The notes below the pieces were generated by a model. It was not told the origin of the DNA. It worked only from the letters and a program-made list of their open reading frames with translations, and did not search any database. From NCBI GenBank assembly GCA_038874135.1, contig JAVZCZ010000001.1:96001-160000 (forward strand): 64,000 nucleotides of DNA, written 5' to 3'. Shown here piece by piece: positions 1 through 64,000 of the stretch. This stretch comes from Candidatus Woesearchaeota archaeon (GTDB taxonomy: Archaea > Nanobdellota > Nanobdellia > Woesearchaeales > 0-14-0-80-44-23). A program made the position numbers and the translations under genes. Positions within the stretch are counted from its first letter, which is position 1. Each line of letters begins with the position of its first letter.

Positions 1-117
1 CTTTTTTTATCCCTTTTGGGAATAATTTCACCATCTGTTGAGGAGAAGCTTCGTAGCTATGAGCAGGCGAGAGCTCAGATAATAAAATCCTTTAGGCTGA
101 CCAGAAATGAATATTAA
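1..117 (+). CDS. 3' end of an upstream ORF (partial, unknown product)
   Basis: Frame 1 is open from base 1 (LFLSLLGIISPSVEEKLRSYEQARAQIIKSFRLTRNEY*) and overlaps the ATG at 107, suggesting an operon. Confidence 0.55.
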   Translation, partial: LFLSLLGIISPSVEEKLRSYEQARAQIIKSFRLTRNEY

Positions 118-1753
118 AAAGTTTTTTTCAGGAAGACTAAAAAGCGATGCAGCTTATGATTTGATACAGAAGGAGAATTGTGAGTATTCTCCTAATAGCG
201 TTCAGCACTTGTCTTTGGAGCAGGCGCTCAGAGATTGCCTTATTGGGATAAAGCAGGATGATAATTTGTCTCTAGTTTTTGACAGACAGGCAAAAATTTC
301 CGGTTGGAAGCAGGATGCCCTTTTGAAATCCTCAGTTGCCATCTTTGGCTCTTCTCCAGCTTCAAATTATCTCGCGGCAGGGCTTTCTGCGCTTGGAGTT
401 GGGCGTATATACTTAATTCCCGAATCTGCGAAGGCTCCGTCTTCTCAGGAGTTTCTCTCACGATTGGGGTCAAGGTCTATGCCAAGTGGTGATGGCTTGG
501 AGTACTGGTTGAACTGCAGGTTTCAGAAGAGTCCCCAGTGCAGGGTTTACCTTCTCCGCTCAGCCAGTGAGCTATTCGCATTTAGCATTCCTGACATTGT
601 TTTAGATGCGTCTCATAATTTAGAAGCCAAGCTTGACGCTCTGGACTTCTCTGCTTCACTGTCCGTTCCTCTGCTTTCGGTTTCTTTTAATGGTTATTCC
701 TCTCTTGTTTCAGCAGTGTTTCCTGGAGGCGCTTCTGATTTTTCAGGAAGGGGCTATCCGGGGATTTATTATCTTAAAGAGGCTGATGCTCGCAATTCTA
801 ATTATTTTAACGGTTTTAATATGGCTGCCTGCGGAGTTGCTTCAGGGATTGTTTTGGATATTGTTAGAAAGTTTCTTATGCCCCTCAGCCAGGATGTTTT
901 TCCAGAGCTTCCCTTCTATTATTCTTTGATTTCTGGCATCTCATATGGTGAGAGCGCTCTTAAATCTGCTTATGAAGATTTTTGCGGATTAGAAGGCATT
1001 TCGGAAAAGATGGTTGCTTCTCAAAAATTGCGGTGCCTGCTTGTTGGGGCTGGCGCTCTCGGGAACTTTGCAGCTTTGGCCCTTTGCCTTTCAGGAATTA
1101 GTGTGGATATAGCAGACTTTGATTCTGTGGAGCTTACCAATGCTAACAGGCAGATTTTAATCTCTGATAGGGATTCCATAGCTTTTGGAAGGAATAAGGC
1201 TGAGGTTCTTTCAGAACGGCTTAGAGAGTTGGGAGCTGACTGCACATTCATAAGGGGCATTGTTTCAAAAGGTGGTGTTCCTGAGGGTTATGCTCTGATT
1301 GATAAAACCTTTGTTCAGAAGAATGAATATGGTTGCATTTTGGGGTGCGTGGATAATCCCCTGGCGAGGGCGCTGTTAAATGAAATTGCTGTTCATCAGA
1401 GGATTCCTTTTTTTGATTCAGGCACTGAGCCTTTTTCAGGAAGCCTACGCTGTTACATTCCTGATATGAGCCCCTGCTTAGACTGCCAGGTTGGCATTTA
1501 TGAGCTAGCTCGCATCTGGGAGGAGCGCACTTTACAGAGGGATTCGTGTTCCCTCTCAGAAAAGGAGCCGAGTGTTGTAATTTCTAATATGTTGTTAGGC
1601 TCTGCGCTTGGCGGAGAATTGCTGAGGTTCTTGATTTTGCAAGAGTCTTTTCTTCCCCTTCTTTATGATTCCAGCAATCTTCACCCGCTCTTATTTTCAG
1701 GGGTAACTCCCGCTCCTTCAAAGAGCTGTTCATGTACTTCAAAAACAGATTAA
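107..1753 (+). CDS. E1/ThiF-family adenylyltransferase with two tandem adenylation domains (first degenerate, second intact)
   Basis: Domain 1: FDRQAKISGWKQDAL..VAIFGSSPAS..LSALGVGRI. Domain 2: LLVGAGALG, DFDSVELTNANRQ, KAE, GCVDNPLAR, DSGT, PCLDC, DSC, C-terminal CSC. Confidence 0.85.
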   Translation: MNIKKFFSGRLKSDAAYDLIQKENCEYSPNSVQHLSLEQALRDCLIGIKQDDNLSLVFDRQAKISGWKQDALLKSSVAIFGSSPASNYLAAGLSALGVGRIYLIPESAKAPSSQEFLSRLGSRSMPSGDGLEYWLNCRFQKSPQCRVYLLRSASELFAFSIPDIVLDASHNLEAKLDALDFSASLSVPLLSVSFNGYSSLVSAVFPGGASDFSGRGYPGIYYLKEADARNSNYFNGFNMAACGVASGIVLDIVRKFLMPLSQDVFPELPFYYSLISGISYGESALKSAYEDFCGLEGISEKMVASQKLRCLLVGAGALGNFAALALCLSGISVDIADFDSVELTNANRQILISDRDSIAFGRNKAEVLSERLRELGADCTFIRGIVSKGGVPEGYALIDKTFVQKNEYGCILGCVDNPLARALLNEIAVHQRIPFFDSGTEPFSGSLRCYIPDMSPCLDCQVGIYELARIWEERTLQRDSCSLSEKEPSVVISNMLLGSALGGELLRFLILQESFLPLLYDSSNLHPLLFSGVTPAPSKSCSCTSKTD

Positions 1754-1815
1754 TAACTATTATTTAGTGATAAAAATAGCAATGTTTATATATTAGTTAT
1801 TACTTTATAGTGATT

Positions 1816-2430
1816 ATGAAATTGGCGAGATTGGGGGCATTCATCTTAGTATTCCTTTTAGGCTGGCTCTCCAGCCTAGCATATTCTGAAATATCAACAT
1901 ATAAGCGCCAAGCAGCACTCATAGAAGAGTTTTACGATAAAGAAGCTCCTTACGCTCAATATAAATCAGCAGTTCAGCTGGCAAACCCGAATCGGGACAT
2001 GCTGAGAAGTGTGGCTTCGGAAGTTTCATCAGAAGTGGCTTCCCTATTAAACAAACAGGAGGGGCCAAGAGCGCCTCCAGACAGGATTACTGAAAAGCAG
2101 ATTTATGTCTTTAGAGATAAGGTTATACTTGACATTCCAAATGCTGAGTGGGCTTCCTTTACTCCAACTCATTCGATGGAGCCAGTTCTGAACGAGAACT
2201 CAAACGCAATTGAGGTCAAACCTTCTTCAGAATCCGAAATTCAAGTTGGTGACATAATCGCTTACAGGTCAGAATATGCTGAGGGCACGATAATCCACAG
2301 GGTAATTTCAATAGGCTCGGATGAGAAGGGATGGTTCTGTATTGCTAAGGGAGATAACAATCCCAACCCCGACCCTGGCAAGATAAGATTCAGTCAGATT
2401 GAAAGCGTCGTAGTTGCCATAATATATTAA
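1816..2430 (+). CDS. signal peptidase I (S26, Sec11/SipW-like) with extended N-terminal region
   Basis: N-terminal TM; Ser box THSMEP, VGDII, IIHRV, KGDNN. Confidence 0.85.
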   Translation: MKLARLGAFILVFLLGWLSSLAYSEISTYKRQAALIEEFYDKEAPYAQYKSAVQLANPNRDMLRSVASEVSSEVASLLNKQEGPRAPPDRITEKQIYVFRDKVILDIPNAEWASFTPTHSMEPVLNENSNAIEVKPSSESEIQVGDIIAYRSEYAEGTIIHRVISIGSDEKGWFCIAKGDNNPNPDPGKIRFSQIESVVVAIIY

Positions 2431-2482
2431 TAGTTCAAATTCATACTTTTTAAAAGCAGGACATATATGGAGGATTAACAAG

Positions 2483-3223
2483 ATGGGTGATGAACACTCC
2501 CTGGAAGAGAAAGTGAAGCGTTTTCCAGATGAAACATTAGAATATTATAACGAATTTACCTCTCCCTTAGAGGTTGGAGCTGCTGAACTTATAGAAGAAT
2601 TGCTCAGAACTTCCAGCCTTGGAGGATTTCTAGGCTATTCAGAAAGTCTAATTGATATAAAGAGAATGGACTATGAGGTTTTAAATGCACATGGTGTTTC
2701 TTACCATAAGATAGTTGAAAATTTGGAGAAGATTAAGGAAGTGGCAATGCAGCAGTACTCTCAGAGTTCTCTTAAGCATAAGCGCGGCATAGTTTTTTAT
2801 CTTAACAACAACTATGAATTAGTTAGAGATGAAGCAGCTAAACATAAAAATCAGCTGATTACTTTTTTGAAGAAGATTTTGCTTGGCAAAAGCGCCGGCG
2901 ATAATGAAAAGGCTCATTTCAGAGTCTCAATAAGGAAATTGCAGGATGCATATTGTCCCTGGAGTGTAATTCCGGAGTCTCAGAAAGAGCTGAGTGCATT
3001 AAAATGCAGTTACACACTCTCTCCTAATTATGAAATCTTCATTGAGAACCTGCAAAATGGCAGCTCTTTCAGGTTCAACAACTTGCAGCTTCACATGATA
3101 AGTGAACATAAGTTTTTTGAAGGCAGGTACACTGCAATTGCTCATAACTTTATAGTGCACAACTATTACAGAGTAGAACCTCTGAATATCATCAAGACAC
3201 TTGAACTTGGCAGAAATTATTAA
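2483..3223 (+). CDS. hypothetical protein, possible Cys/His metal-binding
   Basis: 246-aa ORF with GGAGG SD; motifs GFLG..ESL, CPW, HMISEHKFFEG, YRVEP. Confidence 0.75.
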   Translation: MGDEHSLEEKVKRFPDETLEYYNEFTSPLEVGAAELIEELLRTSSLGGFLGYSESLIDIKRMDYEVLNAHGVSYHKIVENLEKIKEVAMQQYSQSSLKHKRGIVFYLNNNYELVRDEAAKHKNQLITFLKKILLGKSAGDNEKAHFRVSIRKLQDAYCPWSVIPESQKELSALKCSYTLSPNYEIFIENLQNGSSFRFNNLQLHMISEHKFFEGRYTAIAHNFIVHNYYRVEPLNIIKTLELGRNY

Positions 3224-3358
3224 AAATGTCTCTTTTCAAACATTCAGCTGAGTAAGCCCTTACAGTTTAGAAAGTTTTAAAAAGCGCGGCACTATCTTTT
3301 CAAATTCTTAAAACTAGTGTAAAAATTAAGTCAGAGCTTGAGGTGGGGGTGGAGCACT

Positions 3359-3466
3359 GTGTATAAACAATTAGAAGTACTAAGCACTAAGAGAGTTTCA
3401 ATTATAATATCCGCACTCGCATCGGCGCTGGTGTTTATTATAACAGTTGTTGCAGCTCTGAGGTAA
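3359..3466 (+). CDS. small membrane protein (35 aa), absent from ORF track
   Basis: GAGGTG/GGAG SD-like sequence, then GTG-YKQLEVLSTKRVSIIISALASALVFIITVVAALR*; one hydrophobic helix. Confidence 0.55.
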   Translation: MYKQLEVLSTKRVSIIISALASALVFIITVVAALR

Positions 3467-3551
3467 TCCCTAAATTTTTTACTAGTAAATTCGTAAGATT
3501 TTCGCCTTTTAATCAATATATCTTATTAATTTAAATTATTAACAAAAAATT

Positions 3552-3875
3552 ATGGATCTAAAATATGAGTCGCTCTGTAAAATTTCATTAGCCTCATCGC
3601 TTTTAGGCATAGTGCTTCTCTTCCTGATGCTTCAAAATGCTCCCAGCTCAGCTTTTCCGCAGCAGGAAAGCCCTCAGATGAGGTTTAGGTCAAACTTTAC
3701 AGTTACTTCGGTCATCCCTAAGAGGGACTATTTCCTTGTAGGGCTTTATGGCTGCAGTTCTGTGCAAGCTAGATTTTATGGCGAGAAAATAGAACTTCTT
3801 CCCAATCAGAGCATATCTGCTCTGCTGGAGAATAGGGGAAGCTATCTTCTTCTGCTGGGTTGGGAGAAAAATTAG
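3552..3875 (+). CDS. membrane-anchored hypothetical protein, possible OB-fold
   Basis: N-terminal TM followed by a short beta-rich domain. Confidence 0.6.
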   Translation: MDLKYESLCKISLASSLLGIVLLFLMLQNAPSSAFPQQESPQMRFRSNFTVTSVIPKRDYFLVGLYGCSSVQARFYGEKIELLPNQSISALLENRGSYLLLLGWEKN

Positions 3876-3891
3876 TGCTCCTAAATTTGGG

Positions 3892-3956
3892 AGTGCCTCA
3901 GCGAGTTCCATCTCATCATCTCTTTCTCAGGCGGGAATAACTTCATCATCGGCACT
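3892..3956 (-). ncRNA. box C/D methylation-guide sRNA
   Basis: Minus strand reads AGUGCC-G-AUGAUGA(C)-AGUUAUUCCCGC-CUGA(D')-GAAAGAG-AUGAUGA(C')-GAUGGAACUCG-CUGA(D)-GGCACU; four perfect boxes, 12/11-nt guides, 6-bp terminal stem, intergenic. Confidence 0.9.
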
Positions 3957-4083
3957 TCAAATATTTGCCTGCTTCATTTCAAAATTTTTTTGACATTTAA
4001 ATTATTTTCTTTCTATCTATTCCGAAACACTTTCGGTTTGAGGGCAGTTGAGCTTATTTATTCATAAATGTATTATACCTTAA

Positions 4084-5280
4084 ATGTTCAATGCTTTTGA
4101 ACAGGTGCTCTTAGGAGTTTTTGGAGGGGTGCTGCTTGGGCTAATCTCCGGCTTAGTTCCAGGAATGCACATAAACCTCTTGGGCTCAACACTTCTCAGC
4201 GCCAGCATTTTTCTTCCCTCTTACTCCATGCTTATTTCTTCTCTAATATTTTCAGCTGCAGCCTCTCAGCTCTTCTCTTCCTTCATCCCATCAATATTCT
4301 TGGGAGCGCCTAGCAGTGAAAACTTTCTAAGCGCACTGCCAGGGCACAAGTTACTGTTAAAGGGCTTCGGCATGAGAGCCCTCTTCATATCTGTTGTGGC
4401 TGCACTTCTCGGAATGTTATGCTCCTTCTTGTTACTTCCAGTTTTTATTTTCTTAGCTCCGCACCTTTACAGAATCATATTGCCAGCAATTCCTTACTCC
4501 CTAATCATCGTTTCACTAAGCATGTTTCTAAAAGAGGAAACCTTGAAGAAGAGGGTTTGGGCAGTAGTGTGCTTTCTGCTTTCAGGCGCAGCCGGGATTG
4601 TTGCTCTTAATTCTCAAATGCGAAACCCCTTAACCCCAATGCTTTCAGGCCTATTCGGTGCTGGAATGCTGATGTTCAGCATTTTCAGCACAAGCAGGAT
4701 TCCCAATCAGCATTCTGAAAATTTCAGAATTTCAGCTTCTTCATTGAAGAATCTTCCATTCTCAGTTTTGTCAGGTGGGCTGGTCTGCTTGTTTCCTGCA
4801 ATGGGACCAGCTCAGGCTGCTGCCATATCTTCTGAACTTTCTAAGGCTGAAGGAGAGGACTATCTTGTCCTATCAGGCGGGATTTCGTCAGCTAATCTTC
4901 TTCTCAGTCTTGGAACCGCTCTTTCTATAGGTAAGGCTAGGAATGGTGGAACTGCGCTTGCAGTTTCTTTTGGGATTTCTGAGAGGGTGGTAGCTGTTTT
5001 GGCTCTTTGCGCTCTTGTTTCAGCAGCTCTTTCAGCATTTATAGTTATGCTCATCTCACCCCTTTTTCTCTCTCTAATTCAAAAGTTCAATTATGGACTG
5101 ATTGCAGCTTTTTCTTTAGCCTCAATATTTTTGATATGCTTTATTTCTTCTGGATTTGTCGGAGTTGTCCTATTTCTTGTCTGCTCTTCAATAGGACTCC
5201 TAGCAAACCTTCTCGGATTGAACAGAAGCTGCCTGATGGGCTGTTTGACTATTCCAATAATTTTTAATTATTTCACTTAA
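4084..5280 (+). CDS. tripartite tricarboxylate transporter permease-like protein (TctA/DUF112)
   Basis: Polytopic; GLVPGMHIN, FIPSIFLGAP, LPGHKLLLKGFG, PMLSGLFG. Confidence 0.85.
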   Translation: MFNAFEQVLLGVFGGVLLGLISGLVPGMHINLLGSTLLSASIFLPSYSMLISSLIFSAAASQLFSSFIPSIFLGAPSSENFLSALPGHKLLLKGFGMRALFISVVAALLGMLCSFLLLPVFIFLAPHLYRIILPAIPYSLIIVSLSMFLKEETLKKRVWAVVCFLLSGAAGIVALNSQMRNPLTPMLSGLFGAGMLMFSIFSTSRIPNQHSENFRISASSLKNLPFSVLSGGLVCLFPAMGPAQAAAISSELSKAEGEDYLVLSGGISSANLLLSLGTALSIGKARNGGTALAVSFGISERVVAVLALCALVSAALSAFIVMLISPLFLSLIQKFNYGLIAAFSLASIFLICFISSGFVGVVLFLVCSSIGLLANLLGLNRSCLMGCLTIPIIFNYFT

Positions 5281-5364
5281 AATTTTTTTTAACCGTTGAA
5301 GGATTAATAAATTTTTTAAATAGAAAGTGGTTGCCTAATTCAACTTGTTAATAAATTATTAAAA

Positions 5365-5985
5365 ATGGACACGGAATTTGAAGAGCAAAAGTCCTATTCT
5401 TATGACAGGACGGTTCATCTCAGAATGAGCGGATGCAGGAATCTCTATGAGGATTCTCTTGAAGATATAATTAACGCATGTGTATTTCTTTCCAATGCTG
5501 ACGAGCGCGAGAGGATTATTCATAAGTTTTCTCCTCAGGGCGTGAGCTCCTCTTCAATATTGAGCGAGAGCCACCTTAACTTTCACATCTCTCCAGAGGA
5601 GCATGAAAGGTATGTTCAGATTGATATTTCTACCTGTGGAAGGCACACCACGCCTACAAAAATAGTGAGGTTTCTCATGGCATCTTTCATTCCGAGGGAA
5701 GCCAAGCTAAAGTATGAATACCTGGGTTTTGATTATATTGAGGATATCTTTCCAAAGAATGAGAACGATTTTCTAGATGAGATGTTTGAGAAAAGGTACC
5801 ATTTTGATTTTGAAGGAAAGCACCTGGTATACATATGGTCTTATTACAGTGCTAATTTTCCAATGCGCGAATTTGAAAGATATCTAGTGTATGAAGTTTC
5901 AGAATTGAAAAATCTGAACGACCAAAATCTTAGGGAGTTCTACGTTCACTTTAAATTTTTAAGAATGCAACCTATTTATTCTTAA
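5365..5985 (+). CDS. speD: pyruvoyl-dependent S-adenosylmethionine decarboxylase-family proenzyme with C-terminal extension
   Basis: HKFSPQGVS..ILSE|SHLNFHISPE..DISTCG; ES autocleavage site and catalytic Cys present. Confidence 0.75.
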   Translation: MDTEFEEQKSYSYDRTVHLRMSGCRNLYEDSLEDIINACVFLSNADERERIIHKFSPQGVSSSSILSESHLNFHISPEEHERYVQIDISTCGRHTTPTKIVRFLMASFIPREAKLKYEYLGFDYIEDIFPKNENDFLDEMFEKRYHFDFEGKHLVYIWSYYSANFPMREFERYLVYEVSELKNLNDQNLREFYVHFKFLRMQPIYS

Positions 5986-6000
5986 GCTTTCAATCTTTTT

Positions 6001-7395
6001 TCACTGCGGCATTATTATTCCATAGCCTATTAGCCTATACCTGTCTCCCAAGCGTCTGGAGATTGTTACCCTTGAACCGGCTTCTGCACATACTGGAAGC
6101 TTCAGAGCGCATTCAATAATGTCCTTTCCAAGCTTTACAACCTTACCTACCGTGGCTGCAGAATTCACATTTAGCATTAGAAACTCGTCCATCTTTATCG
6201 GCTCAACCACCAACTCGTCCTTAGCGCCGACTACTCTTTCAAGAAGTTTTATGCTTAGTTTTAAAGAATACCACACTGGAGGCAACTTGCCAGGCATTCC
6301 AACTATTGAACCTGACAGGCTATCTGACTTTACTATTGAAGGATCCATCTCAGTCATTATAGCGGAGGATCCGCCAGGCCTTAGCTCTTGAACCTTCACT
6401 CCGCCAGTCATCAGTCCAAGTATGCGCGTCCTTATCGGTAGCCACTGCACCCTGCCCTCCCTTTCAACTCTTCTTCCAGGCTTTATCTCAATTTCCTGTC
6501 CCACTACAAGTTTTCCCTGCTTTACGCTTCCGCCTAGAACTCCTCCCTGCATGTTTTCAGGTAGAGTGCCCGGCTTGTTTATGTCAAAGGATCTTGCTAC
6601 TAAGAAGAGCGGGTCTTTATTCTCGTCCCTTTTTGGAGTTAGAAATCTTTTTTCTATCGCTTCAAGTATCAGGTCTATGTTTATGTTCTGCTGTGCGGAA
6701 ACTGGTATTATTGGAGCGTTTTCGTATTGTGTGCCTTTTAGGAAGCTTCTTATCTGGTTGTAATTCTCAATTGCTTCCTCTTTTGAAACCAGGTCTATCT
6801 TGTTCTGTATGACTATGATGTCCTTTATTCCGACTATTTGAAGCGCCATCAGGTGTTCCTTTGTCTGCGGCTGCGGGCATGGCTCATTAGCTGCTATGAG
6901 CAGGAGCGCATAGTCCATTATAGTGGCTCCGGAAAGCATTGTTGCCATTAAACTTTCGTGTCCTGGAGCATCTATGAAGCTAACCTTTCTTAGAAAGACG
7001 GTTTCAGAGCTGCAATGTGGGCATTTATCCTTAGTGGTGTAGCAGTCCGGCTCAGGGCATTTTGGACACTTTCTTATCACCATATCAGCATATCCCAGCT
7101 TTATAGTTATGCCTAGCCTTATCTCTTCAGAGTGTGTGTCAGTCCACTTGCCAGTTAGGCGTTCTGTAAGGGTTGTTTTTCCGTGGTCTACATGTCCTAC
7201 AAGTCCTATGTTTATCTCCGGCTGTTCATCTTCTCTCTTTATTTCAATTTTTTCTTCAGATTTTGCGTGGTGAGGCTTCTGCTCTTCTCCAGCTGTTTTT
7301 CTCTTATATGTCCGTTTGGGTTTTTCAGCTGCTTTTACCTCTGAAGAATTCTGCGCTCCTTCCAGGATTGACTCTTCGCTTTTTTTTCTTCCCAT
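6001..7395 (-). CDS. eif2g: translation initiation factor 2 gamma subunit
   Basis: QPEINIGLVGHVDHGKTT, Zn knuckle, DAPGH, QNKID, SRR..YRLIGYG; charged N-terminal extension. Confidence 0.97.
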   Translation of the reverse strand: MGRKKSEESILEGAQNSSEVKAAEKPKRTYKRKTAGEEQKPHHAKSEEKIEIKREDEQPEINIGLVGHVDHGKTTLTERLTGKWTDTHSEEIRLGITIKLGYADMVIRKCPKCPEPDCYTTKDKCPHCSSETVFLRKVSFIDAPGHESLMATMLSGATIMDYALLLIAANEPCPQPQTKEHLMALQIVGIKDIIVIQNKIDLVSKEEAIENYNQIRSFLKGTQYENAPIIPVSAQQNINIDLILEAIEKRFLTPKRDENKDPLFLVARSFDINKPGTLPENMQGGVLGGSVKQGKLVVGQEIEIKPGRRVEREGRVQWLPIRTRILGLMTGGVKVQELRPGGSSAIMTEMDPSIVKSDSLSGSIVGMPGKLPPVWYSLKLSIKLLERVVGAKDELVVEPIKMDEFLMLNVNSAATVGKVVKLGKDIIECALKLPVCAEAGSRVTISRRLGDRYRLIGYGIIMPQ

Positions 7396-7407
7396 TTTTT
7401 ACTTTTT

Positions 7408-7800
7408 TTACTCCGCCTTTTCTTCCTTCTTCTCTTCTGCTAATGGCTTTGTTCCATACTTGAGGATTTTCATATTTATCTGAGAAGTTTTTGAATGTAT
7501 TGTGTTTCCAGCTACTGTCTTTCTGAGCCTCTGCCCCTTAGGCACATTTCTTACTCCTGTGCTTCTGACAGTGTATATCCTCTTCCTGCCCGCCTCGTTT
7601 AGGTCCTTCCTCATTGGAAATCCGCAGTAGTCAGAGCCGCCTGTTATTTCAAATTCGTATCCGGGCATTCCAATGTCTTCTCCAGGAACCTTATCACCTA
7701 TCTTCTTGCCTATCAGTTTTGAGGCTTCAGTTCCTTTTGCCTCGTGCTTGTAGCATTTTCCTGTTTTTGGGTCAGCAATCACGATTTTGAAGTCAGCCAT
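7408..7800 (-). CDS. rps6e: 30S ribosomal protein S6e
   Basis: FKIVIADPKTGK, ITGGSD.CGFPMR, RKTVAGN; usual neighbour of eif2g. Confidence 0.96.
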   Translation of the reverse strand: MADFKIVIADPKTGKCYKHEAKGTEASKLIGKKIGDKVPGEDIGMPGYEFEITGGSDYCGFPMRKDLNEAGRKRIYTVRSTGVRNVPKGQRLRKTVAGNTIHSKTSQINMKILKYGTKPLAEEKKEEKAE

Positions 7801-7957
7801 TCTGATTCCTCCCTACTAAATTTTTATTCCAATCAGGATTTGGGTTCTATTTAAATAGTTTACTACTCCGTCTCATTAAAAGCTTTAGCTTAACTTTTTG
7901 TCAAGTTTTTTATACTTGCTAATAAAACCTGAAAAACATTTTGTGGTGAATCCTCAA

Positions 7958-8863
7958 ATGCAGGAGAACTTTTACGAAGAAGAACTTGAAACCTGGCTCA
8001 GAGCGGGAAGAATCGGTGCTGAGGCACGCGAATACGCTAGAACTCTAATTAAGCCAGGCGTTTCCCTCGTTGAGGTAGCGGAAAAGGTTGAGGAGAAGAT
8101 AAGGCAGCTGGGCGGCGTTCCGGCATTTCCAGTGCAGCTCTCTCTTAACAGCTTTGCAGCTCACTACTGTCCCGACATTGAAGATAAAACCTTATTGAAA
8201 GAGGAAGACCTTGTTAAGGTAGATTTAGGAGTCAGTGTTGAAGGGTGCATATCTGACACTGCTTTCACAGCCTATCTTGGGAGTGATGAGAAGATTCTCA
8301 GACTGATAAGTGCTTCGCAGAACGCTTTAAAGAATGCAGCTAAAGAGGTGAAGTTTGGAGCGGAGATTGGTAGGATTGGTAGGATAATTCAGGATAGCAT
8401 AACCTCCTTAGGATTTTCACCTGTTAGAAACCTTTCAGGGCACGGGCTTGGTAAATTTCAGATACACACCAGTCCAACAATACCCAATTTCGCAGTTTCT
8501 TCCAAAAGCCTTTTTTCAGTTCAGGCAGTTGCGATTGAGCCGTTTGCCACTGATGGAGTTGGCATAGTTGAGGATTCGGGAGTGCCGAATGTTTTTGCAT
8601 TAACCAACAAGAAGCCAGTGCGCGACCCAATAACGCGGAAGGTATTATCCTTAATATTGGAATACAACGGCCTCCCATTTGCTAGGCGCTGGTTGGAATA
8701 TAAGTTTTCAAAGGGTGAGGTGAATTTTGCTCTCAGAAACCTCTTAAGGGATGAGATAATAACAGAGTATCCGCCGCTTGCTGAGATTTCAAACGGCATG
8801 GTCAGTCAGGCAGAGCACACTTTTCTGATTCTGAAAGATAAAACGATTATGAGCACAGAGTAG
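7958..8863 (+). CDS. map: type II methionine aminopeptidase
   Basis: AFP, AAHY, KVDLG, SDTAFT, NLSGH, IEPFAT, QAEHT; ATG at 7958 follows GGTGA. Confidence 0.95.
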   Translation: MQENFYEEELETWLRAGRIGAEAREYARTLIKPGVSLVEVAEKVEEKIRQLGGVPAFPVQLSLNSFAAHYCPDIEDKTLLKEEDLVKVDLGVSVEGCISDTAFTAYLGSDEKILRLISASQNALKNAAKEVKFGAEIGRIGRIIQDSITSLGFSPVRNLSGHGLGKFQIHTSPTIPNFAVSSKSLFSVQAVAIEPFATDGVGIVEDSGVPNVFALTNKKPVRDPITRKVLSLILEYNGLPFARRWLEYKFSKGEVNFALRNLLRDEIITEYPPLAEISNGMVSQAEHTFLILKDKTIMSTE

Positions 8864-8864
8864 C

Positions 8865-10796
8865 CTAATTTTCAGACGGCTTTTTTGTGAAGAAATCTTT
8901 AAGCACTTCCTCATAATATGATGTTGATACCAGCTTCCAATCGCGCGGCATGAGCTTCTTATAATTCTCATAGTTATACCGCTCATCAAGGAATACTAAT
9001 GCAGCGTAGTCTGTGCTGCTCCTTATGCACCTTCCTGCACTCTGTATAGCTTTGCTCATGGCAGGTATTGAGTAGCCGTATTCAAAGCCCCTTCCGAACC
9101 TCTCCTGATATAGCTGTATCAGGCTCATGACCTTTAAGTCTGGCGGCCTGAGCGGGAGCCCGATTAGCATTGCACACTTTAAAGTGTTGGGAAGGTCTAT
9201 CCCTTCGGAGAATGAGGCGCCAACCACTGCGCAGAGCACGCCGCTTCTGTCATTCACCAGCTTACTTATAAGCCCTGCCTTCTCCTCCTTAGACATCTTC
9301 TGACTCTCTACATATAGTTTTCTGTCCTGAATTTGCAGCTTTTCCAGCACTGAGCTCATAATTGAGTAGCTTGGAAAGAATAGAACTGCCCTTCCGGGAA
9401 TGAGGCTTAGCACTTGTTTTATGTGGAATGCTATCCTTCTAAACTCAACATCGCTTCTCATCTGAAACCTTGTTGTCGTTTCTGGTATTATCAGAGTGAG
9501 TCTGTTTTTCTGGGGAAAAGGATTACCGTACGCTTTCATGTTAGGATAGTCAAATCCTAGAATGTCTGAATACATCTCAATTGGCTCAAGTGTTGCGCTC
9601 ATTAGCACCATCGCCTGAGCCCCTTCTATTACTTCCTTGGTTAATATTGATGGGTCTGTGCAAAAATATTCCAGACTAAACGGATTCTCTTTGCTGCTCA
9701 GATGGCCTATCATTATGAATTCTTCCCGCTCTCTTGTGCTGTAGCACAGCTTCAGAAAGTCGGAAATTCTGCCCAGGAAGCTCCTCTTCTGTTCTCTTCT
9801 CACTATGTCGGCACTTTCTTCCAGCTCTTTCAGCATTTTTTTCCATTCAAACCTTTCTAAGAACTCAATCAGTTCAGAAGTATCAATTAGCTCTTCTCCA
9901 AACCTGCTAGCTCTTCCACCTTCTATTGCTTCGGACTCCTTACTTATCATGAATTCTATTAAGGCTTTGAGATAATCTGAGCACTTCAGTGAGAATCTCT
10001 TGTTTTCTCTAAGTGCTAGCTGAATAGTTTTTTCGTTTATCTGGCTGGAGAGCATCTCTCTTAGTCGTTCTGGAAGGTTGTGGGCTTCATCTACGATTAT
10101 TATTGAGTCTTTTAACGAAGCTCCAGTTTTTTTGAGGAATGCCTCTCTAATTTCAGGATTGAATATGTGGTTGTAGTCGCATATTATTACATCAGCTTCT
10201 TTGGCTATCCCGCAGGCAATCTCGTATGGGCATAGGATGGCATCTCTGCATATCCTGCACAGCTCCAGGGTAGGCAGGTTTTTCTCTTTCAGGAATTCCA
10301 GCATCTTTGAAGCGTCATTTGTGAAACGCTTTTCTGCTGAGTTTTCCACGGTTTTGGTATAGTAGTGGCACTTTTTGTCTGCTCTGAGGGCTCTGCAGTA
10401 TTCTGAGAAGTCGCTTGGAAGGAAATTTGTTACATCTTCAAACCCGCACAGGAACTTCTTTCCGAATATGTCTGCTAGTATTATTCTGTTTTCAGGATTT
10501 TTTTCGTTTATTTTTCTTATTGTTTCTATAACTATTGTGTGTTGAGTGTGTCTGGAAGTTAGGAAGAATATCTTCATTCGCCTGCCGGAGTTTTTCTGTT
10601 CTTCAACAAATTTTAGGGATGGTGCTAGAACCCCAACTGTTTTTCCTATTCCTGTAGGAGCATGTACGAGTATGTCTTGGCTTCGTTTTATTGATGTGTA
10701 AATGTCTAGGATTAGTTCTTCTTGGAATTCTCTTACTTTTTCATAAGGGAAGAATTTTAGGATTGAGTTTAGGACTTCTTCAGAATATTTTTCCAT
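8865..10796 (-). CDS. xpd: XPD/Rad3-family Fe-S DNA helicase
   Basis: APTGIGKT, four Fe-S Cys (LC, YC, KC, LCPY), DEAH, SATL, FPSY, SEGID, QSAGRCIRS. Confidence 0.92.
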   Translation of the reverse strand: MEKYSEEVLNSILKFFPYEKVREFQEELILDIYTSIKRSQDILVHAPTGIGKTVGVLAPSLKFVEEQKNSGRRMKIFFLTSRHTQHTIVIETIRKINEKNPENRIILADIFGKKFLCGFEDVTNFLPSDFSEYCRALRADKKCHYYTKTVENSAEKRFTNDASKMLEFLKEKNLPTLELCRICRDAILCPYEIACGIAKEADVIICDYNHIFNPEIREAFLKKTGASLKDSIIIVDEAHNLPERLREMLSSQINEKTIQLALRENKRFSLKCSDYLKALIEFMISKESEAIEGGRASRFGEELIDTSELIEFLERFEWKKMLKELEESADIVRREQKRSFLGRISDFLKLCYSTREREEFIMIGHLSSKENPFSLEYFCTDPSILTKEVIEGAQAMVLMSATLEPIEMYSDILGFDYPNMKAYGNPFPQKNRLTLIIPETTTRFQMRSDVEFRRIAFHIKQVLSLIPGRAVLFFPSYSIMSSVLEKLQIQDRKLYVESQKMSKEEKAGLISKLVNDRSGVLCAVVGASFSEGIDLPNTLKCAMLIGLPLRPPDLKVMSLIQLYQERFGRGFEYGYSIPAMSKAIQSAGRCIRSSTDYAALVFLDERYNYENYKKLMPRDWKLVSTSYYEEVLKDFFTKKPSEN

Positions 10797-10844
10797 GTGT
10801 GAGTGTAATCGTGCAATTTTTTAAAAGCTTATCCAAAAGAGGGA

Positions 10845-11243
10845 TTATTCGTGCACTTCCTTTTTCATCTCAGCTAGCCACTTGTCTGCAATTATTGACA
10901 GCTGTTTTGAAAAGTCGTCAGAAATTCTATAAATCTTCTTGTACAGGTCGTAGTAGATTATGCCCATGCTTTTCATCGGGGTGAGTATCCTGTCGTAAAA
11001 CTGCCTCTTGTTGTATGAGAGCCTTAATTTTTTTCCAATGTAGGGCACTCTGTCAATTTTTGTTTCTAACTTGCCCTCGTGAAGCCTTGTTGCGAAGTCT
11101 GACATCTGGGCTTTAGTCATCTGACCCCCTTTTAGCTTCATTTCTCTTATGAGTGCCTGAGCAACAATTATCTGCTGCTCGGTTGCAAATATTATCTCGT
11201 ATATGTCATCTGGAAGATTAAACTTGTCAAACAAGATTACCAT
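10845..11243 (-). CDS. conserved hypothetical protein, possible winged helix
   Basis: Likely start MVILFDKF after GGGGGTG; motif FYDRILTPMKSMGII. Confidence 0.7.
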   Translation of the reverse strand: MVILFDKFNLPDDIYEIIFATEQQIIVAQALIREMKLKGGQMTKAQMSDFATRLHEGKLETKIDRVPYIGKKLRLSYNKRQFYDRILTPMKSMGIIYYDLYKKIYRISDDFSKQLSIIADKWLAEMKKEVHE

Positions 11244-11368
11244 TCCACACCCCCAAAGACTGCTAAGAAACACTAATATATAAATTTTACTCAATATTAT
11301 ATTGATATACCTTTCATTGAACTTTAAGTCCTTTTTTTGATATTAAAACATTTAAATGTATACTAATT

Positions 11369-11503
11369 TTAGTTTTTTCTTCCTCTTAATTTTTTTTCAA
11401 TATTCTCAAAAGATATTCTTATCCTATACATCTCGTAAGCCATCCATAGACAACCCATTGCTATGGGTATCTGCGTAATTAAAATTGAAGTGTAGGTTTC
11501 CAT
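11369..11503 (-). CDS. small membrane protein (44 aa), absent from ORF track
   Basis: METYTSILITQIPIAMGCLWMAYEMYRIRISFENIEKKLRGRKN*; GGGGGT SD; TM plus basic tail. Confidence 0.6.
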   Translation of the reverse strand: METYTSILITQIPIAMGCLWMAYEMYRIRISFENIEKKLRGRKN

Positions 11504-11519
11504 TCTTATTCTACCCCCA

Positions 11520-11689
11520 TTATTTTTTATTCTTTGATTTTTTGGTTAATCTCCTTTCAATCTTATTGACTGCAAATTTGAGCTTATGCAATGATAACAG
11601 CATAAATGCTGCTATTATGATGTATGGAATATGAGTTATATTATTAGGACTAATGAAGTTCGCATAAGCTCTAGTTTAACCCTACCCAT
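11520..11689 (-). pseudogene. frameshifted paralog of the 44-aa small membrane protein
   Basis: MGRVKLELMRTSLVLII* continues in another frame as THIPYIIIAAFMLLSLHKLKFAVNKIERRLTKKSKNKK*; removing 2 nt from the ATATA near 11637-11641 restores one ORF. Confidence 0.45.
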
Positions 11690-11779
11690 TTAAAATTTTT
11701 TTGTTGTTGCCCCCAATTTTTTAAAGTATGCTCTTTCCTAATTGAAACATTTTTATAACACTTAAAAATCCACTCTCTT

Positions 11780-12796
11780 ATGGATTCGGACAGAAAGTTC
11801 AGTATTGAAGATTTTGATTATTATGTGCCGAAGGATCTTATCGCCCAGGAGCCAATCCAGCCTAGAGACAAGGCACGCCTCATGATTCTGCAGGGATTCT
11901 CTATTCAGCACAAGATATTTTCAGACATTCCAAACTATGTAGGTGAGGGCGATGTTTTAGTAATAAATAACACGCGGGTAATACCAGCAAGGTTCTTTGG
12001 CAGAAAGGAAAGCGGTGGAAGGGTTGAGGCACTGCTGGTTAGGAAGCGCTCTGACGGTTCCTGGGAAGCACTAGTCTCAGGTAAGAATATAAAGCCAGGT
12101 TCCAAGCTGCTCTTTGACGACTTTTCAGCTGAGATACTCTCAAAAGAGGGGAACAAGTTTATTCTCAGCTTCAGCTCTGATGCTGAAGATATTCTCCCAA
12201 AGGGTGAGGTTCCACTGCCTCACTACATTAAGAAGCGGATTGAGAATCCTGAAGATTACCAGACGGTTTATTCCAAAAGAGCTGGAGCTATTGCTTCTCC
12301 CACTGCAGGGCTGCACTTCACTCCTCAGCTGATGAAAAACATTGAGGATAAGGGCGCTCGTTTTGTTGAGATAACACTTCATGTTAGCTTAGGCACCTTT
12401 CAGCCAGTTCACGATATTTCTTCTCACAAGATGGACCCTGAATATTATGAAGTTTCTCACGAAGCTGCTGAAATTATAAACTCTGCTTTTCGTAGTGGTA
12501 GAAGAATCTTTGCTGTTGGCACAACAGTGCTTAAAACCTTAGAAACCGTTTCAAGATTAGGAGTTGTATACCCGGGAAGTGGAGAGTCTTCACTATTCAT
12601 TAAGCCAGGGTACAGATTTGAGTCGCCTGTTTCTGCACTTATAACTAATTTTCACACTCCCAGGTCAACATTGATAATGCTGCTGGCAGCGTTTTCTGGT
12701 TATGATGAAGTTATGAATGCTTACAGGGTTGCTGTTTCTGAGCGTTATCGTTTTTTCAGCTTTGGAGACGCAATGCTAGCTTATAAGAAGGGCTAG
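11780..12796 (+). CDS. queA: S-adenosylmethionine:tRNA ribosyltransferase-isomerase
   Basis: FDYYVPKDLIAQEP, NNTRVIPAR, YQTVYS, ASPTAGLHFT, TLHVSLGTF, AVGTT, TNFHTPRST, YRFFSFGDAM. Confidence 0.96.
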   Translation: MDSDRKFSIEDFDYYVPKDLIAQEPIQPRDKARLMILQGFSIQHKIFSDIPNYVGEGDVLVINNTRVIPARFFGRKESGGRVEALLVRKRSDGSWEALVSGKNIKPGSKLLFDDFSAEILSKEGNKFILSFSSDAEDILPKGEVPLPHYIKKRIENPEDYQTVYSKRAGAIASPTAGLHFTPQLMKNIEDKGARFVEITLHVSLGTFQPVHDISSHKMDPEYYEVSHEAAEIINSAFRSGRRIFAVGTTVLKTLETVSRLGVVYPGSGESSLFIKPGYRFESPVSALITNFHTPRSTLIMLLAAFSGYDEVMNAYRVAVSERYRFFSFGDAMLAYKKG

Positions 12797-13341
12797 CATT
12801 TTCTTATTGAGAACTCGCATCCGCAGTAGTTCTGTCTGTAAATTCCTGAACTCTTGCATTCTCTTACTGAGTATTCAAACCCGCCTCCCTTCTTGAAATC
12901 GCCTGATACGAAGGTGAGTCCAAACTGGGAAGCCACTTCTTCTCCGATCCTGTTTATTATTTCTGCTTTCTTGTTTGAGCCCGATGTTAAGGTTGTTGAT
13001 ATTGCTTTAAATCCATGATTTTTAGCATACTCTGCAGTTCTTCTTAGTCTTTCTTCAAAGCAGAGTAGGCACCTTGCCCCGCCTTCCGGCTGGCTTTGAA
13101 ATTTTGGCGCTTTTGATACGAAAGAGAGCCACTCTTGGTGAGTATATTCCCCCTCTACTAAATTTATTCTTTCTTTTTCGCACGCTAGTTTTGCATTTTC
13201 CTTCCTCTTATCATACTCTTCTTTAGGGTATATGTTTGGGTTGAAGTAGAATGCTGTTATCTCGTAGTTATTTTTGAGATGGTGAAATGCTGCTAACAGG
13301 CATGGAGCGCAGCAGGTATGCAGGAGAAGTTTTTCTCTCAT
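12793..13341 (-). CDS. queH: epoxyqueuosine reductase QueH
   Basis: LLLHTCCAPC, FNPNIYP.EEY..R, EGGARC..CFEERL, YRQNYCGCEFS; start placed downstream of the tRNA. Confidence 0.93.
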   Translation of the reverse strand: MREKLLLHTCCAPCLLAAFHHLKNNYEITAFYFNPNIYPKEEYDKRKENAKLACEKERINLVEGEYTHQEWLSFVSKAPKFQSQPEGGARCLLCFEERLRRTAEYAKNHGFKAISTTLTSGSNKKAEIINRIGEEVASQFGLTFVSGDFKKGGGFEYSVRECKSSGIYRQNYCGCEFSIRKC

Positions 13342-13365
13342 TTTGTTTCTTTTAAAAATTGGACG

Positions 13366-13439
13366 GGCGGTAGCCGGAATTTGAATCCGGTCTAGAGGAT
13401 CCACAGTCCTCTGTGCTGCCAGGTTACACCACTACCGCC
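13366..13439 (-). tRNA. tRNA-His (GUG) with genomically encoded G-1
   Basis: GCGGTAG/CTACCGC acceptor stem, GAGGA-CTGTGGA-TCCTC anticodon arm, TTCAAAT T-loop, G-1 and C73. Confidence 0.95.
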
Positions 13440-13624
13440 ATATTTTTAGCTAAGATTTTGAGGTTTGTTATTTAAACATTTCGGGGAATCTTATCAAAGT
13501 GCGTTATTAAAATGGGCTGAGCAATTCATTTTTGTGATTTTTTTGTTATTGTGCAATGGTAAAAAATAGAAAGTTTTAAATATTATCTCTCTTTCTGATT
13601 TCTTCAAGTGGGGTGTTACTCAAT

Positions 13625-16363
13625 ATGAATGATTCGCTTGATAATAAGGAGCTGGCTGAACATCTCAACACAAGGTTTTCAGCTCTGGATGCAAATCTCC
13701 GAGAATCCTTTTCTTCAGTAAAGCGCGACATAATCTCTCTCAGGCAGGAATACTCGCAGAATCTTAAACAGGTTATTTCTCAGTTGAATGCAGTTCAAAA
13801 TTCTTATTCAAAAAACGATGAAGAAAGAAAGAATGAGATACTGAAAATCCAGAAACAGATTGATGCACTCTCAGCAAATGAAAGGGCAATATCTGCACTT
13901 GAAAAGAGGCTCTCAGAGCTGGAATCCAAGTTCAGACAGGCTCCGTCCTCTTCTGAAATTTCAAGTATAAAAGAACAACTCAGCGCAGTTGCTAGCAGGA
14001 GTGCTTCTAAGGAGCAGCTGAAAAATGAAATTAACAAACTTTCCGAATTATTAAAACGCGCTACCAGCGTAGAACAGGTTAACCAGCTCAAGCAGCGTAT
14101 TGAAGACTTGGGAAGTCAGCTTGAGAGAATTGAGGCTCAGGAAGCGGCCAAGGCTGCAGAGCTTTCACGCATAAGTAAAAAGATTGCTATTTCTGAGAAG
14201 GAACTTTCGGAGCACAAAAAATTCTTCCTTCCCAAATCCTCTTTTTATGAGGAAGTTGAATACATAGATAAAGAGCTGGATTCAATCTCTTCAAGAGTAG
14301 ACCAGCTGGAGCAGCTTAAAAAGGAATTTTCTTCTTTAGGAGCAGTTCAACGTGCGCTTTCAGCAAGGGTTGCTAGACTTTCCGAAGAGAAGGTTTCAAT
14401 TTCTCAGTTTGAAAAGAGCTCTGCAGGACTTGCATCTCAGATCAGAGCAGTTCAGGAAAGCCAGAAGGAATATTTTAAACAGATTGATTCTAATCTTAAA
14501 GAATCGGAAAAGCGCCTAAATAATAGGATTATGCAAAATGAAGAGGAGTTCTCAGCTGTTGAGGATTCAATAAAGAGAAAAGTTGATTCAATACGAAACT
14601 ATTCTGTAACCAAGAGGGATTTTGAAAGAAAGATTGAGTCAATCTCAAAAACATTTTCAGGAAGGCTTACTGAGCTAAGTAGAAAAGCATCCTCAATTGA
14701 CAGAAGAGTTGCCTCGTTTGAAGAGAAAGTGTATGAACACGAAGAGTTTGCAAATAGGATTTCTCAGTTGGCTTCCCGCTTGGAAGAGATTGAGAAGGCA
14801 CACATTGCTGATACTCAGAGCATCAGCAAGAAGCTGGAGAGCATACAGAACTCAGCAGCTTCAAGGAATGAGCTCTCTTCAAAGCTGGCTGCAATTAACA
14901 ATCGGCTTAGTGAGATTTCCCACTCAGCTGAAGAAGGAGATGAAGCTGTACTTCTGCAATTGAGAAGCTTAAAGGATTCTGCTGTTACTAAGAATATGCT
15001 CTCAGCCAGAACTGCTGAACTGAGGAGTGAGCTTATTAACATAAAAAATAAGCTTGCTGGAATATCCAAAGATGTTGAGAGGTTAGAAGCTATAAAAACA
15101 GACGAGGCAATATTCCGCGATGAATATGCTTACATAGAGAAGAAGATTCTTAACATTGAGAAGCAGCTTTCAGATTTAGATGCTCTTAAGAAGAGTGGGG
15201 CAACTCTCAACAAGGCGCAGGAAGAACTTAAACAAAAGTTAGCATATGCTCAGAGACAATTTGCTACCAAGAAGGACTTTAATGAAGTGTCTTCCTCAGT
15301 AAGGAAGGATCAGCAGATCATTCACAAGGAGCTGGATGAAGTACTCTCTTCACTCAGCAGCACTCACGACGCTTTAGAATCTTTAAGGTCTGAAACAGTG
15401 AACAAGCGCACCTTTGAGATGGAATTAGCTAAGCTTGAACAGCGCCTGAGAAGGAGCTCATCAAACATTAGACAAGTTATGAACGACCTTGCAGAGTTTA
15501 AGATTGCAATTCAGGATGAATATCCAAACAAGGAAATTCTCTCTAAAGAAGTTGCTGCTCTAAAGAGGGCAATCTCTAATGTGGACAGGAAGGCTTCTCA
15601 GACATCCTTGATACCTGAAATACTGGAGAGGATAGAACATCTAGAAAGAATGCTGGAAGAAGAGAAGCGCCGCTCTTCAGAAAAGGTCGGAAGACAGGAG
15701 TTTAATTCCACATTTAACTCTCTAAGAGCCAAATACTACAGCTTGAAAAGGGAGCTAGAGTCTGCTATTTATGAGGCTTCCAAAAAGGAAACCCGCAGCG
15801 AGGTTATTGAAGCTACTGAAAAGCACGCTCCTTCCATGCAGGTGCCTTTCGCTTCAAAAGAAGAGAAACCTAAGAGTGAGGATAAAAAACATCGGAAGAA
15901 TATCTTCACAATAATTGGTAGGATAATTACTGACTTTTTTACCGTTGAGGAGACTGTTCAGGAGAAGCGTCCAGAAAGTGAAGGGCACGGTGTGGCTAAT
16001 AAACTCCTATCGCGGAAGCATAACCCTTCAAAGATTATATACATCCTGATTGCACTTTTAATATTCTTCGCACTGGCAGTTATTCTAATATTTAACTTTG
16101 AGGCAGTTGAGAGGTTTTTCTCTTCCCTGGGAAGTTCAGCTTTTCTGCAAAATGCTTGGAATGCTATTTCAGAAGCGGCTTCTTCCGCGTGGGATTTCAT
16201 TTCGGCATATCTAACCTACATAGTAATCGGGCTTCTGATTGTGCTTGCAGCATTAGCTTTCTCTTCAGAAAAGGTGATATCCTTGCTAAAGAGGTTTTGG
16301 AGTTGGCTTAAGGGACTGTTCAGTAGAAAGAAGAAGGGATCCAACAGGAGAGCTAAGAAGTAG
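13625..16363 (+). CDS. very long coiled-coil protein with C-terminal membrane anchor (2 TMs)
   Basis: About 720 aa of heptad-rich sequence, no Walker A, two hydrophobic helices and a basic tail. Confidence 0.85.
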   Translation: MNDSLDNKELAEHLNTRFSALDANLRESFSSVKRDIISLRQEYSQNLKQVISQLNAVQNSYSKNDEERKNEILKIQKQIDALSANERAISALEKRLSELESKFRQAPSSSEISSIKEQLSAVASRSASKEQLKNEINKLSELLKRATSVEQVNQLKQRIEDLGSQLERIEAQEAAKAAELSRISKKIAISEKELSEHKKFFLPKSSFYEEVEYIDKELDSISSRVDQLEQLKKEFSSLGAVQRALSARVARLSEEKVSISQFEKSSAGLASQIRAVQESQKEYFKQIDSNLKESEKRLNNRIMQNEEEFSAVEDSIKRKVDSIRNYSVTKRDFERKIESISKTFSGRLTELSRKASSIDRRVASFEEKVYEHEEFANRISQLASRLEEIEKAHIADTQSISKKLESIQNSAASRNELSSKLAAINNRLSEISHSAEEGDEAVLLQLRSLKDSAVTKNMLSARTAELRSELINIKNKLAGISKDVERLEAIKTDEAIFRDEYAYIEKKILNIEKQLSDLDALKKSGATLNKAQEELKQKLAYAQRQFATKKDFNEVSSSVRKDQQIIHKELDEVLSSLSSTHDALESLRSETVNKRTFEMELAKLEQRLRRSSSNIRQVMNDLAEFKIAIQDEYPNKEILSKEVAALKRAISNVDRKASQTSLIPEILERIEHLERMLEEEKRRSSEKVGRQEFNSTFNSLRAKYYSLKRELESAIYEASKKETRSEVIEATEKHAPSMQVPFASKEEKPKSEDKKHRKNIFTIIGRIITDFFTVEETVQEKRPESEGHGVANKLLSRKHNPSKIIYILIALLIFFALAVILIFNFEAVERFFSSLGSSAFLQNAWNAISEAASSAWDFISAYLTYIVIGLLIVLAALAFSSEKVISLLKRFWSWLKGLFSRKKKGSNRRAKK

Positions 16364-16365
16364 AT

Positions 16366-16632
16366 TTATTTTTTCTGTACTATTTTTTTCCTTGAGGAAG
16401 TTCCTGTTTTTATCTCAAAATTTTGTCCACTTATCCTTTTAAGCATTTTCAGCAGACTCTCATTTGCCCTATTGTTTTCAGCAGGCTCTCTTAGCCAGAC
16501 AACCAGCAAACTTTTTTCTTTATCCCACTCTATCATTTCTGTTTTGGCGCTTGGTTTTACCAGAATCTCAAATGTTTTTTCATTCTGTAATTTTTTAAGA
16601 GCCTCTTCTGAGATGCTAATTCTTTTACTCAT
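16366..16632 (-). CDS. DUF167/YggU-family protein
   Basis: ILVKPSAK, EPAENNRANESL, GTSSRKK. Confidence 0.85.
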   Translation of the reverse strand: MSKRISISEEALKKLQNEKTFEILVKPSAKTEMIEWDKEKSLLVVWLREPAENNRANESLLKMLKRISGQNFEIKTGTSSRKKIVQKK

Positions 16633-16912
16633 TTTTTGCTTTCTTCGCTTTCTTTGCATCTCTGACTATGGGGTAAGGATCATATGTTCCCCACCAGAAT
16701 TCGCAATCATCGCACCAGTACCCCCAAACTCCCAATTCCCTTACAGACATCAGTGCGCCGCACTTTGGGCACTTCTTCGGTATGAATATTATCTCCTTGC
16801 CCTCGTACTTTTTGTAGTCCTCTTCTAGCATCTGCTTGTATTCTTCCTCTATTTTCTTGTTTATTTTGGCTTTTTCTTTATCTTCTTTCTTTTTGAATAG
16901 ATTGAACACCAT
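16625..16912 (-). CDS. small zinc-ribbon protein
   Basis: CPKCG..WCDDC; GAGGTG SD before MVFNLF; coupled to tfs. Confidence 0.7.
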   Translation of the reverse strand: MVFNLFKKKEDKEKAKINKKIEEEYKQMLEEDYKKYEGKEIIFIPKKCPKCGALMSVRELGVWGYWCDDCEFWWGTYDPYPIVRDAKKAKKAKNE

Positions 16913-16922
16913 GCTATTCACC

Positions 16923-17240
16923 TCATTCATAGTCGCGCCAAGTGTGCTTGCACTTTGTACACCTGTAAAACTTTGTTTCAGGCTCGTCACTCGCCCTTGT
17001 TTGCACCGTCCAGAAGTATGCTTCGTTATTTCCGCACTTTGGGCATTTTATGTTAACTTTTGGAAGAGTGTTCTCCTCTGCTGAGGCGTCCACAACTTCA
17101 ATCTTAGAAATCTCGCTCTTCTCCTTTATTTTCATGCTTTCCTGCGACTTTTCAACATATCCGCAGCTCCTGCATTCTAAGACCTTCCTATCACGCTGCT
17201 TCTTTATTACTAACATTGTTCCACATTTTGGACAAAACAT
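16923..17240 (-). CDS. tfs: transcription factor S (TFS)
   Basis: MFCPKCG N-terminal ribbon; C-terminal ribbon QTRASDEP..FYRCTKC..WR with acidic DE. Confidence 0.93.
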   Translation of the reverse strand: MFCPKCGTMLVIKKQRDRKVLECRSCGYVEKSQESMKIKEKSEISKIEVVDASAEENTLPKVNIKCPKCGNNEAYFWTVQTRASDEPETKFYRCTKCKHTWRDYE

Positions 17241-17260
17241 TTTTCTTTCACCTTTCCTTA

Positions 17261-17974
17261 TTATCTTCTTATTAAGTTTAGGAGTGGATTTGCAACATAG
17301 TTAAAAAACCATATCTTAACATACCCCAGTAGAGGTATTCTTAGGATTCCAACTCCCAGTATTTTCTCTTGAGGAATATTTAAATCGTGAATTATTGAAT
17401 CGGGATTGTGGTCTCCCTTTGTTGTGAAGTAGTACTCAGTGCTGTTGGCTTGCTCAGAGATGTTTATACTAACTACCCTGTGTATTATCGGCTCAAAGTT
17501 TCCAGCACTGTACACAACTACATCTCCAACTTTTATCTCAGACGGCTTTTTTCCAAAAAGAATTATAAGATCTCCCTTGTTAAGCCCATTTGCAAATGGA
17601 AAATTGAAGAATTGCTCCTCAGAAATTCCTCTGGCTTCATAAAAGCTCCCGCAGCTTCTCCAAAACAGCTGCCTATCCACCTTATACTGCTGTGTAAAAG
17701 TGGTGTTGCACAGCACATATAATCCGGAGTAATACCTTATGCAGTTGTGGGCAGAATCCACTTCCATGCAGGCTGGGTTTATCTTGTGCTCCATGCTTTC
17801 AGAGATTACTGCAACTATAGGATAATTAGTCCTGAGTAGGAAACCTATGCCCGGATAAAATACAAACTTTATTATGAGAAATGCCAGAACTATGTTTACG
17901 AGCCAGCTCCAGAAGCTGTCCTCCTCCCAGATGAAGTGCCAAACCTTCTTTAAGGTTTTTTTTAACCCTTTCAC
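17261..17974 (-). CDS. signal peptidase I (archaeal Sec11-like) with Cys-rich insert
   Basis: VISESMEH, KGD, VGDVVVY, IIHRV, TKGDHN, IPLLGYVK. Confidence 0.88.
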   Translation of the reverse strand: MKGLKKTLKKVWHFIWEEDSFWSWLVNIVLAFLIIKFVFYPGIGFLLRTNYPIVAVISESMEHKINPACMEVDSAHNCIRYYSGLYVLCNTTFTQQYKVDRQLFWRSCGSFYEARGISEEQFFNFPFANGLNKGDLIILFGKKPSEIKVGDVVVYSAGNFEPIIHRVVSINISEQANSTEYYFTTKGDHNPDSIIHDLNIPQEKILGVGILRIPLLGYVKIWFFNYVANPLLNLIRR

Positions 17975-18104
17975 GCGCCTTAGGATTTAGCATTTAAATA
18001 AAAAGTTATCGCTTTTCACCAGTTTCACAAGTGTTTACAGCGCAAAGATTTAAATAAGATTATTAAAACCATCACTTTTCAATCAGGTAAACGGAGGGTT
18101 GGGA

Positions 18105-19187
18105 ATGGATATATTCTGGACTGGAAGCGAATTGAGCTGGACGATTCTGCTTGTAGTTTCATTTATAATCTCAGCGTGGCTTGCACTGATTCTTTTTAAG
18201 AAGCTCATGCACAGGTTTGTCTTCAAAGCGCAATCCCCCTATGTTCGCAGGATGGGAATTTTCTTTTTGATAATGATATTTTTATTTGCAGGTAGAATAC
18301 TAATGTATAGACTAAGTCACCTATTCAGCATAAATCTAAATCCTAACTATATCAAAATACTCGACTCGCTTATCGTTGTCATGGCTTTCATTGGCATTTC
18401 CTGCCTGGTTGAAGGCCTGGCTGATCTTCTTGCGAAGAAAATAACTAATACTCTAACAGTTAAAAACTCTGTGATTGAGTCATCTATCAAAACTATAAAA
18501 GGGCTAATACGCCCAATCATAATATTCCTCTGCATAACAGTTGTGCTTAGGATATGGGGAATTGAGATAGGCCCACTGCTTACAGGCTTGGGAATTGCAG
18601 GAATCGCAGTTGGCCTCGCCCTTCAGACAACCTTGGGAGATGTTTTTGCAGGGATGGCAATTGCTTTTGATAGAGAATTTAAGCTTGAGGACACTATTGA
18701 GGTCGGCTCTACATTTGGAGTTGTGCACGAGATAAGCGCTAGGAGCGTTAAGATAAAGACATATGACAATCAGCTGGTTGTACTTACAAACTCGCAGCTC
18801 AATTCACAGCCGATTATAAATCATTCAGCCATAAGCCCGCGCAGGACGAAGATTCAGCTCAGGCTGGAATATGGTACTGACATTGATAAGGTTAAGAAGA
18901 TATGCTACGAAGTTATTGACCGGGTTGCTGCAGAGCTTAAAAAGGAGCACAAGAAGGACATAATCCTGTTTGAGCCGGAATCAAAAAGGCCTTTAGTTTA
19001 TCTCAATGATTTTGGAGAATACGGATTAAATTTTACAGTGTTTGTCTGGTTCCCAAACTTTAATGAGATGTATCTGCCTTCTGAGCGTTTGAGGATTGAG
19101 ATTTATAATGCTCTGAGAAGGGAAGGGATAAGGTTTGCCCGGCCGAACAGGCTTCTGGTGCAGCAGGATGGCAATACTGCACAGTGA
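18105..19187 (+). CDS. mscS: small-conductance mechanosensitive channel
   Basis: GLGIAGIAVGLALQTTLGDVFAG, GVVHEI..RSVKIKTYD, IIN.S. Confidence 0.9.
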   Translation: MDIFWTGSELSWTILLVVSFIISAWLALILFKKLMHRFVFKAQSPYVRRMGIFFLIMIFLFAGRILMYRLSHLFSINLNPNYIKILDSLIVVMAFIGISCLVEGLADLLAKKITNTLTVKNSVIESSIKTIKGLIRPIIIFLCITVVLRIWGIEIGPLLTGLGIAGIAVGLALQTTLGDVFAGMAIAFDREFKLEDTIEVGSTFGVVHEISARSVKIKTYDNQLVVLTNSQLNSQPIINHSAISPRRTKIQLRLEYGTDIDKVKKICYEVIDRVAAELKKEHKKDIILFEPESKRPLVYLNDFGEYGLNFTVFVWFPNFNEMYLPSERLRIEIYNALRREGIRFARPNRLLVQQDGNTAQ

Positions 19188-19235
19188 TGTTGTCCCGAGC
19201 CAAGGGTTTTTTTAACAGTTAGCTGGGAGAATGAT

Positions 19236-21482
19236 ATGAAGAAGGTTATAATACATATAGGGGGAATGGGCTCTGAGTACTGTGCTGGAAGGATTGAGCG
19301 CGCACTCCGCAAAGTAAAAGGCGTTTTTTCCGTAAGGGTAAATCTGCATTCCAGTTCAGCTGTTGTGGAATATGATGAGGAAGTAGTCAGTATTCAAAAG
19401 CTTTGCAGGACTATTGAATCTCTGGGTTATGAGGCAGTGGTGCCTTATTTGAATGAGGAAGATGCTCTTGATAAGCTCCCACATGAGGGAAGTAAGAGTA
19501 TCTTTAGAGGTGGTTTGAGGAGTGAATTCTTACTTGTTATGCTGCTGTCTATAGCTGCTGCTCTTTCTAAATTGGTGCTTTCAGCTCCGTTAGACTTCTG
19601 GTTTGTTCTCGCAATTTCAGCTCTCGTTCAAATTGCCGTTTTTAGAAGGATTTTATTAGGAGTTGTGCACGGTATTAAGCAACACCACCTTAACACTAAA
19701 ATTCTTGCGCTTCTCAGCTCTTCGCTTCTTTATGCAGTTGGCACTTACCTAAGAGATGGGTGGCTGCTCGTTTATTCCTCTGTTGTCATTTTAATTTTTG
19801 AGTTTGAGTGGCTACTTACAGCCCGTGTTATTAGGCGAATAAGCGAGACATTTAGAAAGATGCTTATGCTTCATCCCAGAAAGGCGGTTGTTCTTAGGGA
19901 AGGGAAAGAATTTGAAGTTCCAATTTCAGAGCTTCAAACTGGCGAAATAATTTTGGTAAAGCCTCACACGATGGTTCCTGCTGACGCTATAGTTATTGAG
20001 GGAAGCTCCACTGTAGACGAGTCAAATGTTACTGCTGAGGGAATTCCTGTTGAGAAGAAGGTTGGCTTTGAAGTCTTTGCCGGTACCAACAACCAGGAAG
20101 GCACTCTGAAGTGCAGGGTAACTGCTGTTGGGGAATCAACATTGCTAGGCCAGATAACTTCTTCTGTTCAGCATGTTCAGAACAGTCGCGGAATTCTCAT
20201 TGAATCTGCTGAGAGAGCAGGTGTAATCTTAAGTGCCTTTACATTTCTCATCTCGGCAATGCTTTTGCTCACGCCCATTATTCTTCCGAAGTTTATTCCT
20301 GGTAGTAATGTAGTAACTACAGATGCTTTTAGAGCCGTAGCTTCACTGCTGCTTGCTTCCTGCCCTTTCATTTCAGCGATTTCAGTATCTTTAGCAGTTT
20401 CCTGCTCCTTTAATAGAGCTGCAGGTGAAGGAATAATCTTTAAACACGAATCTGCTCTTGAAAAGCTTAGCAGAGCAAACTTTGTAGTGCTGGACAAGAC
20501 GGGCACTCTGACAAAGGGCAAGCCCGAAATAACTGATATCATCCCATTTGTTAAGAGCGACGGCAGATTTGGAAGCAGAAGCGATGAGAAACAGATAATA
20601 GAGTATGCGGCAATTGCAGAAAAGAGCTCTTCTCATGTAATTGCTAATTCAATACTCAGAATGGCTGAAGAGGAGAATATTAGTGTGAGTTCTCCCTATT
20701 TTTATGAGGAGATAGCTGGAGAGGGCATAGTCGCTAAGTATTCACTTAAAACTATTCTATTGGGCAATAGAAAGCTGATGGCGCGACACTCAGTTTCTTT
20801 GGGAGAGGAGCAGGAAGAATTAATAAACCGGCTTGAAGGCGATGGGAAGACAGTTTTGATTCTCGCAGTGGACAAGAAGCCGTTTGGCTTAATAGCCTTC
20901 GCGGATGCCATTCGTGAGAATGCCTTAGAAGTTGTTTCAGAACTTCAGAAGCTGAAGAAGAGAGTGGTAATGCTCACGGGGGACAATAGGAATACTGCAT
21001 TTGCTGTTGGAAAAAAGATTGGCATATATGACATAATTTCAGATGTGCTTCCAAAAGATAAGGCAGAGGAGATTGATAAGCTGAAAGCAGATGGAAGCGT
21101 TGTAGTAATGGTTGGTGACGGTATAAATGATGCTCCGGCGCTCTCAAGGGCTGATGTTGGAATAGCTTTTGGAAGTAAGGTGCGCCCTAATGTCCAAGCT
21201 GGCCAGGTAGTGATACTTAAAAGCGATCTGAAAAAGGTTTTATTCGTTATAAAATTTTCTGATGCAGTAGTAAAATCTTCTAATGCCAAGATAGCTCTTT
21301 CTATAGCATATCACATCTTATTAGCCTTAGGAATTCTTACTGCATATTTGACTTTTGGAGCCGTTTTGAATCCGCTGCTTGCAGCCCTGCTCTGTGCATT
21401 CTATTCTTTGATTATGATGCACTCCTCTTTAGCTTTTCTTTCATATAAATTTAAAAGTGTTGCAAGAGTGAGGAAGAAATGA
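19236..21482 (+). CDS. P1B-type heavy-metal ATPase (CopA-like, non-canonical motifs)
   Basis: HMA domain, DKTGTLT, TGDN, GDGINDAPAL present; CPC, TGE, HP and YN motifs altered. Confidence 0.88.
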   Translation: MKKVIIHIGGMGSEYCAGRIERALRKVKGVFSVRVNLHSSSAVVEYDEEVVSIQKLCRTIESLGYEAVVPYLNEEDALDKLPHEGSKSIFRGGLRSEFLLVMLLSIAAALSKLVLSAPLDFWFVLAISALVQIAVFRRILLGVVHGIKQHHLNTKILALLSSSLLYAVGTYLRDGWLLVYSSVVILIFEFEWLLTARVIRRISETFRKMLMLHPRKAVVLREGKEFEVPISELQTGEIILVKPHTMVPADAIVIEGSSTVDESNVTAEGIPVEKKVGFEVFAGTNNQEGTLKCRVTAVGESTLLGQITSSVQHVQNSRGILIESAERAGVILSAFTFLISAMLLLTPIILPKFIPGSNVVTTDAFRAVASLLLASCPFISAISVSLAVSCSFNRAAGEGIIFKHESALEKLSRANFVVLDKTGTLTKGKPEITDIIPFVKSDGRFGSRSDEKQIIEYAAIAEKSSSHVIANSILRMAEEENISVSSPYFYEEIAGEGIVAKYSLKTILLGNRKLMARHSVSLGEEQEELINRLEGDGKTVLILAVDKKPFGLIAFADAIRENALEVVSELQKLKKRVVMLTGDNRNTAFAVGKKIGIYDIISDVLPKDKAEEIDKLKADGSVVVMVGDGINDAPALSRADVGIAFGSKVRPNVQAGQVVILKSDLKKVLFVIKFSDAVVKSSNAKIALSIAYHILLALGILTAYLTFGAVLNPLLAALLCAFYSLIMMHSSLAFLSYKFKSVARVRKK

Positions 21483-22870
21483 AGCCGGAAATCTTCAAGC
21501 AGTACGACATAAGAGGAATCTATCCTTCTGAGATTAATGAGAATGATTCTGCAGTGATTGCTTACGAGACTGCTGAGGTGCTCTCAGCAAGGAACTGCTT
21601 TGTAAGCTTTGATTCAAGAAGGGGCTCAAAGAGCATTGCAAATGCGATAGCCACGACTTTGGCTTCGGCAGGGCTCAGAGTTTGCATTTCAGGACTTGCA
21701 AGTACTCCCGAATTCTATTTTTCAGTTGCTCAGCAGAAGTTTGACATGGGTATCATGGTTACAGCTTCTCACAATCCTAAACAGTATAACGGGCTTAAAA
21801 TTGTTAAGAAGGGAGCAGTGCCTGTAACCTTAGATGAGGAGATGGCTACAGTTAAAGAGAGGTGTCTGGACTATTATGAGCTTCGCCTTCCAACTGGTAA
21901 GGGCGAGATTGAAAATAAGAGTTTCAGAAAGGAGTTTGTTGAATATTCACTTAATTCTGGATATGTTGATGTTTCAAAACTTGCTAAAAGGCTTAAGATT
22001 GTAGTTGACTTATCTTCAGGAGCGATGGGCCCGGCTGCTCTGGAATTTTTTAGAAGGCTTCCTCTGGATGTGATATTTATGAATTCTGAGCCGAATCCGG
22101 ATTTTCCCAGTCACAGCCCGAATCCTATGGAGGAGGGGAGTTGCAATTTGCTCTCTAAGAGGGTTGTTTCTGAAGGTGCCGATCTGGGAATAATATTTGA
22201 TGGAGACGGTGACAGGGTTCTGTTTCTTGACGAATCTGGAAGGATAGTTCGCGGGGATATCATTACTGCGATTGTTGGGGAGGACATCTGCAGTTCTAAG
22301 CCGAGGCAGAAGATTCTTTATGACTTGCGTTCCAGCATTTTTGTGCCTGAAACTATAAGAGCAGCTGGCGGGATTCCCATAATGTGTAGGATTGGACATT
22401 CTTTAATAAAAAGGCAGATGAGGGAAGAAAGGGCGGCTTTTGCAGGTGAGCTTTCGGGACACTATTACTATCCGATGTTTAATTCATACTTTGAAAATTC
22501 CTTAATAACTTGTTTGCAGCTGATTAAGATAGTTTGTGAGAAGGGCAAACTTTCTATTCTTGCAGGTAGGAATAAGTATTTTCAGAGTGGCGAGTTGAAC
22601 TTTGAAGTTGCAGAGAAGGAGCGCATCCTTAAAGAGGTGGAAAGGGTTTTTGAGAAGGAAAAGAAGGGTGAGAGTCACCTGGATGGGCTTTTTATGGAGT
22701 TTGGCTCCTGGCGTTTCAGTTTGAGAGCTTCTAATACTGAGCCGCTGCTCAGGTTAAACATAGAAGCTGACTCGGAAGCGCTCTTAAATGAGAAGAAGGA
22801 AGTTTTGAACAGGATAATTTCTCAGTTTAGCCAGCGTCTGATAGGAGCGAGAAAAAATAGCAATTCTTGA
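21479..22870 (+). CDS. phosphomannomutase/phosphoglucomutase
   Basis: FKQYDIRG, TASHNP, DGDGDR, GELSGH, RASNTEP. Confidence 0.93.
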   Translation: MKPEIFKQYDIRGIYPSEINENDSAVIAYETAEVLSARNCFVSFDSRRGSKSIANAIATTLASAGLRVCISGLASTPEFYFSVAQQKFDMGIMVTASHNPKQYNGLKIVKKGAVPVTLDEEMATVKERCLDYYELRLPTGKGEIENKSFRKEFVEYSLNSGYVDVSKLAKRLKIVVDLSSGAMGPAALEFFRRLPLDVIFMNSEPNPDFPSHSPNPMEEGSCNLLSKRVVSEGADLGIIFDGDGDRVLFLDESGRIVRGDIITAIVGEDICSSKPRQKILYDLRSSIFVPETIRAAGGIPIMCRIGHSLIKRQMREERAAFAGELSGHYYYPMFNSYFENSLITCLQLIKIVCEKGKLSILAGRNKYFQSGELNFEVAEKERILKEVERVFEKEKKGESHLDGLFMEFGSWRFSLRASNTEPLLRLNIEADSEALLNEKKEVLNRIISQFSQRLIGARKNSNS

Positions 22871-22987
22871 CAACTTCTAAAAAGCTAAAATTCTGCATTT
22901 TTAGACGCTAAAAAGCCAAAATAAAAGCGAAAGTTTTTTAAATACTCTGATATGCTTTCTCATTGAAAAAGTGGTGATATAACTTAA

Positions 22988-25006
<2,019 letters not shown>

Positions 25007-25008
25007 TC

Positions 25009-25533
25009 TTATTTTACTATCAGGTATAATAGCTTGACAGGCCCGTAATTATTCCCGTCCGAGTCCTTGACCTGAAGCCTAAAAGAGTAGGTTCCCTGCT
25101 TTGCTCCCGGCTTGGGCAGAATTATAATTGGAATCTGAGTTGCTTCTCCGCTCTGAATCCTAAAAGCCTCACTATTTTTAGGAATGAAAATTATCTTAGT
25201 AGCGTCAGCTCCTGAAGGGGATGATTTGAGTTCTATGTTGACATAAAAATCACTGTCCGTATCTTTAGCATTTAAAATTCTGAGAGTGTATCCAACTGCT
25301 CTTCCAACTGTTGTCTCCTTCTGAACTGTATCAACGCAGACATAATCCTGAGATGGACAAGCCAATTCCTGCATCTTCTGAGAATATTCATCAGCGTAAT
25401 TCGCTAGGATGTCCTCATTAGTCTTTCGTATTCCTCTCAGGATGAACATGCCGCCGGCAAATACAGCTATTGCAAGGATTAAGCCAACAAGGTAGCTTAC
25501 TGAGAACTCTACTCCTTTCCTGGTGAGTGTCAT
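25009..25533 (-). CDS. class III signal-peptide (type IV pilin-like) protein
   Basis: RKG|VEFS followed by a hydrophobic helix; beta-rich C-terminus. Confidence 0.7.
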   Translation of the reverse strand: MTLTRKGVEFSVSYLVGLILAIAVFAGGMFILRGIRKTNEDILANYADEYSQKMQELACPSQDYVCVDTVQKETTVGRAVGYTLRILNAKDTDSDFYVNIELKSSPSGADATKIIFIPKNSEAFRIQSGEATQIPIIILPKPGAKQGTYSFRLQVKDSDGNNYGPVKLLYLIVK

Positions 25534-25544
25534 TTCAGCTTAAC

Positions 25545-26075
25545 TCAGTTAACCATTATTGATATGCGGGCTGAGGCATACTTACTACTATCACTACTAT
25601 CAACTGCGTTTATATCACAGTAGTATGCTGATCCCTTTGCTGCATTTTTTATTTTTATGTTTATGGTGTTTGCATCCGACTCTCCTACTTCAAGATTTTT
25701 AGGTGGGAATATTATAATATCAAACGCAGTTTTTGCTTCTACATCTGAAAGTGTATAACATGTCCAAGTTATTTTGAATTGGGTAGTACCGGTAGTATCC
25801 TCTTTATAATTAGTTATTGCATAGTAAACTTGAGTCTGTCTCTTATCTGTAGTGCTTAACTCAAGCTGTGTGGGGGTTACAATGAACTTTTTTCCAGAAG
25901 ATTTAAGTTCATCTAAAAGCTCAGTTTTCTGCTGGTCGCTAATTTGAGTTACTTGGCCTGTTGCTTTGTTTATAGTATTTCTTACAAAATTAAGTCCTAT
26001 TCCGAGTATTGCTATTGCGAATATCAGAATTATTATGGTGTTTACAGAAACCTCAATTGCGCCCCTCTTCTTCAT
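25545..26075 (-). CDS. class III signal-peptide (type IV pilin-like) protein
   Basis: MKKRG|AIEVSVNTIIILIFAIAILG; GAGGTG SD; Cys pair in the globular domain. Confidence 0.75.
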   Translation of the reverse strand: MKKRGAIEVSVNTIIILIFAIAILGIGLNFVRNTINKATGQVTQISDQQKTELLDELKSSGKKFIVTPTQLELSTTDKRQTQVYYAITNYKEDTTGTTQFKITWTCYTLSDVEAKTAFDIIIFPPKNLEVGESDANTINIKIKNAAKGSAYYCDINAVDSSDSSKYASARISIMVN

Positions 26076-26245
26076 AGTGACACCTCTCAAACCAATTCTA
26101 ATATACTTTTTGATATACTAAGATATACTTATATTTAAAACTTTTGATTATTCTCAAGGTCTGCTAAAAAATTTTATTATTAATAAGTGGTTAAAAATAA
26201 AAAAGTTTATAAAACCTTTAATCATAATTAAAATAGGGGTGGGCT

Positions 26246-26746
26246 ATGATAAAGATATTTCCAGATGTAAAAGTAGAGCTAAAAAAGCTAGTAACTAAGA
26301 GTCCGTACTTTTCAAAATTGTTATATTCTGAGGAGCGGGACCCAATTAGTTATATTGCACAACTTATGCTGCTCTCAGTTGAATCAAAAAGGATGCTTGT
26401 GGGCGCTACTATTGATGAGTATGTCTCGCGCGCATTGGAAGATGCTCAAAAAGAGGGAATAATCTTTCATTATAATGAGAAAGACTTCCTAGACTTCATG
26501 ATTAAAAATTTTGTCAAACTGAATCTAGTTTACGGGGTAATAGAAGAAGAGTCAAAGCCAAATAGCGTTGAGCGAATAATTGAGGATTACAGCGTATTGC
26601 AGAAGTTCCTCTCTACTGGTTCGGGATGCTATGTTGCTAAAAATGTTAACCGTACAATCTTTGTGCCTTCAGATTTGCTGACTCAAATTGCTTGGGGATT
26701 TAAGTATGATAAGAATTTTCTTAGGAATATGCACGACTCTTTATGA
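26246..26746 (+). CDS. hypothetical protein, tandem paralog 1
   Basis: IKIFPDVKVELK..; similar to the next ORF. Confidence 0.75.
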   Translation: MIKIFPDVKVELKKLVTKSPYFSKLLYSEERDPISYIAQLMLLSVESKRMLVGATIDEYVSRALEDAQKEGIIFHYNEKDFLDFMIKNFVKLNLVYGVIEEESKPNSVERIIEDYSVLQKFLSTGSGCYVAKNVNRTIFVPSDLLTQIAWGFKYDKNFLRNMHDSL

Positions 26747-26763
26747 TTTTATAAGTGATCAGC

Positions 26764-27249
26764 ATGGTAATAAAAACATTTCCGGATGTTAAAGTAGAAA
26801 TAAAGCAGTCCCCATTTTCAAATTCTTCTTATCTAAGAATCTTTTTTTCTTTTGAAAAAAGTCCTGCGGGATACATAATTTTAGACGCAGTTGAAAGTAT
26901 TGAAAGGGAGCACAAACTTTTAGGAAAAACCATTGATGAATATTTTAAAAGTGCTGTGGAGAAGAATGCTAAAAATCCTCACTTTTTCTCTTATTCAGAA
27001 CAAGATTTTATAGATGGAGTAATAAATGATCTTATGCCTAAGAGGCTATTTTGTGCAGTGCTATTGAAGGATCAGTATGCAAACGCGCCTGAGTTTATAT
27101 TCACTTCTGAAGCACCATTAATTTCGACTATTTCTGAGGATAAACAATCTCTTGAAAGATTGATATTTACTCCATCCTCTATTTTTACTCAGCAGGTTCT
27201 GGGATTCTCATACGAGCTGATAAACCTGAGAAGGATTGAACCGTACTAA
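26764..27249 (+). CDS. hypothetical protein, tandem paralog 2
   Basis: IKTFPDVKVEIK, G.TIDEY, Y.E.DF.D and IF.PS..TQ...GF.Y shared with the previous ORF. Confidence 0.75.
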   Translation: MVIKTFPDVKVEIKQSPFSNSSYLRIFFSFEKSPAGYIILDAVESIEREHKLLGKTIDEYFKSAVEKNAKNPHFFSYSEQDFIDGVINDLMPKRLFCAVLLKDQYANAPEFIFTSEAPLISTISEDKQSLERLIFTPSSIFTQQVLGFSYELINLRRIEPY

Positions 27250-27323
27250 TAAGTTGTTGTAACTAATAAGTAACGAAAAATTTATAAATCAGTTAGTTTT
27301 TCTTATATTATGGAGGTGATAAA

Positions 27324-27662
27324 ATGTCTGAAAGCCTAGAAGGCATAGTTAACCGCATAGGAATAAATAAGGTTCCTTCAAATAATATTGCTTCAATTAG
27401 CTACATAAATATGATAATCCATTTTTCCGGCTATGGGCTTAAAAAAGATACTGCCCAAGGCACTTATTATATTTACAACCTTACGACTAGTGCACTAGTA
27501 GGGACACTATATGAGCTAACCAACTCTTCTAAACGAGTTACTGGTTACGATATTGACATCTGGGAGCCTAATCATAAAGAATTAATTGAAGTTCTAAATG
27601 AGGTTTCAGGCGTAAGGAATATAGTAGAATATAACAAGCCACTTAACTTGTTTTTTAATTAA
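27324..27662 (+). CDS. hypothetical protein
   Basis: Strong GGAGGTGA SD, TATA-like TTTATAAA upstream. Confidence 0.7.
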   Translation: MSESLEGIVNRIGINKVPSNNIASISYINMIIHFSGYGLKKDTAQGTYYIYNLTTSALVGTLYELTNSSKRVTGYDIDIWEPNHKELIEVLNEVSGVRNIVEYNKPLNLFFN

Positions 27663-27780
27663 AAATATTTAAATCTTTTAGTTTTTAATTTGTATTCTTT
27701 TGGATAAAAGATAAATATAGGTTCATTCTATTGGTTCATTCTGAATTTTTTATTAACTTAAAAACGAACTAACCATAAAC

Positions 27781-27797
27781 CGAAAGCTTTAAATATA
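27781..27797 (+). promoter_or_regulatory. BRE-TATA promoter of the rRNA operon
   Basis: CGAAAG-C-TTTAAATATA about 215 nt before the 16S, upstream of leader hairpins. Confidence 0.7.
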
Positions 27798-28011
27798 ACC
27801 TACCTGCTCTTATTTTATTGTAACTGAAATTTTCTCAGTTAACATTTGTCTCCGACTGGAACCGAAAGGTTTCAGTAAGCAAAAGATGTGTGCTTGACAG
27901 GATTGTCAAGTGCGAAGGTGGATATGAGAGACCGAGAAGTGACTTGTGAGAGTGCAAGTCCTATTCTTTTAAGTTGAAGTTATAAGCGAACGTGCTCAAA
28001 AGACCGCATTA

Positions 28012-29479
<1,468 letters not shown>

Positions 29480-29524
29480 TTTTATTTTAATCTCTCATAT
29501 CCGCCTTTATATTCATAGGAGGAT

Positions 29525-29651
29525 GGGCCCGTAGCTCAGTCTGGTAGAGCACCACCCTTGCACGCTTTGTATGAGCAAAGAACGGCGGGGGCCTCGGGTT
29601 CAAAAAAGTCCATCATTAATCTGGTGGGCTGTGGAATTCCCGACGGGTCCA
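29525..29651 (+). tRNA. tRNA-Ala (UGC) with two introns: 29563-29582 (37/38) and 29605-29637 (59/60)
   Basis: GGGCCCG/CGGGTCC acceptor, anticodon TGC at 29559-29561; removing both inserts gives a standard cloverleaf with a UUCAAAU T-loop. Confidence 0.9.
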
Positions 29652-29761
29652 TTCCTTTCAAAATATTCACGCTCACAAGTTGAGTGCAGCTGAGCATTAC
29701 AGGGTAATGCTGAGCGAAGGGTTGATGTTAATGAGACCATGCATAGGAAGCAGAATAGGAT

Positions 29762-32663
29762 GAAGCTGTCAGATGGATGACTCGGCTTAAAACGCCGATG
29801 AAGGATGCGACAAGCAGCATTATGCTCCGGCGAGCCGCATGTGGGCTTTGAACCGGAGGTTTCCGAATGGGAATCCTGCCCCGCGAGGGGCGATCCGAAA
29901 GGATCGGGAACGCAGGGAACTAAAACATTTCAGTACCTGCAGGAAGAGAAATCAATTGAGATGCGGTTAGTAACAGCGAGTGAAAGCCGCTCAGGGCAAA
30001 CTGAATTTCGCTCCGCAAGGTGCGAAAGATGTGGTGTTGTAGGACCGCATGCACGGTTCTTTATCCGGGAATCCAAACTCTCTTGAAACAGAGGGCCTTA
30101 GAGGGTGAAAGCCCCGTAGGAGTAACTGGGTAGAGAATCTGGCGAGTTCCTGAGTACCGCACATCGGATATTGTGCGGGAATCTGGGAGGCATCAACTTC
30201 CAACCCTAAATACGTTTTAAGTCCGATAGAGGAGAAGTACCGCGAGGGAAAGTTGAAAAGAACCCATAACAGGGAGTTAAAAGAGCCTGAAATCTGGCAG
30301 CGACAGCGTGCTAGGGCACTACGGTGTTCTAGCGTTCGTTTTGAATAACGAGCCAGGGAGTATGCTTGAGTGGCGAGGTTAACTGATGAAGGTAGCCGAA
30401 GCGAAAGCGAGTTTCCGCAGCCCGCAAGGGTGAGGGAACGGGTGTGAAAGCGCCTTGAGTCACTTGAGCACGACCCGAAACCGGGTGATCTATGCCAGGG
30501 TAGGGTGAAGCGGGGATAAAACCCCGTGGAGGCCCGAAGAGGTTCTACGTACAAGTGTTCTCGTAACCTTGGTATAGGGGTGAAAAGCCCATCGAACCCG
30601 GTGATAGCTGGTTCCGATCGAATCTGGCCGCAGTCAGGCCTCAGGCGAGACTGCCTAAAAGGTAGAGATACGGATTGGGGATTTAGGTTCCGAAAGGGAT
30701 CGGTCCCTTGTCCAACTCCGAATTTTTAGGCGTCGTAGACCCTGAGAGACGGGGTGTCTGGGTTAAGCTTGACATCCGAGAGGGGAACAACCCAGATTGT
30801 GGTTAAGGTCCCTAAAATTGGCTAAGTGTCAAAGGACGAAGAGTGTCTGTAGCCATAGACAGCTGGGAGGTTGGCTTAGAAGCAGCAACCCTTTAAAAAG
30901 TGCGTAACAGCTTACCAGTCAAGGTTACAGGCCTCCAAAACGGACGGGACTAAGCCAATTACCGATACCACAAGCGATGAAAATCTGCGGTAGATCGGTG
31001 TTCTGCAAGGGCAGAAGCGCTTCCGAGAGGAAACGTGGACCTTGTGGAAATAATAATCCTGGCAAGAGTAGGATCCAAGCAGAGTGAGAATCTCTGCCGC
31101 CGAAAGGGCTAGGTTTCCTTGACAATGCAGTTCAGTCAAGGGTTAGTCGGTCCTAACCGCGCCCCTAGCTGGGAGTCGCGGGACAGGGAAACGGGTTAAT
31201 ATTCCCGTACTGCTCAAGTATGTGCGGCAACGCAGGTTGGATTCCTGACGTTTCGGGCTAGGTTGACATGAACCGTCGTTCATGTTAATCAGAATAGGTC
31301 GGGGGAGTATCATAATGATGAGAACCCGAGCAAGCTGAGACGAGCTGGCGCACGCCAGTTCAGCCGATGCCTGGAACCCGTGAAAAAGGAATCCAAAAAA
31401 ATCTTGAGCAACCGTACCAAGAACCGGCACAGGTGCCCCTGGGTGAGAAGCCCAAGGCGTGATAGGGATAATCCGGGTAAGGGAACTCGGCAAATTGGCC
31501 CCGTACCTTCGGTATAAGGGGTCCCTGCCTTCGTGCTCGTAAGAGTGCGAAAACAGGGCGCAGTGACTAGGGGGGTCTGACTGTTTAACAAAAACACAAC
31601 ATTCCGCTATCCCGAAAGGGGTTGAATGGAATGTGACATCTGCCCAGTACCTGTACTTCAAACTCCGGTCCAACGGAGCTAAGAGCAGGCAAACGGCGGG
31701 GGTAACTATAACTCTCTTAAGGTAGCGAAATACCTTGTCGTTTGAATGACGACGCGCATGAGTGATGTAACAAGATCCTCACTGTCCCTACCTGGAACCT
31801 ACTGAACATCCTGTTCTGGTGTGGAGGCCAGAGTTTCCCAGTGGGAAGTGAAGACCCCGTGAAACTTTACTGTAGCTAGTTGCTGCAATTCGGACTTCTT
31901 TGTAAAGAGTAGATGGGAGTTGCTTGAAGACCTAATCGAGAGATTGGGTTTAGACGAAAGTGTAACACCATCCTAAGAAATCAGAATTGCTAACCCGAAT
32001 AGGGGACAACGATTGGCGGACAGTTTGGCTGGGGTGGCACTCGGCTGAAAGGATATCAGCCGAGCCCAAAGGTCGGCTCAACCGGGTCAGAAATCCGGTG
32101 TGGAGTGCAAAGGCAAAAGCCGGCCTGACTGGATTCCCGACAAGGAAGAATCCAGGAGAGAAATCTGGGCTTAGCGAACCTCAATGTCCTCCTTGGTGGG
32201 GGCTTGAGATGACCGAAAAGTTACTCCGGGGATAACAGAGTTGTCCCGCCCGAGAGTTCACATCGACGGCGGGGCTTGCTACATCGATGTCGGCTCTTCC
32301 TATCCTGGCTGTGCAGAAGCAGCCAAGGGTGGGGGTGTTCACCCATTAAAAGGGATCGTGAGCTGGGTTCACAACGTTGCGAGACAGTTGGTTTAATATC
32401 TACTGGGAATGCACTAGTGTCTGAGGGGAAGGACCATTTAGTACGAGAGGAACAATGGTTCGGCGCCTCTGGTCGACCGGTTATCCGACAGGGTAGGCCG
32501 GGCAGCTACGCGCTAAGGGATAAGAGCTGAAAGCATCTAAGCTTGAAACCCGCCTCAAAAAGAGACACGGATGGGATACTCCTAGAAGAGGAGTTTGATG
32601 GAACTGGGGTGTAAGTGCGAAGGTATACGACGCATTCAGCCCGCAGTCACCAATAATCCCGCC
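29762..32663 (+). rRNA. rrl: 23S rRNA (ends approximate)
   Basis: GGATGACTCGGCT 5' region, GTAACTATAAC (H69), GGGGATAACAG and CATCGATGTCGGCTC (PTC), AGTACGAGAGGAAC (sarcin-ricin loop). Confidence 0.97.
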
Positions 32664-32922
32664 TCTTATTTTGCTTCCTATGCATGGTTATCATTTTTTA
32701 TTCTAAACTTATTGTTCAAAAAACACAATAATTAGAAAAAATAAAAATTAAAATTGGAAAAAAATATAAGTTCATAAAATAATTCTATTCTAAGGATTGT
32801 TAGAATTATGCCGGTAAAATTTTGGTTTAGGAGTTTTTTTAGCAAAAATTGATTTTTTGGAAAAAAATATGATTATGATAAGAAAGTTAAATAACTTAAA
32901 AGATGGAAATAAAAATTTTACT

Positions 32923-33444
32923 TTATTTTTTTAGTTCTTCTATTTTCTGTTTGTATTTTTCAGCTTCAAGCTTGTGCATCCACTTCGCTCTGCTGTACTC
33001 GTGTATTATGTTGTCCGGATTGCAATATCTGTCTCTTTCTGCTATGATTTCTTTTATTTTCTCGCTGTAAATCTCAGCTTTTTTGTTGTGGTAGTTGAAT
33101 GCTTTGGCATATACTGCTACTTTTTCTCTTAAAGGATAATCTTCTCTTTCTATTATTTTGATTGCTTTTTCAAACTGCCCAGCTTTTATGTATGCCTCTA
33201 CTGCCTTTTTGTATAAGCCCATATCTTCTGAGAGTTTGCCTATTTCATCATATTTGTCTTCTTTTTCAAGCTCTCTTACTACCCTGTTGTAGCCATTCCA
33301 AACCTTGGTTAAGGTGTCATTGTCAAGATAGAATATGCTGGTCTTTGCTATCCTTATCAGGTTTTGCTCTGCCTCTTTCAAATTCTTGGGAGACAGTATG
33401 CTCTCTATTATTTGATCCAAATCATTTTGGTTGTTCTCGTTCAT
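32923..33444 (-). CDS. helical-repeat (TPR-like) hypothetical protein
   Basis: MGLYKKAVEAYIKAGQFEKAIKI helical repeat pattern. Confidence 0.65.
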   Translation of the reverse strand: MNENNQNDLDQIIESILSPKNLKEAEQNLIRIAKTSIFYLDNDTLTKVWNGYNRVVRELEKEDKYDEIGKLSEDMGLYKKAVEAYIKAGQFEKAIKIIEREDYPLREKVAVYAKAFNYHNKKAEIYSEKIKEIIAERDRYCNPDNIIHEYSRAKWMHKLEAEKYKQKIEELKK

Positions 33445-33646
33445 TTTATCACCTTCTAATTATTTGAGAATCTTCCGCTATACTAAACTTACTTATAAAG
33501 CTTTCTATATTATATACTACTTACAAATAGATAAAAAATCTTTTTGGTAAAAATCTTTTGTTTATAACTTCAATCTGTTTAAAAGTTTAAAGAAGGTTTA
33601 AATAAAACGCTGAATTTCATCATTCAGAATTTGGAGGTGTTTAAAA

Positions 33647-34414
33647 ATGGTTGAGGAAAATAAAGTATACTATATTTTAAGCCTGTTTGTTTTGGCTCTG
33701 ATCCTAGTAAGCGCGGTTTTGGTATTCAAGCTGGCAATGCAAAAACCGATAATCAACATAGAGAATAATCCTTCTCAGGAGGCAAACTCTATTACTGTAA
33801 CTGGAGAATCTGAAATAGAAGTGATGCCTGACAAAGCAGTAATCTATGTGAGTGTAGTAACTGAGAACATTACGGCTAAGGAGGCAAAGGATTCGGCAGC
33901 TGAAATATTTTCAAGAGTAAAATCCGCACTGATAAGAGCTGGAGTAAAACAGGATATGATTGAGAGCAGTTCATACTCCATAACTCCAATCTATGAGTGG
34001 AACGACATATTTAAGAGGAGCGACTTTAAAGGATACAGAGTTACCCACACAATGAAGATTACTACAACTGACATAGATAAAGCTGGCGACATAATAGATG
34101 CTGCTGTAAATGCCGGAGCGAATGAGGTTGAGCAAGTCTCATTTGAACTCTCTCCAGAACTTGAAAGAAAGGTTTATGCAGATGCGCTTGAAGATGCAGC
34201 AGCTCTGGCTAAGGCAAAGGCGTCCTCAATTGCAAACGCGCTTGGAGCTCAGCTTGGCAGCATAAAAACAGTTAGTGAGTCTAGCAGTTATTACTATCCA
34301 TATACTCCATATTATAGCAAGGCCATGGTGAGTGAAGGTGCAGCTTCAACCCAGATTGCCACTCAGAAGTTAAGGGTCACTGGAAGAGTCAGCGTCTCGT
34401 ATTATATAAAGTGA
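33647..34414 (+). CDS. SIMPL/DUF541 domain protein
   Basis: N-terminal TM; ITVTGESEIEVMPD.A, IIDAAVNAGAN, A.AKA..IA.ALG. Confidence 0.9.
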   Translation: MVEENKVYYILSLFVLALILVSAVLVFKLAMQKPIINIENNPSQEANSITVTGESEIEVMPDKAVIYVSVVTENITAKEAKDSAAEIFSRVKSALIRAGVKQDMIESSSYSITPIYEWNDIFKRSDFKGYRVTHTMKITTTDIDKAGDIIDAAVNAGANEVEQVSFELSPELERKVYADALEDAAALAKAKASSIANALGAQLGSIKTVSESSSYYYPYTPYYSKAMVSEGAASTQIATQKLRVTGRVSVSYYIK

Positions 34415-34497
34415 GTATAAAGTAAAGAAAAAATATTTTCAAATCTTTTTTCTCTTTTCATTCCCATTCTATGCTGTTGAAGTTGCACTAACTTTAT

Positions 34498-34872
34498 CTA
34501 TTTCTTCCAAAGCCCGTGCAGGTTGCAGTATGCTCTCGCCTGCAATTTCTCCTCTTTTACTTCAAACTCTGCTTCTGGCTCATCTCCTGGTTTTAGCATC
34601 TTTCTGAATGTTCGCTCTCCAGCAATTAGTTCTATCCATTCTATGTAGTGTTTTTCTTCCATCGGGTGGGGAGCTGAGCCTACCTTGACTCTTATTCCTG
34701 TTTTTGTTTTTTCTATTACTGGCACATGTTTTTCAAGCGAGGCTTCGGTAGTGTTCTCTTTTAAGAGTTGCATCGGCTGTCCGCAGCACACGAGAGTTCC
34801 CGCGCCGCTGTGTAAAACCTCAACTATGTTGCCGCATATGTTGCACTTGTAAACCTGCCTTTTTTCCGTCAT
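34498..34872 (-). CDS. dfx: desulfoferrodoxin (2Fe superoxide reductase)
   Basis: [39 protein letters not shown]. Confidence 0.96.
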
Positions 34873-34885
34873 AAAACCTCACCTC

Positions 34886-35470
34886 TTAAAACTCTTCACA
34901 CTTTAACTGGTAAAATGCCTTATCGTGTCCGCAGGAAGGACACTCTTTTGGCGGTTCTGTGCCATAATGGACATAGCCGCACTCTCGGCACACCCAATAT
35001 ACTGGCTTGTCCTTCTTGAAAACGGTTCCATTTTCTACATTTGATAGAAGCTTCTTGTACCTTTCTGCATGGTGCTGCTCTGCAACTGCTATTGCTCTTA
35101 TCCTAGCAGCGATCTCTGGAAAGCCCTCCTCTTCTGCAACCCTTGCAAACTCAGGGTAAAGCTTAGTGTATTCTTCCGTTTCTCCAGCAACTGCGGATTT
35201 CAGGTTTTCAAGAGTAGTTCCCCTAACTACGGGTATATCTGTCTCTATCCTTAGCATGCTTATCTCTTCTCCAGTTTTCTGTTTTAGAGAGAGCAGCATC
35301 TTTAGAAACCAGCTGGCGTGCTCCCTTTCATTTTCAGCAGTTATTGTAAAGATTTCAGCAATCTGTTCAAACCCCTCCTTTCTGGCAGTGCTTGCAAAGA
35401 AGGTGTACCTGTTTCTCGCCTGGCTCTCCCCAACAAAAGCCTTGGCAAGGTTTTCAACTGTTCTTTTCAT
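34886..35470 (-). CDS. rbr: rubrerythrin
   Basis: AFVGESQARNRY, ENEREHA, EQHH, CRECGY..CPSC. Confidence 0.96.
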   Translation of the reverse strand: MKRTVENLAKAFVGESQARNRYTFFASTARKEGFEQIAEIFTITAENEREHASWFLKMLLSLKQKTGEEISMLRIETDIPVVRGTTLENLKSAVAGETEEYTKLYPEFARVAEEEGFPEIAARIRAIAVAEQHHAERYKKLLSNVENGTVFKKDKPVYWVCRECGYVHYGTEPPKECPSCGHDKAFYQLKCEEF

Positions 35471-35534
35471 AAAATCACCTAAGTATTAAAAGAAGAAATG
35501 TTATAAATATGTTGTGGTATTGTCTGCTAATTAC

Positions 35535-36809
35535 TCACATCTTTACATTCTTCCAAGTTCTCAGGGCTACTGCCAATTCCTTATGATTGCGCGCGTATTC
35601 CTCTAAAGGATATCCCGACTGCACTGCAAATATTGCCTGCCTCATCGCAGTTGCTCCAGCAGTTGTGCCTTCAGGATGTCCATGTATTCCGCCGCCTGCC
35701 TGTATTATGATGTCTGTTCCGAGATTCTTTATAAGCGAGGGTATAACATTAGGGTATAAGCCGCCTGAACACACTGACAACACTGGTTTTATCCTGCCCC
35801 ACTCTTGTGACAATACTTCCTTTCTTTCCTTTATTTTCTTCTCTTCTATTTCTTCTTCAATCTCCCTGACATCTTCTGCGCTGCCTTCCATCTTTCCAAC
35901 TGCGGTTCCTATGTGTAGGGTGTCAACTCCTATAAGCCTGTAAGTCTTTGCCAGCGTGAGCATTGTTATGCCATGCTTGGGATTTCTAGTTATTGCAGCG
36001 TGCATCGCCCTGTGAGCGTGTATCGCTACGCCCAGGTCTAGGTTTCTCAAAGTTTGAAGTGCTGAGAATCCTGCTGTTACTACATCTACCATAACAAATT
36101 CTCCACCATGCTTCTTCACAAATTTTGCTCTGCGTATCATCTCATTGGTTTCAGCAGTCACATTCGCAAGGTATATCTTCTTTTCACCTGTTACCCTCTC
36201 AGCTTGGTCCCTTCTTTTCAAAGTTTCAGTTATCCTTTTTTCAAATGAGTTGAAAGACTGATTAGTTAGGTTTTCATCATCCTTAACTATGTCGCACCCT
36301 CCAACCCAGGCATTATAAGCAACCTGAGCGTGCATTAATGAATCTAACCCCACCTTGGGCTTAATAATTGTGCCGAGCAGAGGCCTGTTTAGCACTCTCA
36401 TTAGTTTTCTTATCTCATGCATTCCATACTTAGGTCCTGGAAATGAGTCCCTTAGGTATTCTGGAAATTTTATGTCGAGTAGTCTCAAGTTCTTAACAAG
36501 TTTCATTCCGAATATGTTGCCTGCAACGCTGCTATAAATCTGAGCCATGTTGCCAGGTTCAAAAAGCTCTCCAGGATAAGCAATCTTGGCTATGCCCCTC
36601 TTCCTGTCAATCTGGAAGATTCTGGGTCCAAGCCTTTCCGCTATCCTCTTGTCCATAGTTGCTACATCGGTCCAGGTGCCTATCGAGGACTCAGCAGCAA
36701 TTTCTTCGCAGGCCTTTTCAAATGTGATTTTTTTGTTTGGTTCTATGTAGAATTCGCAAACTAGATCATCTCTTGAAGGTTCATAGCCCAGATTTATGTA
36801 GCCACTCAT
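35535..36809 (-). CDS. rbcL: RuBisCO large subunit, archaeal form III
   Basis: AESSIGTWT, GTIIKPKVGL, KDDENL, HAHRAMH, GKMEG, SGGL, QAGGGIHGHP. Confidence 0.93.
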   Translation of the reverse strand: MSGYINLGYEPSRDDLVCEFYIEPNKKITFEKACEEIAAESSIGTWTDVATMDKRIAERLGPRIFQIDRKRGIAKIAYPGELFEPGNMAQIYSSVAGNIFGMKLVKNLRLLDIKFPEYLRDSFPGPKYGMHEIRKLMRVLNRPLLGTIIKPKVGLDSLMHAQVAYNAWVGGCDIVKDDENLTNQSFNSFEKRITETLKRRDQAERVTGEKKIYLANVTAETNEMIRRAKFVKKHGGEFVMVDVVTAGFSALQTLRNLDLGVAIHAHRAMHAAITRNPKHGITMLTLAKTYRLIGVDTLHIGTAVGKMEGSAEDVREIEEEIEEKKIKERKEVLSQEWGRIKPVLSVCSGGLYPNVIPSLIKNLGTDIIIQAGGGIHGHPEGTTAGATAMRQAIFAVQSGYPLEEYARNHKELAVALRTWKNVKM

Positions 36810-36870
36810 AAACACACCTCTTTTTGAAAATTTAAAATGAAAATGAGAATATAAAGTTTTTGAAAAAATT

Positions 36871-37422
36871 TTACTTCTTAGCTCCTCGGGGTCCAGAGTA
36901 AAATATGTTGCTTATGTTGAAGTCGCCCGGCTTATAATTTCCAGTTCTAACCTCAGGAGTTGCTCCCTCTCCCCTCTTGCTTCCGCTGGATGGGATTATC
37001 CCCTGCTGGTTAGGCTGAACCTGCTGCTGTTGCTGGGGTGTGGAGGTCTGAGCCATCTGCTGTGCCTGTCTGGGCTGTGAGCTAAGCTGGTTGACTGCCG
37101 CTTCAATTTCTGAGATCTTCTTTTCAAACTTGTTTATCTCTCCTATCATCTCATTCATCTTTGACTGCAGCTGAAGGATAGCTTCGCCCTGCTGTCTAAG
37201 CTGCTGTTTAAGCTCTTTCAGCTCGTCAGGCTGCGGTGCCGGTTTTTCTTCCTGCTGCGCGGGCTGCTGCGAAATTGTAGTTTTTATATCGCCCTTAACT
37301 TGTATTGACCTTTCTGCCTGTCTTAAAGCGTCCTGTATGTCCGTCGCGAGTCCGTGTTTCATTAGCTCCTTGGCAAGTGCTTCAACCTTTTTTACCCTTT
37401 CAATGTCTGACAAATCTCTCAC
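36871..37422 (-). CDS. hypothetical protein with coiled coil and Gln-rich linker
   Basis: Heptad segment; Q/P-rich low-complexity region. Confidence 0.75.
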   Translation of the reverse strand: MRDLSDIERVKKVEALAKELMKHGLATDIQDALRQAERSIQVKGDIKTTISQQPAQQEEKPAPQPDELKELKQQLRQQGEAILQLQSKMNEMIGEINKFEKKISEIEAAVNQLSSQPRQAQQMAQTSTPQQQQQVQPNQQGIIPSSGSKRGEGATPEVRTGNYKPGDFNISNIFYSGPRGAKK

Positions 37423-37474
37423 CTGTACGATTCAAATATTTTTTTAGCGTAGAAGAGTAGAAGAGCATCTCTTT

Positions 37475-37855
37475 TTAAGCTTTCTCTTTTTTGTCCTGTG
37501 AATTCTCTTCTTGCTGATTTTGTGTGTTTTCACTCTGCTGATTATTTTTTGAGTTTTGTTCAGCAAGTTTCTGCTCTTCATTCTTTATCAAAACGTCCAT
37601 AAGCTTTCTTAGGGTTATTGTTGATTCAGCTATGTTGTATTCGGGAGTTTCTGCCTTTCTCGCTATATCTTCAGGATTTTCTTCTATCTGGCTCGTATGC
37701 GTTGGTGATTTTTTCTGTCTTTCTATTATCTGAGCTGCAATCCTTCTAGACTCATCTACAGTGTAGCCTGGAATTGTTCTTCTCAGGGCTAGTGCCAAAT
37801 TTTCAATCTCCTCATCTTCGCTCTTGCACTCTTCCTTATGCTCTTCCTCAACCAT
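37475..37855 (-). CDS. hypothetical protein
   Basis: Co-oriented with neighbours; acidic and Q/N-rich tail. Confidence 0.7.
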   Translation of the reverse strand: MVEEEHKEECKSEDEEIENLALALRRTIPGYTVDESRRIAAQIIERQKKSPTHTSQIEENPEDIARKAETPEYNIAESTITLRKLMDVLIKNEEQKLAEQNSKNNQQSENTQNQQEENSQDKKEKA

Positions 37856-37863
37856 ATTTTACC

Positions 37864-38454
37864 CTACTTTTTTAGCTTCTCCACAGTTGCCTTTTCAGAG
37901 ATTATTGCAGAATTTCCTGTTGGGTCTTCAATTATTATCTTCAATTTTTCTCTTCCCCAAAGAGTCCTGTCAATCTTTTTGATTAGATTCTTTGCTTTTT
38001 CCCTATTTTCCTCATCTTCGTCATTCTCCCTTATTGACTGCAACACATCCCTGAACTTTGTAAGAAGCCCTTCAACATTTGTTACGAAGCCCTCTGCAAA
38101 CTCTCCAGGTTCAAGATTTCCAACATAAGGAATTTTTACCATACCTGAGGAGGAGCGCACTACTCTTACCTTAAGATCATTTTCTGATGAGACCTCAAAA
38201 GTGTATCTTAAAGGACCTTTATTCTCAATCACTTCCACATCCGACTTTTTGAACTCGCAGCTTGAGCATTTCATTGAGAATATTGAAACTGGCCCGAAGT
38301 ATGGTATTTCAGTGTCTTCTTCTCTGAGAGTGAGCGTGTTTTTTCCGCAAACCGGGCAGGTTTGCCCAGTCATTTCAACCGGCTCTCTGAGAATTTCCTG
38401 CTGGTAATCCTTCTCATTTTCTTTTTCCAACTCAGAATCTTTTATTTTTCGCAT
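37864..38454 (-). CDS. ZPR1 zinc-finger domain protein
   Basis: CPVCG, IPYFG, CSSCEFKKSDV, RVVRSS, TNVEG, IEDPTGNS. Confidence 0.92.
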   Translation of the reverse strand: MRKIKDSELEKENEKDYQQEILREPVEMTGQTCPVCGKNTLTLREEDTEIPYFGPVSIFSMKCSSCEFKKSDVEVIENKGPLRYTFEVSSENDLKVRVVRSSSGMVKIPYVGNLEPGEFAEGFVTNVEGLLTKFRDVLQSIRENDEDEENREKAKNLIKKIDRTLWGREKLKIIIEDPTGNSAIISEKATVEKLKK

Positions 38455-38544
38455 GTTTCAGGATTAATCTGCGCTGTATAAAAATATTTTGTTTTGGTAG
38501 GGCAAAAGATTAATAACCCTGAAGCACTTCTTTAAATATTTGAC

Positions 38545-39273
38545 ATGGAGCTTACCCTCTTGATAGTGTTGATGTCTGCGTTGGCGCCAGTTCTCGGCTC
38601 ATTCATAGGCATTTTGTTCTACCCTTCTAAAAGTTTGACTGCTGACATGCTCGCATTTGCAGCTGGAATAATGCTTGGAATATCCTTTCTGGAGTTGATT
38701 CCTTTCTCCCTACAAATTTCGGGATTGATAATATGCGTGCTCGGCTTTCTAGTAGGCTCGCTTTTGATGTACCTGCTAGACAGAATTCTTCCTCACATTC
38801 ATCCAGAGTTAAGTTCTAATGAGCCTGGGAAGCAGCTGAAAAAAACAGCACTATTCTTGATAATAGGAATCTTCCTGCACAACTTTCCTGAAGGGATGGC
38901 GATAGCCGTTGGGAGTGTTGCCGGGGTAAGAATCAGCCTGGCAGTTGCTGTTGGAATTGCTATTCACAACATCCCAGAGGGAATATGCACCTCGGCTCCG
39001 TACTACTATTGTACAAAGAAGCGCCTTAAATCCTTTCTGCTCTCCTCAATCACAGCAATTCCTGTAGTTTTAGGATTCCTGACGGGAAGGTTGTTATATT
39101 CTCTAGATTTGAGCGCATTATCCAGTTTTATAGCTTCCCTCACAGCAGGTTTTATGATATACATCTCTGCGGATCAGCTCATTCCAAGCGCGTTTAATCT
39201 TTCTTATAGGCACGACACGATATTCTCTTTTATAGGCGGAATTGTGCTAGTGCTACTTCTGATGACAATTTAA
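38545..39273 (+). CDS. ZIP-family metal transporter (ZupT/GufA)
   Basis: FAAGIML, PHIH, LHNFPEG, IHNIPEG. Confidence 0.92.
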   Translation: MELTLLIVLMSALAPVLGSFIGILFYPSKSLTADMLAFAAGIMLGISFLELIPFSLQISGLIICVLGFLVGSLLMYLLDRILPHIHPELSSNEPGKQLKKTALFLIIGIFLHNFPEGMAIAVGSVAGVRISLAVAVGIAIHNIPEGICTSAPYYYCTKKRLKSFLLSSITAIPVVLGFLTGRLLYSLDLSALSSFIASLTAGFMIYISADQLIPSAFNLSYRHDTIFSFIGGIVLVLLLMTI

Positions 39274-39336
39274 GATTCTAAAACGGGAAAAGATTTTAAA
39301 AGCTAGGCTACGAACCTAAAATTCGGAGGTGAAATA

Positions 39337-39534
39337 ATGCCTGTTGTAAAGATTGAATCTTGGCCTCTTGACAAGGATAAGAAGCCGTGGCTCATAAAGA
39401 AGATAACTGACATCTTTGGCGAGATGGGCGTTCCTAAAGAGGCTGTTACTGTGATTATAAGCGAGGTTCCTCTTGAGAATTGGGGAAGTGGAGGGGAGCA
39501 GCACTCAGTCAAGTTTGGCAGAATGAAAATGTGA
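39337..39534 (+). CDS. 4-oxalocrotonate tautomerase-family protein
   Basis: Catalytic N-terminal Pro (MPVVKI), EVPLENWG.GG; strong SD. Confidence 0.88.
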   Translation: MPVVKIESWPLDKDKKPWLIKKITDIFGEMGVPKEAVTVIISEVPLENWGSGGEQHSVKFGRMKM

Positions 39535-39569
39535 AAGATTTTTAAAGAATTGCCGTATTCCATTTGCAG

Positions 39570-41459
39570 ATGATTAAGTTCAAGACAACTGCAGAGATAA
39601 AGGTTTCAGAAAGGATAATAGACCAGGTAATAGGTCAGGATGAGGCAGTTGAGATAATAAAGAAGGCTGCCAAGCAGAGGCGTCATGTTCTCCTCATTGG
39701 AGAGCCCGGCACTGGAAAATCAATGCTTGGGATGGCACTTGCAGAGATGCTTCCGAAGGAGAAGCTTGTGGATGTACTCGCATTCTACAATCCTAATGAT
39801 GAGAATCAGCCGCTGATAAGGACCGTTCCAGCAGGCAAGGGAAGGGAGATAGTTGCCAGGGCTCGTGCAGAGTCAATTCTGAGCTCAAGAAATCAGAACA
39901 TAATATACTGGATTCTAGCAATCTTGGCACTGATAGTTCCGTGGTGGGCTCGCGACTATTACAAATCAGACATAATCTTCGGCGCATTATTTATTGGTGG
40001 AATGCTCTTTCTTAGCAGCGTAATATTTGCGCTTAATTCCGGAATAAGGCAGAAGAACAATGTAGTAACGCCTCCTAAGGTTATTGTAGATAACTATGGT
40101 AGGAAGCATGCTCCATTTTATGACGCTACTGGAGCTCACGCCGGAGCTCTCCTGGGAGACGTGCTTCACGACCCTTTTCAAAGTGGAGGTCTAGGCACGC
40201 CTGCTCATGAGAGGGTAGTTGCCGGCATGATTCACAAGGCTCACATGGGAGTCCTCTTTATTGATGAGATTGCCACTCTTGAACCTGCAACCCAGCAGGA
40301 ACTCTTAACAGCACTTCAGGAGGGAAAGTACCCCATAACTGGTCAGTCTGAGAGAAGTGCTGGAGCCATGGTGCGAACAGAAATGGTGCCCTGCAACTTC
40401 ATCCTCGTTGCTGCGGGAAATGTTGATACCATAAAGCATATGCACCCTGCACTCCGTTCAAGAATTAGGGGCTATGGTTATGAGGTTTATATGCACGAAA
40501 CTATGAAGGACACTGAGGAAAATAGGGACAAGATTGTCAGATTTGTGGCTCAGGAGGTTAAAAAGGACAAGAGGATTCCCCATTTTACACGGGAAGCTGT
40601 TGAGCTGATAATAAACTATGCTCGCAAGATGGCTAACAGGAAGGGTCACCTGACCCTGCGCTTCAGAGAGCTCGGCGGCTTAGTCCGTGCAGCTGGCGAT
40701 GTAGCTATTGAGGAGGGTTCAAAGTATGTTGAGAAGAGGCACGTTTTGAAAGCCGCCACCTTTGCCAGGACTCTGGAGCAGCAGCTGGCTGACCACTATA
40801 TTGAAAGGAAGCGCGAGTATGAAGTAATAAGGGTTTCTGGAAAGCAGGTTGGAAGGGTTAATGGGCTGGCTGTCATTGGGGACGAAAACGCGTTCTCAGG
40901 AATAATTCTTCCGATAGAGGCAGAAGTAACTCCAGGTGGAAAGCAGAAGGAGTTTACTGCCACTGGAAAGCTTGGTGAGATTGCTAAGGAAGCTGTAATT
41001 AATGTTTCTGCAATTATAAAGAAATACTTTGGAGAGGATATTAAGAAGTATGACATCTTTATCCAGTTCCTTCAAACATATGAGGGTGTAGAGGGTGATA
41101 GTGCCAGCGTGGCAGTAGCGACTGCTGTGATAAGCGCTCTTAAAAAGGTGCCCGTGAAGCAGGACTACGCGATGACGGGCTCCCTCTCTGTCAGAGGAGA
41201 AGTTCTCCCGGTTGGAGGCGTTTCTGCCAAGGTTGAAGCGGCTATAGATGCAGGAATAAAACATGTCATAGTTCCAAGGTCAAACCTGCACGACATAGTA
41301 ATAAGCTCGGAGAAGCTCGCTAAGATAAAGCTGATACCTGTTAGCAATATTGTAGATGTTTTAAAAGAGGTTATTGACTGGAACGGCAAGAGTGATATAC
41401 TTCAAAGGATAATAGAGCTTAACGGCACCAATGCAGAGAATGTTTCTTCTGAAAAGTAG
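39570..41459 (+). CDS. lonB: archaeal membrane-bound Lon protease
   Basis: DQVIGQ, GEPGTGKS, TM insertion, FIDEI, EGDSAS (Ser), GGVSAKVEAA (Lys). Confidence 0.96.
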   Translation: MIKFKTTAEIKVSERIIDQVIGQDEAVEIIKKAAKQRRHVLLIGEPGTGKSMLGMALAEMLPKEKLVDVLAFYNPNDENQPLIRTVPAGKGREIVARARAESILSSRNQNIIYWILAILALIVPWWARDYYKSDIIFGALFIGGMLFLSSVIFALNSGIRQKNNVVTPPKVIVDNYGRKHAPFYDATGAHAGALLGDVLHDPFQSGGLGTPAHERVVAGMIHKAHMGVLFIDEIATLEPATQQELLTALQEGKYPITGQSERSAGAMVRTEMVPCNFILVAAGNVDTIKHMHPALRSRIRGYGYEVYMHETMKDTEENRDKIVRFVAQEVKKDKRIPHFTREAVELIINYARKMANRKGHLTLRFRELGGLVRAAGDVAIEEGSKYVEKRHVLKAATFARTLEQQLADHYIERKREYEVIRVSGKQVGRVNGLAVIGDENAFSGIILPIEAEVTPGGKQKEFTATGKLGEIAKEAVINVSAIIKKYFGEDIKKYDIFIQFLQTYEGVEGDSASVAVATAVISALKKVPVKQDYAMTGSLSVRGEVLPVGGVSAKVEAAIDAGIKHVIVPRSNLHDIVISSEKLAKIKLIPVSNIVDVLKEVIDWNGKSDILQRIIELNGTNAENVSSEK

Positions 41460-41472
41460 GGCTTAGCAGGGC

Positions 41473-42021
41473 TTACCAGAGCTTCTTTGACTCCCATGGA
41501 TATTCAATCCAGCAGTTTGGAATCTTTCTTCCATAATAAATCTTTACGCAGTCTGGAAGAGTTCCGATTTTTGGCGCTTCTTTCATATAAGCAACCAGGA
41601 TTCTTAACTCTTTGGCTCCCAGTCCAAGTATGTATTTTGAAGCGGTCTCTAAGGTCTTTCTAGAATCGTCTATCTCGTCCATCATAAGAACCCTGGTGCC
41701 TTCAATCTTCTTCTCAAGCTCAGAGTCAAGCTTCTGAGTGATAAACGGCTCTTTTAGTCTCTGATTGTTCTCGTCATAGTAGGATATTCCTATCACATAG
41801 GCGGGCAGCTTCTTTTCTAGCTCTTCCTCAAATACTGCCTTTGCAATTCTCATAACGATTAGCCCGCCAGTGCTTATCCCGATAAGTACATCTGGCTTGT
41901 AGTCGTCCTTAAGGATTTTGGAACAGGCTCTCACAACGCAGATGTGCGTGTCCTCATAAGAAACCTTGAACTTTTCCTTGTCTTTTTTAACTTCGGAATT
42001 TTTAGAATTTGCGCGCTCCAT
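41473..42021 (-). CDS. type I phosphoribosyltransferase (purine salvage-like)
   Basis: IGISTGGL, VLMMDEIDDSRKTL, WIEYPWE. Confidence 0.85.
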   Translation of the reverse strand: MERANSKNSEVKKDKEKFKVSYEDTHICVVRACSKILKDDYKPDVLIGISTGGLIVMRIAKAVFEEELEKKLPAYVIGISYYDENNQRLKEPFITQKLDSELEKKIEGTRVLMMDEIDDSRKTLETASKYILGLGAKELRILVAYMKEAPKIGTLPDCVKIYYGRKIPNCWIEYPWESKKLW

Positions 42022-42083
42022 ATATTAGAAAAGCCCAACTGATTAATAAAGTTATCGCTAGAATTCACTCTCTAAACCTGTAA

Positions 42084-42872
42084 TTATCCAATATAGTTTA
42101 TGTCCCGCTGGCTCTTCTGCATCTTTCCTATAAGCTCTGGCTTAAGCTTGGGCTCCTTCTGTGGAAGGATTTTCAGCTGCCTATCTATTTCGCTTATGTT
42201 CCTGTCAATCTTCCGCATGTCTATTCCGAGTGTGAGCTTATCGTTGAGCACTTGAACTATCTTTCGCGCTCCTCTGACTCCGAGATACATGGGATTTGCG
42301 AATGTTTCTGCGAGAATTATCACAGCGTGGATTCCGTTCTTCTTGGCAATCCCAGGTATTAGCCCGGCTGCACCTATTATTGGACCTACAAATCCGAAAA
42401 GTTTTGACTGCATCTCAGTGCCTTTGACATATTTTGCAACTGTTGCCTTGTCAGTACCAGTGCAGTATATCTTCGGATGTTCAGGAGGTGCGGAAAGTCC
42501 TATTCCGCCTAGAGTGATTATCTCTGAACCTTCCATCCTTTTGAATAATTCTACAATTTCTTCAGCAAAGTGGTAGGATGCGGTCTCCTCAACCGGCTGG
42601 AAGTCCCCGGCAAGTATAAGGATGTCTCTCGGTCCTTTAACCTTTTTATAGTATAGGGACACGTGAGGAAGTTCTATTATGTTGCGCTCGTTTACAAATA
42701 CCGAGTTGGAAAACGTATCGGAGTAGATAGTGTAGAGCTTTTCAGGTTTTAGCTGTTCAACTATGAAGTCAGCAGCCAGCTTGCCAACATTTCCTATTCC
42801 CGGAAGCCCTTCAATCAGCACTGGACTTCTGAGCTTAGAAAGCTTTTTCTCCTGCACTATATCAAATTTCAT
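42084..42872 (-). CDS. PAC2-family proteasome assembly chaperone
   Basis: IEGLPGIGNVGKLA, GDFQP, ITLGG, IIGAAGL, LAET. Confidence 0.9.
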   Translation of the reverse strand: MKFDIVQEKKLSKLRSPVLIEGLPGIGNVGKLAADFIVEQLKPEKLYTIYSDTFSNSVFVNERNIIELPHVSLYYKKVKGPRDILILAGDFQPVEETASYHFAEEIVELFKRMEGSEIITLGGIGLSAPPEHPKIYCTGTDKATVAKYVKGTEMQSKLFGFVGPIIGAAGLIPGIAKKNGIHAVIILAETFANPMYLGVRGARKIVQVLNDKLTLGIDMRKIDRNISEIDRQLKILPQKEPKLKPELIGKMQKSQRDINYIG

Positions 42873-42932
42873 GAGTATAAAGAGTTGAGCGGCTCTTTAA
42901 AAATGTTTTGAAAATGTTTTAGAAGAATATAG

Positions 42933-43006
42933 TGGGCCCAGGGGGATTCGAACCCCCGACCTAAAGATTAAGAGTCTTTCGCGCTACCAGGCTGCGCCAT
43001 GAGCCC
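42933..43006 (-). tRNA. tRNA-Lys (CUU)
   Basis: GGGCTCA/TGGGCCC acceptor, AAAGA-CTCTTAA-TCTTT anticodon arm, GGTTCGAATC. Confidence 0.95.
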
Positions 43007-43108
43007 TTCTTCCATTTCTGTGGAGATGAGAGCTATTTAAAAAGTTTTTGGATTGCAAGTAATAAAAAAAGTTAATTAAAAAAATAAAATGTGGTTGAAC
43101 TTTTAGGT

Positions 43109-43513
43109 TCAGAAGTCTTCAGAATCCTCTGAGGATTCAAAATCTTCTGAAGAATCGCTCTCCCCTTCTTCAAAGGATTCTTGCTCTTCTTCCTGGTGGG
43201 CTTCCTGCTTTGGAGCTTCAGGAGCTGCTGATGCTCCCACTACTTCTGCGAAGGCAAGCCTTCTCAGGACTCGTGTAATCCTGACCTTTACCCTCTGTCC
43301 TTCCTTTGTTCCGGGCACAAAGATTACGAAGCCATTCTTCTTTGCAAGCCCGTCTCCCTTTGCGGCAATTGCCTCTATTGTAACTTCTAGCTCTTCTCCT
43401 TCGCTAACTGGCGGGCTGGGCCTCTGTCCGCCGAAGTTTCCTCTGCCGCCAAATCTTCTTTCCCTATTTCCTTCAGGCTCATAGTTGTCTGAGCCATAAT
43501 TTCTATTTCTCAT
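43109..43513 (-). CDS. single TRAM-domain RNA-binding protein
   Basis: PPVSEGEELEVTIE...KGDGLAK..GFVIFVPGT..G..VKVRIT.V...AFAEV; RGG-like N-terminus, acidic tail. Confidence 0.92.
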   Translation of the reverse strand: MRNRNYGSDNYEPEGNRERRFGGRGNFGGQRPSPPVSEGEELEVTIEAIAAKGDGLAKKNGFVIFVPGTKEGQRVKVRITRVLRRLAFAEVVGASAAPEAPKQEAHQEEEQESFEEGESDSSEDFESSEDSEDF

Positions 43514-43654
43514 ATTCTTTTGCACCTTCTATCTAATTAGTTTTAGAAATCGGCTTTTTTGCCAATTTCCAATCTTAGCCGTCTGCGGCTAATAATTGGC
43601 AAGATTTAGTTAATAGTATTTAAAGGTTGCTAAAAAGTTTTGAATTTAAATGGA

Positions 43655-44017
43655 TTAAAGCATGTGCAGCCCGCCGGTTATCCTGTCAATCTTAGAAGTC
43701 CTATCAGGCCCTATTCCCACACAGGTCCTGGTTCCAGGTTCTAGAAAGGTTCTTCCAGCATCAGTTATTAGCGCTGCTGCGAGTCCTTGATTCTTTGCTA
43801 TTTCGTAGAATTGTAGAAGTTCTTTTTCGTCTTTAACTTTTAATACAACCTTTTTGGCTCCTGAGCTTCTCCACTCTTTAAGGATTGCTGCGTCTGATTT
43901 TAGTGCTGCTTCTAGAGAAGCGTGACTGACCTGGGCTGCGAGTTTGCCCTTAGGCATTTTAAGGTCTGTTCTTACTAGGATTACTTGCTTCAGTTCTGAT
44001 TTTTCTAAATCCTTCAT
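43655..44017 (-). CDS. pth2: peptidyl-tRNA hydrolase 2
   Basis: KQVILVRTDLKM.KGKLAAQ..HA, KKVVLKV, DAGRT, TCVGIGP. Confidence 0.95.
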   Translation of the reverse strand: MKDLEKSELKQVILVRTDLKMPKGKLAAQVSHASLEAALKSDAAILKEWRSSGAKKVVLKVKDEKELLQFYEIAKNQGLAAALITDAGRTFLEPGTRTCVGIGPDRTSKIDRITGGLHML

Positions 44018-44081
44018 ATTTTAAAGAAGAATGTGTTATGATTATTAAAATTAACTAAAATGGATTGAAAAAGACACCTGT

Positions 44082-44471
44082 TCATTTTGTAAGCTTTCCC
44101 AGCATGTAACCAGCGAGGTATCCGAGTGCCGTTTCCAGAGCTGTTACGCCCGCACTTGCTCCCCCGACAATGGAAGTTCCGAGAGTCGCACCCGTAGCAG
44201 TTCTGGCTATCCTTTCAAGTTCTGATTCTGAACTGTTTGAGAGCGAGTTTGCAAGCACGCTCCCGGCAATTCCGCCTAATATTCCATACATGGCTCCAGA
44301 AATCACGGTAGGGCCATATTTGAGTGCGAAGTCAATCTCGCTTGGATTTATTGGAATTCCTTTCGCGTGGCAGAATCCCCTGTAAGCGCCTGCTCCCAAT
44401 GCAACTAGGTTTGTTACTGCCCAGCTAAACTGGTTTCCAATTGTTATTGAGATTTCATAATCGTCTTTCAT
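44082..44471 (-). CDS. Gly-rich (glycine-zipper-like) membrane protein
   Basis: GxxxG repeats within hydrophobic helices. Confidence 0.65.
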   Translation of the reverse strand: MKDDYEISITIGNQFSWAVTNLVALGAGAYRGFCHAKGIPINPSEIDFALKYGPTVISGAMYGILGGIAGSVLANSLSNSSESELERIARTATGATLGTSIVGGASAGVTALETALGYLAGYMLGKLTK

Positions 44472-44562
44472 GACGCATCACCCAATTTTTAACTACTCTT
44501 TCATAACGACTATTTAAAGCTTTTGGGATAATTATTTAAAATATTGTAACATTCCATGTATT

Positions 44563-45195
44563 GTGAATGCACCCTTCATTGTGGAATTTGCAGGTCCTCC
44601 AAAGTCTGGAAAAACCACTATTCTTGAAAGGGTGAAATATCTTCTGCCATACTCTCTTACAATTCGTAACGAGGTCTCTTTCAATTCGCCTGTTGAGAAG
44701 AAAAAACCTTTAAAGTATCTTGAATGGTCTGCTAACGAGCTGATAAACCGTATAATAACTGATGAAGAAACTTCAAAGAAGCAGGTTGTAATTATTGACT
44801 GCGGAATAGCAAGTCAGCTGGCACTCCTGGACGCTTTTGAAAGAGGCGGTAGGGTTTCTGATTCTGAAAAGCACCTCTCAGAGCTTATAAGAAAGCATCT
44901 GCTGGCAAACCTTCCGAGAGAGCACCTCATAGTTTATGTGAGAATTCCATTTGAAGAAGAAGCTGCCAGAATAAAAAATTATAAGTTTCCCAAGGGCTCA
45001 ATAATGAACGAGCCCTTCCTAAAAATATTCAATGAGAGCTATGAAAGGGTTATTAGGGAGCTTTCAGAAAACTCGCTGATAAACATATTGAAAGTTGAAG
45101 GAACCGAAGACCCTGAAGAGAATGCTCAAATTGTTAATTCTGAAATCGTAAAAATTTTAAGAAATTTTAAGAGAAGATCAAACTATGAAGTTTAA
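44563..45195 (+). CDS. P-loop nucleotide kinase (thymidylate/deoxynucleoside kinase-like)
   Basis: IVEFAGPPKSGKTT, VVIIDCG, lid Arg; NMP-kinase layout. Confidence 0.7.
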   Translation: MNAPFIVEFAGPPKSGKTTILERVKYLLPYSLTIRNEVSFNSPVEKKKPLKYLEWSANELINRIITDEETSKKQVVIIDCGIASQLALLDAFERGGRVSDSEKHLSELIRKHLLANLPREHLIVYVRIPFEEEAARIKNYKFPKGSIMNEPFLKIFNESYERVIRELSENSLINILKVEGTEDPEENAQIVNSEIVKILRNFKRRSNYEV

Positions 45196-45197
45196 AG

Positions 45198-45271
45198 TGG
45201 GGCTGCCGTGATTTGAACACGGACCTCTAGGTCCCGAACCTAGGGTTCTAACCAAGTTATACTACAGCCCC
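45198..45271 (-). tRNA. tRNA-Pro (CGG)
   Basis: GGGGCTG/CAGCCCC acceptor, CTAGG-TTCGGGA-CCTAG anticodon arm, GTTCAAATC. Confidence 0.95.
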
Positions 45272-45367
45272 TTAGCATAAAAAGATTAGCAATTACTTTA
45301 AATATTTTTTTGAACTTTCCTCTTTTTGGGAAAAGTTTAAAAAATCATGAACTAAATCTCACTCCTT

Positions 45368-46834
45368 ATGAAGCAGAAAAGGGAAGAACCTCAGGAGTCA
45401 AACCTTGGGATAACTGTTAGCAAGGAGGATGACTTCTCTGAATGGTACAACCAGGCAGTTCTCAAAGCAGGTCTGGCTGACTACTCAGCAGTTAAGGGGT
45501 TCATGATAATAAGGCCTTTGGGCTATGCAATCTGGGAGAACATCCAGAAAAGGTTTGATGAGAGGATAAAGCGGCACGGTGTAAAAAATGCGTACTTCCC
45601 ACTTCTCATTCCCGAATCCTTTTTTAACAAGGAAAAGGAGCATGCTCAGGGTTTTTCACCAGAAGTTGCCTGGGTGCAGAATTCTGACGAAGAATCTGGG
45701 CAGAGGCTAGCAATAAGACCTACCTCAGAAACTATAATCTGTGACTCTTTCAAGAATTGGTTGAGAAGCTACAGGGACCTTCCAATAAGGGTTAATCAGT
45801 GGTGCAATGTTGTAAGGTGGGAGATTAAGATGACTAAGCTCTTCCTAAGAACTAGAGAGTTCCTCTGGCAGGAGGGGCACTGCATTTATGAGACGAGAGA
45901 AGAGGCTGAAAGAGAAACCATCCTATACCTTGATGAGTACAAGTTCCTTCTGGAAAACGAGCTTGCAATTCCCGTGATAACTGGCAGAAAGACTGAGAAT
46001 GAGAAGTTTGCAGGAGCTGTTTACACTCTAACTGCAGAAGCTTTAATGCCTGACGGCAAGGCGCTTCAAACTGCAACCTCGCACTATCTCGGTCAGGATT
46101 TTATGAGAGTTTTCGGAGTTGAGTTTGCTGGAAGGGACAAGCAGAAGCACACTCCACACTACATATCCTGGGGCATGAGCACGCGGCTGGTAGGCGCAGT
46201 AGTAATGGTGCACGGCGATAACAAGGGGCTGGTGTTGCCTCCCAGGATTGCACCAATACAGATAGTGATAGTGCCGATACTCTTCGGAGATGATCGGGAT
46301 TCCAAGGTTTTGAAGGAAGCAGAAAAATTAAGGAATAATCTCGTTCAGAATTTTTCAGTTGAGTTGGACTTGAGAGAGGGTTACAGCGCAGGCTGGAAGT
46401 TTAACGAGTGGGAGCTCAAGGGAGTTCCCCTCAGGATTGAGATAGGTCCAAAGGATTTAGAAAAGGGGTGCTGCGTATTCGTGAAGAGGAATACGGGCGA
46501 AAAGTTTGCTGTTGAACTTTCAAAGGCTCCTGAGAAGGCTGCAGAGGTCCTCTCAGCTGTTCAGAAGGAGATGTTTGAAAAGGCGAAGAGTTTCCTAAAC
46601 TCAAGCATTGTAAGGGTTTCAGATGTGAACGGGATAAGAGAGGCTGTTGAGGAGAAAAAGATGGCTGAGGCACCCCTCTGCTCCAATCCCGAGTGCGAGC
46701 TAAATATAAGAAAAGAAGTGGAAGGTGTGACTGCAAGGTGCATCCCATTTGATAAGAAGCCAGCCGAGGAGGAGAGGTGCATATCCTGCGGCAGGAGAGC
46801 TGAAAACATTGTCTATTTTTCAAAGAATTATTAA
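45368..46834 (+). CDS. proS: prolyl-tRNA synthetase (archaeal/eukaryotic type)
   Basis: DFSEWY, IRPTSET, FLRTREFLWQEGH, SWGMSTR, WELKGVPLRIEIG, C-terminal Zn domain. Confidence 0.97.
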   Translation: MKQKREEPQESNLGITVSKEDDFSEWYNQAVLKAGLADYSAVKGFMIIRPLGYAIWENIQKRFDERIKRHGVKNAYFPLLIPESFFNKEKEHAQGFSPEVAWVQNSDEESGQRLAIRPTSETIICDSFKNWLRSYRDLPIRVNQWCNVVRWEIKMTKLFLRTREFLWQEGHCIYETREEAERETILYLDEYKFLLENELAIPVITGRKTENEKFAGAVYTLTAEALMPDGKALQTATSHYLGQDFMRVFGVEFAGRDKQKHTPHYISWGMSTRLVGAVVMVHGDNKGLVLPPRIAPIQIVIVPILFGDDRDSKVLKEAEKLRNNLVQNFSVELDLREGYSAGWKFNEWELKGVPLRIEIGPKDLEKGCCVFVKRNTGEKFAVELSKAPEKAAEVLSAVQKEMFEKAKSFLNSSIVRVSDVNGIREAVEEKKMAEAPLCSNPECELNIRKEVEGVTARCIPFDKKPAEEERCISCGRRAENIVYFSKNY

Positions 46835-46851
46835 AATGAGAGGGAACATGT

Positions 46852-47178
46852 ATGGATATTATATCTGAAGTGGTAGAAGGCAATGAGGATGTAATAATTA
46901 ACTCTTTCATCTCTAACAATGAACATGAGATTCTTAAGCTTGATAGGATTTCCTTCATGCTATTCCTTACACTTTCAGGAGCGCTTATAATTGGGCTTAA
47001 GCTTTTCTGGGCTGGATCAGCCACTCCACTCAGGATAATTGCCTCCCTAGCTTTCAGCGCTCTCATAATCCTTCTCGGAACAACTTCAATAGAAATGCTA
47101 AACTGGGCATCAGAGCATAAACAGCTAGCAGGACTCCTAACTTTTTGCCTGCTACTCATGTTATTAATAATCCTGTGA
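46852..47178 (+). CDS. small membrane protein (3 TM)
   Basis: Three hydrophobic helices; co-oriented with proS and the S-component. Confidence 0.65.
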   Translation: MDIISEVVEGNEDVIINSFISNNEHEILKLDRISFMLFLTLSGALIIGLKLFWAGSATPLRIIASLAFSALIILLGTTSIEMLNWASEHKQLAGLLTFCLLLMLLIIL

Positions 47179-47184
47179 CGCGAA

Positions 47185-47877
47185 ATGGAACAGCTTTTAA
47201 AGCTAAAACAGAAGGCGAGGCAAGAGAGCAAGCAGAGTGCACTGCTGAAAGCACAGCTGGCCATCTCAACTGTTCAGAAACAGATGCAAGTTCTGAAACT
47301 TAAAGAGTACATACTGATGGGAGGATTCATAGTGGGAGGCGCAGTTTTAAGAGCTCTCATGCAGCCGCTGCCAAGTGTGGAGCCGATAACATTTATAGCA
47401 CTATTAACGGGCTGGATGTTCGGCTCAAAAAAGGGGTTCATAGTCGGGGCTTCCTCACTCTACATATCAAACTTTCTATGCATAGGCGGGCAGGGCCCCT
47501 GGACTCCCTTTCAGGCTTTGGGCTTCGGGATTGCCGGCTTTCTAGGCGGGCTTCTGTCAAGGTTCAAGCTTAAAAGCGGCACAAGTAGCTTAAAGATGAA
47601 GGCGTTAATACTGCCTGCAATGCTCATAGCTGCAATATCAACAATAATCTACGAGATAATAATGAATGCTGCTTCAATTCCGATATGGGGCGTTGCAGCT
47701 TTTGTAACAGCGCTTCCATTCGGGCTGATACACCTAATCTCAAACCTCAGCTTCGCAGCCATGCTTCCCAAGGCAAGAAATTTTATAGATGAGAAGCTTG
47801 GATTTTCAGAGGTTCCAAGACTTCAGGAGATGCTTAATAAGCTTAAAGAGAAGCACGAAGAGATATTGAAGGTCTAA
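47185..47877 (+). CDS. ECF transporter S component (CbrT-like)
   Basis: LPSVEPIT, G...GFIVGA...ISNF, GQGPWTPFQ, H..SN. Confidence 0.8.
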   Translation: MEQLLKLKQKARQESKQSALLKAQLAISTVQKQMQVLKLKEYILMGGFIVGGAVLRALMQPLPSVEPITFIALLTGWMFGSKKGFIVGASSLYISNFLCIGGQGPWTPFQALGFGIAGFLGGLLSRFKLKSGTSSLKMKALILPAMLIAAISTIIYEIIMNAASIPIWGVAAFVTALPFGLIHLISNLSFAAMLPKARNFIDEKLGFSEVPRLQEMLNKLKEKHEEILKV

Positions 47878-48147
47878 TCACAGCTCAAATTCTTTTATGA
47901 AAGCAGTTATGGTCTCATATCTTTCCAGAAACCTGAATCCCTTATCTGTAAGGGACACTACTCTTCCATTCATTCCATCTATCTCTTGCAGAAACCCCTT
48001 TTTAACCAACATAACAAAATATTTACTGAACTGTCGTGAAGAGAGATTAGATTTTCTTAGAAGAGGCGTTGGTTTTATTGAATTATTATGTTCCAGAACA
48101 ACTTTTAGAATGTCTCTAATTATTTCTAAGCTGTCCCTCTTGGTCAT
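47878..48147 (-). CDS. winged-helix transcription regulator
   Basis: KRDSLEIIRDIL..KPT.LLRKSNLS..LTDKG..FL. Confidence 0.85.
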   Translation of the reverse strand: MTKRDSLEIIRDILKVVLEHNNSIKPTPLLRKSNLSSRQFSKYFVMLVKKGFLQEIDGMNGRVVSLTDKGFRFLERYETITAFIKEFEL

Positions 48148-48151
48148 CTTT

Positions 48152-48838
48152 TTATCCGCCTATTTTTTTAAGGACTCTATAAAGAATAAGCATAAATAGC
48201 AGGATTGAAATGAGATAGATTAGCAGCTTATAAATGTTTAGTAATCTCGGAATTAAAATGTCGGTTATGTTGAGAATCCAGAATATTGATAAAAGCAGAT
48301 AGAGCAAGAAGAGGTTCCTTGATTTTTTCCCTCCTGTGGAGCTTCTGTACGCAAGGAATAGCGCATATAATATTACAGCTAATAATGTCAAGTTGATTAT
48401 GAATGGGAGCAATATGCTTCTTCCCAGCAGCGGGGTTAGCGCTATTCCTATTGCTAATATATTTAAGATTGCTAGGGCAAGCCTGTTAGAGTTCAACTTC
48501 TTCCACATTACGCTGTATAAAAGGAAGAATATTGCCATTGAGCTGAAATAGAGAAATATTGACAGCAGGATTATTCTCATCGTGACTGGAGAGAACTCCC
48601 ACACCTCCTTTACATTAAAAAGGAACAGAACAAGCCTTATTGAATAGCGGAAGAAGTATGAGATGGCAAAGAACAGGAAGGAAAGCCGAAAATATCGGAT
48701 GCCCTTGTAAGATGTAAGCCTTTCAAGATCATTAGTCGCAGTATATATCATAAGGCTGGATAGTATCAAGATAAAAGAGTATATCAGCTCAACTCCTATC
48801 CATCCTGAGAGGAAATCTTGCAAAAACGGCGGCGTCAT
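48152..48838 (-). CDS. 7-TM membrane protein, possible sensor
   Basis: Seven hydrophobic helices; KGIRYFR..FLFF..SYFFR; 4 nt from the wHTH gene. Confidence 0.7.
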   Translation of the reverse strand: MTPPFLQDFLSGWIGVELIYSFILILSSLMIYTATNDLERLTSYKGIRYFRLSFLFFAISYFFRYSIRLVLFLFNVKEVWEFSPVTMRIILLSIFLYFSSMAIFFLLYSVMWKKLNSNRLALAILNILAIGIALTPLLGRSILLPFIINLTLLAVILYALFLAYRSSTGGKKSRNLFLLYLLLSIFWILNITDILIPRLLNIYKLLIYLISILLFMLILYRVLKKIGG

Positions 48839-48909
48839 TTTGATTCATCCCTGAATGCCAAGTATGTTTATAAAATTTTGGATAAAACAATTGTGTAACT
48901 TATAAGGAA

Positions 48910-48940
48910 AGTGGAACTATGATCCACTCTATTTATAAAT
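48910..48940 (+). promoter_or_regulatory. inverted repeat (candidate regulator site) next to a TATA box
   Basis: AGTGGA-N7-TCCACT at 48910-48928, followed by ATTTATAAAT. Confidence 0.5.
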
Positions 48941-48991
48941 ACTAAAAATTGACACTTCAAGAGCTCCATATAAAAGCGGAGAAAAATAGGT

Positions 48992-49705
48992 ATGGAAACT
49001 CTGATAAAGATTGAAAATGTTTGGAAGATGTATCAGATGGGAAGAACAGAGTCACTGGTAGTTCTGAAAGATGTAAATCTTGAAGTAGAAAAAAAAGAAT
49101 TTGTAGCAATAACCGGCCCTTCCGGTTCTGGAAAGAGCACCCTCATGCACTTGATGGGCGCTTTGGATAGGCCTTCCTGGGGAAGGGTTTACATTCAAAA
49201 AAGAGACATCTCTCGTCTTAGCGACAATCAGATTGCATACTTAAGAGCCCGCTCAATCGGATTCATATTTCAGGATTTCAACCTGATTCCAACCCTTAGC
49301 GCCTTAGAGAATGTGATGCTTCCAATGGAGATAGTGGATACGCCTGAGAGAACAGCAAGAGAAAGAGCTAAGGAACTTCTAAAAATTGTAGGGCTCGGCA
49401 ACAGATTGGGTCACAAGCCAACTGAGCTCTCAGGCGGGCAGCAGCAGATGGTGGCAATAGCGAGGGCCCTCGCTAATGATCCTCCGATAATCCTGGCAGA
49501 TGAGCCTACTGGGAATCTTGATTCAAAAACAGGCTTGTTCATAATGGACTTTCTTGAAAAGTTAAATGCGGAAAGCGGGAAAACTATAATTCTAGTGACT
49601 CACAATCTTAACTTGTTAGATTATGCTAATCGTGTAGTACAAATAAAAGATGGAGTTATTGAAAAGGATACCAAAAAAGGAAAGGAAGTGAGGAAAAATG
49701 AGTAA
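48992..49705 (+). CDS. ABC transporter ATP-binding protein (LolD/MacB type)
   Basis: [28 protein letters not shown]. Confidence 0.95.
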
Positions 49706-50801
49706 AAAATCAGGAATGAAAGCAATTTATGCGTTAGCTTTAGTTTTTCTTTTCGTATTGACAGCGGGCAAAGTTTTAGCAGCATCTTCTTCAGGCATTA
49801 ATGTTGCATATTCTTACTGCGTTTTGTCTGTGAATCTTGTGCAGCAGGATCCATATCCTGCAATTCCTGGAGAGTATGTGGACCTGCTCTTCCAGGTTTC
49901 AGGGGTGGATAATTCAAATTGTAACGGCACAAAGTTTATGGTTGTGCCTCAATATCCATTTTCTTCAGACACTAATGATACTGTGAGGATGCTCTCATCT
50001 TATGTGTATGTTCCTGGCGTAGCTGGAATTGCCTGGAACATTCCTTACAGGTTGCGAGTTGATAAGGACGCGGTAAGCGGAATGAACGAGATAACAGTTA
50101 AGTATGGGGACGGTAATGATTGGACTTCTTACATGACAAAAACATTCAATGTGAGCGTTACTGATTACAGGACATCTTTTGACGCAGTGGTTCAGGATGT
50201 AAGCGGGTCGCAGGTGTCAATAGCAATCGCGAATACTGGAGTGAATACTGCTAACGCTATGATAGTCAGAATTCCACCGCAAGAAAATTTTATGGTAGAA
50301 GGCCCGTCTAACGGACAGATGGTTGGAAACCTTGCAGGAGGGGACTATTCAGTTGTAAGCTTTTCAATAGTGCCAACTAATCTAGTTGGTTCCTATCAAA
50401 GGGATAGGAATGTTACAGGTGCTCAGCAACAATTAAACGGCACTACTCATCCGTTTCAAGCGAGGAATACCTCTCTAAAATTGCAGATTGATTATACTGA
50501 CGGGGTTGGGGTTAGAAGGACTTCTATTATTGCAATCCCGCTAAATCTTAACTCCTTCCTTACAAACTCAACTGGCTACATCACGAGAAATGCTTCAAGC
50601 CTTCGCAGCAGGTCTTCATCCTCAACAAGTGTTGCTTCAAAATGGTATTTCTGGGTTGGAATCATAGCAGTCATAGCATTGGGCACATTTTTCTATTATC
50701 ATAAGAAGAGGAAAAACTCGTGGTTTGAAAGCGAAGGTGAAGAGCCAGAGTGGGTAAAGAGGGAAAAGCTTAGGATGAAGACTAATAACAAAAAAGTGTA
50801 G
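49698..50801 (+). CDS. COG1361 S-layer-family secreted protein with C-terminal TM
   Basis: Signal peptide, QDPYPAIPGEYVDL, IANTG, VGNLAGGDYS, many N-x-S/T sequons. Confidence 0.8.
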   Translation: MSKKSGMKAIYALALVFLFVLTAGKVLAASSSGINVAYSYCVLSVNLVQQDPYPAIPGEYVDLLFQVSGVDNSNCNGTKFMVVPQYPFSSDTNDTVRMLSSYVYVPGVAGIAWNIPYRLRVDKDAVSGMNEITVKYGDGNDWTSYMTKTFNVSVTDYRTSFDAVVQDVSGSQVSIAIANTGVNTANAMIVRIPPQENFMVEGPSNGQMVGNLAGGDYSVVSFSIVPTNLVGSYQRDRNVTGAQQQLNGTTHPFQARNTSLKLQIDYTDGVGVRRTSIIAIPLNLNSFLTNSTGYITRNASSLRSRSSSSTSVASKWYFWVGIIAVIALGTFFYYHKKRKNSWFESEGEEPEWVKREKLRMKTNNKKV

Positions 50802-50811
50802 GGTAGGAAAG

Positions 50812-52092
50812 ATGAAGTTCAGAAAGTCCTTGCAGATGGCTTGGAATATGCTGCTGCACAGCCCTCTTAGGAGCTGGCTCACAATAATAGGGATAGTCAT
50901 AGGCATATCTTCAGTAGTTTCCATAATCTCTATGAGCATGGGCGCGCAGCAACAGCTCTCCTCCCGCCTTGGAAGCTTAGGTGCTGACATTCTGACCATA
51001 ACCCCTGGAAGACAGAGAGCCTCTGGAACCTCATTTAATATGAGGATTAGTCCTCCAGATCAGGGTGCAGAACGAAATTTTCCCTCTACGTTTGCTACAT
51101 CTTCAGTCACTAAGAATTTGACAGAGAGAGACATTTCTGCCATAAGGGGATTGCCCAATGTGAAGTATGTAATGGGCCAAATTTCTGGAAGGACGAATCT
51201 TACTTTTCTTGGAAATACTGCAAAGAACATTCAAGTAATCGGTGTGGAAACCTCTGTGTGGAAGGATATAACTACCTCAACTTTAAGCTCGGGTAGATAT
51301 CTTACAAATGGGGACTCCTCATCGGCAGTTATAGGAAGTCAAATTGCTAATTCAGTATTTGGAAAGGCGGTAACACTAAATAGCAAGATATATGTTGGGG
51401 GTAAGGCATTTACAGTTGTTGGCATACTGTCTGAAGGCTCAACAGTCTATATACCTATAGATAGTGCAAGGACAATAATTGAAGATAAGAACAACCCATA
51501 TTTTGACAGCATACTTGTAAAGATAGCTGACACCTCTCTCACAAATGACACCATCACCCAAATAACTAATAGATTGATGCTTACACACGGAATCCTTAAC
51601 CCGAACAAGATTGACTTCTCAATTTCCAACCCGGCTTCAATGCAACAGACAATACAATCTACTATGAGAACTATGACACTATTTTTAGGAGCGATAGCTG
51701 CCATCTCCCTCCTTGTAGGAGCAGTTGGAATTGCCAACACGATGTTCACATCTACCCTAGAAAAGATGCGGGAGATAGGAGTCCTAAAGGCGTTGGGTGC
51801 AAAAAACATTGACATCTTACTAATATTTCTGCTCAATTCGGCATTGATAGGACTAGTTGGGGGAATAGGAGGAGTAATACTGGGCTCTGCAGCATCAATA
51901 TTCATAAACGACTATGCAGGGATCAGCGCTGGCGGAAATGGAATGCTCAGATTTTTCGGAAGCTCAATAATAAGCTTGCCCTTAATACTTGGAGCAATTC
52001 TGATTGCAGTAGCGGTTGGAGTCATAGCAGGCGTGATACCAGCATACAGGGCGTCCAAGCTGGACCCTGTAGAGGCACTAAAATATGAGTAA
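50812..52092 (+). CDS. ABC transporter permease (MacB/FtsX family)
   Basis: RSWLTIIGIVIG, ISLLVGAVGIANTM, REIGVLKALGA, PAYRASKLDPVEALKYE. Confidence 0.93.
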   Translation: MKFRKSLQMAWNMLLHSPLRSWLTIIGIVIGISSVVSIISMSMGAQQQLSSRLGSLGADILTITPGRQRASGTSFNMRISPPDQGAERNFPSTFATSSVTKNLTERDISAIRGLPNVKYVMGQISGRTNLTFLGNTAKNIQVIGVETSVWKDITTSTLSSGRYLTNGDSSSAVIGSQIANSVFGKAVTLNSKIYVGGKAFTVVGILSEGSTVYIPIDSARTIIEDKNNPYFDSILVKIADTSLTNDTITQITNRLMLTHGILNPNKIDFSISNPASMQQTIQSTMRTMTLFLGAIAAISLLVGAVGIANTMFTSTLEKMREIGVLKALGAKNIDILLIFLLNSALIGLVGGIGGVILGSAASIFINDYAGISAGGNGMLRFFGSSIISLPLILGAILIAVAVGVIAGVIPAYRASKLDPVEALKYE

Positions 52093-52245
52093 ATAGAATT
52101 TGGCTTTCCCACATAAAATCGCAACCTTTAAATAGGGGTTGCTGTATATCCTTATTCAGTATTAATTCTTGAAGGATTGCTGAGGTGCGAAGCTTCTGCA
52201 ATGAGAAGTTAAGGAGTAAAAACTGGATTGAAAGAGTGAGTTAAA

Positions 52246-52887
52246 ATGGAAAGTGAAAATGTTATCAAGACCGGAACCACCACTGTTGGAATAGTTTGTA
52301 AAGACGGGATAGTGCTTGCTGCTGATAAGCGCGCCACAGCGGGCTACCTTATTGCTAGCAAGAAGACGGAAAAGATTCACCAGATAAGTGAAAACATTGC
52401 AGTTACAATGGCTGGAACCGCATCTGACGCGCAGCTGCTAGTTAAGATTGCCAGAGCAGAGCTTAAGCTTAAGGCATTGAGAACTGGTCAGGAGATAAGT
52501 GTCAAGGAGGCTGCAAATCTAATCTCACGATTAGTATATGACAACATAAGAAAGTTTTCATCCATCCCCGGCATTTCACAGTTCATTCTTGCAGGTAAGG
52601 ACTCTAAGGGGTTCGGACTTTACGACCTGTTTCCAGATGGAACCATTGAAGAGTGTGAGGACTACATGGCTTCTGGCTCTGGAAGCGTAATGGCTTTCGG
52701 AGTGTTAGAGACACTGTACAGAAAGGGAATGAGCATTGATGAGGGTATAAAGCTGGCTGTGAAGTGCCTGAATGCTGCAATTCAGAGGGATATCGCTTCT
52801 GGAAGCGGCTTTGATGTGGTAACAATAACCAATGAGGGAGTTAAGAAGGTTTTGGAAAAAGACATAAACGCCATGATTCAAGCGTAG
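52246..52887 (+). CDS. psmB: proteasome beta subunit
   Basis: Short propeptide then KTG|TTTVG, AADKRAT, SGSGS, RDIASG. Confidence 0.96.
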   Translation: MESENVIKTGTTTVGIVCKDGIVLAADKRATAGYLIASKKTEKIHQISENIAVTMAGTASDAQLLVKIARAELKLKALRTGQEISVKEAANLISRLVYDNIRKFSSIPGISQFILAGKDSKGFGLYDLFPDGTIEECEDYMASGSGSVMAFGVLETLYRKGMSIDEGIKLAVKCLNAAIQRDIASGSGFDVVTITNEGVKKVLEKDINAMIQA

Positions 52888-52926
52888 TTTTAAACTGAAA
52901 TTTTATTTTGGAGAGTGTGATTCTGA

Positions 52927-54837
52927 ATGATGGGAAGTAAGACCAAGATACTAAATGAGATACTTAAGATGCTCCCAGCTGAAAAGATAAGCGACGCTGG
53001 ATTTGAAGGGGCGAACATCGTTTTGTACACGAAGGACAGAGACTTCTTCCTGGACAACCAGGGGCTGATCAAAAATGTGGTAAATGATATTAAGAAGAGG
53101 GTTGAGCTGAGAGCTGATCCTGAAATTCTAATGGACCAGGATGGAACTCAGGAGTTCATAAGGCAGCTAATACCGGAAGAGGCAGAGCTTGGCAACATCC
53201 TCTTTGATGCTAAGAGGTCAATGGTTACTGTTGAGGTGGGAAAGCCGGGAGTGGCCATAGGAAAGGATGGAAGCACACTTAAAGAGATAAGGAACAAGAC
53301 GCTCTGGATTCCAATAATTAGAAGGAAGCCGGCCATTCAGTCCAACATCATAGACAGCATAAGGGGAATACTATACCAGCAGTCCGACTTTAGAAGGCGA
53401 TTCCTTAACGAGACGGGTCACAGGATTTATGACGGCTGGATTAGGGGCAAGCGTCAGGAGTGGGTTCGCGTATCATTCTTAGGAGCTGGAAGGCAGGTGG
53501 GGCGATCCTGCATATACCTTCAAACTCCAGAGTCCAGGATACTTCTAGACTGCGGGGTGGATGTTGCGGCTGAAAATTCAAACGCCTACCCTCATATTGA
53601 AGCGCCAGAACTTGAGATAGGCCAGCTGGACGCTGTCATACTCACACACGCCCACCTTGACCACTCCGGATTTATTCCATACCTTTTCAGGTACGGCTAC
53701 AGAGGCCCTGTCTACTGCACTGCTCCAACAAGAGACATTGCCGCACTGACTCTTCTGGACTATGTGAAGATTATGCGTTCCAGCGGAAAGGAAGCCATAT
53801 ACTCATCTGAGGATGTACAAGAGATGGTTAAGCACACAATAACATTAGAGTATGAAGAAGTTACAGACATAACGCCGGATGTCAGGATTACACTTTATAA
53901 TGCGGGTCACATTCTCGGAAGCGCCATGGTGCACCTGCACATTGGAAATGGACTTCACAACATGCTCTACACTGCTGACATGAAATATGCCAAGACTGAG
54001 CTGCTTGAAGCTGCAGAGACCAACTTTCCAAGACTTGAGAGCATGATAATAGAATCAACTTATGGAGGCAGCGACTATGTCATGCCTTCCAGGAAGGAGT
54101 GCGACGAGCTCTTCAAACGCCTCATAACTGAAACCATCGCTAATGGGGGCAAGATCCTAGTGCCCGTTCTTGGAACTGGAAGGGCTCAGGAGATAATGCT
54201 GACTGTGGAGCAGATGGTCCGCAAGGGTGAGATTCCACCAATCCCGGTGTTCGTAGATGGAATAGTGTGGGATATAACAGCAATACACACAGCCTACCCG
54301 GAATTCATGAACAGCACCGTGCGCAAGCAGATATTCAGAGATGACAACAACCCATTCCTTTCAGAAATATTCAAGCGGGTTGGTTCGGCTCAGGAGAGGA
54401 AGCAGGTATTTGAAGAGCAGGGCCCCTGCCTCATCCTTGCAACTTCAGGAATGCTTGTAGGAGGTCCTTCTGTTGAGTATTTAAGAAACCTGGCTGACAA
54501 TCCTAAAAACCTTCTAATCTTTGTTTCCTATCAGGGTCAGGGCTCTCTGGGAAGGCGCATACAGAATGGAGAGCGCGAATTCACAATGACTAACGAAGAT
54601 GGAAAACAGGAGCTGGTAAAGCTGAATATGAGGGTTGAAACCATTGAGGGCTTTTCAGGACACTCCAGCAGAAAGGAGCTTCTTAACTTCATTTACAAGT
54701 GTAATCCAAAGCCTAAGAAGGTTATAGTTCATCACGGAGAAAGCTCCAGATGCTTAGACCTTGCCAGCACCATACACAAGCAGTTCAGAATTGAGACGGC
54801 AGCTCCGAGAAATCTTGAAGTTGTTAGGCTTAAGTAG
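52927..54837 (+). CDS. fttA: beta-CASP ribonuclease aCPSF1 / transcription termination factor FttA
   Basis: N-terminal KH domains, THAHLDH, NAGHILGS, IESTYG, FSGHS, HHGE; follows psmB. Confidence 0.95.
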   Translation: MMGSKTKILNEILKMLPAEKISDAGFEGANIVLYTKDRDFFLDNQGLIKNVVNDIKKRVELRADPEILMDQDGTQEFIRQLIPEEAELGNILFDAKRSMVTVEVGKPGVAIGKDGSTLKEIRNKTLWIPIIRRKPAIQSNIIDSIRGILYQQSDFRRRFLNETGHRIYDGWIRGKRQEWVRVSFLGAGRQVGRSCIYLQTPESRILLDCGVDVAAENSNAYPHIEAPELEIGQLDAVILTHAHLDHSGFIPYLFRYGYRGPVYCTAPTRDIAALTLLDYVKIMRSSGKEAIYSSEDVQEMVKHTITLEYEEVTDITPDVRITLYNAGHILGSAMVHLHIGNGLHNMLYTADMKYAKTELLEAAETNFPRLESMIIESTYGGSDYVMPSRKECDELFKRLITETIANGGKILVPVLGTGRAQEIMLTVEQMVRKGEIPPIPVFVDGIVWDITAIHTAYPEFMNSTVRKQIFRDDNNPFLSEIFKRVGSAQERKQVFEEQGPCLILATSGMLVGGPSVEYLRNLADNPKNLLIFVSYQGQGSLGRRIQNGEREFTMTNEDGKQELVKLNMRVETIEGFSGHSSRKELLNFIYKCNPKPKKVIVHHGESSRCLDLASTIHKQFRIETAAPRNLEVVRLK

Positions 54838-54838
54838 G

Positions 54839-55309
54839 CTAATTCTTTTTAGGCTTATCAGCAATGCAGCCCATGTGGTAGAGTGCTATCAGTTGAACAA
54901 CGATTGAGATTGCTATTATACTTAGACTGTACCTTTCAAAGAAGTTGAATGCAAAACCGGGAACTATCAAAGCGAGAATTCCCGTGCTGAGATATGCTCC
55001 GCATACTGGCGCACCTACAGTGCATGCCTGTAAAGCTCCAAAGCCGAAGATGGTAGCTATTATTCCCAATAGTGAAGCTCCGTTTCTTTTCGCAGAATAA
55101 ACCTTCTCCTTTACACTCCTCACAAAACAGGTTATTATTGAAGATGTTGTGATTATGAATAGTATAGCAATTATCCAATAATAGCCGTAGTAGACCTTCC
55201 TTGGAAGCAGAAGGCTTAATCCAATTGCAGATATTAGAAAAACGAACTTGCAGTAGTGGCTCTTCAGAACTCTAAATATGGGAACTCTGAATATTTTCTT
55301 ATCTTTCAA
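54839..55309 (-). CDS. membrane protein with ACTVGAPVC motif
   Basis: About 4-5 TMs with a Cys pair in the membrane region. Confidence 0.65.
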   Translation of the reverse strand: MKDKKIFRVPIFRVLKSHYCKFVFLISAIGLSLLLPRKVYYGYYWIIAILFIITTSSIITCFVRSVKEKVYSAKRNGASLLGIIATIFGFGALQACTVGAPVCGAYLSTGILALIVPGFAFNFFERYSLSIIAISIVVQLIALYHMGCIADKPKKN

Positions 55310-55423
55310 ATTCTTACACCTTAAAAGATATTTGTGGAATCGGCTGTGAAAATTTAAAGTTTTTGATTTTGTAGATAAAGAGTTTCACAACCTTTAAATA
55401 AGACTCAGCTCTACAAGCCCGCT

Positions 55424-56089
55424 ATGAAGCTGGGAGCTCTATTTTCAGGCGGTAAAGATTCGTGTTATGCAATGCACCTCGCAGCAAGGCAGCATGAAAT
55501 AGTCTGCCTCATCTCAATACTTTCAAAGAGCTCTGAAAGCTACATGTTTCACACTCCAAACATAAATCTTGTCAAAAAACAGGCTGAAGCTTTAGGGCTC
55601 CCAATTTTAATGGAAGAAACGGAAGGGCAGAAGGAAGAAGAGCTTAAAGACCTTGAAAGGGCGCTGCTTAAAGCGAAAAGCGAGTATAGAATTGAAGGCA
55701 TAGTTTCAGGAGCTATTGCAAGCACCTATCAGAAGGAAAGGATTGAAAAGATCTGCAAGAGGTTAGGCTTAGAGTGCCTAAATCCCCTGTGGGGAGTTGA
55801 CCAGTTTGAACTTCTCAGAAGGCTGGTTTCTGAAAGGTTTGAAGTAATTATAGTCGGCGTATTTGCCATGGGCCTTGAAAGGTTTCTCGGAAGGAAGATT
55901 GACCAGAGCTTCATAAGAGAGATTGAATCAGTTTATGAAAAGCTCAGGATTAACCCTTCTGGAGAGGGCGGCGAGTATGAGAGTTTCGTGCTGAACGCTC
56001 CAATGTTTAAGCACCCATTGGAGATATTGAGCAGCGAAGAGGTTTCTGACAGGCATGGCGGCCGAACTCTAATCCTAAAATTAAAATAG
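55424..56089 (+). CDS. dph6: diphthine--ammonia ligase
   Basis: LFSGGKDS, SYMFH, GAIASTYQ, PLW, GEGGEYESFV. Confidence 0.92.
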   Translation: MKLGALFSGGKDSCYAMHLAARQHEIVCLISILSKSSESYMFHTPNINLVKKQAEALGLPILMEETEGQKEEELKDLERALLKAKSEYRIEGIVSGAIASTYQKERIEKICKRLGLECLNPLWGVDQFELLRRLVSERFEVIIVGVFAMGLERFLGRKIDQSFIREIESVYEKLRINPSGEGGEYESFVLNAPMFKHPLEILSSEEVSDRHGGRTLILKLK

Positions 56090-56099
56090 AAAAAATGAA

Positions 56100-56405
56100 T
56101 TACTTCTTGGATACTTTGGGCTCTTTGAATAGGTATTTTGCTATCAGGAATACTACGAATGCTATTATTATAAAGTTTATCACAGCTCCGAGGAATGCTC
56201 CCCAACGGAGAACTATTGGTCCAATCTTGAGAGTTGCTGTTTCCCAGCCTCCGTGCGGTATAAATGGTGTTAGTAGGGGCATTATTATGTTGCTTACAAG
56301 CGAATTTACAAGTGCAGTTACGGCAGCGCCCATGATGAAGGCAATTGCCAGCGGCAGTACCTTATATTCAGCAAGAAACTCTTTGAACTCCTTTATTATT
56401 CCCAT
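56100..56405 (-). CDS. mscL: large-conductance mechanosensitive channel
   Basis: IKEFKEF, LAIAFIMGAA..LVNSLV..IIMP, WGAFL..VINF.IIAFVVF. Confidence 0.92.
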   Translation of the reverse strand: MGIIKEFKEFLAEYKVLPLAIAFIMGAAVTALVNSLVSNIIMPLLTPFIPHGGWETATLKIGPIVLRWGAFLGAVINFIIIAFVVFLIAKYLFKEPKVSKK

Positions 56406-56532
56406 TTTTTCACCTCGTAAGGGTTTCTGGATTCATTTTATGTTTTGGAGTTTAAAAATGTTTTTGAACTCTTCTTGCGATTGGGAAACTTCCTATCAAA
56501 AGTTTTAAATCTTGTTAGAATATTTTTTTCTC

Positions 56533-57396
56533 ATGAGCCTTGCCGGCTTGTTGAAGGATGCTAAGATTGTTTTTAGAAGCACTTCCATATCAGACTTTTT
56601 AGTGCTTTCAGCACTTCCTCTTGTTATGTTCTGCCTCATGTTTGTGCCTGCAAGGATTTCAGATTTATTGAAGCTTAACCTGAATAGTCCCAAATGGTGG
56701 CAGTTCTTTACGAACTCCTTCTTCCATGCAGGTTGGAAACACTTCCTGTTTAACGCTTTGATGTATTTCTTAATCGTCATTCCATCATTCCTATTTTCAG
56801 CTTATTCTGGAAAGAAACATATTTATTACAAGATGTATGCTGCGGCATGTGGAGCTTATCCGATTGCTTCCCTGCTTGTTGGCTCCATCTCTTCACAATT
56901 CTATTTTAAAATTATGTTTCCAAAAACATACCTTATGAATGCTCATCAGGTTTCTGGTTCTTCAGGAATTGTTGCTTCACTTATGGGAATACTTCCTTTT
57001 GTCTTCCTTAGCAGGTATCATGCTGAGGTCAGTTTTAAGAATAAAATGTTCTTCCTCTCACTGCTCTACTGTGTAGCTATTTTTATTTTGATTTATGGAA
57101 GCGTGTCATATAAGGTTCTTTCTATAGTTGCATTTCTCATTGTTTTAATTATGCTCCTAAGCTCAACTGCCTATTTGAAAATTTTTTTGAAAAGCATCAG
57201 AAAGGATTTGAGAGCTAACAGATTTTTAGGCTTTTTATCCTTGCTGCTGCCGCTGTTTTTTATCGGCGCTCCATTTGCCTTATTCCCGAATTTAAACAAG
57301 TTAGCCAGTGAAGGAATGCTTGTAAATTTTGGAGGGCATTATTTCGGACTTATTCTCGGCATACTTGCAGGTTCAATAGTTTTTGAAACAATGTAA
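56533..57396 (+). CDS. rhomboid-family intramembrane serine protease
   Basis: WWQFFT..FFH...HFLFN, SGSSG, GHYFG..LG. Confidence 0.8.
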   Translation: MSLAGLLKDAKIVFRSTSISDFLVLSALPLVMFCLMFVPARISDLLKLNLNSPKWWQFFTNSFFHAGWKHFLFNALMYFLIVIPSFLFSAYSGKKHIYYKMYAAACGAYPIASLLVGSISSQFYFKIMFPKTYLMNAHQVSGSSGIVASLMGILPFVFLSRYHAEVSFKNKMFFLSLLYCVAIFILIYGSVSYKVLSIVAFLIVLIMLLSSTAYLKIFLKSIRKDLRANRFLGFLSLLLPLFFIGAPFALFPNLNKLASEGMLVNFGGHYFGLILGILAGSIVFETM

Positions 57397-57505
57397 ACAA
57401 AAAATGAATTATATACTCCAGTATAATAATCTTTAAAAAGGTTGTAACCACTATTGAATAAAAACTAATTAGGAACAATTAAAAGTTTTTAGGAGGGCGT
57501 TGGGC

Positions 57506-58864
57506 ATGAAGAGAAACCCATTAGTCTTATTGTCAATAGTACTTGTGCTGGCACTTATCAAGCCAGTGCTTGCAGCCTCAATTTCAGTGAGCACAAGTTC
57601 TATAACATTCGGCGGATCTGACGCGGAAAGAGACTCATACTACACTGCAACACTCACAATAACAAATACAGGCTCAGACAATGTTACTATCAATATAAAC
57701 CCCAGCGGGGTAAACAGCAGGTATCAGCTCTCAATACTGCCAAACCAGAGCATAACAATTCCAGGAAATAACAATCAGACCATTATCAACCTTCAAGCAT
57801 ACATACCCAAAAGTGAGGATTCTGCAAAGCATAAGATTGGAAACCTCATAATAAGCGGATCAGGAATCACATCTCAAACAGTAACACTTTACATGCAAGC
57901 GGTAAACAAGCTGGAAGTTTATGACATGGACATTGAAGTTGCCGGAAGCTCTCAGAATGTAGACTGCACCTATGACGGATGTTCTTACAGCGTAGATAAG
58001 AAAGCAGAACCCGGCTCATCATTAACCCTAACTATAAAGCTAAAAAACGATTTCACCAAAGATGAAAACATTGACATAAACGACATAGAAATAAACTCCT
58101 ACATTGAAAACATCAATAACGGAGACGACCTGTACCCCGACAGAGAGGTAGGCACATTCGACCTTGCACCTGAAAAGAAGGTAACAAAAGCTGTTACATT
58201 CACAATTCCAGAAAACGCTGAAGAAGATGAATACACTCTTGCAGTTGAGATAAGCGGAGAAGATGACAACGGTGCAGTGCACTCCTTCAAAGGAGAAATC
58301 TACTTTGAAGTAAAGAGGCCGTCCCACGCCATAGACATTGTTGAGATAAGTCCTTCCCAGCTTGAGGTTTCAAATTGCAGCAGGAGTGCCACGCTTGCTG
58401 TTAAGATTATCAACAGGGGAAGAAATGACGAGAAGCATGTTGCTGTTACGGCTGCAAATCAGCAGTTAGGAATAGGGCTAAAAAATGACCTGTCTCTAAA
58501 CTATGGGGAAAGCTATACGAATGTTTTCACGATAATCGCGCCGCAAAATGCAGTGCCCGGAACATACATGCTCACAATAAAGACATACTACGACTATGAC
58601 GAGCTGAGCAGCATCTCTTCCGTACCACTTGTAGTTAAGACATGCGCTCCGGAAGTTGTAACTCCTACGGAGCCAGAGCAGCCGGTGCAGAATCAGAGCC
58701 AGCAAGAAAGTGCGCCAGTAATAATACAGCCGCCCAGTGGAGCTGTTGCGGTTGCGCAGAAGGTACCATTCACTGAAACTACAACTTTTATGGTGCTGCT
58801 AGTAGTTGCAATAGTAGCTTTGCTAATACTGATCTTTGTGGTTATAGCGAAGCTGGTGAGGTAG
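57506..58864 (+). CDS. secreted multi-Ig/CARDB-like surface (putative S-layer) protein
   Basis: Signal peptide, repeated TITNTG/KIINRG beta-sandwich motifs, acidic, P/Q linker, C-terminal TM. Confidence 0.75.
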   Translation: MKRNPLVLLSIVLVLALIKPVLAASISVSTSSITFGGSDAERDSYYTATLTITNTGSDNVTININPSGVNSRYQLSILPNQSITIPGNNNQTIINLQAYIPKSEDSAKHKIGNLIISGSGITSQTVTLYMQAVNKLEVYDMDIEVAGSSQNVDCTYDGCSYSVDKKAEPGSSLTLTIKLKNDFTKDENIDINDIEINSYIENINNGDDLYPDREVGTFDLAPEKKVTKAVTFTIPENAEEDEYTLAVEISGEDDNGAVHSFKGEIYFEVKRPSHAIDIVEISPSQLEVSNCSRSATLAVKIINRGRNDEKHVAVTAANQQLGIGLKNDLSLNYGESYTNVFTIIAPQNAVPGTYMLTIKTYYDYDELSSISSVPLVVKTCAPEVVTPTEPEQPVQNQSQQESAPVIIQPPSGAVAVAQKVPFTETTTFMVLLVVAIVALLILIFVVIAKLVR

Positions 58865-59471
58865 AATCTTTATTTTTTAACACTTTTAATTTTTCAATTT
58901 CTCTATACAGCCTTTTTATTCTTTGAAAGTTTATTTCCATTCTCCTGTTAGCTTCCTCGCACAATTCCCTTACCCCTTCTTCACTAATTAAGAGGCTTCC
59001 ATTTTTTGAAACAATAGCGTTGATGCTTTCCGGGCTTTCTAGGGAGAGCATTATCCTATTTCCTGCTGAGATTATGCAGCTCCTCTTAAATCCTGAAGCG
59101 TTTCCAATCACGACCATCCTGTTTGCTGCTTCAAGGCTTCTTGCAGCTATGTGAATTATCATGTTCTCCTGCTTGAACCAGATTGGACTATGGCTGACTT
59201 TTTCTTTTAGCACTCTTAGCACTTCTTCTGCATTTACCTTTTCATGGCTTGTAAATATCCACTCCGCCTGGTCTTTCCTTTCAGATTTTCTTTCTATGAG
59301 CATTATCCTTCCAGAACAGGAGCTTGTTGTATAAAATTCTGGCATGCTGTTTATCATATCAATCAGCTGCCTTATCCTCTCATCTATCGCTCCTTTTTTT
59401 GAGTTGTCTCTTCGAGAGAGGGCATTCTTCTTGTGAAGTGCAAACTCCTTCTCTGGTATTTCACACTGCAT
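58842..59471 (-). CDS. taw3: tRNA wyosine-derivative methyltransferase Taw3/TYW3
   Basis: DNSKKGAID, YTTSSCSGRI, W...SH, IIHIAAR, GFKRS. Confidence 0.9.
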   Translation of the reverse strand: MQCEIPEKEFALHKKNALSRRDNSKKGAIDERIRQLIDMINSMPEFYTTSSCSGRIMLIERKSERKDQAEWIFTSHEKVNAEEVLRVLKEKVSHSPIWFKQENMIIHIAARSLEAANRMVVIGNASGFKRSCIISAGNRIMLSLESPESINAIVSKNGSLLISEEGVRELCEEANRRMEINFQRIKRLYREIEKLKVLKNKDSTSPASL

Positions 59472-59511
59472 AGGAAGAAGAAGTGATGCGTCTTTAATAA
59501 ATTTTTTTAAA

Positions 59512-60327
59512 CTACTCAGCAGGTGTTTTTTTCTCCATTATCCTTTTCATCTGAGCCACAAAGTCTGAAGCTTCCTTAAGGTATTTTTCAAATTCAACGC
59601 CCGATATCTCCTTTATCTCCCTGCGGGCTATGCCTTTAGAGATGTTATAAAACTTTCTCATAGTTTCCACATATCTTCTGTCTAGTAGTCTTTTGGAGAC
59701 CATAGCTCTTTCCATAAGTTCGGGCACGTGCTCAGGACTTGCAGGTATTTCTCCAAGGTGCATAAGTGCTGCATGAGCAGAATCTATAACTGCCCAGTAT
59801 AGGTCCAGAGTTGCAGAGAGGAGATGGCCCTTTGCAGAGAATAGATTTCTAGGTGCCCTGCCGTAATAGGTGTATATTGCCTCGGGAGTTGGCCTTATTC
59901 TTCCAGTTTTTAGTAGGACCTGTAAGGGTTCAAAGAATCCTGAGTCCATAAGTGCAACTCCATCTCTGAGAATGTTTATGGCTATTGGGTCTCCTGCTCT
60001 GACATAGTCCCAGAAGCTTGTGAATTTTAGTGTGGTCACATGGATTCGGTTGCTCGTGTTGATTACTGTCTTTTCTGTTATGATGCGGTAAGCTTCCACC
60101 ATCTCGGGGGTTAGGTTTATTGTTATGTCATCCACTATTAGCAGTATGTCTATGTCTCCGTCTTTTTTTGCAGTTCCCCTAGCTGTGCTTCCGAAGAGCA
60201 CTATTGCCTTGAGTATTGTTCCGAACTCCTTGTATATGTTTTTGGCAAATGAGTAGGCTATGTCCAGTTCGTCTTTTGAGTAGAGCTCCTCGTTTGCTTT
60301 TTTCTTGTGCTCTATCTTAAACTCCAC
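59512..60327 (-). CDS. fused nucleotidyltransferase (MNT) - HEPN-like protein
   Basis: LFGSTARG....DIDIL; C-terminal helical domain Y.AVIDSAHAALM..G..P.SPEH. Confidence 0.8.
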   Translation of the reverse strand: MEFKIEHKKKANEELYSKDELDIAYSFAKNIYKEFGTILKAIVLFGSTARGTAKKDGDIDILLIVDDITINLTPEMVEAYRIITEKTVINTSNRIHVTTLKFTSFWDYVRAGDPIAINILRDGVALMDSGFFEPLQVLLKTGRIRPTPEAIYTYYGRAPRNLFSAKGHLLSATLDLYWAVIDSAHAALMHLGEIPASPEHVPELMERAMVSKRLLDRRYVETMRKFYNISKGIARREIKEISGVEFEKYLKEASDFVAQMKRIMEKKTPAE

Positions 60328-60433
60328 CTGAATCCCCTATGCAAACTATTTTAAAACGGTTATTAAATCTTTTTAACTATTGGAGAGTGGAAAGATTTAT
60401 ATAATCTGATTTCTTGAAACATTGGCGTGCAAG

Positions 60434-60994
60434 ATGGACCATTCTAATATTTCGGAAAGCCTGGTGCAGCTGATTAAAGACACGCCCGAAGCTGAAAGAG
60501 AAGCAGGACTTACAGCCTTGATATCCTTTTTTGACACGCACAAATCCAATCTTAACAATACTCTCAATGATACCTACCGCCAGATTCACGAATATTTTGA
60601 GCCCTTGGAAAATCATCTTGAAGAAACAGCACTATTTTCAAAAAATGAGAACGCTATTATTACAAGGATTAGACGCTTTGTTGTCAACTGCGCTGCAAGG
60701 CTGCTAATCAGGCGAAATATGGATGATTACCTACTTGAACAGATAAGTAAGTATGATAGGAAAAGCTCATCTTTTAAATCGCACTCTGAGAGGTTTGAAA
60801 AGGCATACTCCACACTAGAGAACTTAATTAGCTCAAAAGAGATTAGTATCAGTTCGGAATGCACGGAAAAATTGGAAGAGCTTATGAGAATATTTGGCGA
60901 AATTTCTGAGCTGGAAAGAAGGCTCAGCAGGGCTTCTGATCACATAAAAAATGTTTACCTAAAAGTTTATGAAACATTCTATGGAAAAAAATAA
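60434..60994 (+). CDS. hypothetical helical protein
   Basis: Open frame with TATA-like TTTATATA about 30 nt upstream. Confidence 0.65.
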   Translation: MDHSNISESLVQLIKDTPEAEREAGLTALISFFDTHKSNLNNTLNDTYRQIHEYFEPLENHLEETALFSKNENAIITRIRRFVVNCAARLLIRRNMDDYLLEQISKYDRKSSSFKSHSERFEKAYSTLENLISSKEISISSECTEKLEELMRIFGEISELERRLSRASDHIKNVYLKVYETFYGKK

Positions 60995-61022
60995 ATTAGA
61001 AAAAAAGAGCACTAAAAACATT

Positions 61023-61070
61023 TCAGTTCTTCTTTTTCTTAGCCTTCTTAGCTGAGCTCTTACACGCCAT
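61023..61070 (-). CDS. 15-aa Lys-rich micropeptide MACKSSAKKAKKKKN
   Basis: GAGGTG SD 7 nt before ATG, TTTAAA upstream, intergenic. Confidence 0.5.
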   Translation of the reverse strand: MACKSSAKKAKKKKN

Positions 61071-61118
61071 AGCTTAACACCTCAAAAATTTTTTTATACT
61101 AAATTAGTTTAAATATTT

Positions 61119-63638
61119 TTATCTCTCTATCAGCTCAGGCCCAGGATTCCAGCTGCTATTGTCGTTCAATATTTCTTTTATTATTTCAAAGGTTTCGGGG
61201 TGTACTGAGGGCTGGATCATTGTTGAGTGCAGGTCCCTCTTTATTGCACTGGTGCAGATTCCTCTTATCCGGTAATTTTTCGCGAATGGGAGCACTACAT
61301 TCTCAGCGATTATGACCCCGTCTCCGTCCTTGCCGTAAGTCTCGCACCCAACTGCAGATATCGTGTAGATTCTAGCATGTTTTGGAATGTTCTGAGGCGC
61401 GTTAAGCCTTTTGAGGAATATGCTATCCTTAGTCATGTCTTCGCACTCCTTCTTAGAGCCAAATATCGGGCACAGAGTTACAAGGGCTCCTTCTATACCA
61501 TAATTAGGAGTTCCTATAGTTACCAGCTTGTCCACACTTTCATCTCCGAAAATTGAGATATACTCCCTAGCAACTAAGCCTCCCATTGAGTGCGCGATTA
61601 TCACTACCTTGTCCGAGCCGGTTCTCCTTTTTACTTCTTCTACAATCTCTTTAAGGCGTATCGCATAGTTTTCTATGCTATCAGTTTTTCTAACCTCAAC
61701 TGCCTGCACTCCCAGGTTGTAGTAGGATATGTAGTAGTAGCTTGCCCTCACACTCACGGGATTGGGATTCCTTCCCCACTCGCCCTGGGGAATGTTCTCA
61801 TCCATGTTTATTAAGCCTGCATTTATGTAGCCGAGCTCCTCAAGTTTCTGCTGCATTGCAGAGAAGGAGTTTATTGTAAGCTCAGGAGAGTTTTTTTCAT
61901 AAGACAGGTGGCCGTGCAGCAGTATTATCGGGTATGGTTTTGAAGAGCATTCAGGGGATGGACAGCATCTGGAGCAGGTGTTGTTAGCGCAGCATAGCGG
62001 ATAAGTTTTGGACAGCGTGAGCTGCCAAGGAGTAAAGCTTATATTTAGGTTAGGAGCCCTGGCAATGGACAGGTTTTCTATTGCTAAATAATTTGGGTTT
62101 AACATAGAATTTTGTTGCAGTGATGCGCACTTTATCTTTGAAGCACTTTCAAATTCTGGCGTTGTGATTATCTTTGTGATTTCTGAGATGCCTTCCCAAG
62201 TCCATCCTTCTGGAAGTGAAAAATTTGAAATATTTTCGTAGGTGTAGATGAGTGGTTTAATTGTTTGGTATATTCCAAGTTCATTTGATTCTCTTGTCAT
62301 GTTTTCAAAAGCGTTCCATAAAGCATATTCGGAATATCTGCTGCTGGCATTCAGTACTTCTTCACTTATGTTTTGTGCTGAAATTTTTGATGTGGCGTTC
62401 TGATTGTGCTGTGTTATGAAATCCTGTATTGAGGTTATGTCTAAACATATCTTTTTAATAAGGTCCACTGATGAATTTTCAAATGCCCAGCTAAGTTGCG
62501 AAGGGTTTGATGTTTCGTAACCAAACTGGGAAGCGATTAGGTAGTTGTATCTGGCTTCAACGCTTAGCTTCAAAGCATCTTCTTTGACTGCACTCTGGAA
62601 TTGAGACATAAGTTCAGCGTATCTGCTCATCAGAGCCCACGATGTTAGGTTTAGCTCATTTATTGAAGAGTAATTCTTTCCAGAGATAATTAGGTAGTAT
62701 TCTGCTGATAGGTTTGAAAGCTTTGAAGCTTCTTCCTCAAGCGCGCTCCTGTTGAAAGATTCAGCGTAGGCTTCTATTTGCGGAATATCTTCGGCAAGAG
62801 CTCCCTTGAGAACTTCGGCAGTGTAAACGCTGAAATTGTAAGAGTTGAAGATTGAGCGCGCATATTCTGAGCAGGCTTGAGACTCATTAATGAGGGCTCC
62901 AACTTCCAGGTAAGCCTGCATTGCACTCCCTTCCGCCAAGTCCCAATCGTACGAGTCGTATGCTTTTACTGCTGCCTCAAGCTCTGCCTTTAAATTATCT
63001 GATAGGTTTTTATCGTAAGAAATTCTTTTTTGAAGCTCATTAAGCTCTATGCAATCTGCTGGGAGCACCTGGGTTAAAGAGTGAAGCACTGCTTGTGATT
63101 CTGAGAGTGCTTCATCGCAAGAGTTAATCTGAGCTGAAGCTGTACTCAGTATTGACTCTGTAAGGTTCTTTTTGGAGCTCTGATCATAAGATAATTCGTG
63201 ATTCACAGTTATTATTGCACTCTTAGTTCTAGGAATTCCTTCTGTAGGGCAGAACCACTCCTTAATGTTTGCGCAGCTGAGTTTAAATATAAATATTTCC
63301 TGCCCCTCATAATTCTTATTTATTGAGAGGGAGTATTCTCTCAAGAAAGACTGGGCGGAGATGTTTAACTTAGAGGCATCAATAATCCTGCCCGTGCCGA
63401 CCTCTTTTAAAGAGTACTCGCACTCTGTCCTGCAGAGCACAGGCTTTTTTACATAGTTATTCAAAGCTATTTTAAAGTTCTGACCGTTCTTAACATTTAA
63501 TGAGAGCGCAGTAGGCCTTATTTCCACTATTAAGTCTTCCGTTATGAGTGATTTAATCTTAAAAAAGGATAGTGTAAGAAGTATCAGCACTGCTGTGAGT
63601 ATTAAAACTTTAACTCCCCTAGCAATTTCTATCTTCAT
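61119..63638 (-). CDS. large membrane-anchored extracellular alpha/beta hydrolase (lipase/PGAP1-like)
   Basis: N-terminal TM, Cys-rich linker, PIILLHGH, AHSMGG, TIGTPNYG, DGVI, LHS. Confidence 0.85.
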   Translation of the reverse strand: MKIEIARGVKVLILTAVLILLTLSFFKIKSLITEDLIVEIRPTALSLNVKNGQNFKIALNNYVKKPVLCRTECEYSLKEVGTGRIIDASKLNISAQSFLREYSLSINKNYEGQEIFIFKLSCANIKEWFCPTEGIPRTKSAIITVNHELSYDQSSKKNLTESILSTASAQINSCDEALSESQAVLHSLTQVLPADCIELNELQKRISYDKNLSDNLKAELEAAVKAYDSYDWDLAEGSAMQAYLEVGALINESQACSEYARSIFNSYNFSVYTAEVLKGALAEDIPQIEAYAESFNRSALEEEASKLSNLSAEYYLIISGKNYSSINELNLTSWALMSRYAELMSQFQSAVKEDALKLSVEARYNYLIASQFGYETSNPSQLSWAFENSSVDLIKKICLDITSIQDFITQHNQNATSKISAQNISEEVLNASSRYSEYALWNAFENMTRESNELGIYQTIKPLIYTYENISNFSLPEGWTWEGISEITKIITTPEFESASKIKCASLQQNSMLNPNYLAIENLSIARAPNLNISFTPWQLTLSKTYPLCCANNTCSRCCPSPECSSKPYPIILLHGHLSYEKNSPELTINSFSAMQQKLEELGYINAGLINMDENIPQGEWGRNPNPVSVRASYYYISYYNLGVQAVEVRKTDSIENYAIRLKEIVEEVKRRTGSDKVVIIAHSMGGLVAREYISIFGDESVDKLVTIGTPNYGIEGALVTLCPIFGSKKECEDMTKDSIFLKRLNAPQNIPKHARIYTISAVGCETYGKDGDGVIIAENVVLPFAKNYRIRGICTSAIKRDLHSTMIQPSVHPETFEIIKEILNDNSSWNPGPELIER

Positions 63639-63659
63639 CTTAATTCCCTTCCGAGGATG

Positions 63660-64000
63660 TTATACCTTTTTTAGCAGGAAGATTATGTCTCTGCCTTCAA
63701 CTATCTGTTTTTCAATTGTGAACCTTTTTGAAAGCTCTCTCTTCACAGTGCCCAGTGCTTTTGACCTTATAAGACAGCTCACTACTGCTAAGGATTTTGA
63801 AACCCTCCAAATCTCATGAACCGCTCTTGGGATGTCTGAGAAGTTGTGAATTGCGGTTACAGATATCACATAATCAAAGCTGCAATCCTGAAAGGGAAGC
63901 TGCTCAGCATAACCCCTTACCAGTTTTAAGTTTGGAAGGCGTGGCGCTTTTTCAAGCAGCTTAACGCTCGGATCAACTCCTGTTATGAAACACTTGAATA
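63660..64000 (-). CDS. class I SAM-dependent methyltransferase (partial, 5' end outside window)
   Basis: TGVDPS..LLEKA, GYAEQLPFQDCSFDYVISVTAIHNF, EIWRV. Confidence 0.85.
   Translation of the reverse strand, partial: FKCFITGVDPSVKLLEKAPRLPNLKLVRGYAEQLPFQDCSFDYVISVTAIHNFSDIPRAVHEIWRVSKSLAVVSCLIRSKALGTVKRELSKRFTIEKQIVEGRDIIFLLKKV

What the first reader, a model, noticed from the sequence alone, without database searches (positions are those of the whole stretch)
1..1753. Two-domain E1 with UBA1-like layout at the end of an operon: candidate uncharacterised ubiquitin-like conjugation system
Seen: one 548-aa protein carries two ThiF/E1 folds. The first starts like an E1 (FDRQ..I.GW.Q..L..S.VAIFG) but has lost GxGxxG and the DxD..E.SN..RQ ATP motif. 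The second is intact (VGAGALG, DFDSVELTNANRQ, DNPLAR, DSGT), with Zn ligands PCLDC/CSC and a Cys (RDSCS) where E1s carry the thioester Cys. The upstream ORF overlaps its start. Known: MoeB, ThiF and UbaA are single-domain homodimers, whereas inactive+active pseudo-dimers are typical of eukaryotic UBA1 and the Aos1/Uba2 and APPBP1/Uba3 pairs. Inference: this is the activating enzyme of a Ubl-conjugation operon (Ubl, E2, JAB) extending left of the window, for proteasome targeting or defence, rather than sulfur transfer.
Basis: partly seen in the sequence, partly recalled or inferred. Interest (0 to 1): 0.85.

Follow-up and report, generated by a model that had tools for sequence, protein, structure and literature searches.

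The report
DPANN archaeal ubiquitin-like tagging operon
The gene is the activating enzyme of a four-gene, ubiquitin-style protein-tagging kit (tag, carrier, trimming protease, activator) in tiny DPANN archaea and some anaerobic bacteria; its two-domain design is already known from bacterial Bil systems, but its tag and carrier families and its frequent link to protein-unfolding motors were not found in the literature searched.

Summary
Observation confirmed. Window 107-1753 encodes a 548-aa E1 with an inactive N-terminal and an intact C-terminal ThiF domain. Its model matches UBA1 (Z 30.8) and bacterial BilD (Z 30.4) equally well, so the layout is not eukaryote-specific. It lacks UBA1's SCCH/UFD and BilD's 80-aa CYS domain. 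The genome shows the predicted operon to the left: a GG-plus-tail protein, a 386-aa protein with an invariant-Cys UBC-like domain, a JAB protease, then E1. This is the BilABCD gene order, but no component is a Bil homolog beyond superfamily level. The cassette recurs in 21/24 archaeal and 27/33 bacterial loci and in about a third of 61 same-order (Woesearchaeota-type) genomes. A ClpX-like (bacteria) or Mpa/ARC-like (some archaea) unfoldase often sits in it, but not at this locus. Sulfur transfer is unlikely. Best reading: a thioester-relay protein-conjugation system whose tag probably feeds AAA+ unfoldases; that role is inferred. The Ubl fold is unproven and the E2 fold match is weak (Z 4.8). 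No paper describing the family was found. This scan already noted the same system in several other DPANN genomes. New variant of a known kind.

The parts
107..1753 (+). E1 (P0001, 548 aa): single-chain pseudo-dimer of an inactive and an active adenylation domain; the only ThiF-family gene in the genome
269..931 (+). Inactive adenylation domain (aa ~55-275). R60 (nt 281-283 region of the 278-289 motif) is the probable trans-acting Arg finger; the P-loop is degenerate (aa 81-86)
   Evidence: role of the Arg inferred from BilD Arg9
1019..1750 (+). Active adenylation domain (aa 305-548) with intact GxGxxG (313-319), ATP/Mg motif (337-349), K364, D416 and G439
1472..1588 (+). Crossover loop: CxxC (C457/C460), one helix (464-477), mobile catalytic-Cys candidate C481 (pLDDT <50 at 479-484); no separate CYS/SCCH domain follows
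1724..1735 (+). C-terminal CxC (C541, C543), second pair of Zn ligands; not conserved family-wide
1..117 (+). 3' end of orfC, a 460-aa JAB/JAMM protease (E52, HSH 109-111, SxxD 119-122) that starts left of the window (L001:14735-16117 = G000:C1 94735-96117) and overlaps the E1 start by 11 nt. Two more operon genes lie wholly outside the window, further left on the + strand: orfB, 386 aa, with N-terminal repeats and a UBC-like domain carrying H307-P308-F309 and C321 (L001:13554-14714 = G000:C1 93554-94714); and orfA, 175 aa, the Ubl candidate with G165-G166 and a 9-residue tail (L001:13034-13561 = G000:C1 93034-93561)
   Evidence: orfC: (Prok-JAB 25.4 bits, cut-off 25). orfB. orfA:

Best explanation
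This is the E1 of a self-contained Ubl-E2-JAB-E1 protein-conjugation cassette. Proposed steps: (1) The JAB (orfC) cuts orfA after G166 to expose the di-glycine, and later removes the tag again (inferred from the motif and from BilC). (2) The E1 C-domain adenylates the Gly, with R60 supplied by the inactive domain, so a single chain has one active site (domains and motifs shown; catalysis inferred). (3) C481 on a short mobile loop forms the E1 thioester (conservation shown; chemistry inferred). (4) The tag passes to C321 of the UBC-like domain of orfB. (5) orfB transfers it to target lysines without an E3, its large N-terminal repeat/helical region probably choosing substrates (inferred). The most likely use of the tag is delivery of modified proteins to an AAA+ unfoldase: ClpX-like or Mpa/ARC-like where these are encoded in the operon, Cdc48 or PAN with the 20S proteasome in this genome. 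A conflict or stress setting is plausible. I put the conjugation chemistry at about 0.8 and the unfoldase role at about 0.45.
For: Operon in the own genome with overlapping or 20-nt-spaced genes. A+B+C+E together in 21/24 archaeal and 27/33 bacterial loci with at least 4.5 kb of upstream DNA. Among 61 same-order genomes, all 17 with a two-domain E1 also have orfB. The GG of orfA is near-invariant (G166 in all 74) and followed by variable tails, mostly 1-8 aa, as in BilA. orfB Pro and Cys are invariant in 210/210 sequences and His in 196/210. The orfB domain model (pLDDT 94.7) gives 45 of its top 50 structural rows from the UBC/UEV/RWD superfamily, best BubB (9eav chain D; Z 4.8, rmsd 3.8, 106 aligned), and Foldseek's top rows are Rad6/Cdc34. 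C481 persists where the Zn ligands are lost. E1+orfA co-folding gave weak support: score 0.38 against best control 0.00; this mark was reached by 58/80 solved complexes and 2/110 mismatches, but at 0.60 or under by only 7 solved complexes and both mismatches; run agreement 0%, partner pLDDT at least 43; it may reflect likeness to solved E1-Ubl complexes. A ClpX-like ATPase lies inside 27/33 bacterial operons and an Mpa/ARC-like one heads 6/24 archaeal ones; all 3 of 61 relatives with the Mpa-like ATPase carry the cassette.
Against: No beta-grasp evidence for orfA from Pfam, PDB profile or hhalign against MoaD/ThiS and BilA. The E2 fold match is below the level at which a single Z is trustworthy, and Foldseek E is 0.24 or worse. 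This locus and its family have no operon ATPase, and most archaeal cassettes lack one. A Cys at the C481 position also occurs in sulfur-transfer MoeB/ThiF (own knowledge). No biochemical data exist.
Confidence: 0.7

Rival explanations
1. Same chemistry, but a Bil-like defence role: the tag is put on viral (or host/symbiont) proteins and blocks them sterically, with no unfoldase needed.
For: Same gene order as BilABCD. Patchy across the order (19/61), with up to four divergent copies per genome. The proteins diverge faster than their neighbours within the genus: E1 41%, orfA 40%, orfB 30%, JAB 39%, against 54-64% for the M50 peptidase, the S26-like gene, TctA and MAP. The functionally tested bacterial systems, Bil and Type II CBASS, are antiphage.
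Against: Same chromosomal site (beside the M50 peptidase gene) in genus and family relatives. Neighbours of the archaeal loci are mainly housekeeping genes, kinases and NUDIX genes, and the 25 PADLOC families shown (of 73) are all kinase-type models. Not found on plasmids with a single-protein query. AAA ATPases and the proteasome are not mentioned in the Bil structure paper.
Confidence: 0.3
2. Sulfur-carrier activation (SAMP2/Urm1/TtuB-like): the E1 activates orfA for thiocarboxylation and tRNA thiolation, and orfB is not an E2.
For: This is the only ThiF enzyme in the genome. The genome has an NcsA/TtuA-like PP-loop enzyme and a ThiI-like gene beside it. The inactive domain is closest to MoeB by sequence and groups with MoeB in the tree (88/81, unstarred).
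Against: The NcsA-like gene lies 430 kb away and occurs in 51/61 relatives, many with no match to the ThiF-fold profile at all. There is no ThiS/MoaD in the genome. No sulfur-pathway gene appears among the commonest neighbour families listed. A Cys-invariant partner is present in all 17 relatives that have the two-domain E1.
Confidence: 0.06
3. orfA is not a folded Ubl but a GG-ended precursor or small protein that the E1 modifies (MccB/PaaA-like peptide adenylation), with orfB as a Cys-dependent tailoring enzyme and the nearby M50 peptidase as part of the pathway.
For: No beta-grasp evidence for orfA. An M50 peptidase gene lies next to the operon in this family.
Against: orfA is conserved over about 130 aa in a strand-strand-helix-helix-strand-strand-GG pattern across archaea and bacteria. 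The M50 gene is divergently transcribed and was seen only in this family. JAB and UBC-like partners fit conjugation.
Confidence: 0.05

Closest known systems
BilABCD, Types I and II (bacterial ISG15-like; E. aridi E1-E2-Ubl, PDB 8TYZ; 10.1101/2023.09.26.559546)
   Same: Gene order Ubl-E2-JAB-E1; single-chain E1 with inactive + active domain (Z 30.4, rmsd 3.1, 381 aligned); N-terminal Arg; four-Cys Zn site in this copy; Ubl with a tail after the conserved Gly; no E3 in the operon.
   Different: No 80-aa helical CYS domain. The E2 has His before Cys (H307...C321) rather than BilB's Cys138...His151, plus about 225 aa of N-terminal repeats. Family profiles do not recognise Type I BilA/BilB and give BilD about 15 bits or less, against 102 bits for MoeB. 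Centred on DPANN archaea, usually not beside defence genes, often with an AAA+ unfoldase.
Eukaryotic UBA1/UBA6/UBA7 and the SAE1-SAE2 and NAE1-UBA3 pairs
   Same: Pseudo-dimer of inactive and active adenylation domains; top structural match (UBA1 Z 30.8, rmsd 3.9, 445 aligned; Foldseek E 5e-20) and top profile match (113 bits).
   Different: Half the size; no FCCH, SCCH or UFD. Profile scores for SAE2 (109), TcdA (103) and MoeB (102) are close behind. In the tree the two Uba1 domains group with each other and not with this family's domains (weak support); shared origin is not rejected (p-AU 0.47).
Bub operons (6E/DUF6527; PMC11601596)
   Same: Ubl, E2, JAB and E1 cassette; BubB is the best structural hit for the orfB domain (Z 4.8).
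   Different: Bub E1 is a homodimer without a catalytic Cys and uses Tyr/Ser oxyesters, with a DUF6527 protease; here both the E1 and the E2 candidate keep near-invariant cysteines.
Archaeal SAMP/UbaA/JAMM1 and MoeB/ThiF
   Same: ThiF fold, JAMM partner, Cys in the crossover loop; the inactive domain is closest to MoeB.
   Different: Those E1s are single-domain homodimers without an E2 (own knowledge); no SAMP/ThiS/MoaD was found in this genome.
Caldiarchaeum/Asgard Ub-E1-E2-RING-Rpn11 system (PMC5654768, listed, not read)
   Same: Archaeal operon with Ubl, E1, E2 and a JAB-type protease.
   Different: That system has true ubiquitin, a canonical UBC E2 and a RING E3 (own knowledge); here orfA and orfB match no Pfam family.

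Membership tests
BilABCD | Gene order Ubl-E2-JAB-E1 | tested here: met
BilABCD | Single-chain E1 with inactive + active adenylation domains | tested here: met
BilABCD | ~80-aa helical CYS domain inserted in the crossover loop | tested here: not met
   C460 to the helix after C481 spans about 30 aa with one helix
BilABCD | BilB-type E2 (Cys followed by His, CEHH region) | tested here: not met
   H307 precedes C321 family-wide; no PADLOC BilB hit among 64 members; profile does not hit Type I BilB
BilABCD | Sequence homology of components to BilA/B/D beyond superfamily level | tested here: not met
   PADLOC BilD E 0.0012, C-domain only; Type I BilD about 15 bits or less; 8TYZ not among the top 60 profile hits. 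Type II sequences were not obtained
BilABCD | Ubl with a beta-grasp fold | tested here: inconclusive
   Pattern suggestive; profile tests blank; weak complex support
BilABCD | Conserved Gly followed by a short cleavable tail, with a JAB in the operon | tested here: met
BilABCD | Location in defence islands | tested here: inconclusive
   Archaeal neighbours mainly housekeeping/kinase; only 25 of 73 PADLOC families shown; bacterial neighbours not scanned
BilABCD | Antiphage activity by conjugation to virion proteins | not testable with these tools
   needs experiment
Eukaryotic canonical E1 (UBA1/6/7) | IAD + AAD pseudo-dimer with Arg from the IAD | tested here: met
Eukaryotic canonical E1 (UBA1/6/7) | FCCH and SCCH catalytic-Cys half-domains and C-terminal UFD | tested here: not met
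   548 aa; no room after C481 or after C543
Eukaryotic canonical E1 (UBA1/6/7) | Common descent of the domain pair | tested here: inconclusive
   Free tree separates them; AU p 0.468; Uba1 represented only by giant-virus copies
UBC/E2 superfamily (orfB) | UBC fold | tested here: inconclusive
   Best Z 4.8, but 45/50 rows are UBC/UEV/RWD
UBC/E2 superfamily (orfB) | His-Pro motif upstream of an invariant catalytic Cys | tested here: met
   HP[F/L/Y]...C; Phe replaces the canonical Asn
MoeB/ThiF/UbaA sulfur-carrier systems | Single-domain homodimeric E1 with a ThiS/MoaD/SAMP partner | tested here: not met
   two-domain E1; PF02597 not found in a 99%-complete genome while 12/14 controls ring
MoeB/ThiF/UbaA sulfur-carrier systems | Linkage or co-occurrence with thiamine/Moco/tRNA-thiolation genes | tested here: not met
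Bub | Cys-less homodimeric E1, Ser/Tyr oxyesters, DUF6527 protease | tested here: not met
   C481 in 70/72, orfB Cys in 210/210
Caldiarchaeum/Asgard Ub system | Canonical UBC E2 and RING E3 | tested here: inconclusive
   PF00179 and PF13639 not found, but no control genome rang

The most novel reading that the evidence does not exclude
An archaeal-born 'tag and unfold' pathway in which a minimal fused E1 from the same ancestral pseudo-dimer as eukaryotic UBA1 drives an E3-less Ubl cascade that sends proteins to AAA+ unfoldases and the proteasome. This would be a living model of the pre-eukaryotic E1, later passed from DPANN archaea to anaerobic bacteria, where it was rewired to a ClpX-like ATPase.
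Probability: 0.1. Interest if true: 0.9.

Novelty: new variant of a known kind. Interest (0 to 1): 0.62.

Why it matters
It adds a third lineage, after eukaryotes and Bil, with an inactive+active single-chain E1, here in its smallest form (no CYS domain, no UFD). That makes it a direct test case for how E1 asymmetry and E1-to-E2 transfer arose. About a third of the genome-reduced archaea sampled from this order keep the cassette, some in several copies. Its Ubl and E2 families (823 clusters for the E2 domain) are invisible to Pfam, NCBIfam and PADLOC. The link to two different unfoldases suggests that Ubl tagging was coupled to AAA+ machines outside eukaryotes, which can be tested in vitro with four or five small genes.

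Tried and rejected
ESM Atlas searches for orfA and orfB gave nothing usable. Pfam, PADLOC, NCBIfam and PDB sequence profiles for orfA and orfB gave no significant hit. hhalign of orfA against four MoaD/ThiS and two BilA sequences was no better than reversed controls; the templates were shallow, so this does not exclude the fold. A second orfA-profile hit in the window (about 44518-45192) is a P-loop kinase-like ORF without a terminal GG and was rejected. Type II BilD sequences were not found in 401 genomes of one bacterial phylum. No RNA holder was listed. Plasmids: no match to the orfB domain. Viral contigs gave only general ThiF/E1 relatives, mostly giant-virus Uba1; a viral scan with the E2 alignment could not run. 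The promoter scan was at chance level. Literature searches with Woesearchaeota, Pacearchaeota, DPANN, Nanoarchaeota, ClpX and Deltaproteobacteria terms found no description of this family; subscription journals are not covered. The first, larger tree finished only in quick mode. Rejected: 'this is BilD' (fails three features); 'the layout is eukaryote-specific' (BilD); 'the family occurs in Methanosarcinales' (two such records checked are kin of this genome).

Full report
Check of the observation. The + strand ORF at 107-1753 gives a 548-aa protein. Pfam ThiF hits it in two stretches (E 1.9e-38), and the N-terminal half alone hits ThiF at E 1.5e-4. A profile of the N-halves of 53 homologs hits MoeB at 2.5e-21, SAE1 at 5e-12 and APPBP1 at 9e-9, so the first domain is a true ThiF fold. 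In 72 aligned homologs the C-domain P-loop glycines, D337, N345, N347, R348, Q349, K364, D416 and G439 are invariant. The N-domain keeps R60 (66/72) and G81 but not the rest of the P-loop or the ATP/Mg motif. C481 is kept in 70/72. The Zn ligands are present here, but the C-terminal pair is kept in only about 28/72. The AlphaFold model (pLDDT 77, pTM 0.82) matches Uba1/UBA7 in Foldseek (E 5e-20). In the wide search it matches human UBA1 (Z 30.8, 445 aligned) and the bacterial E1 of PDB 8TYZ (Z 30.4, 381 aligned), ahead of single-domain MoeB (Z 25.1).

The operon. The window lies at 96001-160000 of a 910-kb, 99%-complete single-contig genome whose closest cassette homologs are in Woesearchaeota. 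Left of the window are three tightly coupled genes (window position = L001 position - 16000). orfA (L001:13034-13561, 175 aa) ends in a hydrophobic strand, G165-G166 and a 9-aa tail. orfB (L001:13554-14714, 386 aa) carries H307-P308-F309 and C321. orfC (L001:14735-16117, 460 aa) is a JAB protease over the Prok-JAB cut-off with a full JAMM motif, and overlaps the E1 start by 11 nt. The E1 is the only ThiF gene in the genome, and no ThiS/MoaD/SAMP was found.

Conservation. Eighty loci from other species show the same cassette: A, B, C and E1 together in 21 of 24 archaeal and 27 of 33 bacterial loci with enough upstream DNA. The bacteria are mainly Desulfobacterota-type deltaproteobacteria, with a few Chloroflexi, Acetothermia and other cases. 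Among 61 genomes of the own order, 19 have orfB, including all four of the own family. All 17 with a two-domain E1 also have orfB; the two with orfB alone are about 80% complete. Some genomes hold two to four copies. Records titled 'Methanosarcinales' that I could check are kin of this genome (L008 = G002, L018 = G015), so the archaeal range is essentially DPANN, plus one short Nitrososphaerales contig. In the trees the deltaproteobacterial sequences form one well-supported branch inside the archaeal diversity. This suggests transfer from archaea, but the root is not resolved.

orfA. G166 is invariant in 74 sequences, G165 and Y152 nearly so, and the tails after the GG are variable, mostly 1-8 aa. 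This is the BilA pattern of a conserved Gly plus a JAB-cleaved tail. The alignment reads by eye as a beta-grasp with an extra helix, but no tool confirmed the fold. All homologs are unnamed or hypothetical and lack Pfam domains. Co-folding with the E1 gave weak support only: median 0.38 (runs 0.73, 0.38, 0.00) against best control 0.00; the mark was reached by 58/80 solved complexes and 2/110 mismatches, but at 0.60 or under by only 7 of the solved ones and by both mismatches; contact agreement 0%; partner pLDDT at least 43. The pass may reflect likeness to solved E1-Ubl pairs.

orfB. The C-terminal domain defines a family of 823 clusters, with Pro and Cys invariant in 210/210 sequences and His in 196/210. 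Its model is confident (pLDDT 94.7). No structural match is significant alone: the best is 9eav chain D at Z 4.8, whose residues 235-361 fit BubB, the E2 of the Citrobacter Bub system (residues 230-362). But 45 of the 50 best rows are E2, UEV or RWD domains by my reading of the titles, and Foldseek's first rows are Rad6 and Cdc34. With a His-Pro motif upstream of the Cys, as in UBC enzymes (own knowledge), I read it as a strongly diverged E2. The N-terminal part of the family contains two related repeats (hhalign probability 85%, E 7e-6) and may replace an E3 (inference).

Unfoldases. A ClpX-like ATPase (NCBIfam ClpX, E 1e-79, below cut-off) and a 135-aa unknown gene sit, nearly always between B and C, in 27/33 bacterial operons. 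An Mpa/ARC-like ATPase (TIGR03689, E 1e-117, below cut-off) precedes A in 6/24 archaeal ones. Only 3 of 61 relatives have the Mpa-like ATPase, and all three carry the cassette (chance about 0.03 if kinship is ignored). This locus has neither; the genome has Cdc48-like and PAN-like ATPases and two proteasome subunit genes. Two separate recruitments of an unfoldase are the main reason to prefer a tag-and-unfold role, but the majority of archaeal cassettes lack one.

Mechanism. JAB trims the tag. The E1 active domain, completed by R60 from the inactive domain, adenylates it. C481 on a short mobile loop (pLDDT under 50 at 479-484) takes it as a thioester and hands it to orfB C321, which modifies target lysines. 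Gene content, the E1 fold and the conserved residues are shown; every catalytic step is inferred from Bil and eukaryotic cascades.

Comparison with known systems. It works like BilABCD: same gene order, same E1 plan, same masked Gly. It is not a member. There is no 80-aa CYS domain, the E2 motif is of another type, and the family profiles score Type I BilD at about 15 bits or less and do not see BilA or BilB. It is not UBA1 either: no FCCH, SCCH or UFD. By profile, Uba1 (113 bits), SAE2 (109), TcdA (103) and MoeB (102) are nearly level. A tree with giant-virus Uba1 as the stand-in for eukaryotes places this family's inactive domain with MoeB (88/81) and the two Uba1 domains together (86/68), which leans to an independent fusion. 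Forcing the inactive domains together is not rejected (p-AU 0.47), so the origin is open.

Rivals. Defence by direct modification remains plausible: patchy spread, multiple copies, and faster divergence than neighbours (30-41% against 54-64% within the genus). Against it, the cassette stays at one chromosomal site in the genus and family relatives examined, and the archaeal neighbours are mostly housekeeping genes and kinases. Sulfur transfer is unlikely: the genome's NcsA/TtuA-like gene is unlinked and occurs in 51/61 relatives, many without any match to the ThiF-fold profile.

Novelty and score. Library searches found no description of this family, with the limit that subscription journals are missing. 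The scan's own notes record the same cassette in several other DPANN genomes; these are leads, not support. One gave me the Mpa/ARC label, which I then tested. New variant of a known kind, interest 0.62.

Noticed in passing
L008, L018 (records titled 'uncultured Methanosarcinales archaeon'): These genomes are placed in the window genome's own family or order (L008 = G002:C42; L018 = G464 = G015), so the organism titles are mislabels for DPANN archaea.
   Followed up: partly
L181-L183, L018 (G015/G464 contigs C13, C14, C16, C37): One 1.4-Mb genome carries four divergent two-domain E1 genes, at least three in cassettes; the C16 copy is split by a TAA into 207- and 280-aa ORFs.
   Followed up: partly
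L027:1213-5417; L185:8605-9620: Tandem expansions of orfA-like genes: four named copies in L027, some without a terminal GG, and two in a same-family genome.
   Followed up: no
L013:9364-11768; L017:6276-11156: Mpa-linked cassettes in which orfB is replaced by several shorter paralogues that cluster weakly with orfB but lack the HP...C motif.
   Followed up: no
L050:4998-5405 and equivalents in 28 bacterial loci: A conserved unknown ~135-200-aa protein lies between orfB and the ClpX-like ATPase; no Pfam or NCBIfam match; possible adaptor.
   Followed up: partly
L003:6131-7438, L025, L030, L033: Several archaeal cassettes carry a JAB gene after the E1 (a second copy in L003, L025, L033); Ser/Thr kinase genes recur next to about eight loci.
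   Followed up: no
L001:5650-7903 (-), left of the window: An acyl-carrier-protein-like ORF next to a long-chain acyl-CoA-ligase-like gene (read from motifs, not tested), unusual for an archaeon.
   Followed up: no
L001:11138-12742 (-): M50 peptidase gene divergent from the operon, syntenic in genus and family relatives.
   Followed up: partly
L001:7973-9073 (-): TrpRS-like gene is 77% identical to its counterpart in G003 (another genus), far above the 45-59% seen for other genes; possible recent exchange.
   Followed up: no
window 1810-2430 and 2483-3223 (+): An S26 signal-peptidase-like gene and an unknown gene follow the E1, also in the same-genus loci L005/L007; not part of the conserved cassette.
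   Followed up: partly
window about 52264-52827 (+): One of the genome's two 20S proteasome subunit genes lies in this window, unlinked to the operon.
   Followed up: no
window 5365-5985 (+): S-adenosylmethionine decarboxylase-like gene with a C-terminal extension.
   Followed up: no

Follow-up and report, generated by a model that had tools for sequence, protein, structure and literature searches.

To our knowledge, queuosine (Q) has long been taught to be absent from Archaea. This picture was revised by genomics in 2021, when co-localized genes for QueA, a QueH-like protein, and Tgt were described in 12 DPANN genomes and in some Methanosarcinales, and the trio was interpreted as the last three steps of queuosine formation, that is, as a bacterial pathway in archaea (Castelle et al. 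2021, Front Microbiol 12:660052, PMC8204110). Because of that revision, the locus characterized here, from a Candidatus Woesearchaeota archaeon, adds no new kind of system; it is a real further example of a published kind. The original prediction for this DNA had itself allowed that the presence of Q genes alone may not be new, and the description of the same trio in DPANN bears out this caution (PMC8204110). We consider it probable that the locus encodes the late steps of Q34 salvage of the bacterial type, as a resident of a Woesearchaeote (DPANN) chromosome.

The features of the locus are as follows, with positions counted in the window (the whole stretch of 64,000 nucleotides that was analyzed), except for tgt, which is given by its position in the source genome (G000).

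11750-11758, plus strand: TATA-like box TTTTTATAA, centered 26 nt before the queA ATG, read from the sequence
11780-12796, plus strand: queA, tRNA preQ1(34) S-adenosylmethionine ribosyltransferase-isomerase, 338 aa (PF02547, NCBIfam, 1vky)
12793-12796, both strands: CTAG palindrome common to the stop codons of queA and queH
12793-13341, minus strand: queH, epoxyqueuosine reductase, 182 aa (PF02677, 7lc5)
13342-13365, minus strand: spacer of 24 nt between tRNA-His and queH, with a T5 run at 13358-13354
13366-13439, minus strand: tRNA-His(GUG), with genome-encoded G-1 (13439), discriminator C (13366), and anticodon loop C-U-G-U-G-G-A
13469-13476, minus strand: TATA box TTTAAATA, about 33 nt upstream of the 5' end of tRNA-His
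G000:C1:476630-477790, outside the window: tgt, 386 aa, adjoining the PCNA gene, about 369 kb from queA

Both queA and queH proved to be intact, as had been predicted, with full-length family matches. PF02547 matched QueA over profile positions 2 to 321 of 322 (E 3.6e-118), two NCBIfam equivalog models for QueA were passed (NF001140, 397.9 bits with a cut-off of 324; TIGR00113, 357.6 bits with a cut-off of 267), and T. maritima QueA (1vky) matched with an E value of 8.2e-96; the solved QueA structures similar in sequence to the protein are 1vky, 1wdi, and 1yy3. The enzyme is predicted to carry out SAM-dependent ribosyl transfer and isomerization on preQ1-tRNA. PF02677, once called DUF208, matched QueH over positions 1 to 174 of 175 (E 4.7e-59; 199.9 bits, with a gathering score of 23.5), and none of the NCBIfam models matched this protein. 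These gene identifications are far beyond chance. The mechanical open reading frame of queH (12793-13404) overruns the tRNA gene, inside which its GTG start lies; as read from the sequence, the true start is ATG 13341 and not this GTG. Indeed, the conserved motif LLLHTCCAPC directly follows ATG 13341, and residue 5 of QueH pairs with residue 4 of T. maritima QueH (7lc5, E 6.2e-37), where the alignment starts. The aligned cysteines, i.e., the CC pair (residues 10-11), the CxxC, and the C-terminal CxC, are all kept, and presumably they serve as predicted ligands of an Fe-S cluster and of an extra metal, as in T. maritima QueH; residue 14 is Cys, its T. maritima counterpart being Asp13. The predicted convergence of the two genes with a 4-nt overlap is correct, since their stop codons share CTAG, and the frame ends and the sequence agree on this point.

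A bacterial-type TGT, which had been named as required for the pathway, was found by searching the closed source genome. The genome has exactly one TGT-family gene, the product of which passes the G34 equivalog TIGR00430 (421.3 bits; cut-off, 306.75) and fails the archaeosine model TIGR00432 (141.2 bits, below the cut-off of 350). The best solved relative of this Tgt is that of T. maritima (E 3.9e-107), whereas the archaeosine TGT matches with an E value of 5e-18. The match to the latter (1iq8) covers residues 15 to 333 of 582 only, which form the catalytic barrel, and Tgt is without the C-terminal extension and PUA domains through which archaeosine TGT reaches G15. In the alignment with Z. 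mobilis Tgt (1ozm and 6ygm), the elements TD-GG-Q, D-x-C, FD, CxCxxC, and HN are kept, and we take them to correspond to D102, D156, C158, D280, the CxCxxC zinc site, and H349 of the Z. mobilis enzyme; judged by this alignment, the catalytic aspartates and the zinc site are retained. The GGLAVGE of Z. mobilis reads GGLFIGE in Tgt, with F-I replacing A232-V233. Besides, the four GUN tRNAs (His, Asp, Asn, and Tyr) are encoded by one gene each, all with U33-G34-U35 in a C-U-G-U-N loop, and the anticodon loop of tRNA-Tyr is interrupted by an intron, which is an archaeal feature.

In the salvage pathway that we favor, preQ1 made by other organisms would be taken up by the cell, and the single bacterial-type Tgt would exchange G34 for preQ1 in tRNA-His, tRNA-Asp, tRNA-Asn, and spliced tRNA-Tyr. 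QueA would then add the epoxycyclopentanediol from SAM to yield epoxyqueuosine, which the Fe-S enzyme QueH would reduce to queuosine. We infer actual production of Q in the cell, with preQ1 as the imported form and an unrecognized transporter as its carrier. In the literature searched, we found no experiment that detected Q in the tRNA of an archaeon.

The comparison took in 61 genomes from about 58 families of the same order. Of these, 18 had QueA and 19 had QueH, both occurring together in 13, and a bacterial-type Tgt match was obtained in 44 (42 above the cut-off). All 18 QueA-positive genomes have a bacterial Tgt, and in many relatives Tgt occurs with neither QueA nor QueH. The tight convergent pairing of queA and queH is also seen in G001, G015, G024, G025, G033, and G054 and recurs across many families, and in two families a four-gene island is found in which yhhQ-queH faces queA-tgt (G026:C58:4661-8571 and G038:C15:14500-18061). 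This co-occurrence and clustering in relatives is the best genomic support for a joint salvage route. As a separate observation, the Tgt proteins of the order are of two sequence types, the second of which (with DECTS, GG-SLGK, and FDC motifs) is invariably accompanied by YhhQ and never found together with QueA.

Against the salvage reading stands the lack of an identifiable precursor source in the closed genome. The original prediction had called for a preQ1 source, and here the check came out negative: queC, queD, queF, yhhQ, and queT were searched for in the closed genome, and none was found. The de novo pathway search covered QueD, QueC, and QueF, and among the proteins sought as precursor enzymes or carriers no QueF, QueD, YhhQ, QueT, Qng1, HlyIII, or ureide permease turned up. 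Weak QueC matches were rejected as TtuA/NcsA-like, ThiI, and AsnB-like PP-loop proteins, i.e., proteins of tRNA thiolation or resembling asparagine synthase. A preQ1-I riboswitch as a pointer to an importer was likewise rejected, the best match reaching 16.7 bits with a gathering score of 39. Two generic MFS_1 genes, located near 896,000 and near 11,000 of G000:C1, are the sole members in the source genome of the superfamily that includes preQ0/preQ1 carriers, and nothing ties either of them to Q. Conserved neighbors of the Q genes in relatives were also considered as importers and set aside: YhhQ is absent from the source genome, and the others (translin, a class II aminoacyl-tRNA synthetase of the Asp/Lys/Asn type, and PRC-barrel genes) are no transporters. 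Of the 61 genomes of the order, 23 encode YhhQ, but none of the four from the source family does; because 10 of the 18 genomes with QueA also have no YhhQ, the importer gap is general in the group.

The host is an archaeon, as had been predicted: complete archaeal 16S and 23S rRNA genes lie on the same contig (28012-32673 in the window, 15 kb from the locus), and the genes just upstream of queA encode aIF2-gamma, ribosomal protein S6e, methionine aminopeptidase, and an XPD-type helicase. The GC content near queA and queH is 0.41, like that of the flanks, and the source genome is one closed contig of 909,956 bp (0.91 Mb), 99.4% complete with 0.24% contamination. The nearest QueA proteins (57-70% identity) are labeled Candidatus Woesearchaeota in GenBank; the nearest named QueA from outside the Woesearchaeales is that of a Thermoplasmata archaeon (53%), followed by those of Clostridia and other Bacillota (about 50%). 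In a quick maximum-likelihood tree, the source QueA belongs to a strongly supported clade of 12 sequences, comprising four from named Woesearchaeota, three from the source and two family genomes, and five others. A phylogeny had been proposed as a check for horizontal transfer, and for QueA its outcome was divided. The free tree splits the QueA proteins of the order into at least two groups, with this clade apart from the others, and places that of G009 among bacteria, but a single clade for the QueA of the order was not rejected by the AU test (p 0.245). The tree has no root and its bacterial sampling leans toward the best matches, so that queA may have been acquired once or several times. 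A contig scan by peptide patterns yielded mostly Bacteroidota owing to the patterns chosen and was uninformative on origin.

We also examined how the tRNA-His gene relates to queH. ARAGORN placed tRNA-His(GTG) at 13438-13365 on the minus strand and Rfam RF00005 at 13438-13366 (55.5 bits), and counting from 13366 to ATG 13341 confirms the prediction that 24 nt separate tRNA-His from queH, which follows on the same strand. On inspection of its sequence, the spacer was found to have no TATA box at a usable distance from queH and no Shine-Dalgarno sequence. By the usual archaeal spacing from TATA box to start, TTTTTATAA suggests that queA has its own promoter and a leaderless mRNA, and TTTAAATA is likely the promoter of a transcript of tRNA-His (and queH); the same box stands at equal spacing from tRNA-His in L124, a contig from a metagenome with a QueA of the same clade. 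With no room for a promoter in the 24-nt spacer, queH would most simply be transcribed by read-through from the tRNA-His promoter. A T5-type tract is the usual terminator signal after archaeal tRNA genes, and with the T5 run in the spacer only read-through transcripts would get to queH; T-rich tracts 3' of tRNA-His are also present in G001, G002, and L124. Thus, of the cotranscription that the original prediction considered probable, the possibility stands, queH having no promoter room, but the terminator-type tract speaks against it, and we put read-through transcription of queH in the source genome at roughly even odds. It looks like a consequence of compaction and not like a coupling specific to the substrate.

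The original prediction had further taken the linkage to a substrate tRNA as support for real function, a view that the relatives do not sustain. Among the loci of the 61 genomes, a GUN tRNA gene lies near queA or queH only in the family of the source genome, and the other 15 queH loci and 15 queA loci of the order have none alongside. G001, of the same genus, and G002, of the same family, also have tRNA-His upstream of queH, there separated from it by an opposite-strand reading frame of 181 to 186 aa and a TATA-rich intergenic region, so that an opposite-strand gene splits the two in two of the four informative family members. The 186-aa frame of G001 and G002 had no Pfam match and no copy in the source genome by blastn and tblastn. 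In L124, 61 nt and no gene separate tRNA-His from the downstream queH, an arrangement that favors insertion of the 186-aa frame in G001 and G002 over deletion in the source genome, and direct adjacency may be the older state of the family. Elsewhere, tRNA genes that are not substrates adjoin queA, i.e., tRNA-Ser(CGA) just upstream on the same strand in G039 and tRNA-Pro(CGG) in L123, which shows that tRNA adjacency is not substrate specific. The chance that one of the three Q genes adjoins one of the four GUN tRNA genes is 2-3% for a genome of about 1000 genes, by our own rough estimate made after the result was known. The position of tRNA-His upstream of queH is an inherited microsynteny of the family; the linkage is one evolutionary event, not repeated evidence, and is weak evidence for function.

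Several other explanations have to be weighed against the salvage pathway. Tgt might insert another base (queuine or preQ0) or act elsewhere, so that the end product would differ from bacterial Q34. Such a reading could draw on the absence of an archaeosine TGT from the source genome and the order, on the F-I in place of A232-V233, and on the many relatives with Tgt alone, but it appears decidedly improbable. QueA requires the aminomethyl group of preQ1-tRNA, as is established enzymology, and is never found without bacterial Tgt (18/18); the 386-aa protein has no domains for reaching G15, its match to 1iq8 ending at residue 333; and from the comparison of bacterial and eukaryotic enzymes we take C158 and a bulky residue at 233 to fit a small pocket of the preQ1 type. 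It is also quite unlikely that the Q genes are a decaying relic, kept by inertia in a pathway that idles without a preQ1 source. In its favor, no synthesis genes among QueC, QueD, and QueF and no known importer were found in the closed genome, and the entire source family is without the YhhQ that other families keep beside their Q genes. Nevertheless, tgt, queA, and queH are all of full length with their catalytic and metal-binding residues intact, and they are kept in a streamlined 0.91-Mb genome and undisrupted in the family at 57-70% protein identity. Moreover, an unrecognized importer is plausible, since several unrelated transporter families can carry preQ0/preQ1 (Quaiyum et al. 2024, PMC11130926). 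Bacterial contamination or an assembly chimera might be suspected from the bacterial type of all three proteins and from the Clostridia and other Bacillota QueA at about 50% identity. We find this hardly credible: the position between archaeal genes for translation and repair and archaeal rRNA genes, GC content matching the flanks, a single closed contig with little contamination, and the Woesearchaeal kin of QueA make it very unlikely, and tgt adjoins PCNA and the neighboring tRNA-His is common to relatives.

A further alternative concerns the linkage itself, namely that tRNA-His and queH form a functional unit, with one tRNA-mRNA precursor by which QueH tracks its substrate tRNA and with selection for the linkage. 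The same strand and the short spacer would fit, as would the lack of TATA and Shine-Dalgarno signals for queH while a TATA box precedes both queA and the tRNA; in L124, another lineage of the clade, the arrangement is likewise direct, and G001 and G002 keep tRNA-His in the neighborhood. We nonetheless regard such a unit as unlikely. The arrangement is limited to one family, in which synteny of close kin is expected from descent alone, and in G001 and G002 a gene on the opposite strand and a separate TATA-rich region intervene; the T5 tract after tRNA-His and the nonsubstrate tRNAs beside queA in G039 and L123 also weigh against it.

The fate of archaeosine in the group deserves separate mention. 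None of the 61 genomes of the order has a gene that passed the TgtA model for archaeosine TGT, while the four archaeal genomes used as a control all passed. In 151 good-quality genomes sampled from the phylum, a TgtA-type gene was found once, in a 0.5-Mb single contig of another order. No description of this near-total lack in the order and the phylum sample was found in the literature searched, and the scarcity merits a proper survey. We know of no organisms other than bacteria that make preQ1. A broader scenario, which we hold to be doubtful, is that Woesearchaeales and their kin have abandoned archaeosine and adopted bacterial Q34, with preQ1 obtained through a novel importer or from a bacterial host. 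If true, the module would be an obligate metabolic tie of the source archaeon to bacteria, and queH expression would be driven by tRNA-His read-through in the source lineage.

Compared with known systems, the locus shares with the archaeosine (G+15) pathway (ArcTGT/TgtA and ArcS) the fold of the TGT superfamily and a 7-deazaguanine base, whereas the source Tgt reaches 141 bits on the TgtA model, which demands 350, and lacks the C-terminal domains. Bacterial preQ1/preQ0 salvage (YhhQ/QPTR, Tgt, QueA, and QueG/QueH) involves enzyme families that match at equivalog level, with the whole set present in G026 and G038. It differs in that the source genome and its family are without YhhQ, in that QueT, HlyIII, and ureide permease are missing from the source genome, and in that the host is an archaeon, the tRNAs of which have archaeal features such as the tRNA-Tyr intron. 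The DPANN trio of Castelle et al. comprises the identical set of three bacterial-type genes, in the archaeal group to which the present host belongs. In the source genome, however, the trio is dispersed, with tgt 369 kb from queA and queH, and the genome is closed, with no archaeosine TGT, precursor synthesis, or known importer found; closure turns "not seen" into "not there". The source archaeon and its genes thus offer a clean test for whether Q is truly made in any archaeon, and for the identity of the preQ1 transporter in the numerous Q-salvaging microbes without YhhQ and QueT. Whereas the earlier description counted 12 DPANN genomes, the present survey finds QueA in 18 and bacterial-type Tgt in 42 to 44 of 61 genomes of a single order.

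Under the archaeosine TGT (TgtA) model TIGR00432, no passing gene was present in any of the 61 searched genomes of the order Woesearchaeales, and only 1 of the 151 genomes of the phylum sample had one. Roughly half to two thirds of the genomes in these two samples carried a bacterial-type Tgt instead, and the remaining genomes had no TGT-family gene of any kind. Our literature searches found no paper reporting this near-absence of archaeosine TGT in the order or the phylum sample.

Two separate families of the order have bacterial-type tgt within a compact four-gene island, in which yhhQ-queH faces queA-tgt (covered by loci L113, L115, L012, and L014).

Four-gene islands yhhQ-queH/queA-tgt in two related genomes.
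G026:C58:4661-8571, four-gene island
G038:C15:14500-18061, four-gene island

Other genes adjoin tgt elsewhere. In three relatives (G021, G045, and G013; loci L038, L039, and L040), the neighbor encodes an Asp/Lys/Asn-type class II aminoacyl-tRNA synthetase; tRNA-Asp and tRNA-Asn are among the substrates of queuosine modification. In the source genome, tgt is directly preceded by a gene whose product, as translated, has an M23 (murein DD-endopeptidase-like) domain at the N terminus; for an archaeon, this is a cell-wall hydrolase of bacterial type.

Gene directly upstream of tgt in the source genome.
G000:C1:475481-476584 (L001:319-1422), plus strand, M23-domain gene

The queuosine genes of the window are flanked by two further features, and the related genomes G001 (same genus) and G002 (same family) carry an additional ORF.

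Features around queA, queH, and tRNA-His.
Window 11295-11779, AT-rich intergenic region of 485 nt, upstream of queA
Window 13613-16363, plus strand, ORF of 916 aa, divergent from tRNA-His
L068:836-1396 and L072:851-1396, both minus strand, ORF of 181-186 aa separating queH from tRNA-His (genomes G001 and G002)

The intergenic region, of unusual length for a compact genome, contained short hydrophobic ORFs only and gave no Rfam match at gathering thresholds. The 916-aa ORF had no Pfam match, and a large ORF (>1100 aa) occupies the matching position in L124, a metagenomic contig of the same QueA clade. The 181-186-aa ORF had no Pfam match and was not found in the source genome. G001 and G002, which represent two genera, share 82% identity in the segment extending from this ORF over the first 140 nt of queH, whereas the remainder of queH is too divergent for blastn. 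This ORF may be a small insertion beside the tRNA gene. At G000:C1:665588-667721, ARAGORN in intron mode called a tRNA-Arg(CCT) whose intron would measure 2049 nt; this call is probably an artefact.

A second Tgt subtype (396-423 aa; motifs FDECTS, GG-SLGK/R/N, and FDCV) was identified in the order at L023-L029 (G041, G027, G011, G018, G004, G044, and G010). It is accompanied in every case by a lower-scoring YhhQ, whose gene adjoins tgt in G018 and G010, and never co-occurs with QueA. This Tgt and YhhQ could constitute a two-gene module inserting a different base, e.g., queuine or preQ0.
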